DNA of 64,000 nucleotides from an uncultured delta proteobacterium. GTDB lineage: Bacteria; Myxococcota_A; Polyangia; Fen-1088. The stretch covers positions 1 to 64,000 of the forward strand of contig CAWCMR010000011.1 in assembly GCA_963796685.1 (NCBI GenBank), written 5' to 3'. Below are positions 1-64,000 of the stretch, one piece after another. Under the pieces are notes generated by a model. That model was not told the DNA's origin, made no database searches, and was given only the letters and a program-made list of their open reading frames with translations. Numbering within the stretch: position 1 is the first letter of the stretch; every line of letters starts with the position of its first letter. The position numbers were made by a program, and so were the translations under genes.

Positions 1-385
1 GGTGCGTCCGGCATGGACGCAGAACAAGAGGTGAAGCCATGAAATAGCCAAGTCCTCTGGGGACCCTGACGGAGGGAACCTCCCACCTACGAGACAAGGG
101 CGCCGGTCTGGAGCACCAGGCCAGACGGGCCGCAAGGCCCGTCTCCCGCGAGGAGGTGTCTGGTGGAAGTCTATGGTGCAGCGCCGAACCGAACGAAAGT
201 GAAGCGCCGTAAGGCGTGGGTACCGCTGGGCAAGCTGGCCTTCGGCGGCAAAGCCCAATATTCGTCGGGCGGCCCGCGTAGTGGCGACGGAGTCGGTGCG
301 AAGTTCTGCGTTCTTACCCGGAGAGACCTCTTGGCCTCCGCGGCGAGGAATCGCAAGCGGAATTCATCGAGAACGAAAGGACGAG

Positions 386-1945
386 ATGAAGAAGGGACAA
401 GAGGAGTCGGATGGTCGCGTAATACCGGAAGGCCGGCGAAAGCCGGTTCCAACCGCCAGAAGGCGGGGAGGGAAGGCGACCACGGCCAGCAAAGAGGCAA
501 GGCAGCTCGGACTGTTTCCCGAGACAGCCGACAACCCGAAAGGGACCACCGCCCAAGCGGATCCGGGCCAACCCGTGCCTGCGCGGAGCGAGGTGCCGAA
601 GTCGGGGAACGAGGAAGAGAGGACCTTGCCGCCCATGACGATGGAGGAGGTAGCGAGCGAAGGAAACCTGAAAAGAGCGTTCGAGCAAGTGAAGGCCAAC
701 AAAGGCGCACCTGGACCGGACCGGCAAAGCGTGGGGGAAGTGGCGAAGGGGTTGGGGACGCTGATACCGGCGCTGTCGCGGTCGCTGCTCGACGGGACAT
801 ACCGAGTCGGAGACATCCGGCGGGTATGGATACCGAAGAGCGGTGACGGGCGGCGGGGCCTTGGCATACCGAACGTGGTGGACCGCGTGGTTCAGCAGGC
901 CGTGCACCAAGTGCTCGGTCCGCATTATGAGCCGACGTTTCACCCGTCGAGCCACGGTTTCCGACCTGGGCGCAGCTGTCACACGGCCATCGCCGAGGCC
1001 AAGCAGTATCTGGAGGAAGGGTACGAATGGGTGGTCGACCTCGACCTGGAAAAGTTCTTTGACCGGGTCCACTGGCAACGGCTGGTGGCGCGGCTAGAAC
1101 AGAGGGTTAAGGACCGGCGGCTCATCGAGCTCATCTGGCAGATGCTGAAAGCCAAGGTGGTGATGCCCGACGGAGTGGTGGTGGCGACGGAAGAAGGAGT
1201 GCCACAAGGTGGTCCGCTTTCGCCGTTACTGAGCAATATCGTGCTGGACGAGCTCGACCGCGAGCTTGCCCAACGCGGTCACCGCTTCGTGCGCTATGCG
1301 GACGACTGCAACATCTACGTCGGAAGCGAGCGCTCGGGTCAGCGTGTGATGGCCAGCGTGGTCAAGTTCATCGAAGGCCGGATGCGGTTGAAGGTGAACT
1401 TGGCCAAGAGCGCGGTGGCCCGACCGGAAGAGCGGCACTTTCTGGGATTCCGGCTGCGGCGCGAGCCGCTGACGGGGGAAGCGGAGGTGCTGCTGTCGGC
1501 GCGGAGCAAAAGCCGCATTGACGAGAAGGTCCGAGAGCTGACGCCGCGAAACCTTGGGCAGTCCCTCAAGGGCTGCATCAAACAGGTCAACGCGTATTTG
1601 CTCGGATGGATCGGCTTCTTCTGTATCTGCACGGCCGCGGAAGAGCGGACGCTGCAGGCACTCGACGCACACATCAGGCGGCGGCTGCGAGCGATAGTGC
1701 TACGGCACTGGAAACGCAGACGCTTCATCGCACGACACCTCATCAGCCTGGGGGTGAGACCGAAAACCGCGTGGCAAGGGGTCTACAAGGGGCATCGCTC
1801 CTGGTGGGCGCTGAGCCACACATCGGTAGTTGAACGAGGACTGCGCAACGCATATTTTGCCGAACGCGGGCTTGTCAGCCTGGCCGAGCGGTGGAAGGAC
1901 CATCACGCCTTGGACTTCATGGACCCGGCCCTGGAGCCAGGATAG
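386..1945 (+). CDS. ltrA: Group II intron reverse transcriptase/maturase, no evident endonuclease domain
   Basis: NKGAPGPD, GIPNVVDRVVQQA, DLDLEKFFD, GVPQGGPLSPLLSNI, RYADD and maturase GWIGFF motifs; ATG at 386 follows gaaagga (ORF is open from 281). Confidence 0.95.
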   Translation: MKKGQEESDGRVIPEGRRKPVPTARRRGGKATTASKEARQLGLFPETADNPKGTTAQADPGQPVPARSEVPKSGNEEERTLPPMTMEEVASEGNLKRAFEQVKANKGAPGPDRQSVGEVAKGLGTLIPALSRSLLDGTYRVGDIRRVWIPKSGDGRRGLGIPNVVDRVVQQAVHQVLGPHYEPTFHPSSHGFRPGRSCHTAIAEAKQYLEEGYEWVVDLDLEKFFDRVHWQRLVARLEQRVKDRRLIELIWQMLKAKVVMPDGVVVATEEGVPQGGPLSPLLSNIVLDELDRELAQRGHRFVRYADDCNIYVGSERSGQRVMASVVKFIEGRMRLKVNLAKSAVARPEERHFLGFRLRREPLTGEAEVLLSARSKSRIDEKVRELTPRNLGQSLKGCIKQVNAYLLGWIGFFCICTAAEERTLQALDAHIRRRLRAIVLRHWKRRRFIARHLISLGVRPKTAWQGVYKGHRSWWALSHTSVVERGLRNAYFAERGLVSLAERWKDHHALDFMDPALEPG

Positions 1946-2004
1946 CTGCGGGCAGCAATGCCGGCGCTGGACTACGGGTCGCTCCCGAACGCCAGCGTCC
2001 CGAA

Positions 2005-2076
2005 GAGCCGGATGTGAGGCCCACAAGTCCGGTTCTGTGAGAGCTGGGGGAGGGTAACCTCCCCTGGCTACTCGAC
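2005..2076 (+). ncRNA. Intron catalytic domain V (2005-2035, AGC triad, short 31-nt stem) and domain VI with bulged A
   Basis: gAGCcggatgtgaggcccacaagtccggttc, then tgtgagag and hairpin ggggaggg-taa-cctcccc, ending ctactcgac. Confidence 0.9.
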
Positions 2077-2085
2077 TTATCCACA
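2077..2085 (+). promoter_or_regulatory. Perfect DnaA-box 9-mer at the start of the 3' exon
   Basis: TTATCCACA immediately after the intron end; single copy, function unproven. Confidence 0.3.
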
Positions 2086-2150
2086 GGAATTCCTGATCAA
2101 TTTCGATCACTTACGCGCTAAACTAACCGATCGGCATTGGCGCTAGCACA

Positions 2151-2630
2151 ATGTGTTCCAGTTGTACCTCCGACTCCCAGTGCACAGGCGGGAAAAGCGG
2201 CCGCTGTTTCCCCTGGGCAGGCCTGGTCTCACCCGGCGGATGCTCGTACGACGAGTGCTTCACCGACTCGGATTGCGGAGCGAGGACGCCCTGCCTTTGC
2301 CGTGGCTCGTCCACGGACAACAGCGCGAATGAGTGTAACGTTGGAGGCAATTGCGCAGTGGATTCGGATTGCGGTCCAGGCGGATATTGCTCTCCCTCGA
2401 TGGAGACCTGCTACTCTTCAAATCCCGAAGCCGTGGTCGAGGGCAGGAACTATGGCGGTCCGAACCCCTACTATTGCCATACGGCATCGGACCTTTGCAT
2501 CAACGATTCGGACTGCGCTTCGCAAGACGCGGGGACAGACACCACGTTCCCCCCAATATACACCCCTTGCGCTTACAACGTGCAGGACGAACGCTGGGAG
2601 TGCACCCAGCTCGTTTGCGGCCTTCCGTGA
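2151..2630 (+). CDS. Cys-rich repeat protein, probably the 3' part of a secreted protein
   Basis: Repeated CxxDSDC motifs; no signal peptide or RBS, so likely 5'-truncated. Confidence 0.6.
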   Translation: MCSSCTSDSQCTGGKSGRCFPWAGLVSPGGCSYDECFTDSDCGARTPCLCRGSSTDNSANECNVGGNCAVDSDCGPGGYCSPSMETCYSSNPEAVVEGRNYGGPNPYYCHTASDLCINDSDCASQDAGTDTTFPPIYTPCAYNVQDERWECTQLVCGLP

Positions 2631-2752
2631 TCCGATACAGGAAGCGCTCGGCTACGTAGCGCTGGGGGGGCAGTTGAAAATCGCCCTTCCGCCGCCGGGT
2701 TTCATCGAGAAGCCGCGAGCGACCGAGGCCGCGAAGTTGGTAATGGGATTGG

Positions 2753-2930
2753 TCATGCGACCAGGGCCTCCAGGTAGGGCTTGAGCACCCGCTCGACCCG
2801 GCACACCTGGGCTGCGCGCACGAGAGCAGGGACGGTCACGCGACGGGTACCGAGGCCGTCCTTCAGCGCCTCCAGTGCCACGTCCATGCCCAGCTTGTTG
2901 CGGTAGCGGAAGCAGTCGACGACGGCGCGG
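2753..2930 (-). pseudogene. C-terminal remnant of an AbiEi-family (type IV TA) antitoxin
   Basis: VVDCFRYRNKLGMDVALEALK...CRVERVLKPYLEAL; 5' part replaced by the IS91-like end. Confidence 0.75.
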
Positions 2931-3082
2931 AGCATAGGCAAAAGAAGCCCCCTTTTGCCTTCACCAGCAAAAACGCCGATAACCGATCTTCTGTAAACTA
3001 CACCCACCTACATGCTCAGGCTATCCCTATGCCCAGGGGAAAACAAGCCCATTTTTGCTGGGAATGCCGCCATGGACATAGC

Positions 3083-3535
3083 CTATCCCTGGCCCCACTT
3101 CTGGGGGAGCTGCTCGGTCATCACTCGGGGCTGGGCGGGTCGGCGTAGTCGACCTCGGCGAGGTCGGACGTGCCCGAGAAGCTCGGTTTGCGGCGGTGGA
3201 TGCGCGGCTGTGCGGCGCGGGGCTTCGCTCGGGATTCCGAGGTGGTCCAGAATTTTGCGGATGACATCTGGCTTTGTGATCGCGGCCAGGATCTTCATGT
3301 GCCCTTGGCACTTGGGGCATTTCAGCGCGTCTATCAGGAACACGCGTTTGAGAAGAAGAGCCCAAGGTAGTCGACTGCCTCTTGGCATCTTGGTGATATC
3401 GATGTCGCGAGATTCGCCTTCGCCCGCCTTGCCGGCGCCTGCCGCTTCGGCGCTCGCCGCATCTGCCGCGGGTGGCGCAGGCGGTGTCGGCACCACCTTG
3501 GCGCGATCCTTGGCCGCGGGACCGAGGATGCCGTG
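3083..3535 (-). pseudogene. IS91/ISCR transposase C-terminal part
   Basis: HGILGPAAKDRAKVVP...WALLLKRVFLIDALKCPKCQGHMKILAAIT...ILDHLG continues the frame broken at 10414. Confidence 0.88.
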
Positions 3536-3641
3536 TTATGCGGAGCGCTCGATTATGCGGAGTTCAACCGTCCCCAAGTCCCGAGGCTCGCGTGTCCTGC
3601 GGACTGGACCGTCGCTGACTCCGCATAATATCAAGCCGACG

Positions 3642-3885
3642 TCACCCAGGAGCGGAGGTCAGCGGTGTCTTGCTGGGCATCAGCGATGCGATGAGACGGT
3701 CCGGCGGCCGGAAGCGCCCGGGGCGTAGTCGGAGGGGCACGATGGACTCGATAGCCTCGATCTTCTCGGTCGGATCGGCCTGCAGGTAGATCTCGGTGGT
3801 CGACTGGCTCGTGTGTCCGAGCCAGAGCGACACCTTGCGGAGATCCCCGGTGGCCCGGAGCGTGTCCAACGCGCATGTGTGACGC
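3642..3885 (-). pseudogene. Outer RitC C-terminal part
   Basis: RHTCALDTLRATGDLRKVSLWLGHTSQSTTEIY (LGH and catalytic Tyr) continues SPHTLR broken at ~7306. Confidence 0.9.
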
Positions 3886-4052
3886 TTATGCCGAGCACGG
3901 CATAAGCGGCATTATGCCGAGTCCCCGGTTATGCCGAGTGAGCCTCTCGATCTGGCGCGATCAACGGCGATTTCCTCGGCAGGTGGGCTTGCGGACTCGG
4001 CATAACCAGGGCGTCGTCGTCTCCTTCTGGCCACCGGGCCGAAGGAGGACAC

Positions 4053-5285
4053 ATGCCCCGGATGCACGACGATTTTCTGAAATGGCAACGACTGCGCGCT
4101 GGCCCCTTGGGTCCGCACCTCGACACGTTTGCAAAAACGCTCACTGAGAGGGGATATCCGCCTGCGACCGTGGCGTGCAAGGTGCGCCTGGCAGCGAAGT
4201 TCGGAGACTGGCTTGGACGGCGAGGACTGACTGTCGAGGAGGTCGACGAGCAGGCCGTAGCCCGCTTTGTCCGGCGCCATCCCTGCGTACCCCGGCGTGG
4301 AGACGCAGCGACATTGCGTGATGTCCTTGAACGGGTCCGTTCCGCCGGTCTTGCGCCGCCAGCGCCCGTCAAGGTCGATGACACTGCGATCGGGCGGATC
4401 GTGAGTGAGTTCGGCCGGTATCTGTTGGTGGACCGCGGCTTGTCCGTCTTGACTCAGATCAACTACCTGCCCATTGTCCGCTCGTTCCTCCTGGAGCGGT
4501 TCGACGGCAGGAGGGTGCACCTCAATGCGCTCGGGCCCCAGGATGCGGGTGAATTTCTGGTCCGGCATGTTCACGTGGTCCATCCAAAGAGAGCCGCTCT
4601 GATGGTTACCGCCCTACGCGGTTTTCTGCGGTGGGTGCACGTGAAAAGAGCCCTGGCTGCAGACCTCGCGGCCACGGTTCCCGCGGTCGCCTGCTGGCGT
4701 TTCTCAACGGTGCCGAAATCGATCCCCGCGCGCGACGTCGAGCATCTGTTGCGCCGCTGTCGACGAAGAAACTCCGAAGCCGGCCTGCGCGACCACGCGG
4801 TCATTATGCTGATGGCACGACTCGGCCTCCGCGGTGGAGAAGTCGTGAGCCTGGATCTGGCAGACTTCGACTGGGCCGCAGGCACGTTGCGGGTCCACGG
4901 CAAGGGTGGGCGGCAAGACGTCCTCCCGTTGCCGTCCGATGTCGGCAAGGCCGTCGCCCGGTACTTGCGCCATGGCCGCCCAGCATGCTCGTGCCGGAGA
5001 GTCTTCGTCCGCGCGAGAGCGCCGCGGCGTGGCTTCGCAACCACGGGCGCGGTCTGTACGATCGTGAAGCGAGCGCTGGAACGCGCCGAACTGGACCCAC
5101 CACGCAAAGGCGGGCACATCCTCCGCCATGCGCTCGCCTGCTCGATGCTGCGCCGAGGAGCGACCCTTACCGAGATCGGGCAGGTCCTGCGACACCGTCG
5201 AGCCGATACGACGACGATTTACGCGAAGGTAGACTTCCATGCGCTACGTGCGCTCGCTCCTGCATGGCCAGGAGGCAGGCGATGA
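4053..5285 (+). CDS. Tyrosine recombinase RitA-type
   Basis: LGLRGGEV, GKG, HILRH, LRH...TTTIYAKVD; RBS aaggagg. Confidence 0.93.
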   Translation: MPRMHDDFLKWQRLRAGPLGPHLDTFAKTLTERGYPPATVACKVRLAAKFGDWLGRRGLTVEEVDEQAVARFVRRHPCVPRRGDAATLRDVLERVRSAGLAPPAPVKVDDTAIGRIVSEFGRYLLVDRGLSVLTQINYLPIVRSFLLERFDGRRVHLNALGPQDAGEFLVRHVHVVHPKRAALMVTALRGFLRWVHVKRALAADLAATVPAVACWRFSTVPKSIPARDVEHLLRRCRRRNSEAGLRDHAVIMLMARLGLRGGEVVSLDLADFDWAAGTLRVHGKGGRQDVLPLPSDVGKAVARYLRHGRPACSCRRVFVRARAPRRGFATTGAVCTIVKRALERAELDPPRKGGHILRHALACSMLRRGATLTEIGQVLRHRRADTTTIYAKVDFHALRALAPAWPGGRR

Positions 5286-6217
5286 ATACGCTCCGCGAGG
5301 GCGCCGAGGAGTACCTGTCGCTGCGACGCCGTCTGGGCTACAAGCTCGACCGCTCGGGGCGGTTACTGCTGCAATTTGTGTCCTTCATGGAGCAGCGGAA
5401 GGCTCCGTTCATTACCAACGATCTGGTCGTCGAATGGGCCGTGCGGCCGACCAAGACCCAGCCCGTGTATTGGGCCAGCCGGCTATCGGCGGTCCGGCTC
5501 TTTGCACAGTATTGGCGCGCCACCGATTCTCGCACCGAGGTCCCTGCCCTCGGGCTCCTCCGGGCTCGGTATCAACGCAAGCGCCCCTACATATACAGCG
5601 AGGACGAGATCATGCGGCTGATGGATGCGGCGGCACGGCTCCCATCGCAGACGGGGCTTCGTGCTCAGACCTACGTCACGCTGCTTGGCCTGCTCACCGT
5701 GGCCGGTCTGAGGATCAGCGAGGCGATCGCTCTCGACCGCGAGGATGTTGACCTCGAAGGCGGGATCCTGACAATCCGCCGGACCAAATTCGGGAAGACC
5801 CGGCTGGTGCCCATTCATCGATCGACGAAACTGGCACTTTGCCGGTACGCACGCTTCCGTGATCGCGTTCATCCAACACCACGGACGAGAAGCTTCTTCG
5901 TCGGCGAGACAGGTGCCCGGGTGGTGAAGAACACTGCAGAAGACACCTTCGTCCATCTGTCTCGCCGGATTGGGCTTCGTGGTCCTGAAGGTCGTCACGG
6001 TCATGGGCCGCGTCTGCATGACCTTCGGCATCGGTGGGCCGTGGACACCATGCTGCGCTGGTACCGGGCAGGAGTCGATGTGGAGCGGCACCTGCCGCAG
6101 CCGTCGACCTACCTCGGGCACACCCACGTCAGTGATACCTACTGGTACCTGACCGCAGTGCCCGAGTTGATGAGCCTCGCCATGTCGCTCCTGGAGCGAG
6201 ATAGGACGTCGCCGTGA
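5282..6217 (+). CDS. Tyrosine recombinase RitB-type
   Basis: GLRISEA, TKFGKTRLVP, HDLRH, TYLGH...TYWYL; ATGA overlap with ritA. Confidence 0.93.
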   Translation: MNTLREGAEEYLSLRRRLGYKLDRSGRLLLQFVSFMEQRKAPFITNDLVVEWAVRPTKTQPVYWASRLSAVRLFAQYWRATDSRTEVPALGLLRARYQRKRPYIYSEDEIMRLMDAAARLPSQTGLRAQTYVTLLGLLTVAGLRISEAIALDREDVDLEGGILTIRRTKFGKTRLVPIHRSTKLALCRYARFRDRVHPTPRTRSFFVGETGARVVKNTAEDTFVHLSRRIGLRGPEGRHGHGPRLHDLRHRWAVDTMLRWYRAGVDVERHLPQPSTYLGHTHVSDTYWYLTAVPELMSLAMSLLERDRTSP

Positions 6218-7212
6218 AGCCCTCCCACGGATTCCCTGCGCTGCTTGAGTCCTTCTTCGTGGACCATCTCCTGCGCCAGCGTCAAGCAAGTCCACATACA
6301 GTGCAGAGCTATCGCGATACCTTCCGCCTACTGCTGGCCTTCACGAAGCAGCACCTGAAGAAGACTCCCTCGGCGCTCGCACTGGACGACCTCGACACAC
6401 CAACGATTGGCGCGTTCCTGGATCACATCGAGAAGGACCGCGGCAACTCTCCGCGCACCCGCAACGCCAGGCTCGCGGCGATCCACTCCTTCTTCCAGTA
6501 CGCCGCCCTCCAGGCGCCCGACTACAGCGCCGTCATCCAGAGGGTTCTGGCCATGCAGGGCAAGAAATACGATCGCGAGCTCGTCCACTTCCTGTCCCGG
6601 CCCGAGATCGACGCACTCCTCGAAGCTCCCGACAAGGCCACATGGTCCGGCCGGCGCGATCGCGCCATGCTCCTTGTGGCCGTTCAGACCGGGCTGCGCG
6701 TATCCGAGCTGGCCGCGCTCAACGTGCAGGACGTGGTCCTCGGACCCGGCGCGTACGTTCACTGCCTCGGCAAGGGCCGCAAGGAACGTTGCACGCCCCT
6801 GCGCAAAGAGGCCGTCTCGGTCCTCCGGGCGTGGCTGCGCGAACGTGCCGCCACCGGGACCGAGCCCCTCTTCCCCAACGCGCGGGGCGGTTTCCTCAGT
6901 CGCGACGGCGTCGAGTACCTGCTCGCGAAACACGTGCAGGTCGCTCGGATCCGCTGCCCCTCGCTGAGGGCGAAGCATGTGTCTCCGCACGTGCTGCGCC
7001 ACTCGACGGCAATGGATCTCCTTCAAGCCGGTGTCGACAGCTCGGTGATCGCGCTCTGGCTTGGTCACGAGTCGGTCGAGACCACGCAGATCTACTTCGC
7101 TGCCAGTCTCCAGCTCAAAGAGCGAGCGCTGGCCAAGACAGCACCCTCGGCAGCGCGACCTGCTCGCTTCCACCCCGACGACAAGCTCCTCGCCTTCCTA
7201 CAGAGCCTTTGA
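6214..7212 (+). CDS. Tyrosine recombinase RitC-type
   Basis: TGLRVSEL, GKGRKER, SPHVLRHS, WLGHESVETTQIY; GTGA overlap with ritB. Confidence 0.95.
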   Translation: MKPSHGFPALLESFFVDHLLRQRQASPHTVQSYRDTFRLLLAFTKQHLKKTPSALALDDLDTPTIGAFLDHIEKDRGNSPRTRNARLAAIHSFFQYAALQAPDYSAVIQRVLAMQGKKYDRELVHFLSRPEIDALLEAPDKATWSGRRDRAMLLVAVQTGLRVSELAALNVQDVVLGPGAYVHCLGKGRKERCTPLRKEAVSVLRAWLRERAATGTEPLFPNARGGFLSRDGVEYLLAKHVQVARIRCPSLRAKHVSPHVLRHSTAMDLLQAGVDSSVIALWLGHESVETTQIYFAASLQLKERALAKTAPSAARPARFHPDDKLLAFLQSL

Positions 7213-7305
7213 TTATGCCGAGTCGCGCACGTAAGCGAACCCGAAGTCCCCGTGATTCCTGCATGCAATGGCGGGCAACTCGGCATAACCGGGGACTCGG
7301 CATAA

Positions 7306-8072
7306 TGCCGCAGCGTGTGTGGCGAAACACTTCTGCCGGCCAGCGATGGGCACGCGACCGCTGCGGCGGCAACGTGCTTGCGAAGCACATATTCGAAGCC
7401 CGAGCGCGACATAGGGTGAGCGGTGGCCGCGAGGAACAACTCGGGACAGGAGGCAGTGCCTCGGATGGCGAGCCAGGCGCGGATAGCGTCGCCTACTTCC
7501 TTCCACAGCAGGAGCGCGCGCTCCTTGCGACCCTTGCCGAGCACGCAAATCTCGACGTAGCGGCCGTCGAAGCGCACGTTGTCGAGGCGCAGCCCGACGA
7601 GCTCGGAGACACGCAATCCGCCAGTGAGTGCGAGGTAGAGCATGGCGCGGTCGCGAATGCCGAGACGCGACGCTGGGTCCGGCGCGTCGAGGACGGCACG
7701 CGATTCCGTGGCCGACAGATGTTTCACCAGGCGGGTGTCGGTGCGCTGCAACGGGATCGCAAGCACGCGCTGGATCTGGTCGAGCGCCGCGGGAACGCGA
7801 TACTCGATGAAGTGCATGAAGGATCGGACGGCGGCCAGCCGCGTGTTGCGTGAGCGGGCGCCGTTGCCGCGCTCGCGTTGGATGTGGTCGAGGAATGCCA
7901 GCACGAGAGACGCGTCGATGTGCTCGATCTGGATCTCGGAGGGCGTTACGCCCAGGCGCCTGCTTGCGAACGCGAACAAGAGTTGGAAGGCATATGCATA
8001 GGCGACGCGCGTATTTTCACAGGTGATCCGCTCACGAAGAAACGCGGTGATGTGTGGAGCGATCGGGGTCAT
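7306..8072 (-). pseudogene. Outer RitC N-terminal part, interrupted at HTLRH
   Basis: GGLRVSEL, GKGRKER, SPHTLRH running directly into the inner RIT IR. Confidence 0.92.
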
Positions 8073-8975
8073 CGGCGTCCTCCTTCGAAGCGACGCTGGC
8101 AGGCGTCGGCAACCTGCGACATGAGCATTGGCGTGGCCTGAAAGTACCAGTAGGTATCAGCGATACAGGCTGTGGCCGAGGTACGTCGAAACCGCGAGCA
8201 TGTGCCTGGCGATTCGATCGCGCCGATCAGGAGAGCTTTCGAGAGCGCGCACGGCGAATGTGTGCCGGATGTCGTGCACGCGCGGTTTGCGTCCTCCCGA
8301 CCGCGCCGGCAGGCCAGCTTTCCGGAGCACCGTGAGCCATGCCTTGCGAAAGCCGCCGTAGGAAAGACGCGTGCCTTTGATGCTCACGAACACGTGGTCG
8401 TCGCTGCCGGCCACTGCACGTCGGCGGTCCAGATACTGCTTGATCCCGCTCTGCGCCGAGGGATGGAGCGGGACCAGACGCGTCTTGCCGAACTTGGTCT
8501 TGCGGATGACCAGGCCGTCCGATGTCACGTCAGCCATGCGCAAGGCGAGTGCTTCTGAGATGCGTAGCCCTGTCGCAAAGAGCAGCGCCAGCATCGTGCT
8601 CACGGTGAGCGGCCGGAGCGACTTTGCTGGTCCGAGCCGCGCTGCGACCTCGACGAGCCGGCGCGTTTCGTCCGGGGTGTAGATGTACGGAACCGGCCGA
8701 TGCCGCTTTCCCGAGAAGTGGCGATCCGGGGGAATCTCGTGGCGGGGGTCTTCGGCGTGGAGATAGCGGGCGAGTTGAACGACCCGCTGGAAGAGCCGGC
8801 ACCGCTGGCCAGGTGTGGCCGCGTGCGATGCCCACGCGAGGGCGGTTTCGGCGCGAACGTGGTCCTCGCCGCGGGCGGCGGCGAACTCGGCGAATCGACG
8901 CAGGTGCCGCTCGTATTTTCTGAGCGCGAAACCGCTTGCTCGCCGCGTGGCCAGCCAGGTATCGATGAGTGTCAT
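8069..8975 (-). CDS. Outer RitB-type recombinase with a +1 frameshift near 8168
   Basis: TGLRISEA, TKFGKTRLVP, HDIRH, STYLGHS, then shifted CIADTYWYFQATP...GGRR ending in an ATGA overlap with ritC. Confidence 0.88.
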
Positions 8976-10216
8976 CAGCATGACGCCCCTCCGATCCACG
9001 GCTGCGCCACTGAACGCAGAAGCTCCACATCGACCTTGGCGTAGTGGGAGGTCGTCTCGACAGATCGGTGCCGGAGCACTATTCCGATCGAAGGAAGGGA
9101 GATGCCTTCACGTAGCATCGCCGTCGCGGCAGAGTGACGCAGTAGATGAGCGCCCCGGGTCGGGGTGGATGCGCCCGCACGGGCGATGGCGCGCTTGACG
9201 ATGCAGGAAACGCAGGAACTTTCCGCCAACGGCCGCCACGGTGCACGGGATCTCAGAAAAACCCGGTCACATCCGACAACAGCGCGCCGGGCGCGCAAGT
9301 AGGCGAGGATCGCATCTCCGACTTCCTGGGGGAGCGGCAGCCGCACCTCGCGGCGCCCCTTGCCCGCGACCTGCACGCGAGCGTTTGCCCAGTCGATGTC
9401 GCTTAGGCGCATCCGGACGATGTCGCCGCCCCGTAGTCCGAGCCGGGCGAGGAGCAGCAGGATGGCGCGGTCGCGCGCACCGTCCGGTCGACTCGAATCG
9501 CACGCGTCGATGATCCGCTGCACGACTTCGGCGGACACGTACCTCGGCAGCGAATCCAAACTCCAACTCGCCACTGGCAGGACGGCCGCATCAAGACCAG
9601 GTCGGCACCGTCCCTCCAGTGCGAGGTAGCGCAGAAATGCGCGTGCGACGGTCGTAACTTGCTTCGCCGTTGCGGCGCCATGTCCACCGACTACCTCACG
9701 CACCGCCGCTCGAAGCACGCCCGCCCCGTAGCGAGCGGGGTCGTCACCGAGGTGTTCCAGGAGTGCGATGGCAACGCGCCTGTAGTGGCGCAAGGTCGTA
9801 TCTGTGGCGCCACGCTGGCGCCGCATCCACTCGCAAAACCCCGTCACCAGATCCGGTGTTGCTATCGCCTGCTGCCCCGGAACCGCAACGACCCCCACTG
9901 TGCGCAAGTACTGCACGAAGACCCACGTGCGCGGACGGGCGACTGCATGAAAACCGGCGCGGTTTCCGGGGCAACGGCATCGAGACAGGTGCGCCAAGAA
10001 TGCGCTCAAAGTTTCCTCGTCCAAATCCCCGATTCGCACGTCCTCAGCAGTGGCCCAAATGCCGAGATGCACGGCGTAGGTGATGCACCATGTGCCAATC
10101 CGCTTGCAGTAGCCGATCTCGCGTAGAGCAGTGGCGAAGCCGTCGAGATACGACCCAACGGGACTCGATCGAGCTCGCGCGAGCCAGTACGCCGATCGCA
10201 GAAAGTACTCCAACAT
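8975..10216 (-). CDS. Outer RitA-type tyrosine recombinase
   Basis: LGLRGGDI, GKG, HLLRHS, LRHRSVETTSHYAKVD; start MLEYF after gaggagg. Confidence 0.92.
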   Translation of the reverse strand: MLEYFLRSAYWLARARSSPVGSYLDGFATALREIGYCKRIGTWCITYAVHLGIWATAEDVRIGDLDEETLSAFLAHLSRCRCPGNRAGFHAVARPRTWVFVQYLRTVGVVAVPGQQAIATPDLVTGFCEWMRRQRGATDTTLRHYRRVAIALLEHLGDDPARYGAGVLRAAVREVVGGHGAATAKQVTTVARAFLRYLALEGRCRPGLDAAVLPVASWSLDSLPRYVSAEVVQRIIDACDSSRPDGARDRAILLLLARLGLRGGDIVRMRLSDIDWANARVQVAGKGRREVRLPLPQEVGDAILAYLRARRAVVGCDRVFLRSRAPWRPLAESSCVSCIVKRAIARAGASTPTRGAHLLRHSAATAMLREGISLPSIGIVLRHRSVETTSHYAKVDVELLRSVAQPWIGGASC

Positions 10217-10413
10217 TGTTTCCTCCTCGGTGGACGGGTCGGGATCATCCCGGCCCTGAGAGGAGGACACCTCCGTTATGCTGAGCCGTCTAGGGCGCGC
10301 CACGCGGTCAACTACCCGCCGACACGCAGGGATCGTGACGGGCACATCGCGGCACTCCGCATAATCGAGCGCTCCGCATAACATGGCTTATGCGGTGCTC
10401 TGCATAACCCGTG

Positions 10414-11548
10414 TTATCGGACAAGATGGCAACGAGGTCGGGGAATCAACGGGATCAGCTTCTCTATCAGCTCGTGCGGCGTGAATACGATCTGCGTCGT
10501 GCCGTTCCGCCAAACTCGCTTGAAGCGCAAGGCAAGCCGGCCGTCGGGCAGTTCTTGTAGGCGGTCGTTGGCAATGGGCGGCCTGGCAAGGTAGCGACAC
10601 AAGTGTTCGAGGCCGTCGCGATCGTTGGCACCCACGCGTACGTTCGCGTGCACGTTGAAACCGGCGACCTCCGCGCATCGCTTGCCTATGATCGCGGCTT
10701 CGGCATCCTCGCCGGTACCTCCCAGTCCCAATACGCGACAGCCTCGGCGCGGCCCCGTCGCGACTAGGCCTTGCACGGAGGCATTGGCCAGATGGTCGAG
10801 GGTCAACTGGTCGTCCTTGTCTTCCCCTGTGAGCCGCCCCAGATAGCGCGTGACCTTCCGGCACACGGCACGCGCCAGGCGCGCAATGTCCTCGTCGCTG
10901 GGTGCGGGCAGCGGGTGAAACAGCAGGTTGCCGTCGGGCTGCTCGGCGTACACCATCCATCGCGATGACGTGGAAGTGAACATTCAAATTCAGCGACGAC
11001 CCGAATCGCTGCACGACGGTCAGGCTTCCGGTCTGCAGCCGGCCACGCAGCTTGCGCTTCCGTGCGCGCCGACGCAGGTCGGAGTTGATGGCGCTGATGA
11101 ATGCGCCAAGCACCACGCTCGTGGCGTCGGGCGAATAGGCCATCTTGAAGCGCAAGGCATACGGTAGCGAGAGCACGTACTGTCGAGTGGGAACGCGGGG
11201 AAAAAGGTAATCCACGCAGAAAGCCGCCGTGTCGGCCATCCTGCGGCCAAGACAACTTGGGCAAAAACCACGTCGTTTACACGCGAACGCCACGACTCCG
11301 CTATGCCCGCAGTCTTTGCATCGGACGCGCAAAAAGCCATGAACCGGAATGCCACAACGAAGGTAAGCCTCGAGCTCGTCAAGCACGAAGGCGGGCAGCT
11401 CGCCGCCTCCTGATTCCAGATCTGCCAGGAACGTTGCCCAGTGTTCCTGTATCGTTCGATAAAGCAAGGTCGTTTCGGGGCGATGCCGCTCATACGCGCC
11501 CGCGGGCGCGTGGGTGTGACAGCTTGCTGCTGGTTGCGTGGAAAGCAC
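10414..11548 (-). pseudogene. IS91/ISCR HUH transposase N-terminal and catalytic part; frameshift near 10950, stop at 10414-10416
   Basis: Zn motif CKDC...CKRRGFCPSC; QRFGSSLNLNVHFH; GFNVHA; LCRYLARPP; PRPRCHLVR. Confidence 0.92.
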
Positions 11549-11603
11549 CAGCGGGACCTCTCGGCAACACTGCGATATTTGTTGCTAGCGGAACGCGCTT
11601 CGA

Positions 11604-11859
11604 CCACTTCCTGGAGGTCATGGCCTGTCCCGGTGGCTGCATCGGCGGCGGCGGTCAACCCTTGCCCACCGACGAAGAGACCCGCCGCAGGCGCATCGAA
11701 GCCATGTACGCCGAGGATCGCAGCATGCCCATTCGGCAATCGCACAAGAACCCGGCCATCCGTACGGTGTACGACGAGTTCCTGGGCGAGCCCTGCGGCG
11801 AGAAGGCGCACCACCTTCTGCACACGCACTACGCCGCCCGCTCGCCGCGCGGATTTTAA
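11604..11859 (+). pseudogene. 3' remnant of an [FeFe]-hydrogenase (H-cluster P3 motif plus small-subunit domain)
   Basis: FLEVMACPGGCIGGGGQP...SHKNPAIRTVYDEFLGEP...AHHLLHTHY. Confidence 0.92.
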
Positions 11860-11960
11860 CCCCACACACTGTCGCTAAGGCCTAGCCGACGTATAAGGTC
11901 AGCCACGGCTTGCTGTCCCGAGAGATATCGCCGATGGGTCATGCTGCCTGCCGGAGCCTA

Positions 11961-12070
11961 GGCTAGTCGGTACAAGCACCCTTTTCCTTCACCACCAGAA
12001 ACGTCGATAACCGATCTTCTGTGGACTACACCCACCTACACTACATGCCCTGGCTGTCCCTATGCCCCAG
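11961..12070 (-). repeat. Second, diverged copy of the IS91-like oriIS end
   Basis: Shares cctttt-ccttcacca...cgataaccgatcttctgt..actacacccacctaca...ggct.tccctatgccc with 2945-3036. Confidence 0.8.
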
Positions 12071-12357
12071 CTGTCCCTCCCGGCGGCCCAGGGACCATGC
12101 AGCTCTACCGGATTGGGTCTGCGCATCACCTGCTGCGGTTCGTCTCCGATGCGAGTGGCGCAACTCTCCACTACCACTAGCTGGCCGCCGACGCGCGGCC
12201 GCTTTCGGACGTCACGCTCGGCGACGTGAACGTCCTACGACCCGTCGCCCTGTTCCAGACCACCTCGGGACTGCTCGCAGATTGGTACTCGATGAAAGGC
12301 ATCTATCTGTCGCCGCTCTGCCCATAGCGGACGTCCCGTGGGGACCGGCCGAGTCAG

Positions 12358-12461
12358 TGAAGATGAGAGACGACTATTGGTACAGCAGCTACCTCGGAAA
12401 TCTCTACCTGCTCGCCATGTCGGGGAACATGTGGAACCCCGACATCCTCGGCGTCAAGTAG
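12358..12461 (+). pseudogene. 3' stump resembling a GH8 glycoside hydrolase C-terminus
   Basis: DYWYSSYLGNLYLLAMSGNMW resembles the terminal YY...L.LL..SGN helix of GH8 enzymes; short match. Confidence 0.45.
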
Positions 12462-12667
12462 CCGTCGAGGAATGCCGGGCGTCATGCACCTCGTGGCCGG
12501 ACTTACGATACGCTCGCTTGACCGGCCTTGAGGACGCCTTGGGATTCCGGGTTTCGCCGATCACGGCAAAACACGGAATCCTTTGGCGATGTGGGGAATC
12601 CAACCAACGGTTTGCTCCTCACAACCCATTCGCGGCGCCGGCAGGGGCGTCGCACAGGAGATATGGA

Positions 12668-12931
12668 ATGCCCACCGTCATCGGATATCATCACGTGAAG
12701 GACACCAAGCATTGGCTCGCCTCGCCCATGCGCAAGAAGTTCTTTGGCCCGCTTGGTGTCACTGGCATTCGCACATTCGTCGACCCGCAGAATCCGACTC
12801 GCGTCGCGGTGCTGATGGATGTTCCTGATATGAATACGCTCAAGACCGCGATGAGCTCCCCAGGTGCTGCCGAGGCGATGGCGCACGATGGAGTGCTGGC
12901 CGAGACGCTGGTCATGCTTGTCGAGACGTAG
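12668..12931 (+). CDS. Small conserved hypothetical protein (87 aa, ferredoxin-like-fold pattern)
   Basis: aggag RBS; HxVKD...W...AM..DGV pattern. Confidence 0.75.
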   Translation: MPTVIGYHHVKDTKHWLASPMRKKFFGPLGVTGIRTFVDPQNPTRVAVLMDVPDMNTLKTAMSSPGAAEAMAHDGVLAETLVMLVET

Positions 12932-12977
12932 CCGGATCCTGGATGTTGGCAGGTAGGATTGTGCGCCAGGAGGCCCC

Positions 12978-13496
12978 ATGACACCCGACGCGATCAAACT
13001 TTGGGCCCGATACAACGCCCACGCCAACACGGAAATGGGACGTGTGCTCGACCAGCTCGCCGATGCGGAGTGGAACCGGGTGTTGGGTGGCTATTACCCG
13101 TCCATCCGTTCGCTTTGTTCCCACCTGTTCATCGTCGATTTCAGCTGGCTGCGACGCTTTACCAACCTTCGCCCGTTCGCCTACGCCCAGCACCCCATCT
13201 TCCAAGGAAACCCGACTGGGGGTGGGTTGCTCTTTCCCAGCGTCCTCGACTACGACACCGAGAGGAAGGCCTTGGACGAATGCCTCACGAGGTTTGCCGA
13301 GGAGGTCACGGCCGAGGACCTGACGAAGCGCCTGCGCTACAAGGACTTCAAAGGCATCGATCAAGAGCGGAAAGTAAGTGGGCTGATCTTGCACATGTTC
13401 AATCACCAGGCCCACCACCGGGGCATGATCTCCCTCTATCTCGACATGCTCGGCAAGGAGAACGACTTCAGCTCGCTGTTGGGGCTGGTCGAGTAG
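12978..13496 (+). CDS. DinB family protein
   Basis: RYNAHAN, SIRSLCSH, HMFNHQAHHRG metal-binding motif. Confidence 0.9.
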   Translation: MTPDAIKLWARYNAHANTEMGRVLDQLADAEWNRVLGGYYPSIRSLCSHLFIVDFSWLRRFTNLRPFAYAQHPIFQGNPTGGGLLFPSVLDYDTERKALDECLTRFAEEVTAEDLTKRLRYKDFKGIDQERKVSGLILHMFNHQAHHRGMISLYLDMLGKENDFSSLLGLVE

Positions 13497-13597
13497 AACG
13501 CCGCGACTGAACCGGCGACGCGTTTACGATCCTTCGGCGGCCGAACAGGAAGGTGGGCACCCCCAGCACGCCTCGCACCCGCTGTCTCGACAGCACA

Positions 13598-14539
13598 TCA
13601 CCTGTCTCTCGGAATGAACCCGGGAACACCGGTCTGCACGACCGCATTGAACCTGACCCGCGTCTTGATTCCTTCGCTGATTTCCCTCACGGCGTCTTCA
13701 GGAATAGCCGAGATCTCAAAGTTCTCCTTGATGCGGCCAGGAGTCTTCGAGGTGGTCAGAAGCGCCGTTCCGCGCTGGATAGCCCAAGCGAGCAACACCT
13801 GCGCCGGGGTCTTGTTGACTCGCCTGGCGATGGCGGTGATGACGGGATCCTCGAGCAACTTGGGCTCGCTACTATGCCCGAGCGCCGCGAACGCCTGCAG
13901 CACGATGCCATTCTCTTTGCAATAGCTCAAAAGGTCCCATTCCGGGAGGTACGGATGAGATTCGACGTGAGCGACCGCAGGCTTGATCCTCGCGGCATCG
14001 AAGATTCCTTTCACCTGTTCCAGGCTGACGTCGGATAGTCCGATAGCCTTGCACTTGCCTTCATCCACGAGGGTCTCCAGCGCCCTCCAGGTATCGAGCA
14101 ACGTCACCCCTCTATCATAGATAACCGCGCCGTTTGCATCCCTTGGGTCTTGCTCGTCTCCGGGTTGGAAGGCAAAGGGGGTGTGGATGAGATAGAGATC
14201 GACGAGCTCGAGTTGGAGTCTCTTGAGACTTGCCTCGAAAGCAGGTTTGACACGTTCGGGACGATGATTGGTATTCCATAGCTTCGTGACGACAAACACA
14301 TCCTCCCGCTTAACCCTCCCTTCCCTGAACACTTCTTCCATCGCTTCGCCGACCTCCTTTTCGGTGCGGTAGCGTTCCGAAGTGTCGAGCAGGCGGAATC
14401 CTGCTTCCAGCGCCGCCTTGGTCGCACCCCTGGTTGCGACGGGATCGGGAATGAGTGTGCCAAAGCCTAATGCGGGAATGGCACCGGCGCCGTTGTTGAG
14501 AGGGATCTTTGTATGGCGAAGACTGTCGGTGGCTAGCAC
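13598..14539 (-). CDS. Aldo/keto reductase
   Basis: IPALGFGT, LDTSERY, TKLWN, DLYLIH, AIGLS; GTG start after aagggag. Confidence 0.93.
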   Translation of the reverse strand: MLATDSLRHTKIPLNNGAGAIPALGFGTLIPDPVATRGATKAALEAGFRLLDTSERYRTEKEVGEAMEEVFREGRVKREDVFVVTKLWNTNHRPERVKPAFEASLKRLQLELVDLYLIHTPFAFQPGDEQDPRDANGAVIYDRGVTLLDTWRALETLVDEGKCKAIGLSDVSLEQVKGIFDAARIKPAVAHVESHPYLPEWDLLSYCKENGIVLQAFAALGHSSEPKLLEDPVITAIARRVNKTPAQVLLAWAIQRGTALLTTSKTPGRIKENFEISAIPEDAVREISEGIKTRVRFNAVVQTGVPGFIPRDR

Positions 14540-14621
14540 GGCACTATGTCTCCCTTGAGATTTTCCATCACTCACTTCTTCGTGAATGGTTGCGTGCCCC
14601 GACGTTCCGGGCAAGGGCCTT

Positions 14622-15359
14622 TCACCACTTGGCGCCGGCATGGGCGCCTCCATCAATGCGCAGATTCTCCCCATTCACCATGGGCGCCGACTGCAGATAG
14701 AGCACGGCATCCACGATTTCCGAGACTTGGACCAGGCGCGGGATGGGGTGAAGCTTCTTCAGGAGCGCATGGTCGTCTCGGGCGTGCATCGGAGTATCGA
14801 CCACGCCCGGCGAGATCGTGTTGGCGCGAATCCCTTCGGTCACGTATTCCATCGCCAGGGCGCGGCTGAAAGCTGGGATGCTGGCTTTGGTGATGACCGG
14901 GAGCATGCTGTGCGCGCCGGCCAACGGCTGGTCGGTGAGGACCGTAGAGATGCTGACGATGTGCCCCGATTTTTGTTGGCGCATCTGCGCCACCACCTGT
15001 TGCGTGATGAAGAAGTAGCCAGCGATGTTCGTGCCGATCATCGCCTCGAAATCCTCGGGCGTGTAGTCGGTGAACGGTTTCGGAAGGTAGATGCCGGCAG
15101 AGTTGACGAGGAGATCGATGCGAGCGAACCGTCGGAGTGCGGCCTGCACCACCCGAACCGCCGTTTCCTTCTTGCCGATGTCACCGTCCACGAGAACAAG
15201 ATCTTCCGAAGCTCGCAGCTCTTTCGATTGGCTGATGGTGCGCGAATTGCCTACGACGCGAAAGCCATGCTGCAGAAGCCCCTGGGTGATGGCCAGACCT
15301 ATGCCGCTGGAGGCGCCCGTGACGATGGCCGTCTGCCCCTCTTTGCCCGGTGCGATCAT
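14622..15359 (-). CDS. SDR family oxidoreductase
   Basis: TGASSGIG, NSAG, ISPGVVDTPM, IDGG; atypical ITK active-site motif. Confidence 0.92.
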   Translation of the reverse strand: MIAPGKEGQTAIVTGASSGIGLAITQGLLQHGFRVVGNSRTISQSKELRASEDLVLVDGDIGKKETAVRVVQAALRRFARIDLLVNSAGIYLPKPFTDYTPEDFEAMIGTNIAGYFFITQQVVAQMRQQKSGHIVSISTVLTDQPLAGAHSMLPVITKASIPAFSRALAMEYVTEGIRANTISPGVVDTPMHARDDHALLKKLHPIPRLVQVSEIVDAVLYLQSAPMVNGENLRIDGGAHAGAKW

Positions 15360-15703
15360 GCCTTCCCCACTGCAGACTTTGGACGATCAGGCGGACGCGA
15401 AATCCGCGTCCAGCTGGACGGCTTCATGGGAATATCTCCTTTCGCGACCGTTTGATGAACCAGTTCCGGATCCGGTTCCTTATGGCGCGTAGGAATTTTG
15501 AGCGCTCTTCTCGGATCGCCGCGTCGTGACTCGGCGTGTCCTATACTCGGGATTGCGTCAAGGAATCGTCTCGGGCTGTACGATGACGATGGCGTTGCGC
15601 CACTGCCTGCACCTTGAAAGGGCTGCCCCCTATGTCAAGAGACCTGGAATCACTCTGTCGGTTCGCCTTTAAGTAAATCGCGCGACGCGCTACTGTGCGC
15701 ACC

Positions 15704-16028
15704 ATGAATATCAAGCTAGCCTGCTTCAGCCGGCCTCATTGCCACCTGACTTCCCTTCTCGGCGTGTTCGCAGCTTTGTGGTGCACGTCCGCGTCCGGGA
15801 ATGGAGGCGCCCATCTGCGCGGTCGATCACGGCACGGCAATTGCGGGAATCACCGAGGCATTCGCAGGCGCTGCGCCCGATCTCGGCGCGTTCGAATCCG
15901 GTGAGGCGGTATGGTCGGCCGGGGCCACGCGAAGCGCCGACGCGACCGTCTGCGGGAAGATTGCGGACGTAACCAGCGTGCTGCCTCCGCTTTACGTGTC
16001 GCCCTGGCTGACTGTTGCAGACGAGTGA
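15704..16028 (+). pseudogene. Internally deleted secreted beta-helix-type protein remnant
   Basis: Signal-peptide-like start joined out of frame to AVDHG...GAAPDLGAFE, a typical C-terminal motif. Confidence 0.45.
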
Positions 16029-16129
16029 ATTCTCCCGATCACGCCAAGCTTCCTTCTCGATGAACGGTTCCAAGACGTCACCCTTCTTCCCGCTTGGGGA
16101 CCGCGCCGTGGGGGGGTACGCTGCCGCGG

Positions 16130-17728
16130 ATGAGCTGGCACATCCTCTCCCCCACCTTGCGCAACCGAGCCGTCGACGCGACAGCCTTGGGGCTTCTGGG
16201 CGCCTTGTTCGGCGTTACCGTTTACCGCGCCGCCACCCAGTCCATCGTCCACGACGAGGCCTTGACCTACAACTGGTTCCTCGCCTCGGGCTCCCTGCAC
16301 CTGTTCGACATGAACGCCAACAACCACGCCCTCAACACCCTGCTTGCCAGACTGGCGCTCGTGCTCGGCGGGCACTCGGAGCTGACCCTGCGTGCACCTG
16401 CCCTGCTCGGCGCCTTGCTCTGCCTCAGCGCCCTCTTTTTGCTCGCCCGAGCGCTACTACGCCCCGGCAGGTGGTTCCTCCTCGGCCTCGCGTCGCTCGC
16501 CCTCAACCCGCTCCTGCTCGACTTCCTGTGTGCCGCGCGCGGCTACGGCTTGGCGACCGGCTTTACCCTGTGGGCCTTGCTGCTTCTCCTACAGGCGCTC
16601 GAAGAAAAGGGCTCCGCCATGCCCGGTCCCAAGCCGCTCTGGCTGCTGGGATCGCTGGCGCTGGGGCTGTCCCTGGCCGCCAACCTCGCCTTCCTGATCG
16701 TCGACGCCGCCGTCGCGCTCCTGTTCGTCGGCCTGCTGACCGTGCACGCGGCGCGCAGGGTGCCGCGGCCGTCCCTGGCACGACTGGCAGGGCGAATGCT
16801 CGGCTGGTTCGCGGTCCCGGGGCCAACGCTGGCTGCGCTGATCTGGTGGCCGTTTCTGCGCAAGGCCGAGGCCGCCCACTTCTACGTCGGCACCAGCTCG
16901 CTGCGCGAGTGCGCCACCCAGCTGGTGGAGTCTTCGCTGTTCCTCGCCCGGACCAGCATTTCCAGCGTCGCCGACCTCGCTCGCCCGACCGAGGCCATGC
17001 TCGACCCCTGGCAGCGCGGGCTGCTCCACGCGGTCGTGCTGGTGCTGCTGCCCCTCGCCGGAATCCTTCTGGCAGCGGCCGCCGCCGTAATCGCGCGGCG
17101 GGTGTGGCGCGTCGGCAGCCTGCTCGGCGTTAGCCGCTCCGAGCGCGGCGCACTGCTGCTCGTCGGGGTGCTCTTCACAACCCTCGGCCTGCTCTTCGTC
17201 ACCCGCCACACCGCGGGTCTGCTGTACCCGGTGGACCGGACCGGCATCTACTTCATCCCGCTGCTCACCCTGGCCGTGTGGACCTGCCTATGCGCGTTGA
17301 TCGAGCGTCGGGCGAGAGGCCGCCGGTGGGTCGAGTGGCCCGCGCTCGGCGTCGTGTGCCTGCTCATCGCCGCCTACCTAGCCAACTTCCACGTCGCCTA
17401 CTTCAAGACCTGGCGCTACGACGCCGGGAGCAAGGCGATCTTCGCCGGGCTGGCTGCTCGACACAGGGCCGAACCAGGCAAGACGTTCAGCGTGGGCGGG
17501 CACTGGCTCTATGAACCGAGCCTCAACTTCTACCGCCAGCTAAATGCACGGGAAGCCGGCGGGAGGCCGTGGTTGCAACCCATCTTGCGCACATCGCGGC
17601 CGCGGCCGTCCAACTACGATCTCTTCGTGTGCAACCCGGTCGACTTCCCCAACGTGGACTGGACGCAATACCCGGCGCTCGTCCGCGACCCGGTCTCGGG
17701 CACCACCCTGTACCGCAACCCGCGCTGA
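16130..17728 (+). CDS. Polytopic membrane glycosyltransferase (GT-C, ArnT/PMT-like)
   Basis: HDEALTY after TM1, NNHALNT, LRAPALL, ARGYGL; many TM segments. Confidence 0.8.
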   Translation: MSWHILSPTLRNRAVDATALGLLGALFGVTVYRAATQSIVHDEALTYNWFLASGSLHLFDMNANNHALNTLLARLALVLGGHSELTLRAPALLGALLCLSALFLLARALLRPGRWFLLGLASLALNPLLLDFLCAARGYGLATGFTLWALLLLLQALEEKGSAMPGPKPLWLLGSLALGLSLAANLAFLIVDAAVALLFVGLLTVHAARRVPRPSLARLAGRMLGWFAVPGPTLAALIWWPFLRKAEAAHFYVGTSSLRECATQLVESSLFLARTSISSVADLARPTEAMLDPWQRGLLHAVVLVLLPLAGILLAAAAAVIARRVWRVGSLLGVSRSERGALLLVGVLFTTLGLLFVTRHTAGLLYPVDRTGIYFIPLLTLAVWTCLCALIERRARGRRWVEWPALGVVCLLIAAYLANFHVAYFKTWRYDAGSKAIFAGLAARHRAEPGKTFSVGGHWLYEPSLNFYRQLNAREAGGRPWLQPILRTSRPRPSNYDLFVCNPVDFPNVDWTQYPALVRDPVSGTTLYRNPR

Positions 17729-18234
17729 AGAGGATCGCGGGCTCGCCTCCGTCCGAGCTAGCGTCCCAGCTCCCTAGCCACGGGTGAACGGGTGCCATGC
17801 TCAACCTGGACATACACGAGGCGGTGGCCCAAGTTGTGGAACGCGCCGCCTTAGAAATTGGCGTGAAACGCGCCCGCACGTGCCCGAGTAACGCTCGCGT
17901 GCCGCAGCCGGATCCGTGACGTCGAGCGGGGCGATGCGCAGTCGGTTGCTCGGCAACAGAATGTCGAGGTCGCGCAAGTCGCTCGATGCGGATCTGCTGG
18001 CCGGAATAGGAAGGGTCCAAAGTGAACGTCTTGCGGTACCAGCCGACGCCCCCGTCGAGGAGTGACTTCTTGGCGATGGCTCAGGCGCTTGGATGGCCCA
18101 TGGACCAGCGACAGAAATCGCGGCCTTGGCAGCCTTGATGGCCGACTCACGGCTCGTGACTTGACGACGCTTTCCACCCGGCCTTGATCACCAGCTCAAC
18201 CACCCGCGTCAGGTCTGCTGGGTGGCGTTCCAAT

Positions 18235-19797
18235 TTAGAACGCGAAGCGCACGCCGGTCATCGACGTCCAGCTGCTGTCGTTGAGGAAGCCCGCGGCCAG
18301 GCCGTCCACTGCCCGTGAGTAGTTGACGCCGGTGTAGACGTCGAAGTGCGGCGAGAGCCTGTCATCCAGTACCAACGAGGCGTCGTGGTACGTGCCCGAG
18401 CATGAGCCGGCGCTGTTGTCGGAGCAGCCGTTGGCATTGTAGCTGTTCTGTCGGAAGTAGTAGTACGCCCCCGTCACGTCGAAGGAGGGCGTGGCGGAAT
18501 AGCGAATGCCGCCCCAAAAGTACTGCAGCACCTTGTGGATGTCGTAGGCGGTATTGTTCACGGCGCTGAGCATATAGCCGCCAAGGGTGGCCGTGCCATT
18601 CGGCAAGGGATCTTTCGGGTTGGCGAAGGTCATGTGTTCGTACCCGGCATAGAGCGTCGCGAGGCGGTTCGCATACCGGGCCAGAATTGCATACGCGGTA
18701 TTGTCGGAAACCGTGGCGGCGAGCGTGCCCGGCGCCGCCGCGTTCTGCGCCGCAGTCAGGGAGGTCGCGGCGATGGCTCCGTACACGCGCCCCCAAAGCA
18801 GATCGAGCGACAGCCCCGCCAGGTTCATGCCCAGGTCCACCGATTCGGCGCCTGCCGGTGAGAACCCGGCATGGCGGAATTGGTAGAGCGCCGCCCCATG
18901 CACGGGCCCGCAGCCCAGCACGTACTTCAAGGAATCGTCGAGGATCTTGTCCTCGGTGCTGCCCAGTCCGCCCGCTGCGCCCGAATACCCGATGGGTGAA
19001 AAGGCTTGGGACTGCAATTGCGGATCGTAGCGAATGAGGTCGTCGGCCATCAACGAGCCTTGCCGGCCCAAGGTCAGCGTCCCCAGCCTCGCGGACGATA
19101 GGCCGGCCAAGGCCGCACCCTGGAACGCCTGCCCGGCTCGGGACGAATCGCCGCCGGTCGCTTTGTCGCCGTTTGCGAGCCCGTTGTTGGCGACGAGCGA
19201 CCTGGGACCGTCGGTCAATCGACCGGAGGTCGGCTGAAAACCGGTTTCGAGCTTGAAGACTCCCTGCACATCGGCAAGGCCGAGCGGCTCGATCCCGGAA
19301 AGGCCGAGCTTCGACTGGCTGAGCCCGTTGCCCGCCACGGACGTGATCGCATGGTTGCTGTAGCTCTGGACGATGTAGGGAAGCCCGGGGCCATAGGTAT
19401 CGCTGGGCGGGGCACCGTGCGACAGGTGGGCCACCCCGACGTCGAGGACCCCGTAGAGGGTCACTCCCTGCCAGGTCAGATGGGCCGGTGCGGCCGGGGC
19501 TGGGGTCGGCGCGGCCGGCGCCGGCACCGGCGCGCTCGGGGGTGTGGCAACGGGCCGCGCCAGCGGCGGAGCGGCCGGCGGCGCTTCGGGCAGGCGCTCG
19601 GCAGGTGCCGCACTCTTTTCGCGCGGGCTCGGGATGGGGGGTGCATGCTCGTCGGCGGCCTGGCTTCCAGCATCAGGCGGCATGGCCGCCTCGTTGCCCG
19701 GATTCTCATCGGCCAAGCTTGCGCGCTGGTTCGCGCCGAGAAGCAAGACCCCGATGATGGGCACGAGTCGTCCCCTGGACGCCATCTTCACAATCAT
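18235..19797 (-). CDS. Gram-negative porin with Pro/Ala-rich N-terminal extension
   Basis: VTLYGVLDVGV, SKLGLSGIE, GTLTLGRQ, terminal GVRFAF. Confidence 0.85.
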   Translation of the reverse strand: MIVKMASRGRLVPIIGVLLLGANQRASLADENPGNEAAMPPDAGSQAADEHAPPIPSPREKSAAPAERLPEAPPAAPPLARPVATPPSAPVPAPAAPTPAPAAPAHLTWQGVTLYGVLDVGVAHLSHGAPPSDTYGPGLPYIVQSYSNHAITSVAGNGLSQSKLGLSGIEPLGLADVQGVFKLETGFQPTSGRLTDGPRSLVANNGLANGDKATGGDSSRAGQAFQGAALAGLSSARLGTLTLGRQGSLMADDLIRYDPQLQSQAFSPIGYSGAAGGLGSTEDKILDDSLKYVLGCGPVHGAALYQFRHAGFSPAGAESVDLGMNLAGLSLDLLWGRVYGAIAATSLTAAQNAAAPGTLAATVSDNTAYAILARYANRLATLYAGYEHMTFANPKDPLPNGTATLGGYMLSAVNNTAYDIHKVLQYFWGGIRYSATPSFDVTGAYYYFRQNSYNANGCSDNSAGSCSGTYHDASLVLDDRLSPHFDVYTGVNYSRAVDGLAAGFLNDSSWTSMTGVRFAF

Positions 19798-19836
19798 GGT
19801 TGCCTCTGCGATCGGTGTGCGTGGTCGCTGCGCGCC

Positions 19837-20862
19837 TCAGAAGCTTCCCGCCACGACCATCCCCCCGACGGTGGGCACGAGCGCGATGGGCTCGGCGACC
19901 TTGCCAGACTTCGCCTTGGGTGAGTCGCTTCGGTGCGTGATCGCGAGGTAGAGCGCCACCCCGCCCGACAGCAGCGTGGCAGCGCCCAAGGCGTCGGTCA
20001 TGTATCCGTAGCGCTTGCTCCTGCTGCGGGCGTCATCGATCTTGGCCTTGGTGTTCGGGTAGGTGTCGATCTGATCCTTCAGATCTTTCTGCGCGGCCAG
20101 CGCGAGGTATCCCGATATGCCGGTGCCGGCTGCCAGCACCGCGGTCGTCGACAGGCTCACGATGAGGCCGGTGCGTCCCGGCGTGCCCGATGGAGGCGTC
20201 TTCGCGATCGACAGCGTTTGCGACGACGGCTGTCCAGGAAAAGTTGGAACGGGCGATACGACACCGGCCTGGTCATGCGCAACGACCAACTCCTCGAGCT
20301 TGAGGTCGACCTTCATGCTCTCTTTGCCCGCTACGGTGATCATTCGGACCGCTTCCGGTGAGCCTGCCTTGAACGCGCTCACCTTGTGTGTTCCGACGTT
20401 GACCGCAATGGGCCCAGGCAGAGGCGAGACTCCCACGCTGGTGTCATCGATGCGGAGGTCGGCGCCCGAAAGATTGGCGGAGATCTGCAGGTGGGCGATT
20501 CGTTCTTCGAGCTTCGCCGACATCTCATCGACCTGCACACGGCGATCGGCGGGAATGTCGCCTCCCCCCTCGCTCACGTACTGTCGGAGAGACGCGGAGG
20601 CGCCCACGAAATCGTGGAGCGCGTACTGGGTCTGCGCGATGTTGTAGAGGACCCGGTAGGAGGGACTGATCTGGTAGGCCTTGCGGAACTCCGCCAGCGC
20701 CCCCTCGTAGCTTCCTTCACGGTAGAGGTCGACCGCTTGTTGAAACCTGGTTGCGGCATCCTCCGCGGCCGGGCTGGTCGTGTTGCGAGACTCGGCCATG
20801 ACCGTCTGCGCTCCGCAGAGCCACAGCAATCCCAAGGACAGGACAAAGGTCTGTGTCTTCAT
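19837..20862 (-). CDS. TPR + PEGA domain secreted protein
   Basis: Signal peptide; ALAEFRKAY...VLYNIAQ TPR; GADLRIDD..VGVSPL..VNVGTHKV PEGA. Confidence 0.85.
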   Translation of the reverse strand: MKTQTFVLSLGLLWLCGAQTVMAESRNTTSPAAEDAATRFQQAVDLYREGSYEGALAEFRKAYQISPSYRVLYNIAQTQYALHDFVGASASLRQYVSEGGGDIPADRRVQVDEMSAKLEERIAHLQISANLSGADLRIDDTSVGVSPLPGPIAVNVGTHKVSAFKAGSPEAVRMITVAGKESMKVDLKLEELVVAHDQAGVVSPVPTFPGQPSSQTLSIAKTPPSGTPGRTGLIVSLSTTAVLAAGTGISGYLALAAQKDLKDQIDTYPNTKAKIDDARSRSKRYGYMTDALGAATLLSGGVALYLAITHRSDSPKAKSGKVAEPIALVPTVGGMVVAGSF

Positions 20863-21647
20863 GGCTTGTATGGGTTCCTTTCATCGATGGTCTTGGCTGC
20901 GGGCCGCAAGGCGGGCCCTTCCAGGTTCATTCCTGGCCCGAACTGTCGCGATGGCTGCGCCGGCGCCGGTCGATCCTGGTTCGTGCCTTTGCTCTCGGTC
21001 CGCGAGGTTCGTGGTCGGGCCACCTGATGGGGGGCGGACGTGTGGCTGCGGCGCAAGCTGATGTGCAGGACCACGTCGTTGGAAAAGCTGACTTGCTGAT
21101 TGAATGGAACGTAGCCGGACGCCGAGGCGGAGAGGATGTGGATGCCACGGTCCTTGGGTACCTCCAGGTTCAGTCGATGGCCGGCCAGCAGGTTGCCGTC
21201 GAGGCCCAGCTGGGCTTCCGCCGGATCGACCGCGACCTCCAATCGGATGGTTTCGGGGAGTGCCCTGACCTCGGCCATGGCCGCCGCCGGAACCGGAACC
21301 CCGGCCGGTACTGGTTGAGACAAGGGTGGGTGGGCCGGGGCGGTGTGCGATGCCGTGGTAGCAGCCGGTGTCGGAGCAAGTCGACCCCTTGCCGCCATGA
21401 CCCACGCCGCGACCCCCACGCCTAGCCCGGCTGCACCGACGAGCAATAGGATCTTCAGGTTCAGCCAGCGTTTGAGCTTGCCGGGAAGGTCGCCTGCCGT
21501 TGCAAAGACCTCGGATTCGGGCACCTTGCGCGTGATCGCATCGTGCTCGCTCATGATGACGTCGGGGGCGGCATTCTCGGTGTCGTCTGCTCCCGCCAGG
21601 GGACCTTCCTCGAGCGCGACCAAACGAAGTGGAGTCTTGTTCACCAT
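20859..21647 (-). CDS. Single-TM protein with PEGA-like domain (resembles the sensor tail of myxobacterial kinases)
   Basis: TM helix, Pro-rich linker, VDPAEAQLGLDG, terminal IDERNPY. Confidence 0.7.
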   Translation of the reverse strand: MVNKTPLRLVALEEGPLAGADDTENAAPDVIMSEHDAITRKVPESEVFATAGDLPGKLKRWLNLKILLLVGAAGLGVGVAAWVMAARGRLAPTPAATTASHTAPAHPPLSQPVPAGVPVPAAAMAEVRALPETIRLEVAVDPAEAQLGLDGNLLAGHRLNLEVPKDRGIHILSASASGYVPFNQQVSFSNDVVLHISLRRSHTSAPHQVARPRTSRTESKGTNQDRPAPAQPSRQFGPGMNLEGPALRPAAKTIDERNPYKP

Positions 21648-21703
21648 CGTCCTTGCCTACCTCTCGTTCATTCAGATTCGTGAAGGGGTGATCGCTCATT
21701 GCC

Positions 21704-22675
21704 TCATAACCAGCGCACGATCGTGGGACCGAGGATCTTCGACAGCAGGGACAAGCCCGACAGCCCCAAAAGCAGGTACGAGACCCGCTTGAAGCTCAGA
21801 TCGGAGGTCCGCCTATAGATGGCGAGCCCGGTCAGGGTTCCCGGCACGACCACGGGCAGGCTCAGGGCGAGAAGCAGCCAGAATCGACTGCTCAAGTACA
21901 TCGGATGGAACAGCGCGATCAGTGCCAGCGAGTAGATCTGCGAGATGATGATGTAGGGCTGGACGATGGCGCGATGGCGCGCCTTGGGCAGACCACGCAG
22001 ACCCGTCCACACGACCACTGCCGCCCCGGGGAACGCCGTGAAACCGCCGGCCACGCCTCCGAGGAAGCCGACGGCCGCGCCCCAGCCCGGGCCGCTGGTG
22101 CCGCGTACTTTGAAGCTCGCGGGCTTGAACATCGAGTAGGCGGCATAGCTGGCCAAGAGTGCGCCGAAGACCAGCATCAGGTAGGTGGCCGGCAAGTGAA
22201 CCAGAAGCCAGATTCCGATGGGCACGCCGACGACACCGCCCAGCATGCATGGCCCCGGCCCGGCCCAGAGCTCCTTGCGTGACTTGGGCATGTCCGCGCG
22301 CAACTGCCCGACGGAAAGGAGTTGATTCCCCGTCGACAAGGCTTGAAACAAAGGCACCTGTAGGATGGGCGGCAGGATGAGCAGGCTGGCGGCTCCGATG
22401 GCGGAGAAACCGAACCCGGAAAGCCCGCTCATCACGCCCGAGAGAAAGACGATGGCCTCGAGGCTGACCAACTCGCGAAGGTTCAGACCGGCCGCCGAGT
22501 TGGGCGTAGTCGGGCATGCGGCGATGAGGGCGACGACTGTTACCAGGGCGGCGGCCGCACCCAGCAAGAGCTTGTTCTTCGATGAACCGAGGAGCCGACC
22601 CGCCGGCTCGGCGCGCACAAGCGGCACGATAAGGGGCGTCGGGTGTATCTGCGTGGCGATGGGTGTTGCGGGCAT
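21704..22675 (-). CDS. TauE/SafE family membrane transporter
   Basis: SGLSGFGF, GVPIGIWLL, GFLGGVAGGFTAFPG. Confidence 0.85.
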   Translation of the reverse strand: MPATPIATQIHPTPLIVPLVRAEPAGRLLGSSKNKLLLGAAAALVTVVALIAACPTTPNSAAGLNLRELVSLEAIVFLSGVMSGLSGFGFSAIGAASLLILPPILQVPLFQALSTGNQLLSVGQLRADMPKSRKELWAGPGPCMLGGVVGVPIGIWLLVHLPATYLMLVFGALLASYAAYSMFKPASFKVRGTSGPGWGAAVGFLGGVAGGFTAFPGAAVVVWTGLRGLPKARHRAIVQPYIIISQIYSLALIALFHPMYLSSRFWLLLALSLPVVVPGTLTGLAIYRRTSDLSFKRVSYLLLGLSGLSLLSKILGPTIVRWL

Positions 22676-22677
22676 GG

Positions 22678-24200
22678 TTACTCCTTCTCACAGAAGCCGT
22701 AGTTGCACGCCGGGGCGCTGGCCGGACAGTCGTTGGGCGTCGTGCAGAGCGCGCAGGATGCTTTCCCGGTCGTGCGGTGGTCGAAATAGCAACCGCACTG
22801 AAACTTGGATGGATTGCCGACGAAACTGCCCATTTCGGTTTCACGCGCGACGTTCATGGCGCATTGAGGAACCAACGAGGCGTCGATCATCGCGTCCACG
22901 AGATTCTGTTCGAGCTTGGGAACCGCGAATCGAGTCACGAACGCACCGGCCGCAGGCGAGGGCGCACCGTTGAGGTTGGCGGTGTAGAAGTGCACGTACC
23001 CCCACAGTGGGTAGTGGCCGTCGCGCACGTTGGCCTTGTTGAGGGACGTGGCGGTCGAGTCGGGCAGGTACCCGGTCAGTCTGACCTTCTCCCTGCAGGA
23101 AGAGAACCCGCAGATTCCCGCGCGACTTGTCGGCGTAGTCGATGGATAGAATCCCGATGGATTCATCGGGTGCTGCGGAGGCATTTAGCGAATCGCGGAT
23201 GTTGTCGGTCGACAGCCGGTCGACGCCCCAGAATGCGGTTCGTGGCACGTGGATGAGCTCGGCGGTAAGCGCGGTTGAACCGGCGCCCGAATTGCGGATG
23301 GAGTAGTAGGAGGGATCCATCCAAGGTGTTGCGGGAAGGCCAAGAGGATTCTGACCACCCAATCCGAAGATGAGGTGCGCCGCTTCGACGCTGATCGAGG
23401 TCTGGGTGGAGCCGGCGGGAACGGTGAAGCCGAAGGTCACGACCGGGCCGAGGTAGCTCGCAATGGAGGTGTTGGGCGCGTAGGCCGGACTGCACACCGT
23501 CGAGTACAAGTTCGACACCCCGATGTCGACGACCTTGCCATCGGCGTCGAGCGTGCAGCTGACCTGGTTGCCGAGGTCGTCGAAGAAGTAGGCGTAGTTG
23601 GCCGCCTTGGTTGCCGTGCCAGGCGCGTCCTTGATGACGGCCATGGTGGGATCGTAGATGTTACTCACGCCACCGCAGGATGTTCCGGGCAGAAAGACCG
23701 GACGATACGCAGGCGTGCCGGCCATCAGAAGTGGCGTGACGTTCTTGAGCAACGGTCCAAAGTCGGACGTCCCCGCCATGTAGATCACGTTGGGCCCGGT
23801 ATCGGCGCAGGCTGAGAGCCGGTGGCGTCACCGGCTTGATGGTGGCGGTGAGCGTACCGGCGCTGACCGGTGGCAGAGGATCCGGCACGACCGCGGCTGG
23901 ACCGCAGAGGCCGAGTCTCGCGCAGTTGTCGAAGCCCAGGGTCTGGGCCGAGGTGCAGGCGTTGAGGTATTCGGCTGTGGTCGAGGGGGGGCCGTAGAAG
24001 CAGCCCTTCGGGCCAAGTCCGGAGTTGACGCAGATCCCTTGGTTGCAAATCGCGTGCGCCGTGTCGCCGGTCTCGAACTTGGCACAGTCGAGATCCGTGC
24101 TGCATTGAACGATGTCTCTGTCCATCATCACGCTGCAAGCGCTTGCGAGGGGCAGCACGACAGCCACCGCAATCATCGAGGCCCGGTTCTTCTTCGCCAT
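22678..24200 (-). CDS. Cys-rich lipoprotein with periplasmic-binding-protein-like domain, split by two frameshifts (~23810, ~23080)
   Basis: Lipobox ASAC; continuous sense across ORFs 23661-24200, 22841-23788 and 22678-23184; IRNSGAGST and NVRDGHYPLWG motifs. Confidence 0.7.
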
Positions 24201-24778
24201 GTCGTCCTCTCACAAAGAGTTCCAGAAAAGGCGCCGTCTTCGGCGTTGGCCCACTATCGGAAAGCGCGCAGATTTCTTTAGCCAATCGCGCTGTGACATA
24301 TGACGCAATGTCTCGATGCGGCCATGCGTTTGCGTTACGCGGCGGCCTGGAAGGTGCGCGGCCCTACGAAACAGCCGTCGGGAGGACAGCGGTCGGGAGG
24401 TCTCCTAGTCGTCGCCTAGTCGGCCGCTGCCACGATCATGCCGGCCAGGCCCGCGAAGTATTCCAGCCAACCGGTCATCTCCTTGTCGGAGGTGTCGGGC
24501 TCGGGGCCTCCTGGTCAGCGTGCTGGCCGGCTTGCTGGTCGGCCGGGGCCGCATCCGCCCAACAAAGTCGAGACAACAGAAACGCCACCAACAGCAGTGA
24601 CCGGCGGAGGGTTGGCTGGTGGGCGTCGAACAGGTGCATGGATGCGGCCCCCTCCATAGCAACACGGGGGCCAACCGAACAGACGGAAAAGCCACGGCCA
24701 CAACCTTCTGCGCCTGGCGCGGGATGATGGCGTCAAGCACCCCTGGCTTCGGCGGGCGCGGCACGGTACCATGATCGA

Positions 24779-25375
24779 ATGCGGTCGTTGGAGGGGGCGG
24801 TGCTCATGGCGCTCATCGCGCTCGGGTCTGGCGACCTCGCGGCGGGGGAGCCCGAGCGGCCAGCGCCACGGTGCCTGGCCCGCGCCCGCAAGCAGCTCCC
24901 CGGCGAAACCATGGCGTCGTTCGTGCAAGGCGGCCACGTGAGGAGCAAGCAGCTGCTATTCCGGCGTGGCGAGGTGGTGCTGGTCATCGACTACCTGGTG
25001 CTGGAAGAGACCACGCGAGCTTTTCTCAAGCAGAAGGGCGCGGAAAAGTTTCCGGAAGAGACGCGTCTCCTGCAACGCTTTTCCTTGGCGTTCAGAAACC
25101 ACGACGAGGTAGACGCCGGCCCGCTGGTGCAGAGCAAGCTCGAACAAGAGCGACTCGATTACCGTCTGGCCGAGGCCATCGACCAGGGTGCATTCGTGGT
25201 TCGCGACGCTCGCGGTTCCTCGAAGAAGGCCCCGGCGACCGCGCAGGCGGCGCCCGACCTGCTCCTGCGTCTCGATTACAGCTATGAATGCGGCGACGAA
25301 TGCGGAACCGGCGGACGGGTCTACCTGACGGATGCCTGTCAACAGATGGTGGCCGTCACCGACTGGGTCCACTGA
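24779..25375 (+). CDS. Hypothetical secreted protein
   Basis: Signal-like N-terminus; C-terminal CGDECGTGG motif; GC3-biased codons. Confidence 0.7.
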   Translation: MRSLEGAVLMALIALGSGDLAAGEPERPAPRCLARARKQLPGETMASFVQGGHVRSKQLLFRRGEVVLVIDYLVLEETTRAFLKQKGAEKFPEETRLLQRFSLAFRNHDEVDAGPLVQSKLEQERLDYRLAEAIDQGAFVVRDARGSSKKAPATAQAAPDLLLRLDYSYECGDECGTGGRVYLTDACQQMVAVTDWVH

Positions 25376-25469
25376 CACTCCAATTCCGCGACAAGAAGAG
25401 ACAGCGCGGAAGGTCCCAGGAAGAGACACCTTTCCACGACGGACGCACGCTCCCAATCGGAGCGATGAC

Positions 25470-25571
25470 GGGTGGACGTGGACGTAGACGGCTTACCGTG
25501 GCCGTGGTCGTGGCCGACGACAATGACAACCGGCCACGGCCACGGCCACGGCCACGGCCACGGCCACGGCC
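25470..25571. repeat. Hexamer-based palindromic intergenic repeat, copy 1
   Basis: (GTGGCC)n-like arm, short spacer, (GGCCAC)n arm; 42/47 identity with 53801-53847. Confidence 0.85.
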
Positions 25572-25595
25572 TTCTGTGGCTATCGCGGGAATGGG

Positions 25596-26219
25596 ATGAC
25601 ACTGGCGCCGCTCCCTGGCCGACGTATAAGCACAGCCATGACCAGGTTCATGCCAGCCCAAATCGCTGCCGCCGCTGCGGCCCTTCGTCAGGGCGAAATC
25701 GTGGCCTTTCCGACCGAGACCTACTATGGGCTTGCGGTGGACGCGCTCGACGGAGCGGCGCTCGAACGACTGTTCGAGCTCAAGGGTCGGGACAGCGAGA
25801 AGGCGAGCGCCCTGCTGGTCGTTGACCTGGCCATGTTCGCCGACCTGTGCACGGGGGTGCCGGAGCGGGCGCGCGCGCTCGCGGCCGCCCACTGGCCCGG
25901 ACCCCTGACCCTTGCCCTGCCGGCGAGAGCAGATTTGCCCGCGGCCATCGTACGCGACGGCTTCGTGGCCGCACGTGTGTCGTCGCACCCCGTTGCGCAG
26001 GCGCTGGTGACCGCGCTTGGGCGCCCCATCACCGCGACCAGCGCCAATCCAGCCGGCGCGGCGCCGCCCCGAACCGCGGCCGAGGTTCGCGCCTACTTCG
26101 GCGCGCAACGGCTTCACGTCCTCGACGGCGGCCCAACGCCCGGCGGGCCGCCGAGCACGTTGGTGAGGTTGCGCGGCGAGAAGATCGAGGTGTTGCGCGT
26201 GGGAGCGATCGCGCTCTGA
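25596..26219 (+). CDS. tsaC: L-threonylcarbamoyladenylate synthase (Sua5/YrdC)
   Basis: VAFPTETYYGL, LKGR, WPGPLTL, TATSANPAG, PSTLV; start may be 25638. Confidence 0.93.
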   Translation: MTLAPLPGRRISTAMTRFMPAQIAAAAAALRQGEIVAFPTETYYGLAVDALDGAALERLFELKGRDSEKASALLVVDLAMFADLCTGVPERARALAAAHWPGPLTLALPARADLPAAIVRDGFVAARVSSHPVAQALVTALGRPITATSANPAGAAPPRTAAEVRAYFGAQRLHVLDGGPTPGGPPSTLVRLRGEKIEVLRVGAIAL

Positions 26220-26280
26220 CGGTCCCGCAGGCGACGTCTACTTCCTCGTCTTGGCGTCGTCCTTCGTCTTGCCGAGTTGG

Positions 26281-26400
26281 ACAAATATTGTGTAATTACA
26301 GGTATATGCAACATATAGTTGCCGGGCCCATGAATCTGCACATGACTGTTTTTATATCTATAAATTGTATTTGACATTACTACTTAGTGTAGTAATAATA
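26281..26400 (+). promoter_or_regulatory. AT-rich promoter region
   Basis: Sharp AT-rich island with ttgaca and taataa-like boxes just upstream of 26406. Confidence 0.55.
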
Positions 26401-26405
26401 GAGTC

Positions 26406-27023
26406 ATGAGGCGCACACTGGTCATGGCCGCGATGCTTGGGATGGCTGCCGCCACCGCGCCGGCCTCGGCGTATGCCCAGGACCAGAACACGGTCGAGGC
26501 GGCGCTCGCGGCCAAGCGCGCCGAGCGTTGGCCGGTGGTGGGCGTGATGGCCGACGTGGGACTGCCCGACGGCGCCATTGGCTCGTTGGTGGTCAGGCCA
26601 TGGCAGTGGTTCAGGGTCTATGGCGGCGGGGGCAGCAACTCGGTCAGCAAGGGCTGGCGCGGCGGTTTCAGCCTGCTGCCCTTCGGCGCCGGTCCCTCGG
26701 TTTCACTCGAATACGGCCACTACGCCGACGGCAACGCCAACGGGCTGGTCCGTCGCATGGCAAGCGGCGAGCTCAAGGACAGCCCCCTGCTCGACAAGGT
26801 CGGCTACGACTACGCCAACGCGCACGTCGGCCTCGATTTTGGCGGCAAGCGCGCGATCTTCTTCGTTCACGGCGGCATGTCCATGGTGTGGGCACAGCTT
26901 CATAACCTGAACGATGCTCTCGGCAGCCCGGGCTCGAGCACGGTGGTGACGGTGAGCCAGGATCCGAAGATCAAGGTCACGGGTTCATCGCTCAAGGTAG
27001 GGCTGATCATTTTCCTGATGTGA
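26406..27023 (+). CDS. Probable outer-membrane beta-barrel protein
   Basis: Signal peptide AYA|Q; amphipathic strands; terminal SLKVGLIIFL. Confidence 0.7.
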   Translation: MRRTLVMAAMLGMAAATAPASAYAQDQNTVEAALAAKRAERWPVVGVMADVGLPDGAIGSLVVRPWQWFRVYGGGGSNSVSKGWRGGFSLLPFGAGPSVSLEYGHYADGNANGLVRRMASGELKDSPLLDKVGYDYANAHVGLDFGGKRAIFFVHGGMSMVWAQLHNLNDALGSPGSSTVVTVSQDPKIKVTGSSLKVGLIIFLM

Positions 27024-27030
27024 GGCGGTC

Positions 27031-27582
27031 ATGCGTACGACGACGACAAGAGCTCCCCTGGTAGTGGCACTGACCTTCGCGGCGGCTGGTGTTGCTTCGT
27101 GTGCGAAGGTCGAGGCCGATGTGCCCCAGGCCGAGGTCACGCAAAAGGCGGTCGAGTTTCGAGGTCTTCCGGGTGGCAGCCAGCTCGGCGAAGTCTCGGT
27201 CACGCAGTCCTTTACCCTTACCTCGGACGACTTGTCCTGGGCCAAGGACCTCAACTCCGAGGTCTATGCCTACGAGGTCGAGCTCAAGGCGGTGGGCGCG
27301 GTCCAGGATCTCAGCTTCATCCATTACGCCCACATCACGATGGCGGATGGCTCGGATGGCGCCACGACGCCGCCGGTCGAGCTCGTCAACTACGAGCGGC
27401 CCGAAGGCGCGTCGGCGAGCCCGATCATCGACGCCAAGACCCTGTCCCCCGTCAACGTGTCCGAGGTGTGGGCGGCCAAGAAGGTCGTCATCACCATGGT
27501 GCTCGCCGGCGTGTTCCCCGAGGTCGCATGGTCCGCCGACGTGACCGTGCACCTGAGCGGGAAGATCTCGTACAAGTTCTAG
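27031..27582 (+). CDS. Lipoprotein of unknown function
   Basis: Lipobox VASC; beta-rich. Confidence 0.75.
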   Translation: MRTTTTRAPLVVALTFAAAGVASCAKVEADVPQAEVTQKAVEFRGLPGGSQLGEVSVTQSFTLTSDDLSWAKDLNSEVYAYEVELKAVGAVQDLSFIHYAHITMADGSDGATTPPVELVNYERPEGASASPIIDAKTLSPVNVSEVWAAKKVVITMVLAGVFPEVAWSADVTVHLSGKISYKF

Positions 27583-27662
27583 CGGGAATCAATCACCGGC
27601 TTGCGCTGGTGCGTGCGACCAGGCACTCTCCGTGTGTTCATGAACCACACGGGAGGACGCGC

Positions 27663-28532
27663 ATGATCGGCATCATCGGCGGTACGGGCCTTGGAGAATC
27701 GCTGGGGGCGCTTGGCGCCGGACAAAGCCACACCATCGATACGCCTTTCGGCATGCCCTCGGGGCCCATCGTCACCACGCAAATAGCGGGGGCGCCGGTC
27801 GCGCTGCTGTCCCGACACGGGGAAGGCCATTTGCTCAGCCCCTCGTCGGTTCCTTATCGCGCCAACATCTACGCCCTCAAGTCCCTGGGCGTGACCCACA
27901 TCCTGGCCAGCGCCGCGTGCGGCAGCTTGCGCGAGCCCATCGCCCCGCGCGATCTGGTGCTGCCCGACCAGGTGATCGACAAGACCTTCTGCCGGCAGGG
28001 CTCGTTCTTCGACGGCATCGCGGCGCACGTCGAGATGGCCATGCCGTTTTGTCCGACGCTGCACCATGTGCTGTCTGACGTGGGCGCGGGGCTGCCGGTC
28101 AAGGTGCACTCGCGCGCCACCTACGTGTGCATGGAGGGCCCCCAATTTTCTACCCGCGCCGAAAGCGAAATGCACCGCGCCTGGGGCGGCGACCTCATCG
28201 GCATGACCCTCATGCCCGAGGCCAAGCTGGCGCGCGAGGCGGAGATCTGTTACGCGGCGGTGGCGCTGGCCACGGACTACGACTGCTGGCGCAAGCGGTC
28301 CGGCGACGAGGACAAGCTGCGTCTGCTGGAAGAGATCATCGGCAATGTGAAAGCGGCGACGCAGAACGCGCTTGCCCTCATCGCCAAGGCCATCCCGCAG
28401 GTTGCGGCACGCAGCGCGCAGCCTTGCGATTGCCAGTCGGCGCTCAAGCTAGGCATCTGGAGCGACAAGCGCATGATCCCGGACGACGTCCGCGACCGTT
28501 TGTCGCTCCTCATCGGGAAGTACGTTGGGTAA
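27663..28532 (+). CDS. mtnP: S-methyl-5'-thioadenosine phosphorylase
   Basis: IGIIGGTG, TPFG.PS, RHG, RANIYALK, EGPQFSTRAES, GMT..PEAKLAREA, TDYDCW. Confidence 0.95.
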   Translation: MIGIIGGTGLGESLGALGAGQSHTIDTPFGMPSGPIVTTQIAGAPVALLSRHGEGHLLSPSSVPYRANIYALKSLGVTHILASAACGSLREPIAPRDLVLPDQVIDKTFCRQGSFFDGIAAHVEMAMPFCPTLHHVLSDVGAGLPVKVHSRATYVCMEGPQFSTRAESEMHRAWGGDLIGMTLMPEAKLAREAEICYAAVALATDYDCWRKRSGDEDKLRLLEEIIGNVKAATQNALALIAKAIPQVAARSAQPCDCQSALKLGIWSDKRMIPDDVRDRLSLLIGKYVG

Positions 28533-28550
28533 ATCGAAGAGGAGCAAGCG

Positions 28551-29645
28551 ATGAAGGTCGGCGGCAAACACTATCGGACCATCTACCCGGTCGAGGACGG
28601 CCAGGTCGTCGAGGTCATCGATCAGACCCGGCTGCCGCACGAATTCGCGCTGGTGCGCCTGCACACCTTGGACGATGCCGTGCACGCCATCGCCGACATG
28701 ATCGTGCGCGGCGCGCCCCTCATCGGCGCCGCCGGCGCCTTCGGCATGGCCCTGGCCTTGCGCGCGGACGCTACCACGTCGGCCTTGGAGGCCGCGCGAA
28801 CGCGGCTCCTCGCCACGCGGCCCACGGCGGTGAACCTGCGCTGGGCCGTGAACGAGATCGTGGCGGCGGTGGCCCCGCTGCCGGTCGCCGAACGCGCCTC
28901 CGCCGCGTTTCAGGCCGCTGCCGAGATCTGCGACGAAGACGTCGCTGCCTGCGCCTCCATCGGCGAATATGGCAAGCACATCCTGGCCGAGCTCGCGCAG
29001 AAGCAGCCAGGGAAGCACATCAACGTGCTCACCCACTGCAACGCCGGCTGGCTGGCCACCGTGGACTACGGAACCGCGCTGGCGCCCATCTACAAGGCTC
29101 ACGACATCGGCATTCCCTTGCACGTGTGGGTCGACGAGACCCGTCCGCGCAACCAGGGCGCCTCGCTGACCGCGTGGGAGCTCGGCCAGCACGGCGTTCC
29201 CCACACCGTCATCGCGGACAACGCCGGAGGGCACCTCATGCAGCATGGCCGCGTCGATGTCTGCATCGTCGGCTCGGATCGCACCACCGCCACCGGCGAC
29301 GTGTGCAACAAGATCGGCACCTACCTGAAGGCGCTCGCGGCGCACGACTGTGGCGTGCCCTTTTACGCCGCCTTGACCGGGCCGACCATCGACTGGGAGA
29401 TGACCGATGGCGTGGCCCAAATCGCCATCGAGGAGCGCGGCGCCGACGAGGTCCGCTGGGTGCGCGGACGCACCGCCCAGGGCGAGCTCGCGTCGGTGAA
29501 CGTCCTGCCCGCGGGCAGCGCCGCGGCCAACCCGGGCTTCGACGTCACGCCTGCGCGCCTGGTCACGGGCATCATCACCGAGCGCGGCGTCTGTTCGGCG
29601 ACCGCCGAAGGGTTGCGGCACCTCTATCCCGAGCTGGACACCTGA
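28551..29645 (+). CDS. mtnA: Methylthioribose-1-phosphate isomerase
   Basis: DQTRLP, VRGAPLIG, RPTAVNL, THCNAGWLA, ETRPRNQGA, NKIGTY, FDVTP. Confidence 0.96.
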   Translation: MKVGGKHYRTIYPVEDGQVVEVIDQTRLPHEFALVRLHTLDDAVHAIADMIVRGAPLIGAAGAFGMALALRADATTSALEAARTRLLATRPTAVNLRWAVNEIVAAVAPLPVAERASAAFQAAAEICDEDVAACASIGEYGKHILAELAQKQPGKHINVLTHCNAGWLATVDYGTALAPIYKAHDIGIPLHVWVDETRPRNQGASLTAWELGQHGVPHTVIADNAGGHLMQHGRVDVCIVGSDRTTATGDVCNKIGTYLKALAAHDCGVPFYAALTGPTIDWEMTDGVAQIAIEERGADEVRWVRGRTAQGELASVNVLPAGSAAANPGFDVTPARLVTGIITERGVCSATAEGLRHLYPELDT

Positions 29646-29673
29646 GAACATGACCCATTAGAGTGCCCGGACC

Positions 29674-30990
29674 ATGGCCCGGATAGTCCCGTTTCGTGCG
29701 CTTCGTTTCGATCCCTCGCGTCTGCCCGAGACCGCGAAGGTGATCGCGCCGCCTTATGACGTCATTTCGCCCGACGAGCGGGCCGTGCTCGAAGCGCGGC
29801 ACGCGCGCAACATCGTGCACCTCGATCTGCCGCGCGGCGAGGGCGACGCGAAGTACGAGCACGCGCGCGAGCTGCTCGACACCTGGATGGCCGAGGGCAG
29901 CCTGCGCGAAGATCCCCAGCCCGCGCTCTATCGCTACGAGCAGGTCTTCTCTTTCGATTCGGGCAGCGGGCCGCGCACGTATACGCGCAAGGGCTTCTTC
30001 GCGCTCATCGAGCTTTCGCCGTTTTCGGCGCGCGTGGTGCTGCCGCACGAGCATACGCTGTCGGGACCCAAGGTCGATCGCTTCAAGCTCATCAAGACCA
30101 CCGAGGCGCACTTTTCGCAGATCTTCACCCTCTATCGCGATTCCCAGGGCCTGGCCGAGGCGGCGCTGGAGGGCGCCACGACGGGCGCTCCCGACGTGGA
30201 TGCCACCACGCCCGACGGCTGCCGGCACCGACTGTGGGTAGTGACCGATGCGGACACCATCGCCACGGTCGCGCGGGCGCTGGCGCCCAAACAGGTCATG
30301 ATCGCGGACGGCCACCATCGCTACGAAACCATGGTTGCCATCCGCGATGCCCTTCGACCCGCGGGCGCCGCGCCGGGAACGTCGCAGGCCGATTTCGGCC
30401 CCATGTTCTTCGCGCGGGCGGAAGATCCCGGACTGCTGGTGTTGCCCACGCACCGGATGGTGCACGGCCTGTCGGACAAGGCGCTCGACGGTTTGGCGGA
30501 ACGATGCCAGCCCTGGTTCGTGGTCGACCAGGGCGACGAGCACGACGCCGGTACCATCGCCGAGCGCCTACGCCGGGAAGGAGAGGCCGCCGTGACCTTC
30601 GCCGTGCGGCGGCCGAAACAAGAGCGCACGACCTGGCTGCGCCTGCGCAAGGACGCCGATCTCGCGCGCTTGGGGCCGCCCACGCTCGGCCGCCTCGACG
30701 TCAGCGTCCTGCACGGGCTCATCCTCGACCCGATTCTGGGCATTGGCGCCGAGGCCATGGCCAAGCAGCAGAACCTGACCTACAGCCACGATCTGCGCGA
30801 AACCTTGGCGCGCGTGGCGAGCGGCACGGTGCAAGCCGCCTTCGTGATGAACGCGACCAAGATCGAGCAGGTGCTCGACGCCTGCGAGGCTGGTTTCGTC
30901 CTGCCGCAGAAGTCGACCTACTTCCAGCCCAAGTTGGCCACGGGTTTGGTCATGCAGAAGATCCGGGCCGACGAACCGCCGGCCGCGTAG
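29674..30990 (+). CDS. DUF1015 family protein
   Basis: PPYDVI, PHEHT, IADGHHRYET, PQKSTYFQPKL. Confidence 0.92.
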   Translation: MARIVPFRALRFDPSRLPETAKVIAPPYDVISPDERAVLEARHARNIVHLDLPRGEGDAKYEHARELLDTWMAEGSLREDPQPALYRYEQVFSFDSGSGPRTYTRKGFFALIELSPFSARVVLPHEHTLSGPKVDRFKLIKTTEAHFSQIFTLYRDSQGLAEAALEGATTGAPDVDATTPDGCRHRLWVVTDADTIATVARALAPKQVMIADGHHRYETMVAIRDALRPAGAAPGTSQADFGPMFFARAEDPGLLVLPTHRMVHGLSDKALDGLAERCQPWFVVDQGDEHDAGTIAERLRREGEAAVTFAVRRPKQERTTWLRLRKDADLARLGPPTLGRLDVSVLHGLILDPILGIGAEAMAKQQNLTYSHDLRETLARVASGTVQAAFVMNATKIEQVLDACEAGFVLPQKSTYFQPKLATGLVMQKIRADEPPAA

Positions 30991-31005
30991 TCGTCCGGAG
31001 ACCGC

Positions 31006-31731
31006 GTGCCAGACGAAGCCGACATCACGCGCGACACGCTTTTGCGCGGGCGGGTGAAGTTGCTGCAACCGCGGCACGGTTTCCGCAGCAGTCTCGACCC
31101 CGTGCTGTTGGCGGGTTTCATCGTCCCGCCCTTTGGCGAATTTCTGGACCTCGGCTGCGCCAGCGGCGCGCTCTCGTTCTTGCTGCTGGCCCGGGATGCA
31201 AACGCTCGCGGCGTCGGCGTGGAGATTCAGCCTCGTCTGGCCGCTCTGGCCGGGCAGGGGTGCGAGGCGAATGGGTTCGGGGACCGCTTCCAGGTCGTCG
31301 CCGGCGATGTGCGCACCGAGGGCGCGGTGGCCGCGCGGTCGTTCGATTTGGTGGCCACCAATCCCCCCTTCAGGCCCGTGGGGGTGGGGGTGCTACCGCC
31401 GCTCTCGGAAAAGGCGCTGGCCAACCACGAAGTGACGCTGGCGCTCTGCGAGTGGCTGGATGCCGCCCTGGCGGCGCTGCGGCCAAGCGGGCGGTTGGCC
31501 ACCATCTTTCCCTTCGATCGCCGGGACGAGCTGGGCGCCGGCTTGGCGGAGCGTGGCCTCTCCATCACGCACTCGCGCGCGGTGGTTTCCCGCGCCGGCG
31601 ACGTGCCGAATCGCATCCTGGTCGAGGCCACGCGCTCGACGGACAAAGGGCGGTCCGAGCCGCCGCTCGTGGTCCACGACGGCCAGGGCTATTCCGTGGA
31701 GGTGCGACGCATGCTCGGCGAGGAAACGTGA
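31006..31731 (+). CDS. SAM-dependent methyltransferase (tRNA1(Val) m6A37 TrmN6-like)
   Basis: QPRHGFRSSLDPVLLA, LDLGCASG, NPPF. Confidence 0.85.
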   Translation: MPDEADITRDTLLRGRVKLLQPRHGFRSSLDPVLLAGFIVPPFGEFLDLGCASGALSFLLLARDANARGVGVEIQPRLAALAGQGCEANGFGDRFQVVAGDVRTEGAVAARSFDLVATNPPFRPVGVGVLPPLSEKALANHEVTLALCEWLDAALAALRPSGRLATIFPFDRRDELGAGLAERGLSITHSRAVVSRAGDVPNRILVEATRSTDKGRSEPPLVVHDGQGYSVEVRRMLGEET

Positions 31732-32195
31732 AAAGCAGGCTGAAATACGGGTTCGCCTACACCCTGGCCATCTGGTTCGGTTGCGGACGCTTTCCCTTGA
31801 TGCCGGGCACCGCCGGCACCCTCGGCGCCGTTCCGTTCTACCTTCTGCTGGCGCGAGGTGGCCCGCTCGCCGTTGCCGCGGGCGCTGCGATGGCGACCCT
31901 TGTCGGGGTGTGGGCCGCGACGCAAGTGGTGCGCAAGACCGGGCTCAAGGATCCGCAGATCGTGTGCATCGACGAGGTCGCTGGTGTGCTCATCACCCTG
32001 GTGGCGGCGCCCAACACCTGGAAAGGCATCCTGGCCAGCGTGGTTCTGTTCCGCATCTTCGATCAGTGGAAGCCGTGGCCGGCGCGCCAGGCGGAAGGCT
32101 GGCGCGAAGGCTGGGGCGTGGTGATGGACGATGTGTTCGCCGGTTTGTGGGGCGTGCCCTTTGTCCTGCTCGGGCGTGCCCTGCACTGGCTGTAG
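31728..32195 (+). CDS. pgpA: Phosphatidylglycerophosphatase A
   Basis: PGTAGT, DPQIVCIDEVAG, FRIFDQWKPWP, GVVMDDVFAG. Confidence 0.94.
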   Translation: MKSRLKYGFAYTLAIWFGCGRFPLMPGTAGTLGAVPFYLLLARGGPLAVAAGAAMATLVGVWAATQVVRKTGLKDPQIVCIDEVAGVLITLVAAPNTWKGILASVVLFRIFDQWKPWPARQAEGWREGWGVVMDDVFAGLWGVPFVLLGRALHWL

Positions 32196-32231
32196 CGTAA
32201 AGGGACAGGGGACGCGACCCGGTCGATGCGT

Positions 32232-34352
32232 TCATGCGTCGGCGGTCTTGGGCACGGGGGGACGCCTCCGGGCGGAACGAATCTCCCTGACCAGCCATAC
32301 GAGGGCGGCAAGCCACGACAGCATGGTCAGAACCAAGCCAATCCAGAATACCGGGGGCGAGTACCGGGTTGAAACGGCGTGTTTGCCGGCCTCGACCGTC
32401 AGCGCACGCAACCCACCAGCCACCTCGCTCATGGGGATCGTACCGGAGGCATCGATGCGAGCCCGCCAACCAGGAGAGTACATCTCATTGAACACGAGGG
32501 TCATCCTCTGGGGCAGGTTCACCGCGTAGTCGACTCGATCCGGCAAGTAGCGCAGGATTTGGAAGTCGACCGCAACCGCCTCCTTCTCGAAAGCTTCCCC
32601 GCTCGTGGGGGGAGAGTCCCCCACGAAACCCACCACGCGCTTTCCGTCGACGAGAAAATGCCGGAAGCCTTCGGCCAGTACGGTATCGAATCGCTTGAGA
32701 TGGAAGTTCGTGTAGGAAGCGAGATAGAAAGTCTTGTTCAGGAACGCATCGCTCGAAGAAACGTCTTCGAGCGAGTGGGCGTCGACGCGAGGACGCATGG
32801 CGCTGGCGGGATCGAAGCCGGGGACATGAATATCCCTGAAATCGAGACCTCGCCTGACCGACGGATCGTCCTTCGGCCGGGCGAAGAGGTGGGCGTCGGT
32901 GCCGGCGTGCATGCCCGAGTCGAGCGCGGCCAACACGATCAAACAGACTGCGACTCCGGCCGAGCTACCTCCGCGCGCAAGGCAAACGAGCGCAATCGCC
33001 AGGACCAGCAACTCGATGAAGACGACTTGGGTGAAGCCTTGGGCCAACGCATCCGCGCTTGCGCCTGGATAGATCACGTCCTTCAACCAAAAGAGGCCCA
33101 GGAAAAGAAGAACCACCAGTCCGCCCAGCACGCGAAACAGCCGTTGCCTGGCGTTCGCATCGTCCCATACACTCGCCAATCCGGCGCCAGCCAGGAGACT
33201 TCCCGCAAGCACCGCCATGGCACGACTGTCAGCGGACGGAAAGCGCGAGAAATTCAGGAAGGACAGGTAATCGTGTGCGGCAACGCGCGCGAAGAAGTGA
33301 CTGCCTAGACTCATGAGAAGAGCGAGGACGAATCCAACGGCGAGGACCGCCGTACGCCGGTCGCGGCGAGAGAGCACCGCGACCAGTGCAAGAGCGAATG
33401 CAAGGATGCCGAAGTACAGGCCACGCATGGAAATGTCCGCGGTCGCACCCACGGGAGCCAGCGGCACATACGCACCGAATACGAGATGCCAGAAGTCGGT
33501 CGGAGAGAGGCTCTGTACCAGGGAGGCATCGGTGGTCAGCGGCTCTCCTCGCGTGAATGTGGCCATATTCGTGGCAATGGGAAGCCAGAACCCCGCGGAG
33601 ATGCCCAGGGAGAGGCCGATGGAAAGCAGGAGCCCGCCGACGAATCTCTTTCGACTCGCCTTGTCCGCGCATTCACAGACGAACAGCCAGATTGTCCAAC
33701 AACCGAACCACAGTGGGCTGAGAATCACCACTCCCGGGTAGCCGCAGACGACCAAGAGCGCCAGCGCGCAGGCAAGCAAGGGCCGGGCCCAGCGCTTTCC
33801 CTGCGCGAGCAACCGAATGCCGAGGAGCACCCACGGGATGATGGAGAAGGCGCTGATGATATCCGGATGCTCGGCATTGCACAGACGGGCACTGGTGAAG
33901 TTGAACGCGATGGCGGCAACGAGAGCCGAGGAACGGCGTGACCAGAGGTTGTACGCGAGGGCATACACGCCCACGGAACCGAAAAGCAGGATGAACAGAA
34001 GTTGTCGCTGCGCGACGAGCAGGTCGTATCCGAAAACCAACGACACGAACCATGTCAGAGGCGACCACAGTTGAGACTGGGGCTGCATGAAAAAGGGCGC
34101 ACCGGCCTGCCCGTAGGGGAACCAGGTGGGAATGGCCCCGGCGCGAAGCGTATCGCTGATGAACACCAGGAAGCGTGAATAGGAGTCGATGAAGTCGTAG
34201 GGGATTATCCGGTTGGGAATGCCGTGACTGCCACGCAAACTGCGCTCCAGTACGGCGACGTGCCAGCCCAACAGGGCCGCGAGAAAGGGCCAATGCCCTG
34301 CCCAGGGCAGCCTCGCCATGGCTTTGCGAAATCCCTTGAAGACGGTGCTCAT
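32232..34352 (-). CDS. YfhO-like polytopic membrane glycosyltransferase (GT-C)
   Basis: PTWFPYGQAGAPF, many TMs, NEMYSPGWRARID...G.H...YSP C-terminal motif. Confidence 0.85.
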   Translation of the reverse strand: MSTVFKGFRKAMARLPWAGHWPFLAALLGWHVAVLERSLRGSHGIPNRIIPYDFIDSYSRFLVFISDTLRAGAIPTWFPYGQAGAPFFMQPQSQLWSPLTWFVSLVFGYDLLVAQRQLLFILLFGSVGVYALAYNLWSRRSSALVAAIAFNFTSARLCNAEHPDIISAFSIIPWVLLGIRLLAQGKRWARPLLACALALLVVCGYPGVVILSPLWFGCWTIWLFVCECADKASRKRFVGGLLLSIGLSLGISAGFWLPIATNMATFTRGEPLTTDASLVQSLSPTDFWHLVFGAYVPLAPVGATADISMRGLYFGILAFALALVAVLSRRDRRTAVLAVGFVLALLMSLGSHFFARVAAHDYLSFLNFSRFPSADSRAMAVLAGSLLAGAGLASVWDDANARQRLFRVLGGLVVLLFLGLFWLKDVIYPGASADALAQGFTQVVFIELLVLAIALVCLARGGSSAGVAVCLIVLAALDSGMHAGTDAHLFARPKDDPSVRRGLDFRDIHVPGFDPASAMRPRVDAHSLEDVSSSDAFLNKTFYLASYTNFHLKRFDTVLAEGFRHFLVDGKRVVGFVGDSPPTSGEAFEKEAVAVDFQILRYLPDRVDYAVNLPQRMTLVFNEMYSPGWRARIDASGTIPMSEVAGGLRALTVEAGKHAVSTRYSPPVFWIGLVLTMLSWLAALVWLVREIRSARRRPPVPKTADA

Positions 34353-34380
34353 CGGTATCTCCTCATGCGGACTCACCCGG

Positions 34381-35097
34381 TTACTTACTCGATCGCTGTG
34401 ATCGAATGAAGGTCCTCAGCTCCTTCAGCACCGCGACGAATGCCAGTGGGCCCACCGAGGACTTTCCCCGTGTGCGGTCGATGAGCGGAACCGGAATCTC
34501 CGCGTGACTGTAACCAGACTTCTGCAATCGGTAGAGCAGTTCCGCATCCACGAACCAACCCTTCGAGGTCAACTCGATGTCTTGGGCTATGCTCCGCTTC
34601 AAGATCTTGAATCCCGCATTGATATGCCGGACCTTCAAACCGAGGACGCTGGTTATCAACTTGTTGTAGACGAAAGACTGGAGCTTGCGTCGCAGCCCAC
34701 GGTTGTCCTGGGAGCGGTAGCTCGTGACGTAGTCGACGCCAGCGAGGAGCGGCAATGCGGCGAAGATCGCCTCGAGGGGAAAGAAGAGGTCGACGGTAAT
34801 GAGCCAAAGCAGGTCCTTGGTGGCGTGGCGGTATCCCAGCTTTACGGCCGCTCCGAAGCCATTCCGCGCACCTTCGTGGATGATCCTGATGTTCGGAAGC
34901 ATGGTGCACAGCTCGTCGCATCTCTCGTAGGTTCCATCCGTGCTACCGCTCTCCACCACGAGAATCTCGTGGTCGAAGTCGTGATGGACGAGGAATTCGC
35001 TGATGGCGCGAAGTCCGCCTTCCAGCGCCACCCGCTCGTTGTAGACCGGCACGATGACGGAAAGGGAGAAGGGTTGGCGTGCGGGATCCATGTTCAA
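34381..35097 (-). CDS. GT2 glycosyltransferase (polyprenol-phosphate glycosyltransferase-like)
   Basis: SVIVPVYNE, SGSTDGT, NGFGAAV, WFVDAELL, R..GKSS. Confidence 0.92.
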   Translation of the reverse strand: MNMDPARQPFSLSVIVPVYNERVALEGGLRAISEFLVHHDFDHEILVVESGSTDGTYERCDELCTMLPNIRIIHEGARNGFGAAVKLGYRHATKDLLWLITVDLFFPLEAIFAALPLLAGVDYVTSYRSQDNRGLRRKLQSFVYNKLITSVLGLKVRHINAGFKILKRSIAQDIELTSKGWFVDAELLYRLQKSGYSHAEIPVPLIDRTRGKSSVGPLAFVAVLKELRTFIRSQRSSK

Positions 35098-35100
35098 GTG

Positions 35101-36016
35101 CTAGCGAATCTGTCGGATGAAGGTAAGGAAACGCTGGTGGGGAATGGCGAAGTTGCCGGATACCCGCTGATCCTCGGGCACGTCTTGCGTCACCACGGCT
35201 CCCAAACTGATCGCGGCCCGATGGCCGATGGTCAGGGCGCTCGAGATCGTGGCGTTGGGACCGATCCAGACCTCGTCACCGATCACGACGCTGCCGGTGA
35301 TGGAGGCGTGGGCGCCCACCAAGCAGGCGCGGCCAATCCGGGTGCAGTGACCGACATAGACCAGGTTGTCGAGCTTGGTCTGGTCGCCGATCGTCGTGTC
35401 GCCGCGAAAGATATGCCTGTCCACGCATCCGTTCGACTTGATTTCGACTTCGCGGCCAATCTTGACGCCTCCCACGTGGGCTATCTTCACCAGCCGGCCG
35501 TCGAGGCGCTCGAACTGGAATCCGTCGTTGCCCAGCACTGTCCCTGGCCAGATGATCGAGTCGTCTCCCACCTGCACGTCTCTTCCGATGGAGACACCAT
35601 CGCCGATCACGACCCGGTCGCCAATGTGCACGTTGTCGTCGGCCAACGAAGCGGACGGCGAGATGCGACACCCCTCACCGATGCCAGTGTCCAGAGGACG
35701 GCGATAGAAATCGGTTCTTTCCGCCAAGAAATTGTGGAAGAGGAAGAAATCGACGCGCGGCCGGAGGGAGAAGGCCAAGCCGAGATCGGCACGCTGCAAG
35801 CTCGCTTGCGCGCCGAGCGTCTCGAAGGCGGCCCGGGTGGTCAGAATCGCCGTCACCTCGGCACGGGCCGCGCAGTCGGCCAGAAAAGCCGCGTTTCCCG
35901 CGTAGGTCAACGTTCGTGGACGGGGCCCTCTCAGGTCGAATCCACAGTTCTCGAAAATGCCCTCGCGTTCCACCTGCAAAGTGGGATCGAAAGACTTGAG
36001 GGTGGAGAAGCTCCAT
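35101..36016 (-). CDS. LpxD-like hexapeptide-repeat acyltransferase; probable +1 frameshift just after the ATG at 36016
   Basis: LGNDGFQF, HVGGVKIG, TKLDNLVYVGH, hexapeptide repeats. Confidence 0.82.
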
Positions 36017-36023
36017 GACCAGC

Positions 36024-37122
36024 CTACTCGGTGTATTGGTTGATGATCCCGAGAATGCGCTCCAGGGTCGACGGCGGAAGCTCGGGGTACATGGGCAGGG
36101 CGATCACTTGATCGCAGAGCTTCTCGACGACGGGAAGTGCGCCACGCCTCATCCCCAAGAAGGCATTGGCCTGCTGCAGATGGAGCGGCAGGAGGTAGTA
36201 GATATTGGTCTGCAATTGCTGCCCATCGCAGTGGGCGATGAAGCGTGCGCGATCACCAAGGAAGCGACACACGAAGACGTGTTGGTTGGAGACGACATTG
36301 GACGGGATTCTCTGCGGGACGAACAGCTCGGGCGAGAGCCCTCGCACGTACGCCTCGGCTATTTCGCGCCGGCGCCGGTTCATCGCCTCCAGGTGAGGCA
36401 GCTTGGCTCGCAGCACGGCGGCCTGGAGCTCGTCGAGCCTGCTGTTGCGCCCGTGCCGGACGATGTGGTGGTAGTCGGTCATTCCGTACATGCGGAGAAG
36501 CACGATCTGTTCCGCGATGTCGGAGCGGTTGCTCGCCACCAAACCGCCGTCACCATAGCCGCCCAGGTTCTTGCTGGGGTAGAAGCTGAACGCCGCACAA
36601 TCGCCCATCGCCCCGGCCTTGACTCCGTCGAGGGAGCTTCCCGTGGGCTTGGCACGCGTCCTCGATGATGGGGATCTCGCGCCCGATCGATTGCCGCAAC
36701 CTCGGGACGTCCACCACGTTACCGAAAATATGGACGGGAAGGATGGCCTTGGTGCGCGCGGTGATGGCGCCCCGCACCTGATCCAGATCCAGCAGGAAGG
36801 TGTCGCGGCACACGTCGACAAAGACGGGTTTGGCACCACTATCGACGATGGCCGAAACAGTCGGAATGGCAGTGAAGGGGGTGGTGATGACCTCGTCGCC
36901 GGGGCCCACTCCAAGGGCCTTCATGGCCAAGGTCAGCGCATCGGTACCGCTGGCCAGCCCGATCGCGCGTCGGACCCCCAGGTACTCGGCGAACTCGCTC
37001 TCGAAGGACTTGCCCTCCTCGGCAAGCACGTATCGTCCCGACTGCAAGACGCGTGCAATCGCGGTGTCTATCTCCTGCCGATGGGCCTCGTACTGGGCCA
37101 GCAGATCACAGCGCCAAATCAT
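36024..37122 (-). CDS. DegT/DnrJ/EryC1/StrS aminotransferase with +1 frameshift near 36642
   Basis: SGTDAL, GPGDEVI, PVHIFG, EDACQAHG | FSFYPSKNLGGYGDGG, NSRLDELQAA. Confidence 0.92.
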
Positions 37123-38077
37123 GTTGCTCTCGAAAGTACTCGATCGTGAGCCCGAGCGACCTGGAAAAGTCGGCCCTTGGGATCGGCCCGATGACCCGCC
37201 CAAGCGCCTCGTCGCTGAAGGCGGACTGCCCCAGATCGAGTGCCTTGATCTCCTGCGGTGGCTCTTCGCAACGAACCCCGCCGCGACCGGCGATCTTCAC
37301 CACGCGCTCCGCAAGCTCGCGGACCGCCATCTCGTGGCCGGCGACGTTGAAGGCCGCGAACCCCTTCAACCCCGCCTGCGACAACCGTTGCACGACCTCG
37401 CACAAATCTTCCACGAAGAGCAGCGAACGCCTGCCGTGGCTGCCGTAGACGACGATGGCCTTGCCTTGCAGTGCGTCGCGAATGAAGCCGCCGATGAGCC
37501 CGATGTCCTCGCCCGTGCGAGGCTGGTTCGGGCCGTAGCAATTGGGAAATCGCACGCTGATGACGTTCAGGTGCTTGAGCTTGGCGAACACGCGGAAGTG
37601 GTGGTCGGCCGCGGTCTTGTGGACGCCCTGGACGTCTTCGGGAACCATGGGGGTCTGTTCGTCGATAATCGATGTGTTGGGTTTCCCGTACTGGCCGCGC
37701 GAGCCCAGGTAGACGACGGGGGTAGGAAACCCCTCGGGGATCCGGGTCAAAAGGTGAAGGTGGGATTGGACATTGCAGGCACAGTCGAAGAGCGGATCCC
37801 GCAGCGCCAGTCGGTGCATGGTCCAGGCCATGCAGTCGATCACGAGACTGGTGTCGTTCAGCAGCGCGGGCAGATTCGAAAGTCGCTCGATGGCGGAAGC
37901 GAAGACGGTCGTGCGATCGGAGAGCCCCGCGAGATTTTCGCGGCGTCCCCCGGTCTGGGGGAAGAATCCGTCGACAATGGTGACCGCATAGCCTCGTCCG
38001 TCGAAAAAGCGGGCCAGGTTGCTGCCGACGAAACCGGCCCCGCCCAAAATCAAGACCCTTGGCACCACGGCAGTCAC
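37106..38077 (-). CDS. NAD-dependent epimerase/dehydratase
   Basis: GGAGFVGS, SRGQYG, GVHK, RFPNCYGP. Confidence 0.9.
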   Translation of the reverse strand: MTAVVPRVLILGGAGFVGSNLARFFDGRGYAVTIVDGFFPQTGGRRENLAGLSDRTTVFASAIERLSNLPALLNDTSLVIDCMAWTMHRLALRDPLFDCACNVQSHLHLLTRIPEGFPTPVVYLGSRGQYGKPNTSIIDEQTPMVPEDVQGVHKTAADHHFRVFAKLKHLNVISVRFPNCYGPNQPRTGEDIGLIGGFIRDALQGKAIVVYGSHGRRSLLFVEDLCEVVQRLSQAGLKGFAAFNVAGHEMAVRELAERVVKIAGRGGVRCEEPPQEIKALDLGQSAFSDEALGRVIGPIPRADFSRSLGLTIEYFREQHDLAL

Positions 38078-38775
38078 TCTTTGAAATGACGTTCGTAGGC
38101 GTCCCGTGCCTGCTGGTAGTCGTCGATTCGACCGATGTCGAGCCAGTACTCCTGCATCTCGTATTTCGCGATGGGGATGTGCCGGTCGAGCATGGCCTGG
38201 ATCAGCTTGTCCATGCCGAAGTACTCACCCTCGGGTATGAGCGAGAATATTTCCGGTTCCATGACGTACATCCCGGCCAACGCGTAGGTGACCATGTTCG
38301 GCTTTTCCTCGATTCGCGTCACCATGTCGCCGTCGAAGTGGATGTTCCCGAACGCATAGGGCGTAACGATCTTCTTCACCGCAACCGTGAGCAGGGTCCC
38401 CTTGGTACGCGCAAAGTCGAAGAACCTCGTGAAATCCATCAGGCTGAGGATGTCGCCATTCATGACCAGGAAGGTGTCCGTCAGCTCGGGTTGTAGCAGC
38501 TTGATCGGACCGGCCGTGCCGAGCGGCTGGGCCTCGTGGCTGATGGTCAGCCGAACTCCATAACGGGATCCATCACCGAAGAAGTTCTCGATGTAGTCCG
38601 ACATGTAATTCGTGGCCAGGAAGATCTCTTCGAACTGGTATTTCTTGAGATGCTCGATTTGGATCTCCAACACGGCCTTCTCCCCGATCGGGAGCAGCGG
38701 TTTCGGGATGACCTCGGTAAACGGCTTCAATCGAGAGCCCAGCCCACCGGCGAGTATGACGGCCTTCCTAGACAT
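38074..38775 (-). CDS. Sugar-phosphate nucleotidyltransferase
   Basis: ILAGGLGSRLKPFT..PKPLL, PLGTAG, MNGDIL, WLDIG. Confidence 0.92.
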   Translation of the reverse strand: MSRKAVILAGGLGSRLKPFTEVIPKPLLPIGEKAVLEIQIEHLKKYQFEEIFLATNYMSDYIENFFGDGSRYGVRLTISHEAQPLGTAGPIKLLQPELTDTFLVMNGDILSLMDFTRFFDFARTKGTLLTVAVKKIVTPYAFGNIHFDGDMVTRIEEKPNMVTYALAGMYVMEPEIFSLIPEGEYFGMDKLIQAMLDRHIPIAKYEMQEYWLDIGRIDDYQQARDAYERHFKE

Positions 38776-39760
38776 TGTAGATTCCTGTCTTGTACTTCTT
38801 GAGGTTGTTGGGGTCCAGAAACCACGGAATGGTCAGCAGCAAGCCATCGGTCAGACCGAGACGGGGCACGAAGCCGGTCAGGTCACGCAATTTCGTGTTG
38901 TCGCAGGCGAGGCGGCGCACTTCGCTGTCCGCGGGCCGCTGGCGTGTCTCCTCCGTCTTGATCTTCACCTGCTTCTCCATCAGGCGGGCAATCAATTGCA
39001 GAAGCGCCTCGATGCTGATCTCGTGCTCGGAGCCGATGTTCACTTCCTCGCCGACAGCCTTGTCGCAGGCGGCAAGGGCAAGGATGCCCTGGCAGGTATC
39101 CGAGACATGGTTGAGGTTGCGGGTCGGCGTGGTATCTCCGAGTCGCACCTCGTCGGTGCCTGACGCGATCTGCGTGATGATGGTGGGAATGACAGCCCGG
39201 GCGGACTGACGTGCACCGTAGGTATTGAACGGCCGGGCGACGATCACCGGCAGCTTGTGCGCGAAGAAGAAGCTGCGGGCAAGCGCATCTGCCGCGATCT
39301 TGGTCGCGCTGTAAGGAGACTGGGGCTGCAGGGGATGCTTCTCGTCGATGGGAACGTAGCGGGCGGTGCCATAGACCTCGCTGGAGGACATCTGAACCAG
39401 CCGCTCGACATCGTTGTCCAGGCAGGCTTGGCAAATGTTGAGGGTTCCGACGACGTTGGTTTCGACGTAGCTCGCCGGGGCAGCGTACGAGTAGGGAATC
39501 GCGATGAGGGCCGCCAGGTGCAAGACGACATCGACATTCTTGCAGATGTTTCGACATAGATTCGGATCCCGTACGTCCCCGCTGACGACCTCGATGTCCT
39601 TGAGCCGAGCTACGTCGTCCAGCCAACCCCAGCTGTTGAAAGAGTTGTAGAGGGCCAGAGCACGCACGCTCTTGGCTTGATGGAGGGCTATTTCCGCCAG
39701 GTGCGAGCCGATGAAACCATCGGCGCCGGTGATTAGAATCGATTTGTTGTGTAAGTCCAT
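38768..39760 (-). CDS. NAD-dependent 4,6-dehydratase, LegB-like
   Basis: TGADGFIGSHL, YNSFNSWGWLD, HLAALIAIPYSY, PQSPYSATK, RPFNTYG.RQSARA. Confidence 0.9.
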   Translation of the reverse strand: MDLHNKSILITGADGFIGSHLAEIALHQAKSVRALALYNSFNSWGWLDDVARLKDIEVVSGDVRDPNLCRNICKNVDVVLHLAALIAIPYSYAAPASYVETNVVGTLNICQACLDNDVERLVQMSSSEVYGTARYVPIDEKHPLQPQSPYSATKIAADALARSFFFAHKLPVIVARPFNTYGARQSARAVIPTIITQIASGTDEVRLGDTTPTRNLNHVSDTCQGILALAACDKAVGEEVNIGSEHEISIEALLQLIARLMEKQVKIKTEETRQRPADSEVRRLACDNTKLRDLTGFVPRLGLTDGLLLTIPWFLDPNNLKKYKTGIYNV

Positions 39761-39942
39761 GTCGACCTTGGTAGCGAGACAGGAATCCTCTGGCGCTCTA
39801 CCCCGAGGATGGCTCACTTGTCCAGGCCGCGTCCTGTGGCCTTCGCGTTGTCTCTGTCGCTGGCTGCCTTCCTGCCGTGACTGCTGTCACACGCTTGCTT
39901 GGGAGGGGCACATCCAGCCGAGATGCGGTCAAGGAAGTCCCG

Positions 39943-40773
39943 CTAGAGCGAGGTCAGCACGGCCCGCAAGTCGGCGGCGAAACGGCCCCGCGGCGCAAGC
40001 TCGAGGTAGCGCTTGTACGCTGCTCTGGCCGCGGCGGATCGACCCGCGGCTTGTTCGGCGCCGCCGAGGTAGACGTAGGCCTCGGCGCGCTCGGCGTCGA
40101 GGGTAACTGCCTTCTTGGCCCAGTCGAGGGCCTGGCGGGCTCGGCCGCGTTCGAGCTCGGTTCTTGCCAGTATCACGGCCAACTCGGCCGATTGCGGAGT
40201 TTCGTCGATGGCCTTGGGACATGTCTCGAGCACGTCCGTGGCGCGGTGTCGATCGAAGGCGTTTCGACAAGCCTCGAACCCGTCGGTTTGCGGTTTGGCC
40301 GCCACCGCCCCGGTCGCCGGCGATGAGGAAGAAGGCGTCCGACGTTCGGCGGCCGGGGCAGGTGCGGGAGATTTTGCCGGAGGCTCGGCCGTGGCTTTGG
40401 CGGCAACCAGGTCTTCGGCGGGAGGCGCGACCGGGGTCGCAACCGGAGCGGCAGGTTCAGTCGCTCGTGGCGGAGTCGCCCGATGCAAGCGCCCGAACGA
40501 AACCAGACCGAGGACACAGGCCGCTCCCAGGGCGGCGGCGTAGTACGAGGTTCGGCGTCGGGCAAACCAGCGGCGCGGGCTGCCCGCCCCCGTGGTGGGG
40601 TCGCTGACCTCGTCCGTCGCGTGCTGCCAGCTCGAGAGAGCATCCCCTTCCTTGAAGAACCCGTCTTCCAGCGGGTCGAAGTGCACGACGTGCTCGGGCG
40701 TCATGGGCAGGATCTTCGCCGTCAGCTGCTCGGATACGATGATCGATGGCTGGTGTTGATGCGCACGCCTCAT
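39943..40773 (-). CDS. Membrane-anchored TPR protein
   Basis: TM helix, Pro/Ala linker, C-terminal TPRs (AYVYLGGAEQ...YKRYLELAP); start uncertain. Confidence 0.72.
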   Translation of the reverse strand: MRRAHQHQPSIIVSEQLTAKILPMTPEHVVHFDPLEDGFFKEGDALSSWQHATDEVSDPTTGAGSPRRWFARRRTSYYAAALGAACVLGLVSFGRLHRATPPRATEPAAPVATPVAPPAEDLVAAKATAEPPAKSPAPAPAAERRTPSSSSPATGAVAAKPQTDGFEACRNAFDRHRATDVLETCPKAIDETPQSAELAVILARTELERGRARQALDWAKKAVTLDAERAEAYVYLGGAEQAAGRSAAARAAYKRYLELAPRGRFAADLRAVLTSL

Positions 40774-40950
40774 GCGAACCTCCGCAAGGACCAGAGTCCC
40801 AGGCCCGTCCGCACGGTTCAGTCCCGTCGGGGCGGTGTGAGTTGCGCCACGGTGCGAAGGGGTCATCATCCGCTCTGCAAGATTGGTGTCGTGTCCCGGG
40901 AATTCCTTACCAGGACCGGCGCGGTTTTCCGAGTCGCTCCGCGGCAGCCG

Positions 40951-41790
40951 CTATCTCACGCCGGCCTTCTTGGCCTCTTCCCACAGCCTGTTCTGCTCTT
41001 CGGGGGTCGCCGACTTCATGGTGCGACCCTCGGCTTCCAGGCACTCCTCCATGTGACGAAAGCGACGCCCGAAGCGATCGGTGGCTTCGCGCAGGGCGTG
41101 CTCGGCATCGAGATCGAGCTTGCGCGCCAGGTTCGTCATCGCAAACAGCAGATCGCCGAGCTCGTCGGACATGGCCTTGCGGTCCTTGTCCGCGCAGGCC
41201 TCGTCGAATTCGGCCAGCTCTTCCCGCACTTTGTCGCGCACGCCCGCGACGTCGGGCCAGTCGAAACCGACCGCGCCGGCTTTCTCGCCCGCGCGCATGG
41301 CGCGTACCAGTGCGGGGGCGCTGCGCGGGATCCCGTCGAGAGCGCCCTTCTTGCCCTTCTTCGCCTTTTCCGTGGCCTTGAGCTTGGCCCAGCTGGCCAG
41401 CGCCTCCTCCGCGTTGTTCGCCTGTACGTCGCCGAACACGTGCGGGTGTCGGCGGACGAGCTTGCGCACGATTCCCTCGATGACCTCGTCGATGCCGAAG
41501 GCGCCCTCGGCATGGCGCAGCTCGGCCTGGAAGATCACCTGCAAGAGCAGATCGCCGAGCTCCTCGCAGTGGTCGGCCACGTTGCCGGATTGCAGGGCGT
41601 CCACGACCTCGTAGGTCTCCTCGACGAGGTAGGGCAGAAGCGAGGGCAGCGTTTGTTCGCGATCCCAGGGACACCCGTCGGGGGCGAGCAGGCGCTGCAT
41701 GAGACCCACCAGGCGGGGCAGGTTGGCGCCGGTTTGTTTCCCTGGCAAGGGAACGAGATTGAGAGTCGGGGCTGGCGTTTCGTCGTTCAC
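40951..41790 (-). CDS. mazG: Nucleoside triphosphate pyrophosphohydrolase
   Basis: [40 protein letters not shown]. Confidence 0.96.
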
Positions 41791-41890
41791 GGGCCTGCAG
41801 TCTAGCCCCGGGACCTCTAGCCCGCATTGTTCTTCATCCCATGCTGCCTGGTTCTTGCCGGGCGTTCGTGCTACAGAGGACCGTGCAATC

Positions 41891-42925
41891 TTGAGCCCTC
41901 GATCCACCGATCATTCGCATTCCGGCACCGACGTCGAGTCGGATCGCGTCGTTCTCGACGACAACCGCGTCGCGCTCATGCTCTTCGGCGAGCGCAACGC
42001 CAATCTCAAGCGCATCGAGATCGAGACCAACGCCAGGCTGCACTCGCGCGGCAACGAGCTGACCTTGATGGGCAGCGCGGATGCCATCGGGCAGGCCAGG
42101 CGCCTGGTCGAGCAGCTGTACCGCATGGCTCGCAGCGGCCGGCCCATCGGACCCGAGGACGTGGGGCGCGCCGCCGAGGTCCTGCGCGGCGACGCCAGCG
42201 CCAACTTGCAAGAGGTTTTTTCGGACACCATCCTGGTCGGCAGCCACGCCCGTCCCATCGCCCCCAAGGGCCTGGCGCAGAAACGCTACGTGGACGCCAT
42301 CCGCGAGCGCGACATCGTCTTCGCCATCGGCCCCGCGGGCACGGGCAAGACCTACCTCGCCATGGCGCTCGCCTTGCGCGAGCTGCTGGAGAAGCGCGTG
42401 AAGCGCATCGTGCTCACCCGGCCGGCCATCGAAGCCGGCGAGCGCCTGGGATTTCTGCCCGGCACCATGGAGGACAAGGTCTCGCCCTACCTGCGTCCGC
42501 TCTACGATGCCTTGCACGACATGGTCGACTTCGATCGCGCGCAGCAGCTGATGGAGCGCGGGATCCTGGAGATCGCGCCGCTGGCCTTCATGCGCGGGCG
42601 CACCCTCAACGATTCCTTCGTGATTCTCGACGAGGCCCAGAACACCACCAGCGAGCAGATGAAGATGTTTCTCACCCGCCTCGGGTTCGAGTCCAAGGCG
42701 GTGGTCACCGGCGACGTCACGCAGATCGACCTGCCCGACCGCCGTCGCTCGGGCCTCACCGAGGCCGAAGCCCTGCTCAAGGACGTCGAGGGCATCTCCA
42801 TCTGCTACTTCACCGAGGTCGACGTGGTTCGCCACCCTCTGGTGGCCAAGATCATCCGCGCCTACGAACGCAAGCGGGCCGAGGACGACGCCGACCAGGG
42901 CGGCTGGGCGCGCCCCGCGAAGTAG
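41891..42925 (+). CDS. phoH: PhoH family ATPase
   Basis: [45 protein letters not shown]; start uncertain. Confidence 0.95.
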
Positions 42926-42946
42926 TCGAGGGGGAGGGGATTGACC

Positions 42947-44660
42947 ATGGCTTTGGACGAGAAGCCGGCCGATCTCGAACAAACCGCCGAGCGCGCCCGC
43001 TACGAGCGCGACGAGCTGCTCGCCATCGCGCGCGCCCTGTCCTCGGAGCGCGACATCCGCAAGCTGCTCGACCTCATCCTGTTCAAGAGTCGCCAGATCA
43101 CCGGTGCGGACGCCGGCAGCGTCTACGTCCTCGAAGCCGCGGAGGCGGATGCAACCGGCGAGGGCGCCGAGGCCGCCGAGGCCGCTGCGCCTGGCCGGTC
43201 GAACCTGCGCGTGCCCCTGCCACGCGAGCTCTTGCATCGGCGCTCGGCCGCGCTTGGCGCGGGCAGAAATACCATCCTGCACTTCATGCTGTCGCAAAAC
43301 GACTCCATGGTCGTGGATTTTCAGGAGCTCAGGGCTCGAGGTGGACGGCTCGTCCATCGCGGGCAAGACCGTGCTCGGCGGCAAGCCCATCAACATTGCC
43401 AACCTCGGCGCGCTCGCGCCCGCCGACCTCGAGGGGCTGACCCACAACCGCACCTTCGACCAGAAGACCGGCTACCAGGCGCGCTCCATGCTGACCGTGC
43501 CCATGACCTCGGCCATGGGCGACGTCATCGGGGTCATCCAGCTCATCAACAAGAAGCGCGATCCGGCGAAGAAGCTGCTCGCGCCCGCCGATTTCGTCGC
43601 CGAGGTCGTGCCCTTCGACAGCTTTGCCGAGGAGATGGCCTTGGCGCTGGCCTCGCAGGCCGGGGTGTCGCTGGAGAACGCGATCCTCTACGACGAGATC
43701 CGGCGCTTGTTCGAAAGCTTCGTCGATGCCTCGGTGACCGCCATCGAGTCTCGCGATCCGACGACGTCGGGGCATTCGCGGCGCGTGGCCACGCTTTCCG
43801 TGGCGTTGGCCGAGAAGGTCGACGCGGTCACGGCCGGCCCCTTGTCGGGGTTGCACTTCTCGCGCGACGACCTTCGCCAGCTCGAATACGCGGGTATGTT
43901 GCACGACTTCGGCAAGGTCGGGGTGCGCGAGCACGTCCTGGTCAAGGCCAAGAAGCTCTACGACTGGCAGCTCGGCGCCGTGTCCATGCGGTTGCGTTTC
44001 GTGCGCAAGTCCATCGAGGCCGAGGCCCTGCGCGCGAAGCTCGCGCTTTTTCAATCGGGCGCGGGGGCCGTGCAAGAGGCCGCGGCCGCCATCGACGCCG
44101 ACCTCGGCGCGCGCCGGGCGAGGGTCGACGAGGGCTGGCAACTGGTGCTGGCCGCCAACGAACCCACCTTGATGGAACGACCAGCCCTGGCCCGTCTGCT
44201 GGAAATCGCCAACCTGACCTACGTCGACGAGACGGGGGTGGCGCAGCCCTATCTGAGCGCGGACGAGCTCGCGTCCCTGCAGGTCCCGCGCGGCAGCCTC
44301 ACCGCCGACGAGCGGCAACAGATCCAGCGCCACGTCGACCACACCCTCGCCTTTCTGCGCACGATTCCGTGGGGCCGGACCCTGCACAACGTGCCGCACA
44401 TCGCGGGGGCGCACCACGAGCTGCTCGACGGCAGCGGCTATCCCCTGCGCTTGCGCGGGACCGAGATCCCGGTGGAGGCGCGCATGCTGACCATCGCCGA
44501 CATCTTCGACGCCCTGACGGCCTCGGATCGCCCCTACAAGTCCGCGGTGCCCGTGGGGCGCGCCCTCGGCATCTTGGAAGGCGAGGTCAAGGCCGGCAAG
44601 TGCGACGGCGATCTGTTCCGCCTCTTCGTCGAGGCGGAGATCTACAAGCGGGTGCTATGA
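42947..44660 (+). CDS. GAF + HD-GYP phosphodiesterase with +1 frameshift near 43331
   Basis: [59 protein letters not shown]. Confidence 0.9.
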
Positions 44661-45106
44661 GCAACATCTCGGTGCTGGTCCGCCCCGAGGCGCGCAGGTT
44701 GCTCGCACGTGGGCAAGGGCGGGCTCTCGGCGCCCGCCTGGGCGCGGCCTTGCGTCTGCTCGAACGGTCGCGCTGCGAGGTCGCGCTGCTGCTCACGGGC
44801 GACGAGGAGATCCGCGCGCTCAATCGCAACTACCGCAAGCTCGACCGCGCCACCGACGTGCTCAGCTTTCATCAGCAGGAGCTGCACGGCGAATCCGACC
44901 CCGCTTCCGACGGCGTGTTCCTGGGTGACCTCGTCATCTCCGTCGAGACCGCGCTCCGGCGCAGCGGCAAAGGCCGGCTCGCGGGCGAGCTGGCCCGCCT
45001 GGCCATCCACGGCCTGTGCCACCTGTTCGGCCACGACCACCATCGTCCAAGGCAAGCGAGGGTGATGCGCGCGCTCGAGCAGCGCCTTTTGCGTGGAACG
45101 CGATAG
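44657..45106 (+). CDS. ybeY: rRNA maturation endoribonuclease
   Basis: [33 protein letters not shown]. Confidence 0.95.
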
Positions 45107-45267
45107 CGGGCACGACGATCCTCGGTACTTGCGCTCGCGCGGGCAGTAGGGGGCCGGGGTCTGGCGGATAGGCCTTGACCCTCCCGTGCCGCGCGCGAAT
45201 GCTTTCGGGGTCCGAGCGAGGTGCTCGACCGTACCGTTCGACTACATGGGCACGGAGGACGACCATC

Positions 45268-46941
45268 ATGCACAACCAGGCACGGCGCGTTCTGGACAGC
45301 GTGCTTCTCGGGATCGTGGGCGCCTTGGGCGCGCAGGTCTTCACCTTTCTGCTCGACCTCGTGGGATCGCTCACGCTCACGCGCATCGCCGGGTACACCG
45401 CGCCCGGGCTCCTGATGGACAAAGGAGCGCTGCAACAAGTGATCGGACCGCATGGACTCTGGCTGGTTCCGATCGTAACGACCCTCGGCGGTCTCCTTTC
45501 GGGGCTGCTGGTCTACAGTCTCGCGCCCGAGGCCGAGGGTCATGGAACGGACACCGCGGTAAAGGCCTTCCACCGCACCGGCGGGTTCATCCGCGCCCGC
45601 ATCGTCCCGCTGAAGATCGTTGCGTCCGCCATCACCATCGGTACCGGCGGCTGCGCCGGGCGCGAGGGACCGACCGCGCTCATCAGTGCGGGGATTGGCT
45701 CCATCTACGCCACGCTGACCAAACGCACCGACGAGGAGCGGCGCCTGCTCGTGCTGATGGGCATGGCCGCCGGGCTTTCGGCCATTTTTCGCTCGCCCAT
45801 CGGCACCGCCATCTTCGCGGTGGAGGTGCTCTACCGGGACATGGAGTTCGATGCGCCGGCCCTGGTCTACACCATGCTCGCCGCCGTGGTCGCGTACGCC
45901 CTGAATGGTCACATCGTGGGTTGGAAACCCCTGTTCGTGGTGCCCGCAAGCCTCGCGCCCCCGGCGATTTCGGACTACCTCGGCTACCTCGTCCTGGGCC
46001 TGGCCGCGGGCGTCCTGGCGACACTCGTGCCCATGGTCTTTTACCGCGTACGCGACGGCTTCCGCGCGCTTCCCTTGCCTGACCACGTGAAGCCAGCCCT
46101 GGGCGGACTTGGCGTGGGACTGCTGGCTCTCGGGCTGCCCCAGGTACTGGGCGGCGGCTATGGCTGGATCCAGCTCGCCATGAACGGGAAGCTGGCGCTC
46201 TGGCTCATGGTTGTGCTCGTGTTCGCCAAGCTCCTCGCCCTCGCGCTCACGGTCTCCTCGGGCGGGTCGGGCGGCGTCTTTGCACCTTCGTTGTTCATCG
46301 GGGCGATGCTCGGCGGAGCGCTCGCGCGCATTCTCGGCCAACCCCCCGGGCCCTTCGTCGTCGTCGGCATGGCGGCCCTGTTCGCGGGCGCTGCAAGGGT
46401 TCCCATGGCCACCATGCTCATGGTCACCGAGATGACCGGCGGATACGACCAACTGGTGGCCGCGGGCCTTGCGGTGACGGTTTCGTACTTCGTCCAGCGA
46501 GGCCTATCCACCAAGCTGCGCTACACCAGCCTGTACGAGGCGCAAGTGCCACGTCCGGCGGACTCGCCCGCCCACCATCAAGAGCAGGTCGAAACCGCAC
46601 TGCATTTGCTGCGGCAACACCTGGTCACCTTGCCGGCCGGTGTGCACCATCTGCGCCTCACCGATCTTCTGTCTTCGGGCGTGCCGGTCGATCTGCCCGG
46701 CGGCAGTCGGCTGACCATCGGCGTGCTGCCCGCGAAGAGCCCGTGGCTGGGACGTACGCTCGCCGACTGGCAGGCGCAAGGTGGTGGCGCCATCGTCATC
46801 GCCGTATTCCGGGCAGGTGGCACGCTGCTGCCTCTGCCCGGGCTGACCCTGCAGCCGGACGATCGTTTGCTGCTGATCGTGACTCCCGAGCAGTGGCAAG
46901 GTCTGAAAGAACGATTGGCGCCGCTCGGCCCGAAGATGTGA
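45268..46941 (+). CDS. ClC chloride channel protein with C-terminal TrkA-C-like domain
   Basis: GHGTD, GREGP, GGVFAP motifs. Confidence 0.93.
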   Translation: MHNQARRVLDSVLLGIVGALGAQVFTFLLDLVGSLTLTRIAGYTAPGLLMDKGALQQVIGPHGLWLVPIVTTLGGLLSGLLVYSLAPEAEGHGTDTAVKAFHRTGGFIRARIVPLKIVASAITIGTGGCAGREGPTALISAGIGSIYATLTKRTDEERRLLVLMGMAAGLSAIFRSPIGTAIFAVEVLYRDMEFDAPALVYTMLAAVVAYALNGHIVGWKPLFVVPASLAPPAISDYLGYLVLGLAAGVLATLVPMVFYRVRDGFRALPLPDHVKPALGGLGVGLLALGLPQVLGGGYGWIQLAMNGKLALWLMVVLVFAKLLALALTVSSGGSGGVFAPSLFIGAMLGGALARILGQPPGPFVVVGMAALFAGAARVPMATMLMVTEMTGGYDQLVAAGLAVTVSYFVQRGLSTKLRYTSLYEAQVPRPADSPAHHQEQVETALHLLRQHLVTLPAGVHHLRLTDLLSSGVPVDLPGGSRLTIGVLPAKSPWLGRTLADWQAQGGGAIVIAVFRAGGTLLPLPGLTLQPDDRLLLIVTPEQWQGLKERLAPLGPKM

Positions 46942-47111
46942 AGAAAGAGTCGCGAGCCATCCCCATCCCCTGGTGACTCAGCCCAGGCTATTCCCCGCGT
47001 CGCCGTGCACGGCTGGAGGCGGGGGTGGGCCGGGCGGTGGCGGCTGAGCCGGCCAGCGATGGAAGAGCCCTCGGGGCGTCCACAGCACGTAATCGCCGGT
47101 GCGGAAAGTCT

Positions 47112-47762
47112 TCAGCCAGTGCCGATTGAGGCGACGGATACGGACGCAACCTTCGCAGAACGTCTTCCATCGACCCGCGGCACGAGCGGGACGCCAGGGG
47201 GCTCCGTCCTGCTCGGGTACGGCATCGATGCAATCCCGGCCGCCGCCGCGTCGACGCAGGCCATGATCAGAAACAGCACGGTAAAGGACAGATGCGCGAC
47301 GACCAGCCCGCCTGCGAGCGCCGCCAGCCCGGCGAACACATGGGTCCCGCCGGCCCAGATGGACCAGTGCCGGGCCGAGGGCTCATTGATGCCGTCGGTA
47401 AAGACCGAGTCCCAGGCCGGCTCGATGAGGCCGGTGGCCAGCCCGGCCGCGAGCTGCACGGCGAACAGCTGCCACTTGTTTTGTACGAAGACGTAACCGA
47501 CATCGCAGCAAACGGAGGTCCACAGACCCACGGCCAAGAATCCCTTGATGCGGCGCTGGAACAGCGCTCTCGTGCCGATCACTCCGATGACGGCGCCGGT
47601 GGCAATCGAGAACACCGCGAAGGCGATGCCGGCATCCAAAAGGCTGCCACCCACCTTTTCGGTGAAGGCGGCATAAATGGGAACCAGCATCGACTCGGCA
47701 AAAGTGATGAGGAAACTGATGCGGAGAAGCAGGCGGGCTTGTCGGGGGAGGGCGATGGGCAT
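47112..47762 (-). CDS. Half-size (about 6 TM) MFS-like membrane protein
   Basis: Six hydrophobic segments with an MFS N-domain-like pattern. Confidence 0.7.
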   Translation of the reverse strand: MPIALPRQARLLLRISFLITFAESMLVPIYAAFTEKVGGSLLDAGIAFAVFSIATGAVIGVIGTRALFQRRIKGFLAVGLWTSVCCDVGYVFVQNKWQLFAVQLAAGLATGLIEPAWDSVFTDGINEPSARHWSIWAGGTHVFAGLAALAGGLVVAHLSFTVLFLIMACVDAAAAGIASMPYPSRTEPPGVPLVPRVDGRRSAKVASVSVASIGTG

Positions 47763-48028
47763 TCGGACCTGAGCAGTCGGCAGCTGAGCAACAATTGGAA
47801 CTTCACTAGAATACCACGGGCACTGCTTTCATTCCCGGAGCCGGCGCTGTGACAGCCGCGGCACATTTGTCCACGCTGACTGGCAACGCCGTGTTCCGCA
47901 CGCGGCACGAAGCGCGGGGAGTGCTCCGAAACACCCCTGATAACGCCAAGGGTTAGGTGCGCGCCGCAGTGCCCGGGGCAGATGGCCCATCGGGTCAGTC
48001 TTGCTGTTTTGCCGGGCAGGGGGGATAG

Positions 48029-48748
48029 TTGGCGGCCGTGACGGCACGGTGTCAGTTTCTCGCGTGGGTCGTCGTGCTGGGCCTTTCGTCTTGCGATTTC
48101 GACAAGGCTTTCAAGCGATACTGCGAGAACAATCCGAAATGCTTCCAGGATGCGGGCGGCACGTCCGAGGTCGGCCCGGATGCTGCCGGCCCGGATGCTG
48201 CCGGCCCGGATGCGAACGATGCGGCTGCCGACGCCTTTCCCCTCGTCCCGCCTCCGTTCCCGAGGAGCTGCGGCTCTTGCGCCAGCAATGAAGTCTGTCG
48301 CACCGCCAGCAATGCCTGTCTTCAGACCTGTACGACCGTTGCCGACTGCCCCCCGTGGCATGACAGTTGCCAGCCTCTCCCCGATCCCAAGGGCGGCCCG
48401 GACACTCCCCCGGTCTGCATCTGCACCTCGGCGCAAGTGTGCGCGAACTTCGGGGACTATTCGTGCAACGGTTTCGAGAACCAGTGCGAGAAGCTTTGCA
48501 GCGCACAGCCTGGGAGTCAGCAGGTTTGCGCCGGCTTCCAACCGGCGCGGCTTTGCCTGGATCCCCCTGGATGGTGCGAACCGACTTTGCCGGCCTGTTT
48601 GTCGAATCTCGATTGCACGTACCCGACCGCGCCCCGCTGCGATCCTCTTTCGCTATGGTGTGTCGGCTGTGCGGGCAGCCGCGACTGTGCCGGTCGTCCG
48701 GACGGCCTGACAGTCTGTGCTGCGAACGGCAGCTGTGTCAGCCCGTAG
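48029..48748 (+). CDS. Cys-rich lipoprotein
   Basis: Lipobox LSSC; GPDAA repeats; dense Cys C-terminus. Confidence 0.8.
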   Translation: MAAVTARCQFLAWVVVLGLSSCDFDKAFKRYCENNPKCFQDAGGTSEVGPDAAGPDAAGPDANDAAADAFPLVPPPFPRSCGSCASNEVCRTASNACLQTCTTVADCPPWHDSCQPLPDPKGGPDTPPVCICTSAQVCANFGDYSCNGFENQCEKLCSAQPGSQQVCAGFQPARLCLDPPGWCEPTLPACLSNLDCTYPTAPRCDPLSLWCVGCAGSRDCAGRPDGLTVCAANGSCVSP

Positions 48749-50251
48749 GCGGTTCCGAGGGGCCGCGCAGCGGCCCAATCGCCTCGCCCGGCGGGCACGC
48801 GGGGAGAGGCCGACGCGCGAAGCGCGGCCGGTGAGGGGAGGTGAAGCCACGCCCATCTCGGCTCCCCTCACCCGCCGCCGCGGACGTCGGCGGCCTCTCC
48901 CCGACGGGGGAGAGGCGCGGATCGCTATGCTGTGGCTCCCCAACTACGGAGTCAGCAGGTGTGCGTCGGCTTCCAACCGGCGCGGCTTTGCCTGGATCCC
49001 CCTGGATGGTGCGAACCGACTTTGCCGGCCTGTTTGTCGAATCTCGATTGCACGTACCCGACCGCGCCCCGCTGCGATCCTCTTTCGCTATGGTGTGTCG
49101 GCTGTGCGGGCAGCCGCGACTGTGCCGGTCGTCCGGACGGCCTGACAGTCTGTGCTGCGAACGGCAGACTGTGTTAGCCCGTAGGCGGTTCCGAGGGGCC
49201 GCGCAGCGGCCCAATCGCCTCGCCCGGCGGGCACGCGGGGAGAGGCCGACGCGCGAAGCGCGGCCGGTGAGGGGAGGTGAAGCCACGCCCATCTCGGCTC
49301 CCCTCACCCGCCGCCGCGGACGTCGGCGGCCTCTCCCCGACGGGGGAGAGGCGCGGATCGCTATGCTGTGGCTCCCCAACTACGGAGTCAGCAGGTTTGC
49401 GCCGGCTTCCAACCGGCGCGGCTTTGCCTGGATCCCCCTGGATGGTGCGAACCGACTTTGCCGGCCTGTTTGTCGAATCTCGATTGCACGAATCCGACCG
49501 CGCCCCGCTGCGATCCTCTTTCGCTATGGTGTGTCGGCTGTGCGGGCAGCCACGACTGTGCTGGTCGTTCGGACGGGCTGACAGTCTGTGCTGCGAACGG
49601 CAGCTGTGTCAGCCCGTAGGCGGTTCCGAGGGGCCGCGCAGCGGCCCAATCGCCTCGCCCGGCGGGCACGCGGGGAGAGGCCGACGCGCGAAGCGCGGCC
49701 GGTGAGGGGAGGTGAAGCCACGCCCATCTCGGCTCCCCTCACCCGCCGCCGCGGACGTCGGCGGCCTCTCCCCGACGGGGGAGAGGCGCGGATCGCTATG
49801 CTGTGGCTCCCCAACTACGGAGTCAGCAGGTGTGCGTCGGCTTCCAACCGGCGCGGCTTTGCCTGGATCCCCCTGGATGGTGCGAACCGACTTTGCCGGC
49901 CTGTTTGTCGAATCTCGATTGCACGTATCCGACCGCGCCCCGTTGCGATCCCCCTCGCATGGTGTGTCGGCTGTGCGGGCAGCCACGACTGTGCTGGTCG
50001 TTCGGACGGGCTGACAGTCTGTGCTGCGAACGGCAGCTGTGTCAGCCCGTAGGCGGTTCCGAGGGGCCGCGCAGCGGCCCAATCGCCTCGCCCGGCGGGC
50101 ACGCGGGGAGAGGCCGACGCGCGAAGCGCGGCCGGTGAGGGGAGGTGAAGCCACGCCCATCTCGGCTCCCCTCACCCGCCGCCGCGGACGTCGGCGGCCT
50201 CTCCCCGACGGGGGAGAGGCGCGGATCGCTATGCTGTGGCTCCCCAACTAC
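48513..50251 (+). repeat. Tandem array of 4 copies of a 433-436 bp unit
   Basis: Units start at ggagtcagcagg at 48513, 48948, 49384 and 49819; each is lipoprotein 3' end plus intergenic hairpin block. Confidence 0.97.
48783..48915. repeat. REP-like inverted doublet, repeated in each tandem unit
   Basis: ggggagagg...ggtgagggga / tcccctcacc...cctctcccc-gac-gggggagagg hairpins between convergent genes. Confidence 0.7.
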
Positions 50252-51660
50252 GGACCAACCGGGACGGGCCAGCCGCTCGAATCCCAGACCAGGTCCGCGA
50301 TGCGCAGGGTGGGGTTTCCGTTGCTCATGGCATAGGCGTGGTACACGAGATAGGCCTTCTTGCCCGTGAACATCACCGACTGGCCTCCCGGCCCCGCCCA
50401 GTCGCCGCCTGTTTGCGCGATAAGCGTGCCGCCACCCTGCATGGCCGCCGTTCCGGCCTTGTCGGCGAAGGGCCCCGTGACGCTCGTTCCGCGCACGACG
50501 CGAATGTTGTAGGTGCTGTCCGCGCCCTTGCAGCAGGTGTCCCACGAAGTGAAGAGATAGTAGTACCCGCAGCGACGGATCAGGAAGGGGCCTTCGAGGG
50601 CTCCTCCGTTGCTCGGGCGGGCGGCGATGCCGGTGATCGTCGTGCCCACGCGCGCGCCGGTCTGGTCGAGCGGGACGATCTTGATCCCGCCCCAGAAGCT
50701 GCCGAAGACGAGCCAAGGATTTCCGTCCGTGTCCACGATCGCGTTGGGATCGATGGCGTTCCAATTGTCGCCCGAGGTGGTGATGTTCGAGCAGATGGTG
50801 GCCGAGCCCTGATCCGTCCACGTGCCCGAGCTCAACGACGGGCGCACGGAGTGTCCGATGCACGACTTGTTCGTTCCGAAGGTGGAGCCGGCATAGTAGA
50901 GGTGGTAGGTGCCGCCGAAGTAGGAAATATCTGGAGCCCACAGGTCGGTGACGCCGGTAACCGCCGCGCTCATCCAGGCGGGTGTGGCGAAGGGTGCGGA
51001 TGCCGCGTTCCAGGTGGTCAGGTTGGTTGACGTTTTGGCGCCGAGCCCGGTCTGGAATTCGTAGTAGGTGCCGTTGCTCTCGATGGCGCTCGGATCGTGG
51101 GCGCCAAGGTTCCCGCTCAAGGTCAGCACCTGGGGCGGGTTGGCGGAGTCGTAGACGCCCACATCGCAACGATCGGTGGACGTGCCACCCGTGCTCGTGG
51201 CGCCGCCGGTCGCGCTCGCGCCCCCACCGCCCACGGTCCCGCCCATCGCCTTGGCGCCCCCCGTGCGGGCAACTCCGCCCGTCGCCGAGGTTCCGCCGGT
51301 CGCCACCGTCCCACCCGAGCCCACGGTCCCGCCGGTCGCCACCGTCCCACCCGAGCCCCCAATCCCGCCGGTCGGCATGATCCCGCCGGTCGCCACCGTT
51401 CCGCCGGCGCCCGGCGTTCCGCCCGACGCAAAGCTGCCGCCGCTCGCCACCACGCCGCCAGAGCCGGTCACGCCACCGGTGGTGCGGTCTCCACCCGACA
51501 TCGACGGCCCGGCTCCACCCGAGCTGGCGCTGCCGCCGGTGCCTCGAGCCGTTCCCGTGCCGGGGCTCGAACATGCCCCTTGAGAAGCCGCGATCGTCCC
51601 GACGAGCAGCAGCGAGCAAACCCATCGAGCGCTTGCTACGCCCGGCGTTGTGAACGTCAT
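50248..51660 (-). CDS. GH43 endo-arabinanase-like lipoprotein with Gly/Thr linker
   Basis: AHDPS, LWAPDI, NAIDP, FGSFWGGIK, ALEGPF, WDTCC. Confidence 0.92.
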   Translation of the reverse strand: MTFTTPGVASARWVCSLLLVGTIAASQGACSSPGTGTARGTGGSASSGGAGPSMSGGDRTTGGVTGSGGVVASGGSFASGGTPGAGGTVATGGIMPTGGIGGSGGTVATGGTVGSGGTVATGGTSATGGVARTGGAKAMGGTVGGGGASATGGATSTGGTSTDRCDVGVYDSANPPQVLTLSGNLGAHDPSAIESNGTYYEFQTGLGAKTSTNLTTWNAASAPFATPAWMSAAVTGVTDLWAPDISYFGGTYHLYYAGSTFGTNKSCIGHSVRPSLSSGTWTDQGSATICSNITTSGDNWNAIDPNAIVDTDGNPWLVFGSFWGGIKIVPLDQTGARVGTTITGIAARPSNGGALEGPFLIRRCGYYYLFTSWDTCCKGADSTYNIRVVRGTSVTGPFADKAGTAAMQGGGTLIAQTGGDWAGPGGQSVMFTGKKAYLVYHAYAMSNGNPTLRIADLVWDSSGWPVPVGP

Positions 51661-51855
51661 GTCGAGGCCTCGCTCGAACAGTGGCGCCGATCGGCGGCGT
51701 GGCTCACCTTTCCACCTCCTAGTGTGGATGCGCCGCTGATATGTTATGCGTTAGAGGCGATCGGACCTGACCCACTTTTCGGGGCTCGAACCACTGCCGC
51801 AAGCGCATTTCGTGTTGTCATGCTCCGCCGAAACCCAGTCATGAGAGGAAGCTCC

Positions 51856-53691
51856 ATGCAACGATTCCCCAGATTCACGGCCGTCGTGTTCGTGGCTGCC
51901 CTGGGATTTTGCCCGCTGTCTTGCAACAGCAGCGGATCACCGAACGCGAATGGCCACGACAGCGCGGCTGTCGGCACCGGCGGGAGCGGCGGGAGAGCGA
52001 CCACCGTCCACGCATCGGGCGGAAACACGGGCGGAAATCCAGGCGCCGGGGGCAGCGGCGGACAGAGCGCCGATGCAGCTTCCACGGGTGAAGGGGGAGG
52101 CGGCGGACAAGGCTCGGGCGGCGCGGCCACGGGTGGCAGCGGGACTAGCAAGAGCGAGGCCGGCGCGGGCGGGCAGGGGGCAGGCGGAGCCGCCACCGGC
52201 GGCAGCGGATCGGGCAAGAGCGACGCGAGCGCGGGCGGGCAGGGCACGGGTGGAACCGCGGGAGGCATGGGCAGCGGCGGAGCCGGTGGATCCGGAACGG
52301 GCAAAGGGGGCGCTGGCGGCAACGACGCCGGGTCTGCCACCGGCGGGGCGACCGGCACCGGCGGCATGGACACGGGCGGCGCTGGCGCGGGCGGCACGCA
52401 AGCCAACCTTCCCGCGGGCGTGACGGCGCTGTTCCCGCCGCCCGGCGGTCAAGGGATCTGCCCAGACCCACCCCTGCGCATCACCTTCTCGGGCGCGCCC
52501 ACCCTCGGCGCCACCGGCAAGATCCAAGTCTATGGCTCGTCGGGCGCCGCCGTCGCCTCGGTCGACATGGCGGCCAGCACCGTCACCGACACCATCGGTG
52601 GCACGTCTTTCATCATGCTTCGGCCCGTCTATGTGGACGGCAACGACGCCGTGATCTACCTCAAGACCAAGGCCCTGGCATACGGACAGACCTACTACGT
52701 GACCGTCGACTCGGGCGCCATCAAGCCCCCCGGCGGCGGCACGCTGGCCATCACGGGCTCGACCGCCTGGCGCTTCACCACCGCGGCGGCAGCGCCCGGC
52801 GATCTCTCGGCGCTGACCGTTGCCCTCGATGGCTCGGGTCAGTTCTGCACCGTCCAGGGCGCCACGGACGCGTTGCCGGCGAACAACACGGCCGCCTCGA
52901 CCATCACCATCAAGAGCGGCACCTACCACGAGATCATGCACGTCTCGAAGAAGAGCAACCTCACCTTGCACGGACAGGATCGCCAGCAGACCATCCTTCT
53001 CGGGACCAACAACAACACCCAGCAGACGGGCAACAATCCGGGCACGAGCAACCGGTCGCTGCTCGGCTTCGACAGCACCAACGGCCTCACCATCGAGAAC
53101 CTGACCATTCAAAACCTGACCCCGCAGGACGGCTCGCAAGCCGAGGCGTTGCGTCTGCAGAATTGCGACAAGTGCGTGGTCCGCGACGCCAACATCCTCA
53201 GCCTGCAGGACACGCTGTTGTGGAGCGGCCGGCTCTACGCCGACAACTGTCTCATCGCGGGCAACGTCGACTATATCTGGGGCACGGGCGTTGCCTACTT
53301 CAACAAGTGCGAGATCCGAACCGTCGGCAGGTCGGGTGTGCTCGTGCAGTCCCGCAACGCCGCGGGCGCCTACGGCTATGTCTTCGTCGATTCCAAGCTG
53401 ACGACCGACTCGGCGTCGAAGAACAACATGCTCGCGCGCATCGACGTCAGCGCGTATCCGGGCAGCCACGTGGCGTACATCAACTGCCAGATGAACAACG
53501 TCGCCGCCGCCGGCTGGACCGTCACCGGTGGAACGCCGACCTCGTCGCTGCGCTTCTGGGAGTACCAGAGCACGGATGCCTCCGGCAATGCTCTTGGCAC
53601 CAGCGGCCGCCAGTACGGGACGCAGATATCCGCCACCGAAGCCGCTTCCATGCGCGACCCCACCGTGGTCCTCGGCGGCTGGCAACCCTGA
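51856..53691 (+). CDS. Pectin methylesterase (CE8) lipoprotein with Ig-like domain and Gly-rich linker
   Basis: DGSGQFCTVQ, GTYHE, QAEAL, QDTL, GNVDYIWG, FWEY. Confidence 0.88.
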   Translation: MQRFPRFTAVVFVAALGFCPLSCNSSGSPNANGHDSAAVGTGGSGGRATTVHASGGNTGGNPGAGGSGGQSADAASTGEGGGGGQGSGGAATGGSGTSKSEAGAGGQGAGGAATGGSGSGKSDASAGGQGTGGTAGGMGSGGAGGSGTGKGGAGGNDAGSATGGATGTGGMDTGGAGAGGTQANLPAGVTALFPPPGGQGICPDPPLRITFSGAPTLGATGKIQVYGSSGAAVASVDMAASTVTDTIGGTSFIMLRPVYVDGNDAVIYLKTKALAYGQTYYVTVDSGAIKPPGGGTLAITGSTAWRFTTAAAAPGDLSALTVALDGSGQFCTVQGATDALPANNTAASTITIKSGTYHEIMHVSKKSNLTLHGQDRQQTILLGTNNNTQQTGNNPGTSNRSLLGFDSTNGLTIENLTIQNLTPQDGSQAEALRLQNCDKCVVRDANILSLQDTLLWSGRLYADNCLIAGNVDYIWGTGVAYFNKCEIRTVGRSGVLVQSRNAAGAYGYVFVDSKLTTDSASKNNMLARIDVSAYPGSHVAYINCQMNNVAAAGWTVTGGTPTSSLRFWEYQSTDASGNALGTSGRQYGTQISATEAASMRDPTVVLGGWQP

Positions 53692-53800
53692 GCCCGCTCT
53701 GAGGCCCTCACCCTAATCCCGACCGGCGCAGCGATGTCGCGAGGCACCGACCTGAAGGTCGCTTTCCAAGGCCAAGTCTCTCGCCTTGCAGGGCGACGAA

Positions 53801-53969
53801 GGGTGGTCGTGGCCGTAAACGGCTTACCGTGGCTGTGGCCGTGGCCGGACATTTGGGAGGTATGGGCTTGCAAGACATCCAAGATGACAGCGCTTTCCAA
53901 TATGAGTTTCGGCAGTACAGCGGAAGAGTTTCTCGGCCACGGCCACGGCCATGGCGACGGCCGTCACCC
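53801..53969. repeat. Hexamer-based palindromic intergenic repeat, copy 2
   Basis: Same left arm as 25470-25516, ~85-bp spacer, (GGCCAC)n right arm. Confidence 0.8.
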
Positions 53970-54075
53970 AACGGGTGACAGCTTTGTCGACCACTCTTGC
54001 CATTGCCACGTACTTGCAGGACATTGTGTCCTCATGCCCCTGGGGATGTTGGCAATGGAGGCCAAGCGAGAGACC

Positions 54076-55059
54076 ATGACAGCGAGACTATCAGTCCAAT
54101 GGTTGGTGAGCATCATCGCAGCCTCGGCGCTGGCGAGCTGCTCGGGCAGTACTAGGTCGGGCTACCTTTCCGACGGGAGCACCGGCGCTCAAACCGGCGA
54201 TGCAGCCAGGGACGTAAAGGGCACGCTTGGCGGCTCTGGCGGAGGCGCCGGTGTGGGCGGCGTCACTGGCACGGGCGGCGCGGGCGGCGCAGCCAGCGGA
54301 GGAAGCACCGGTCACGGTGGCGCAAGTGGCGGCTCGGGCGGCTCGGTCATCGACGCCCCTATCGCGGGGGAAGCGGGCAGCGATGCCCCTTTGGGCGGTG
54401 GCGGATCCGGCGGTAGCGGGACCGGCGGCACGACCACGACGTGTGCGTTGCGGGGTGAGGCCTGCGCCGCCAGGTCGTGCTGTGTACCTCTGATTTGCAG
54501 CAACGCAACGGGGGTCCCGACTTGTCTCGAGAGTTACCCACCACCCGCGGACAGCGGCGCCGAGGCCGGGAGCACCGGTGGCTTAGGGGGCGGCACCGGC
54601 GGTACGGGCGGCAGCGGCGGCGCGACCGGGACGGGTGGAACAGGTGGCAGCGGCGGCGCGACCGGGACGGGTGGAACGGGTGGCAGCGGCGGCGCGACCG
54701 GGACGGGTGGAACAGGCGGCAGCGGCGGCTACGCGGGCGTGGATTGCGGAGGCTTCACCTGCACCTCCGGCAAGATTTGCTGTGTCAGCCAAATGCTCGC
54801 CTACCTGTCCTGCACCCCCTCGACATCGTGTAGCGACTTCCTGGTGACCTGCGACGGTCCCGAGGACTGCGGCGGAGCCGGCCACCAGTGCTGCCTGCCC
54901 TCGGGCGCGCTCATCCAGACCACCTGCACCACCGGAAGCTGTCTCGCCGGACTCGCGATGTGCCACACCGCCGCCGACTGTGAGCAAGGTCAAACATGCT
55001 GTCCCGGCAACCTTATGGGCTACGCGTACAGCTCGTGCCAATCGGGCACGTGCAACTGA
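54076..55059 (+). CDS. Gly-rich/Cys-rich lipoprotein
   Basis: Lipobox LASC; three 36-bp GGSGGATGTGGT repeats; CDGPEDC...CC module. Confidence 0.82.
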   Translation: MTARLSVQWLVSIIAASALASCSGSTRSGYLSDGSTGAQTGDAARDVKGTLGGSGGGAGVGGVTGTGGAGGAASGGSTGHGGASGGSGGSVIDAPIAGEAGSDAPLGGGGSGGSGTGGTTTTCALRGEACAARSCCVPLICSNATGVPTCLESYPPPADSGAEAGSTGGLGGGTGGTGGSGGATGTGGTGGSGGATGTGGTGGSGGATGTGGTGGSGGYAGVDCGGFTCTSGKICCVSQMLAYLSCTPSTSCSDFLVTCDGPEDCGGAGHQCCLPSGALIQTTCTTGSCLAGLAMCHTAADCEQGQTCCPGNLMGYAYSSCQSGTCN

Positions 55060-55529
55060 TTCGGACAGCGGCGCCCAGTACCTTCACGTGCGACGGATTC
55101 CTTAACGGACTTCAATTGTGACAGAGGAGGTGGGCGCGGAAATCGCAAGGCACGCGTCTCTTCTCCCATTTCAGCCTGTCCGAGGACGAGAGCAGCTCCG
55201 ACGTAAGCCACGCAAATGAAAACCAGGGCGAAGACAGCGCGTCGGGACCGTCGCACGATGATCATCCAGAGCGCCGGTATGGTCGCCACCGCAACGACGG
55301 CTTCAGCGAAGGCCGTCCAAGCGTACACCTCTGGATTCGAGTACCTCCAGCCACCGTGACTCATCATCGACTCCGAACCGAAGTCGTAGCTCGCGATGTG
55401 GGCGGAGCTTCGAGTGACGATGATCGTCGACCATTCGCTGAGCATGGTTACCGCGAACAGCACGGCGACGCTGATGATCACGATCGCGAGAGCGACGCGC
55501 GAATATGAAGCTTTCTCCGAGGATCCCAT
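55020..55529 (-). CDS. Hypothetical membrane protein (3 TM)
   Basis: Three hydrophobic helices; 3' end overlaps the convergent gene, so it is uncertain. Confidence 0.55.
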   Translation of the reverse strand: MGSSEKASYSRVALAIVIISVAVLFAVTMLSEWSTIIVTRSSAHIASYDFGSESMMSHGGWRYSNPEVYAWTAFAEAVVAVATIPALWMIIVRRSRRAVFALVFICVAYVGAALVLGQAEMGEETRALRFPRPPPLSQLKSVKESVAREGTGRRCPNQLHVPDWHELYA

Positions 55530-55665
55530 CGTCTGTCGAACGCTTTGCCGTTCAGCGGTGTAGACGCCGCCAGCCGACGCCGCGATTCTACGCCGATGTC
55601 CCTGCGGCGACCACATCAATCAATGCCCACCATACCCGCCGCTGGCCGTCGTGCTACGATTGGAC

Positions 55666-56316
55666 ATGCGCTTCTTGAGGTTGCTTGGCCTCCTTGGCAC
55701 AGTGTCTGTCGTTGCCCAGGCCTGCACCTCGACATCTGGGCAACTGCCTGCCAGGGATGGGGCCATGGATCATACGGCTACAGGAGACGCGGGGGAGGCG
55801 GGGTCTGGCGCCATGGACAGCGGGCCTGTTGCCTGTGGCAACGGGGACAATACCTACTGCGCGACCCGAGTCTTTGCGACTGCGGTTGACGCTGGCCCGG
55901 CGTGCGTCGGCAGTCACCTGAACTGCGATGGCATGGAATCATACGTGGACATCATTGGAGACGGCGCTCCGATTCGTCTCGCGTACCCGATGGACTCGAG
56001 TTGTGGAACCTGCGGAACCACGAGCTGCCAGATCTGGGGAAGGTACGCTACCTGCTGCAGCTCTTGCGAGGTGACGTTCGCGGCGTGCGCCGGTCCCGAC
56101 GGCGCGGGGCCGTGCCTCGATTTCCACGATTGCGGTCGCTACGTTGACCGAGACGGCAAGACCTGGATGGCCACTTTGGTGCCTGTGTCCTTGGACGGCA
56201 ATGCACCCCTCGACATTCAGGCGACGGTGATCATCACGGACGGAACGACCACGCGATCTCTGTCCACACACATCCACATCTGCGGCTCTACCGACTATTG
56301 CCTGATCCTCTGCTAG
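55666..56316 (+). CDS. Cys-rich lipoprotein
   Basis: Lipobox AQAC; DAG/DSG linker; many Cys. Confidence 0.75.
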   Translation: MRFLRLLGLLGTVSVVAQACTSTSGQLPARDGAMDHTATGDAGEAGSGAMDSGPVACGNGDNTYCATRVFATAVDAGPACVGSHLNCDGMESYVDIIGDGAPIRLAYPMDSSCGTCGTTSCQIWGRYATCCSSCEVTFAACAGPDGAGPCLDFHDCGRYVDRDGKTWMATLVPVSLDGNAPLDIQATVIITDGTTTRSLSTHIHICGSTDYCLILC

Positions 56317-56923
56317 ATTCAGGCGCCTGGCGCAGCAGTCTCACGTCCCCCCCGCGATCGATCCACTTCGGAACGCTCGTGGCCTTGTAACCTTCAAGAA
56401 GTCGGAGCAACAGAGCTGGGTCCTGCTCCAAGAAGGCCATCTGCCGATGTTCGGGTCGGAGAAAGCGCTGGGACACGAGGATGTCCAGAAATTGGAGCAA
56501 GGGCGCGAAGAAATCCTGAGCACCAAGGAGCCCCAAAGGTTTCTGGTGGAGCCCAAGTTGTGCCCAGGTCCACATCTCAAAGAACTCCTCGAGAGTACCG
56601 AGGCCGCCAGGCATCGCGATGAAAGCGTCCGCGAGCTCGGCCATCATTCCCTTCCGCTCGTGCATGCTCGAAACCACGTGCAGCTCGGTCAGCGCATCGT
56701 GCGCAACGTTCTTCTCCACGAGTGCACGCGGGACAACACCAATGACCTTGCCGCCAGCGGCAAGCACGGAGTCGGCGAGCGCGCCCATGAGCCCCACTTT
56801 CGCGCCGCCATACACGAGCACTCGGTTGGTTTCGGCAATGACCTGCCCGAGCGCTCTCGCGCTGGCCATGAAGAGTGGGTCGGCACCCGGACTTGAACCG
56901 CAATAGACGCATATGCTTCGCAT
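56288..56923 (-). CDS. LOG family nucleotide phosphoribohydrolase
   Basis: CVYCGSS, LVYGG..VGLMG, MHERK, PGGLGTLEE; true stop may be 56341 if the C7 run is one base too long. Confidence 0.94.
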   Translation of the reverse strand: MRSICVYCGSSPGADPLFMASARALGQVIAETNRVLVYGGAKVGLMGALADSVLAAGGKVIGVVPRALVEKNVAHDALTELHVVSSMHERKGMMAELADAFIAMPGGLGTLEEFFEMWTWAQLGLHQKPLGLLGAQDFFAPLLQFLDILVSQRFLRPEHRQMAFLEQDPALLLRLLEGYKATSVPKWIDRGGDVRLLRQAPESSRGSGNSR

Positions 56924-56937
56924 GGAATTGCCCGTGG

Positions 56938-57345
56938 CTAGGTTCGCGGAAGGACCTCAGCGCCGGTGAGTCCTAGGTGATGGTCGGTTCCCCACACCTT
57001 TCGGATCTTGTGACGTTCCATCAGGCTGAGGCTCGAGGCGTCTACGTAGGTGAGCTTGGCGCCACGGAGGCGGTCAAGCATTTGAAGCGTCTCTCTGTGG
57101 TGGCTCATGTCCACGTCGAAGATGCGAAGACCATCCAGGTTGTCGAGGAATGCTCGGAGGGCTCGAGCCGCCTCCTCTCCGTGCCGGTGGACGAACCACG
57201 AGTAGGCCTCGGACACAACGAGAAAGGACGTGCTCCAGCGTGCCTTTCCCAGGGCAAAGAGTGTAGTAGCTTGGTCGTGCCATTGGTCGCGTGCATTCAG
57301 GAACGCGATCAGAATTCCGGAGTCGAGAAAGACCGACTCGCTCAC
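56938..57345 (-). CDS. vapC: PIN-domain toxin
   Basis: VFLDSG, VVSE, TYVDASS, TDHH acidic PIN residues. Confidence 0.9.
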   Translation of the reverse strand: MSESVFLDSGILIAFLNARDQWHDQATTLFALGKARWSTSFLVVSEAYSWFVHRHGEEAARALRAFLDNLDGLRIFDVDMSHHRETLQMLDRLRGAKLTYVDASSLSLMERHKIRKVWGTDHHLGLTGAEVLPRT

Positions 57346-57569
57346 GGCCGATCCCGCCCGTATACGACTGCGTCCACCGAGGTGCTGTCCTCAGGACTCC
57401 CCTCGACGATCCCAGCGTATTTCATCCACGGCTTGTCACTCGGCTGCCGCGCTACTGCCTCCTCGAGGCCGCGTCGGCACAACTCAGCCAGAGATATGCC
57501 CTGACGACGGGCCGTCGCCTTCGCCTTGGCATAGAGAGACGCGTCCACCGATATCTGCGTCCTAATCAT
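57342..57569 (-). CDS. RHH/CopG-type antitoxin
   Basis: MIRTQIS...GISLAELCRR; GTGA overlap with the toxin. Confidence 0.88.
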   Translation of the reverse strand: MIRTQISVDASLYAKAKATARRQGISLAELCRRGLEEAVARQPSDKPWMKYAGIVEGSPEDSTSVDAVVYGRDRP

Positions 57570-58335
57570 GATATCACCCTACCACATGGTGATAACACCG
57601 TCCAGACCCGTCGCGCGACGATACACCAATGCCCTAGACGATGTTCGAGGGTCTGGCCAGCGAGGCACGGCCAGCGGTATGCGGCCAGGGAACCAACCCA
57701 AGCCTGCTCGTCGGCAGGAACGCTCGCCTCTGTTGCTGCTTTGCGAGTGGGTGCAGCCTTCCACCGGAAATACGCGACTCGCTCGGAGGGCGAAACGCCG
57801 AAGCTCGGGGCAATGTCGTGAGAAGGGTCGAGCATGTAATTCGAATACTCCGCGATGGGTGTCGTCTCGCCACTCACGAGGTCGGCGTACACGAGCTCGG
57901 CCGCGCCGTTGTCCTTGGCTTGGAAGGCGAAGGCGCGTCGCTTGTCGCGGAACACGTAGACCCCGCGCAGGCCCGGCACGCTGATGACGTGGTCGCCATC
58001 GTCGACGAGCAAGGCCAGATCGGGATCGAGCCGATTGGCGGCATTGTTGCTGGACCCCGAGTAGGGCACCTGCTCCCAGGTATTCGCGAGCAGGCTGCCG
58101 TCGCGCAGCGAGTAGAGCGGCCCGTTCGTAAACACGCCGACCGTGAACCGGCCGCCGGCATAGCCGTCGAGCGCCGGCCAGAGACCACCGGAGACGCTGC
58201 CTGCGTACGACGGCAGCGCCTGCTCGAACCGGCGATGACCGCGCAAATCAACGGTTTGGAAGCTGGCATCGACCTGCCAAACCAACGTGGCGTCGTTCCG
58301 CGCGGGCGAGCACGATGGCACGCTTACTTCTGGTT
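57566..58335 (-). pseudogene. Fragment of a hypothetical secreted/beta-rich protein
   Basis: Coding-like GC3 bias over ~57740-58320 with no clear start; 3' end degenerates. Confidence 0.4.
57572..57594. promoter_or_regulatory. Probable TA operator overlapping an extended -10 box
   Basis: Inverted repeat TATCACC-N9-GGTGATA; minus strand TGgTAGGGT lies 6 nt before the ATG. Confidence 0.6.
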
Positions 58336-58341
58336 GACTGG

Positions 58342-59465
58342 CTAAGGATCCGGAATCGCCACCGTGCCCCAGCAGACCACGTCGCCGCTCGGGCGCAGGC
58401 CGCAGGTGAAATCTTCGTTGATGGCGATTTGGACGAAGGTGCCCACCGGCGGTGAGGTCTCGCCGTAGCGGCCATCCCCCCAGCAGGCGGCGGTGCCGTC
58501 GTCGCGTATCCCGCACCCGGTCCAGAACCCGGCAGAGACCTGGGTGAAGAGCCCTGACGGAACCGGCACCGACGTGTCACCCCAACAGGTGGCCGTGCCG
58601 TCGGTGCGGACGCCGCACGCCCGCATGGTTCCGACCGAGATTCGTTTGAAGGTGCCGGCCGGCGTCGGCACCGAGCTCTCGCCCCAGCAGGTCACGGTAC
58701 CATCGGCATGGAGCCCACAGGCGTTCCACTCGCCCGACGAGATCTGGACGAACGTCTCGTTCGGGACCTGGCCCACGTCGAAGCTCAAGTCTCCCCAACA
58801 CACGACGCTGCCGTCGCTATGAAGCCCGCAGGCGTGGGCCAGCCCCGCAGCGACCTGGGTGAAGGTCCCGGCGGGCGGATCAATGACTCCCCCGTAGTCG
58901 TGACCCCAGCAGGCAATCGTGCCGTCGTTGCGCACGCCACAACTGTAGCTGTCACCATCCGACACCTGGATGAACGAGGGCTCCGTCGGGGTGTAGCCCG
59001 GTCCCTGGTACTCTCCCCAGCAGTAGAGCGTGCCGTCGGACCGCAACCCACACGTGTGGTCGAAGCTGGTGAAGGGCCCTGGCCGAGGCGCGCATTCGGC
59101 ACTGTCGTTGTTTCCCCAGCAGGTCGCGGTACCGTCGCCGAGCGGCCCGCACGCGAAGCCCTCGCCGGCCACTACCTGAGCATAAGGCCCCATGCCCGCC
59201 GGAGGCTGGGCCGGATCGCTGCCCCAACAAGTGACGGTGCCGTCCGCGCGCCGACCGCAGGCCAGCGAACTTCCCGTCGACAGCTCGACGAATGCTCCCG
59301 CGGCCGGCTGGCCCAGCAAGGTGTCGGTGTTGTCGGGCGCCACCCAACACTGGGCGGTTCCATCGGGGCGCAGGCCGCACGCATAGCCATCTCCGGAGTA
59401 CACGTGCACGAAAGGGCCCGGATCGGTGAAGTCGTGCCAGCCGTTGAACGATGGCCGCCTCGCAT
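58342..59465 (-). CDS. RCC1/BLIP-II beta-propeller repeat protein, 5' end frameshifted or deleted
   Basis: About ten F.QVS.G...CG...DGT..CWG repeats; the RBS-preceded ATG at 59465 is out of frame. Confidence 0.85.
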
Positions 59466-59498
59466 GTATTCCTCCACGTAGCTGGCCGCCAGCAGTTG

Positions 59499-61229
59499 CT
59501 AGAAAGGTATCGTGCTTGTCTGCCATCCGTTTTCTTGGATCGCCTTCTCGACGTACGGATTGGCGATGAGATACAGGGCCAGGAGCTTGGTTTCGCGATC
59601 GAGCGGGATCTCGATAACCCGGGCCCCGAGCGGCAGGTCGGCAGGTCGAGCATCGATGAGCCGAAACCGGCGCAGGTCCAGCGGTTGCGCCAGGTCTGGC
59701 TTCCAGGACGCAGGCACCACCCAAGGATGACCCACGACCAGGTTCACCCCGCGGCGAAGCAGGTGGCGAAAAGACGCCGTCCGCTCGTGACCAGGTTGGG
59801 TCTTGAACGGTATCCCCTCGCGCGCGATCACAGGATCGCTCAACCCAAACATGTCGACGGTTCGCAGCCTGGAGAGATAAGGGATGGCTCCGGCAGCGCA
59901 CACCGCGAGCGTCACCTCATCCGCGTGGCCGTGGAAGGCGTCGCCCAGGACCTCGCCGATCCGTTCCCATCGGTGCACGGTCAGGTGCTTGGTGAGCCCC
60001 TTGATCGACTCGATTCCCGCCACGTACTTGAAGGTCTTCTGGTGGTGCAGCGAGCCGGTCACCGACAGTGCGACGATCAGCCCGGCTGTGGCCCAGACCA
60101 ACGGGCGCTTCCGCAAGCAGCGGGCCGGCACCGTCACCGCGCAAATGGTCCAGAACGGCAGTAGCGGAACCATGAGTCGAAACTCCATGAAGTCTCCGCC
60201 GACCCCGATCACATAGGCAACCCAAAGCACGCAGGTTATCGCCAGCGGCAGGATTCCGCGCACGCGGATCAGTCGCGGTGACAGGACGAGGACGAGGAGA
60301 GCTGGCGGCAGCAACCAATACGACCTGACGAATTCGCGCGCGAACCGGCCACCTTGCGCGATGGTTGAGCTGACCGGACCGCCGGTCTTTGCGTCAAAGG
60401 TCAACGGGAACAAAGCACCGTAGTAGGCCAGTTTCCAGGCAAACCACGAGCCCAGGATGAGCAGCGCAGGCAGGAACAGCGCGAGCATCAGTCTCGGGCG
60501 AGCTGGCGTAGCATCAGCGCCACGATCCGAACGGAGCCATCGCCAGGCCAGTGCCCCGGCGGGGGCGATCAGCAGGACCGCAGAATCCAATCGGGTCAGT
60601 AGCGCCACCGTCGCGACCACGGAAAAACCTGCCAAATCCACCGCACGTAGTCGCTCGCGGTCGAGCGCAACCTGAGCAACGTAGGCGGCCAGCAGCGTGC
60701 TCGATGTCTGCAATGATGTCTCGAGTCCCCCCGTCCCGTAAACGCTGAAGGTGTAGTTGAGTCCCACCATGGCCATCGCCACCAGAGCCCAGAAGGAGGA
60801 CCTCAGCAGTCGTCGCGCGAGCCAATACGTGATCGCCAGGCTGGCGCAGTAGCAGACCAGGCCGCAAAGCTGCGACCAGAAGACGATCGGCACCCGAAGA
60901 CGCAGTCCCGCCGCCATCAGTAGCGTCCACAGGAAATTCGTATACCCTTCGACGCGCTCGCCGGGATTGAAGACGATCCCGCGACCTTCCACGAGATTGC
61001 GTGCGTAGCGGAAAGAGATGAACGCGTCGTCCAGGATGAAGCGTCGGCTCCATGCCAAGAACCCGAGCAGGGCGATCGCCGCCCAGGCGGCGAAGGCGGT
61101 GGAATCCCGGGCCCCCGGCCGCGACGAGTCGGGCGCCAGGCTGGTCGGAACGCCATCCCCGGTGGGAGCAGCCAGCGACTGTCCGTCACGAGGCCGGCCT
61201 GCAAACAGTCGCGAGAAGAAGCGCGGCAT
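59499..61229 (-). CDS. GT-C-type polytopic membrane glycosyltransferase
   Basis: DDAFISFRYARNL..G.G.VFNPGERVEGYTNFLW, GLET, TRLD, GGDFM, AGAIPY, DMFGL.D. Confidence 0.85.
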   Translation of the reverse strand: MPRFFSRLFAGRPRDGQSLAAPTGDGVPTSLAPDSSRPGARDSTAFAAWAAIALLGFLAWSRRFILDDAFISFRYARNLVEGRGIVFNPGERVEGYTNFLWTLLMAAGLRLRVPIVFWSQLCGLVCYCASLAITYWLARRLLRSSFWALVAMAMVGLNYTFSVYGTGGLETSLQTSSTLLAAYVAQVALDRERLRAVDLAGFSVVATVALLTRLDSAVLLIAPAGALAWRWLRSDRGADATPARPRLMLALFLPALLILGSWFAWKLAYYGALFPLTFDAKTGGPVSSTIAQGGRFAREFVRSYWLLPPALLVLVLSPRLIRVRGILPLAITCVLWVAYVIGVGGDFMEFRLMVPLLPFWTICAVTVPARCLRKRPLVWATAGLIVALSVTGSLHHQKTFKYVAGIESIKGLTKHLTVHRWERIGEVLGDAFHGHADEVTLAVCAAGAIPYLSRLRTVDMFGLSDPVIAREGIPFKTQPGHERTASFRHLLRRGVNLVVGHPWVVPASWKPDLAQPLDLRRFRLIDARPADLPLGARVIEIPLDRETKLLALYLIANPYVEKAIQENGWQTSTIPF

Positions 61230-61528
61230 GGAAGTAGAGCCCAAGATACCGGTTTCCGGACGCTCACGGAAGCTGACAGACAGGGTGCCATTTAGGAGAG
61301 GCGACGAGCAGCGACGGGGACGCGCTCCAGATGGCGTTTGGGAAGGGGGATGGGACCTTCGGGTGGCATGGAATCGGCGTGTGGGATATGTAGGCCAGGT
61401 GACATCCCGATATCGAACATCCGAAGTAGTCTTGCGTCTCCTGGAGGTCGCCATGCCCACATCGCTGTTGCTGCCCGTGGACAAAAGTTTGGGGAGGACG
61501 GGGGCCGAAGCGTACTGCGCGAGGGGTC

Positions 61529-62554
61529 GTGCTGTTCGTCCTCGTCGTTGGAGCGACCCTGGCCGGGATTGGCTGCAGCCAATCAGGTCTGCATGGTCGG
61601 GCGACGGACGCAACGGTGGGCGACGCGGTGTCAGGGGTGAGCCCTGGCGACGCGGGTGCTACTGACGGACTGCTGGTCATGGTGATTCCGCCTCCGAAAC
61701 CCTGTGTTTGCGGCGATGCCGTTCTTTGCCAGAGCCAAGCCTTTGGCCCGTACGAAGGGTGCGACGACGGCAATACCAAGAGCGGCGACGGGTGCGACAG
61801 CACATGTCACGTTGAACCGGGATGGGCCTGTCTTACCCTGGGACGGCCCTGCCAGCCAACCGCCACTGTCTACCAATGCGGGAATGGAATCCTGAGCCAC
61901 AATGAGGCCTGCGACGACGGCAATACGATGAGCGGCGACGGATGCTCCGGCGACTGCCTTACCATCGAAAGCGGTTGGCGCTGTCGCGTGCCTGGGCGTC
62001 CGTGTGTTCCTGTCTGTGGCGATGGCCTGCTCATCGGTGGCGAGGGCTGTGACGACGGCAATACCGTCAGCGGCGATGGCTGCGCGAGCATGTGCCAAGT
62101 CGAACCCGGCTTTGCTTGTCCTACGGTAGGTCTTCCATGCGTGTGGGCCTGTGGAGATCCGTTTCTCCACGCCGGAGCTTCGTGCGACGGGGGCAGCCAG
62201 CCCGTTTCCACATGCGGCGACGGCATCGCCACGCCCGACGAGGAATGCGACGACGGCAACGACCCGAGCAAGAGCCCGCACAACGACGATAGCGCGTACG
62301 GCGGCTGCACTACGGCTTGCACCTACGGCGCCTATTGCGGCGACGGGATCATCAACGGCCCGGAAGAGTGCGACGACGGTTCGGCCAATAACTGGGGCTA
62401 TGGCGAACCCGGCAGCTGCAGCTTCTCTTGCACCAAGTCCCACTACTGCGGCGACGGTATCGTCGATCCCGAGTACGGTGAGGATTGTGACATGGGCGAT
62501 TTGAACGGGCAAGCCGGGGAGATGTGTGACTATCAGTGCAATTACATAATCTAG
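61529..62554 (+). CDS. Myxococcus Cys-rich repeat (DUF4215-like) lipoprotein
   Basis: Repeated CG(D/N)G...E.CDDGN..SGDGC...C..E.G; true start may be the out-of-frame ATG at 61453. Confidence 0.88.
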   Translation: MLFVLVVGATLAGIGCSQSGLHGRATDATVGDAVSGVSPGDAGATDGLLVMVIPPPKPCVCGDAVLCQSQAFGPYEGCDDGNTKSGDGCDSTCHVEPGWACLTLGRPCQPTATVYQCGNGILSHNEACDDGNTMSGDGCSGDCLTIESGWRCRVPGRPCVPVCGDGLLIGGEGCDDGNTVSGDGCASMCQVEPGFACPTVGLPCVWACGDPFLHAGASCDGGSQPVSTCGDGIATPDEECDDGNDPSKSPHNDDSAYGGCTTACTYGAYCGDGIINGPEECDDGSANNWGYGEPGSCSFSCTKSHYCGDGIVDPEYGEDCDMGDLNGQAGEMCDYQCNYII

Positions 62555-62595
62555 GATCATCTACCATCCATACCTCCGGCGTGATTGTGTAGTAC

Positions 62596-63141
62596 GTGCC
62601 CAAATTTCCGTGGCCGACTGGTGGCGAACGCATCAGTGCAACCGAAAAACTGAACCTGCTCTCCATCACCGGCGGCGTGCCCAAGTACCTGGAGGAAGTC
62701 GATCCCGGGTTTTCATCGGAGGAGAACATTCGCCGCCTGTGCTTTCAGCGGGAGGGCATCCTGTTTCGCGAGTTCGAGCAAATCTGGAGCGATGTGTTCG
62801 GCAAGCGGGCGGCGGGCTACAAGACCATCGTCGCGGCGTTGGCGCATGGCAGCCGGACGGTTCAGGAGCTGAGCGTGGCCTTGGGCAAGGAGCGCAGCGG
62901 CCACCTGAGCGACTACCTCGCCGACTTGGTCCTCGGAGGTTTCCTCGCGAAGGACACGGTGTTCGAGCCGGCTAGTGGACGCGATACACGTCTGCAAAGA
63001 TTCCGGCTGCGCGACAACTACGCGCGTTTCTATCTCCGCACCATCGCGCCCCGCCGCGACCTCTTGCTACGCACCAAGCACTCGCTCTACGTCGTGGAGA
63101 TCAAGCACCGCAAGACAATCGATCTCCCAAGGCGACCGTGA
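62596..63141 (+). pseudogene. Internal fragment of an AAA ATPase (archaeal-ATPase/DUF234 type)
   Basis: TGGVPKYLE, DNYARFYLR, DLL...VVEIK; Walker A region absent, internal deletion. Confidence 0.7.
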
Positions 63142-63274
63142 CCACCTGCTTGCTAGCTGCTTTGCTGTCTATCTCGGACTGCGGTGGGATCGAGGAGGAT
63201 CAGACAGCGAAACCGTTCGAGGTCCCAACCGCGCGTTCGTCTGTGGTACGTGTGCTCGATCCGCAGGTGTCCAG

Positions 63275-63378
63275 GGACGATCGTGGCAAACCGTCCCTTC
63301 TTCTACTTTCTTCGAGACGAACCCACCGGCGCCATTCTCTTCATGGGTCGAGTCATGGATCCAACGTCAGGGGCCTAA
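63275..63378 (+). pseudogene. Serpin C-terminal remnant
   Basis: ANRPFFYFLRDEPTGAILFMGRVMDP serpin signature without an upstream body. Confidence 0.8.
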
Positions 63379-63786
63379 GTAGCTCTTGAACGATGGATGC
63401 AGATGTGGCTCGGCTCGGAAACCATGGCCCTCGAGGTTCTTCGGGTCAGTGCGAAACGCCGCGCGATCGAAAGAGCCGGGAGGGACAACTCGTTCGTACC
63501 GCGCCTGGGTGGCGAAGGGGGTAAGCGTGTCCAAGTCCGAGAATTGCCCAGGAAGAGGGCCGCAGGTTGCGGTCAATGCCTGGAAAAGGGTGTCGATGTC
63601 ATGCGTGAAGGGGTACTTGACGTTTTTCCGGATCAGCAGAGCCTTGGCGGCCTTCTCGACAGCTTGCTGGAGGTGGAGGCCGACGGTCTCGTCGTCCATG
63701 GCTGGCTTGGCCCCGGCCAGCACGACCGCGGCATTGAGATCGCCTTGCGCCTTCCTTCGCAAGATCTCGGCCACCGCCTTAGACAA
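63367..63786 (-). CDS. HEPN domain protein; C-terminus possibly truncated or fused
   Basis: HLQQAVEKAAKA, PFTHDI, LTPFATQARY; TTG start overlaps the MNT stop. Confidence 0.85.
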   Translation of the reverse strand: MSKAVAEILRRKAQGDLNAAVVLAGAKPAMDDETVGLHLQQAVEKAAKALLIRKNVKYPFTHDIDTLFQALTATCGPLPGQFSDLDTLTPFATQARYERVVPPGSFDRAAFRTDPKNLEGHGFRAEPHLHPSFKSYLGP

Positions 63787-64000
63787 GGCGAACGCCTTTC
63801 CTCGAAACTTCGTGCTGAATCGTTCCGTACTCGTTCTTCCAGCGGGCGAACGAAGCTTCATCCTCGACGACGAGGTCGAGACTTTTCCCGAAGCGCATGA
63901 GGCGGCGTAGCTCCGCCGTTTCCTTCAGCCAGTTGGCGACCGGCTTCCTTTTGATCACCAGGATGTCGATGTCGGAATCCGGCGTCGCCTCACCGCGAGC
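63779..64000 (-). CDS. Minimal nucleotidyltransferase (MNT), partial at window edge
   Basis: ARGEATPDSDIDILVI...LDLVV...GVRLV; upstream of HEPN. Confidence 0.85.
   Translation of the reverse strand, partial: ARGEATPDSDIDILVIKRKPVANWLKETAELRRLMRFGKSLDLVVEDEASFARWKNEYGTIQHEVSRKGVRLV

Follow-up and report, generated by a model that had tools for sequence, protein, structure and literature searches.

A nested pair of likely recombinase-in-trio elements with six-base crossover cores consistent with earlier insertions at conserved motif codons

Organization of the nested elements

The window, which is the whole 64,000-nucleotide stretch of DNA that was analysed, comes from an uncultured delta proteobacterium and carries one mobile element inserted in another, the outer one interrupting an IS91-family transposase gene (domains Zn_Tnp_IS91 and Y2_Tnp). 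The N-terminal part of this target gene lies at 10414-11548 on the minus strand, is frameshifted near 10949-10955 and terminates in ...CHLVR-TAA, and the C-terminal part (ILGPAAKDR...KCPKCQGHMKILAAI...), found by frame reading at 3083-3529 on the minus strand downstream of the outer element, gives tblastn matches to other IS91-family copies. The outer element is bounded by two 6-bp cores that read His-Gly on the minus strand, cacggc at 3530-3535 (gccgtg on the plus strand), which is also the empty-site core, and cacggg at 10408-10413 (cccgtg on the plus strand), a carried-over core that adjoins a 20-bp palindrome, M (TTATGCGG tgct CTGCATAA), at 10388-10407. On the other side of M lies a middle core, catggc (10382-10387, plus strand), the centre of a complete arm-core-arm site. 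The arms are dif-like and surround their 6-bp cores as CCGCATAA-6-TTATGCGG and CGGCATAA-6-TTATGCCG. The ritC-proximal terminal repeat (3536-3562) has two 10-bp arms (TTATGCGGAG) at 7-bp spacing, and this end shows a 34-nt inverted match to 10354-10387. The genes are on the minus strand: ritA (8975-10381, including the ritA-proximal terminal repeat at 10355-10381; its true start is uncertain), ritB (8157-8999, with HDIRH codons at 8262-8276) and ritC, which is severed by the inner element into an N-terminal part (7312-8072, ending ...PHTL) and, by reading, a C-terminal part (3631-3879; TCALDTLRATGDLRKVSLWLGH...). An intact ritC orthologue in another genome, G030, reads SPHSLRHTCALETLRATGDLRKV.

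The inner element has a plus-strand body at 3912-7305, present in five copies of 3393-3395 bp, with terminal repeats at 3912-3938 and 7279-7305. It encodes ritA (4053-5285), ritB (5282-6217) and ritC (6214-7212), joined by ATGA overlaps and all with a Phage_integrase domain, and no fourth gene lies within 3912-7305. Adjoining the body is the junction core g-cgg-ca (7306-7311, minus strand; tgccgc on the plus strand), identical to the empty-site core. At the opposite end are the middle core gcggca (3906-3911, plus strand), again the centre of a complete arm-core-arm site, a 20-bp palindrome M (arm, 4 bp, arm; 3886-3905) and, adjoining it, the carried-over, non-target junction core g-cgt-ca (3880-3885, minus strand; tgacgc on the plus strand). 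Across the insertion, outer ritC reads P-H-T-L-R-H / T-C-A-L-D-T-L... (by reading), and the inner core runs from the third Leu base through the whole Arg codon to the second base of His. A sequence-only reading had placed six 6-bp cores at these positions and frames, and this claim held entirely when coordinates, strands and codons were re-read, with the qualification that the outer target has a TAA codon before its core and a frameshifted N-terminal part. Its description of the middle core as merely an inverted copy held in part, since that core lies in the middle of a second, complete arm-core-arm (att) site.

Both elements are likely to be recombinase-in-trio (RIT) transposons, one nested in the other. 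RIT elements carry ritA, ritB and ritC, tyrosine-recombinase genes that overlap (Van Houdt et al. 2009/2012, Ricker et al. 2013), and here a Phage_integrase domain was found in all six open reading frames in that order, with inner and outer proteins pairing A-A, B-B and C-C at 35-44% identity. RIT ends are described as carrying terminal inverted repeats about 34 bp long, which a palindrome overlaps at one end, and as showing "sequence variation at the ends" (PMC3414803; PMC10214605 Table 1 footnote), and both window elements have 34-nt inverted matches at their ends and a 20-bp palindrome beside the ritA end. Further hallmarks are two core-binding domains in RitA and an extra C-terminal helix in RitC (PMC8138268); inner RitA gave one clear SAM-like match (residues 118-194) and one weak match below the cut-off (residues 23-73). 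Like known RITs, which occur as multiple near-identical copies per genome, the inner element is present five times at ≥99.85% identity. There is no target duplication, and junction hexamers may differ, one being non-target (copies I1/I2, I4, I5 and O1). The sites are dif-like in having two inverted arms around a 6-bp centre, and the empty site retains exactly one core (3432 minus 3426 bases); the cleavage chemistry is inferred. The TnpA/TnpB/TnpC and IntA/Tfp/IntB/Srap protein sets are absent, as only three Phage_integrase proteins lie in the element.

Both elements insert at conserved motif codons

In the frame carrying its conserved N- and C-terminal parts, the IS91 target reads ...CHLVR-*-H-G-ILGPAAKDR. 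Intact IS91 paralogues read HxVR-Y-(S/F)-G at the insertion place, and thus cac-ggN corresponds to His-Gly after a conserved Arg-Tyr. The codon before the core is TAA instead of Tyr in 3/3 RIT-bearing copies; from this codon and the frameshift in the N-terminal part we conclude that the target of the outer RIT is a decayed gene copy. The genome holds two whole outer copies, one truncated copy and one end fragment, and all four sit in IS91-family transposase sequence at its His-Gly codons, in no fewer than three diverged copies. An outer-type RIT in G030 is also found at the His-Gly of a more distant IS91 gene.

All five inner copies lie at the Arg-His of HxLRH in three tyrosine-recombinase genes, namely outer ritC (HTLRH), outer ritB (HDIRH) and a third recombinase (HVLRH). 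The HDIRH of outer ritB in the window (8262-8276) is a vacant target whose core, c-cgg-ca, is the junction core of the occupied copy on C25. Genome-wide, each of the six window core 6-mers has between 3,102 and 13,457 occurrences, yet 5/5 inner copies are at a recombinase Arg-His. Among relatives of the inner RIT at 86-91% identity, five of six junctions fall in Phage_integrase genes at profile positions of about 127-136. One close relative (G071) sits in a Sel1-repeat gene with an internal core that still reads x-Arg-Hi, and one degenerate relative has the non-synonymous core gcatca, with His replacing Arg. The proposal that each element repeatedly strikes one conserved motif therefore held (three genes for the inner element, at least three IS91 copies for the outer), the Sel1-repeat gene being the exception. 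The specificity is for DNA and not for protein.

Empty sites and core permutation point to carried-over cores

Metagenome evidence was taken from assembled contigs, not reads. In contigs from runs X2, X3 and X5, 3879 is joined directly to 7306; the 3426 bases left out correspond to the element less one core, and ritC is intact there, with the core tgccgc. Contigs from three metagenome studies carry the outer RIT with an intact ritC; no intact outer RIT was found in the present assembly (26 contigs, 88.6% complete, 6.5% contamination), in which the inner RIT interrupts the ritC of both copies, O1 and O2, indicating that the composite moved with ritC broken. From two X5 contigs the IS91 site can be reconstructed without its insertion, with the core gccgtg, an X5 loose end before 10409 rebuilds ...gaggat-gccgtg-ttatcgg, and one X5 contig has a flipped, O2-like form.

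The empty-site cores are gcggca in ritC and cacggc in IS91, and therefore the present targets are not the source of gcgtca (3880-3885) and cacggg (10408-10413). Each window element has one junction core identical to the empty-site core and one that differs from it at a wobble base, and left and right junction cores are unequal in I1/I2, I5, O1 and O2. The ritC of an 80% relative (G030) has exactly g-cgt-ca at the place of the inner insertion. The internal cores catggc and cacggg lie outside any gene yet read His-Gly. In 4/4 informative cases the carried core is at the junction adjoining M.

The order of the outer cores is permuted between copies. In transposase sense O1 reads cacggg-M-gccatg-body-cacggc and O2 (on C10) reads cacggc-M'-cccgtg-body'-catggc, which is the exact product predicted by excision at the outer cores and reinsertion via the middle site. 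For the inner element, the orientation of M relative to the body is constant in 5/5 copies, with M at the ritA end in two and at the ritC end in three, exactly the pattern that circular permutation predicts. The flanks of I3 and I4 are chimeric, from two different genes.

We conclude that two further claims made without database searches held: that the cores are carried over from earlier insertions at the same codons, which is supported by the non-target cores, the G030 allele, the O2 permutation and a tabulation of other copies, targets and cores, and that wobble mismatches are tolerated in the overlap, as seen in the unequal junction cores. Circle junctions and heteroduplex cores were not directly observed in the contigs. 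The sequence of a circle junction is the same as that of the site in the alternative integrated form, and short sequences cannot distinguish the two.

For the six window cores alone, the chance that three variable sites all fall on third codon positions is P about 0.02. Junction cores are target-gene sequence, so a wobble pattern is expected there anyway, and only internal and non-target junction cores test carry-over.

Survey of unrelated genomes

A scan for the pattern TTATGCSG-N9-TTATGCSG found at least 119 stretches and returned 80 loci from many phyla, with Rit genes just inside 52 of 87 ends. Mobile-element enzyme families matched 25/33 of the flanks scanned with Pfam, which were author-chosen from the 87 ends. 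The surveyed RITs share the layout of the window elements and lie at fixed profile positions in transposase, reverse-transcriptase and recombinase genes, with shared insertion points at Transposase_mut 254|255 (5 loci), RVT_1 153|154, DDE_Tnp_IS66 258|259 and IS1634 140|141. M is on one constant side of the target in 8/8 motif groups (30 ends), and body orientation is variable. Across eight motif groups, core sites at third codon positions vary in 15/16 cases versus 2/32 for first and second positions. On pNGR234a a RIT lies at the Arg-His codons of another RIT's ritC, nested as in the window, with cores ccgaca, gcgaca and ccgaca.

Middle and junction cores are exact reverse complements at L037, L045, L051, L068, L072, L077, L081, L082, L087, L093 and L108, and differ non-synonymously in the HNH and IS66 groups, whose lineages strike a residue that is itself variable, and at L101 and L073; HNH-targeting lineages keep TGC constant with the following codon free. 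Among the surveyed ends, middle and junction cores could not be matched at L038, L041, L043 and L098.

A model for movement and core exchange

We suggest that both elements are likely to move by tyrosine-recombinase site-specific recombination with a 6-bp, mismatch-tolerant overlap, swapping cores with their targets. The anatomy, targets, empty sites, both linear forms and the core permutation are shown; the circle and the heteroduplex, and where each protein acts, are inferred. The free form would be a circle with two complete dif-like sites, each with a 6-bp core between inverted 10-bp arms, mutually inverted and separated by the 20-bp palindrome M. Recombination with a target could open the circle at either site, and the integrated element would thus bear three cores in the order junction, body, inverted middle core, M, junction. 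The two predicted linear forms would have body and M both flipped, with M always on the same side of the target. The overlap would accept one or two mismatches, and after insertion one junction would hold the target core and the other the element core. At the next excision a junction core would become the core of a circle site, so that cores would be replaced stepwise with sequence from earlier targets. Each lineage would recognise the DNA of a motif that is conserved in an enzyme of some other mobile element: for the outer element the His-Gly that follows Arg-Tyr in IS91-family transposases, and for the inner one the HxLRH Arg-His of tyrosine recombinases. Since variation in targets of this kind is mostly synonymous, cores acquired one after another would also differ mostly at synonymous positions. 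The circle model leaves the TAA in the RIT-bearing IS91 flanks unexplained.

A bolder reading, which we favour by a narrow margin, is that RITs in general parasitize other mobile elements by homing to conserved motifs, with one codon pair per lineage, a two-site circle, cores that form a rolling record of targets and a fixed strand bias. The motifs seen here include Val-His of IS256/Mutator transposases, Ala-Asp of the reverse-transcriptase YADD, Arg-His or His-Asp of HxLRH, Thr-Leu of IS1634, the NNxxER region of IS66, His-Gly of IS91 and the end of the serine recombinase catalytic domain. Six arm repeats would serve three recombinases, and the strand bias would leave the donor core at the junction beside the palindrome.

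Alternative explanations

The alternative that survives best, although we consider it unlikely, is strictly homology-dependent insertion at a few fixed core positions, as for IntDOT, with variable bases ignored and no memory of targets; variable and wobble positions would coincide merely because the targets chosen are coding sequence. For IntDOT, only bases adjoining the first cleavage are required. In favour of this, inner core positions 3, 5 and 6 and outer positions 1, 2, 4 and 5 are invariant here, and the HNH lineages keep TGC with a free codon after it. However, such a requirement is compatible with carry-over, which follows mechanically once mismatched overlaps resolve, and it leaves unexplained the exact O1/O2 permutation and the x-Arg-Hi internal core of G071 in a Sel1 gene.

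There is very little to recommend a second alternative, in which cores are fixed and the differences are point mutations that arose after insertion without carry-over, the wobble pattern coming from coding junctions. In its favour, every core difference involves one base only, junction cores are target sequence and should show a synonymous pattern, and many surveyed elements (L037 and others) have middle and junction cores that are exact reverse complements. Against it, the inner bodies show 2 mismatches in 13,576 compared bases, a comparison that leaves out two copies with 1-nt indels (99.85-99.91% identical), versus junction cores unlike gcggca in 5/10 cases. Furthermore, catggc and cacggg still read His-Gly outside genes, the outer cores of O2 are permuted and not mutated, and the non-target gcgtca equals the ritC allele of G030.

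It is equally improbable that the elements are in-place invertible switches, shufflon-like, with the body flipping between inverted cores and transposition lost. The middle core is indeed inverted relative to the outer cores, and both body orientations occur at the same target type, but the orientations are at different loci with flanks 85-97% identical, M flips with the body in 8/8 copies, for which two independent inversions would be required, both ritC and IS91 also occur as empty sites, and one inner RIT lineage occupies three different target genes in the genome. That misassembly of a 3.4-kb repeat present five times produced the chimeric flanks and the alternative forms, as the 26 contigs, the 6.5% contamination and the two-gene flanks of I3 and I4 might suggest, is virtually ruled out by the same joints and the flipped form in contigs from three other studies, the same layout in relatives from other genomes and on pNGR234a, and window element flanks that match on both sides.

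Significance and relation to known systems

RITs, known since 2009, occur in many phyla, and this locus with its relatives gives precise ends, a crossover site, two alternative integration sites, empty sites and a clear target rule, so that RIT movement becomes directly testable on defined substrates. Under the target rule, RITs would parasitize transposons, introns and integrases, and the rule would also account for tangled recombinase clusters on symbiosis and catabolic plasmids. In the cores, earlier insertion sites leave a short record from which the recent history of an element can be traced by sequence, and the cores offer a natural case of tyrosine recombinases accepting mismatched overlaps at predictable positions. 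If true, the bolder reading explains why RIT ends "vary" and why RITs accumulate among tangles of disrupted recombinase and transposase genes on plasmids such as pNGR234a and pHG1; it may also explain the presence of three recombinases.

Reported RIT insertions are in IS66 tnpA, radC and a Tn6049-like transposase gene (PMC2864759, PMC3414803), and RIT target specificity and movement are given as not tested (PMC10214605 Table 1). The 6-bp cores, the second att site and the targeted motif codons are undescribed for RITs in the open-access literature that we searched, which did not include Ricker et al. 2013. The tyrosine-recombinase transposons Tn554 and SE make no target duplication and carry six donor-flank bases into the new site (PMC10214605 Discussion); like the RITs here, they leave one junction core that is not the target's. 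They differ in their proteins (TnpABC or IntA-Tfp-IntB-Srap) and in having a single att site, without a 20-bp palindrome between two inverted sites, and they do not target conserved codons in genes of other mobile elements. Recombination across non-identical overlaps is a point of comparison with Xer/dif sites and the heterology-tolerant integrases (Tn916 with its coupling sequences, IntDOT). RitA, RitB and RitC are classed as simple, Xer-like recombinases (PMC8138268), and by analogy the RIT sites resemble dif in their two inverted arms of about 10 bp, ending ...ATAA, around a 6-bp centre; unlike Xer/dif, RITs have three recombinases and six arm repeats and are mobile, not a chromosome-resolution site. 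Homing elements, such as inteins and group I and II introns with homing endonucleases, offer an analogy, in that they enter conserved catalytic-motif codons and tolerate synonymous variation in the target. RITs are unlike these in using site-specific recombination in place of double-strand-break repair or retrohoming, and in breaking the host gene without splicing.

Two nested elements and their cores

The outer recombinase-in-trio (RIT) element occupies positions 3530-10413 of the window and carries minus-strand genes: ritA (about 10384-8975), ritB (8999-8157) and ritC, which is split into 8072-7312 and 3879-3631 by the inner RIT (3880-7311), whose ritA (4053-5285), ritB (5282-6217) and ritC (6214-7212) lie on the plus strand. 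All six rit reading frames match Pfam Phage_integrase, and ATGA overlaps join successive inner genes. The Rit proteins of the two elements pair A-A, B-B and C-C at only 35-44% identity, indicating that the inner and outer RIT belong to different lineages. Their 8-base arms differ at a single position (TTATGCCG versus TTATGCGG). The longest frame of outer ritA opens at an ATG within the middle core (10382-10384) and exceeds the inner RitA by 59 residues, suggesting that the true start is probably downstream.

Both ends of the element body carry two 10-bp arms at 7-bp spacing. At one of these ends follow, moving outward, a 6-bp crossover core, a 20-bp palindrome (M; two arms at 4-bp spacing) and a second core. 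The inverted, middle core is flanked by arms of the body and of M, so that a full arm-core-arm site is centred on it, and this site, judged from sequence alone, resembles the junction expected of a circular form. An arm-core-arm site of this kind can be likened to a dif site. A sequence-only reading had located six core hexamers, three per element, and each of the six was found at its position. It had also read the outer cores as His-Gly codons and the inner cores as the Arg-His of an HxLRH motif. Both readings held, the first for codons that follow the conserved Arg-Tyr of an IS91-family transposase and the second in a frame read across the split outer ritC. The observation of the six cores and their frames is confirmed.

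Target codons in the IS91-family gene and outer ritC

The gene flanking the outer RIT is an IS91-family transposase (Zn_Tnp_IS91 and Y2_Tnp), and the frame containing the conserved IS91 parts reads ...CHLVR-TAA-CAC-GGG upstream and CAC-GGC-ATC-CTC (H-G-I-L-G-P-A-A...) downstream. Intact IS91-family paralogues in genome G000, to which the window belongs as part of contig C11, read H-x-V-R-Y-(S/F)-G at this place, which identifies the outer cores as the His-Gly codons after the conserved Arg-Tyr. The split outer ritC reads P-H-T-L-R-H before the insertion and T-C-A-L-D-T-L-R-A-T-G-D-L-R-K-V-S-L-W-L-G-H after it, and the inner core there begins with the third base of the Leu codon, spans the whole Arg codon and ends two bases into the His codon.

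Two features of the IS91 gene were absent from the sequence-only reading. The Tyr codon, present in seven intact IS91-family paralogues, is TAA in all three RIT-bearing N-part flanks, where CGA-TAA directly precedes the core (window 10414-10419; G000 contig C10:144459-144464; C25:678503-678508). The N part of the window gene also changes frame at 10949-10972 (HFHVIAMDGV and VYAEQPDG lie in different frames), with the frameshift near 10949-10955. The frameshift and the TAA mark the target as a decayed copy. The TAA gives the RIT-bearing flank an ATAA end, as in a RIT arm, for a cause that remains unexplained. A 7-bp overlap as the reason for the TAA was rejected, with a pyrimidine at that place in none of the four O1/O2 junctions (O1 and O2 being the two whole outer copies), and is also ruled out by the right exchange edge, which falls exactly behind the 6-mer. 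A different IS91-family element occurs twelve times on contig C9 of G000, for example at 8522-9082, each copy being about equally similar to the query at 50% identity and E about 1e-25; the twelve are free of RITs, and their target place reads R-Y-S-G.

Copies within the genome and empty sites

Five copies of the inner RIT (I1-I5) are present in G000, and their bodies differ at 2 of the 13,576 bases compared; two copies that contain 1-nt indels are outside this comparison and are separately 99.85-99.91% identical. The window copy and that at C10:144841-148272 interrupt outer ritC at HTLRH, and the copy on C12 interrupts a third recombinase gene, intX, at HVLRH. Of the two with flanks from different genes, the C25 copy joins outer ritB at HDIRH to the C part of ritC, and that at C10:129042-132472 joins intX to the C part of ritC. 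No intact intX was found in G000. Read in body orientation, two copies are arranged tgacgc-M-GCGGCA-body-TGCCGC-target and the other three target-(GCGCCA or CCGGCA)-body-TGCCGC-M-gcggca-target. The orientation of M relative to the body is identical in all five, so that the two layouts represent two openings of one circle. The ritC C part beside the C25 copy (C25:684174-684372) ends 89 nt past the core, just ahead of the catalytic Tyr codon (..STTE before the break, IY after it), and the DNA beyond contains a repeat of about 120 bp present at 15 other places in G000, one of them adjoining the intX flank on C10.

The outer RIT is represented by two whole copies, O1 (window 3530-10413) and O2 (C10:144471-151347, with an inner element), by O3 (C25), which is flanked as O1 is and cut short at ritB by an inner copy, and by a single end, O4 (C10:128693); no intact outer RIT is present in the G000 assembly. 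Identity among these copies is 99.9%, against 85-97% among their IS91 flanks. In the sense of the transposase, O1 reads ccgataa-cacggg-M-gccatg-body-cacggc-atcctcgg and O2 reads ccgataa-cacggc-M'-cccgtg-body'-catggc-atcctcgg. Excision of O1 at its outer cores (circle site cacggg) followed by reinsertion through the catggc site into a cacggc target gives O2 letter for letter, and derivation of O1 from O2 is equally consistent. Both copies share the inner element and its cores at one place in ritC, with a single mismatch over 3432 bases, so the 6.9-kb composite moved while its ritC was broken.

The outer ritB in the window carries an unoccupied site, gac-atc-cgg-cac-aca, and the junction core beside the ritB flank on C25, ccggca, is this target's own core. 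Assembled contigs from three public metagenome runs of three studies (X2, X3 and X5) contain the outer element at 98% identity and join 3879 to 7306, skipping 3426 bases, the length of the inner element less a single core; these outer elements have an unbroken ritC, with core tgccgc. Two X5 contigs link the C-part and N-part flanks of IS91 by g-ccgtg, which amounts to an IS91 site without insertion whose core is cacggc, and a further X5 contig joins the C-part flank to the ritA end, an O2-like form. Run X1 yielded only short, low-depth pieces, and window parts left uncovered in the metagenome comparison carry no evidence. Sediment and peat contigs (about 98% identity; 3534-3879 and 7306-10383) stop exactly at the outer cores, at 3534 and 10383, which would fit a coexistence of several contexts or forms in those samples.

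In both window elements the junction core adjoining the body (7306-7311; 3530-3535) equals the empty-site core, and the one adjoining M does not (gcgtca, 3880-3885; cacggg, 10408-10413). The foreign inner core, g-cgt-ca, matches the intact ritC of an 80% identical relative in genome G030 (...agc-ttg-cgt-cac-acc). The sequence-only reading had inferred that the cores are carried over from earlier insertions and that wobble mismatches are tolerated in the overlap. The empty-site cores, the permutation of cores between O1 and O2 and the G030 ritC allele support carry-over, which we consider likely, and junction cores that differ within one insertion support the second claim.

Relatives and plasmid records

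Other copies, namely the five inner copies and O1-O4 in G000 together with relatives, were tabulated by target and core, a check proposed with the original claims. Among 201 genomes searched, the inner element was matched in 11 and the outer in 8, each count including G000. The inner-element relatives with junctions studied are 86-91% identical. Genome G004 has core c-agg-ca at two loci, one in a Phage_integrase gene and one at ...IRAF-R-H. The G053 element separates HML-R-H from CFATHMLETG; both of its junction cores are g-agg-ca and its middle core is gcggca. A degenerate copy in G001 shows HTL plus gcatca. The G071 element lies in a Sel1-repeat gene on the opposite strand; its junction core reads gaggca and its middle core is t-cgc-ca. 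The claim that each element repeatedly hits one motif is supported, with five of the six junctions of relatives in tyrosine-recombinase genes (Pfam profile positions about 127-136) and one elsewhere. The last, in G071, places one close relative in an unrelated gene, an outcome named beforehand as refuting the claim.

The outer relative in G030 adjoins cac-ggg-gtc-ctc (H-G-V-L-A-P-A-A-G-W-R-P-H-V-V-P...C-P-R-C-K-G-R-M-K-I-L-A-A-V). This flank is likely the C part of another IS91-family gene, by reading only, as Pfam gave no match for the piece. The ritA end was not found within 8 kb upstream, and an IS91 N part directly abuts ritB, so that this copy seems truncated.

A plasmid search with the inner RIT returned nothing above 90% identity, 14 records at 80-90% and 182 at 60-80%, none of which spans at least 80% of the query. 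No RIT ends were found at an Aromatoleum plasmid locus (L154), which was scanned for arm-like 8-mers only. On pNGR234a (NC_000914.2, locus 2097-8922; L153), a RIT with different arms lies at Arg-His codons inside the ritC of a second RIT, between P-H-I-F-R-H and S-L-A-M-K-L-L, with junction cores c-cga-ca, a 20-bp module and middle core g-cga-ca. The gene piece abutting the second RIT (...G-L-D-P-F) might be IS66 TnpB, by reading only. This outer RIT has 84-nt inverted repeats and, behind a short hairpin at one end, a conserved stretch, gggttagtccaa, which also occurs in a Mesorhizobium locus (L076) and suggests that the lineage may have a longer end module.

Target positions in unrelated genomes

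The pattern TTATGCSG-N9-TTATGCSG, searched in one genome per species, gave at least 119 stretches, and the survey comprises the first 80 loci for this single arm pattern. These span Bacillota, Actinomycetota, Bacteroidota, Pseudomonadota, Acidobacteriota, Verrucomicrobiota, Spirochaetia and others. Rit-like genes lie just inside 52 of 87 usable ends; the remainder are at contig edges or are unverified. Many loci repeat the layout core-M-core (reverse complement)-arm-7-arm, with M at the ritA end in some and at the ritC end in others. The longest open frame touching the junction was dropped as a guide to the target gene, being often the wrong frame in high-GC loci, and calls were made instead by GC3-weighted frame choice, clustering and motif reading.

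Mobile-element enzyme families were matched by 25 of 33 scanned flank pieces, which were hand-chosen and are not an unbiased sample: Transposase_mut (5), RVT_1/GIIM (4), IS66 (4), large serine recombinase (2), HNH (2, one weak), tyrosine recombinase (2, one weak), IS1634 (2), and IS481, DDE_Tnp_1_4 (below Pfam's cut-off), ISL3 and TrwC relaxase (1 each). The others matched HsdR, DUF736 and, weakly, DUF3987 (1 each) or had no Pfam match (5). Not all surveyed targets are mobile-element enzymes. At L080:1084-1983 a RIT interrupts the gene for the R subunit of a type I restriction system at its Walker-A codons (..HTQGSG), and two RITs lie at HRVFVGR(V/I)E, the gene part past the L068 junction (L068:1917-2087) being the one that matches DUF736.

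Independent elements interrupt their targets at one shared profile position in each of the following families. Five loci (Arthrobacter, Halomonas, Mesorhizobium and two metagenome-assembled genomes) are split between Transposase_mut positions 254 and 255, with cores c-gtg-ca, g-gtg-ca, g-gtt-ca and g-ttg-ca. The RVT_1 insertions fall between 153 and 154, at the Ala-Asp of YADD (gcc-gac, gcc-gat, gca-gat), those in IS1634 between 140 and 141 (acg-ttg, acc-ttg), and those in DDE_Tnp_IS66 share the position between 258 and 259. Within every one of eight motif groups, covering 30 ends, M keeps to a single side of the target and body orientation varies; for ends without M, it was assumed at the opposite end. 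A constant side is expected because an asymmetric core fixes the alignment of either site with the target, as a two-site circle predicts. The generality of the target rule has a strong case, though it is not proven.

Chance versus carry-over

The core hexamers each occur 3,102 to 13,457 times in G000, and a core match alone therefore cannot place five inner copies at Arg-His codons. The three inner-RIT targets in G000 share CAC-NNN-NTN-CGN-CAC-AC; the inner rit genes and outer ritA read RHA, RHR or RHS and contain no insertions there. Across the eight motif groups, cores vary at 15 of 16 third-position sites versus 2 of 32 first or second positions (Fisher P about 2e-9). This count excludes the core gcatca of G001, where the element is degenerate; the junction core of G071, which belongs to a Sel1 gene; the HNH and IS66 groups, whose target residues vary; L101 and L073, for which no frame was established; and L038, L041, L043 and L098, whose cores could not be matched.

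The third-position test mainly demonstrates that targets are coding, and cores outside any gene are a sharper test of carry-over. The middle cores of O1, O2, the five inner copies, G004, G053, G071 and nine survey loci (L104, L045, L082, L048, L035, L077, L072, L051 and L093) spell the residues of the motif that their lineage targets. The difference between middle and junction cores is synonymous in O1, O2, I1/I2, I4, I5, G053, G071, L104, L048 and L035 and non-synonymous in L052, L088, L101 and L073. The L052 and L088 cores differ at a free residue behind the Cys of the HNH motif; the L073 difference resembles these at the DNA level, its frame and target family not being established.

Proposed movement and comparison with known systems

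We show a 6-bp crossover without duplication, one circular order with two alternative linear forms, empty sites, unlike junction cores within one insertion, core permutation between copies, and constant targets. In the model inferred from these, excision between the two junction cores would release a circle whose two sites, inverted to each other, lie 20 bp apart, with six arm repeats for three recombinases; no circle was observed directly. Integration could proceed through either site, resolution of the mismatched overlap would leave one junction with the element's core, and that junction core would become a site core at the next excision. M arms differ from body arms in some surveyed lineages, which suggests, without showing, one paralogue per arm pair. 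The model does not account for movement of the composite with a broken ritC, the TAA beside the IS91 core or the Sel1 insertion.

The target specificity and movement of RITs were listed as not tested in a 2023 comparison (PMC10214605, Table 1). A mobilome study found raised coverage of rit elements and saw no circle junctions (PMC5737581), and RitABC is only a table entry in PMC10322971. The cores, the second site and the motif rule were undescribed in the literature searched, which comprised PMC10214605, PMC3414803, PMC5737581, PMC8138268, PMC2864759 and PMC10322971 plus searches, and did not cover Ricker et al. 2013 or supplementary files such as those of PMC3414803, whose tables hold RIT lists and Tn6049::RIT and may list more insertion sites. 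The "RIT" of the 2025 RepRanger paper denotes terminators and is irrelevant to recombinase trios.

Tn916 and CTnDOT are known to tolerate heterology, and Tn554 and SEs to carry over a donor hexamer. In the present elements the carried core adjoins M in all four informative insertions (I1/I2, I4, I5 with I3, and O1). These events are too few to do more than hint at a fixed strand bias, and the hint resembles the bias described for Tn554 and SEs (PMC10214605).
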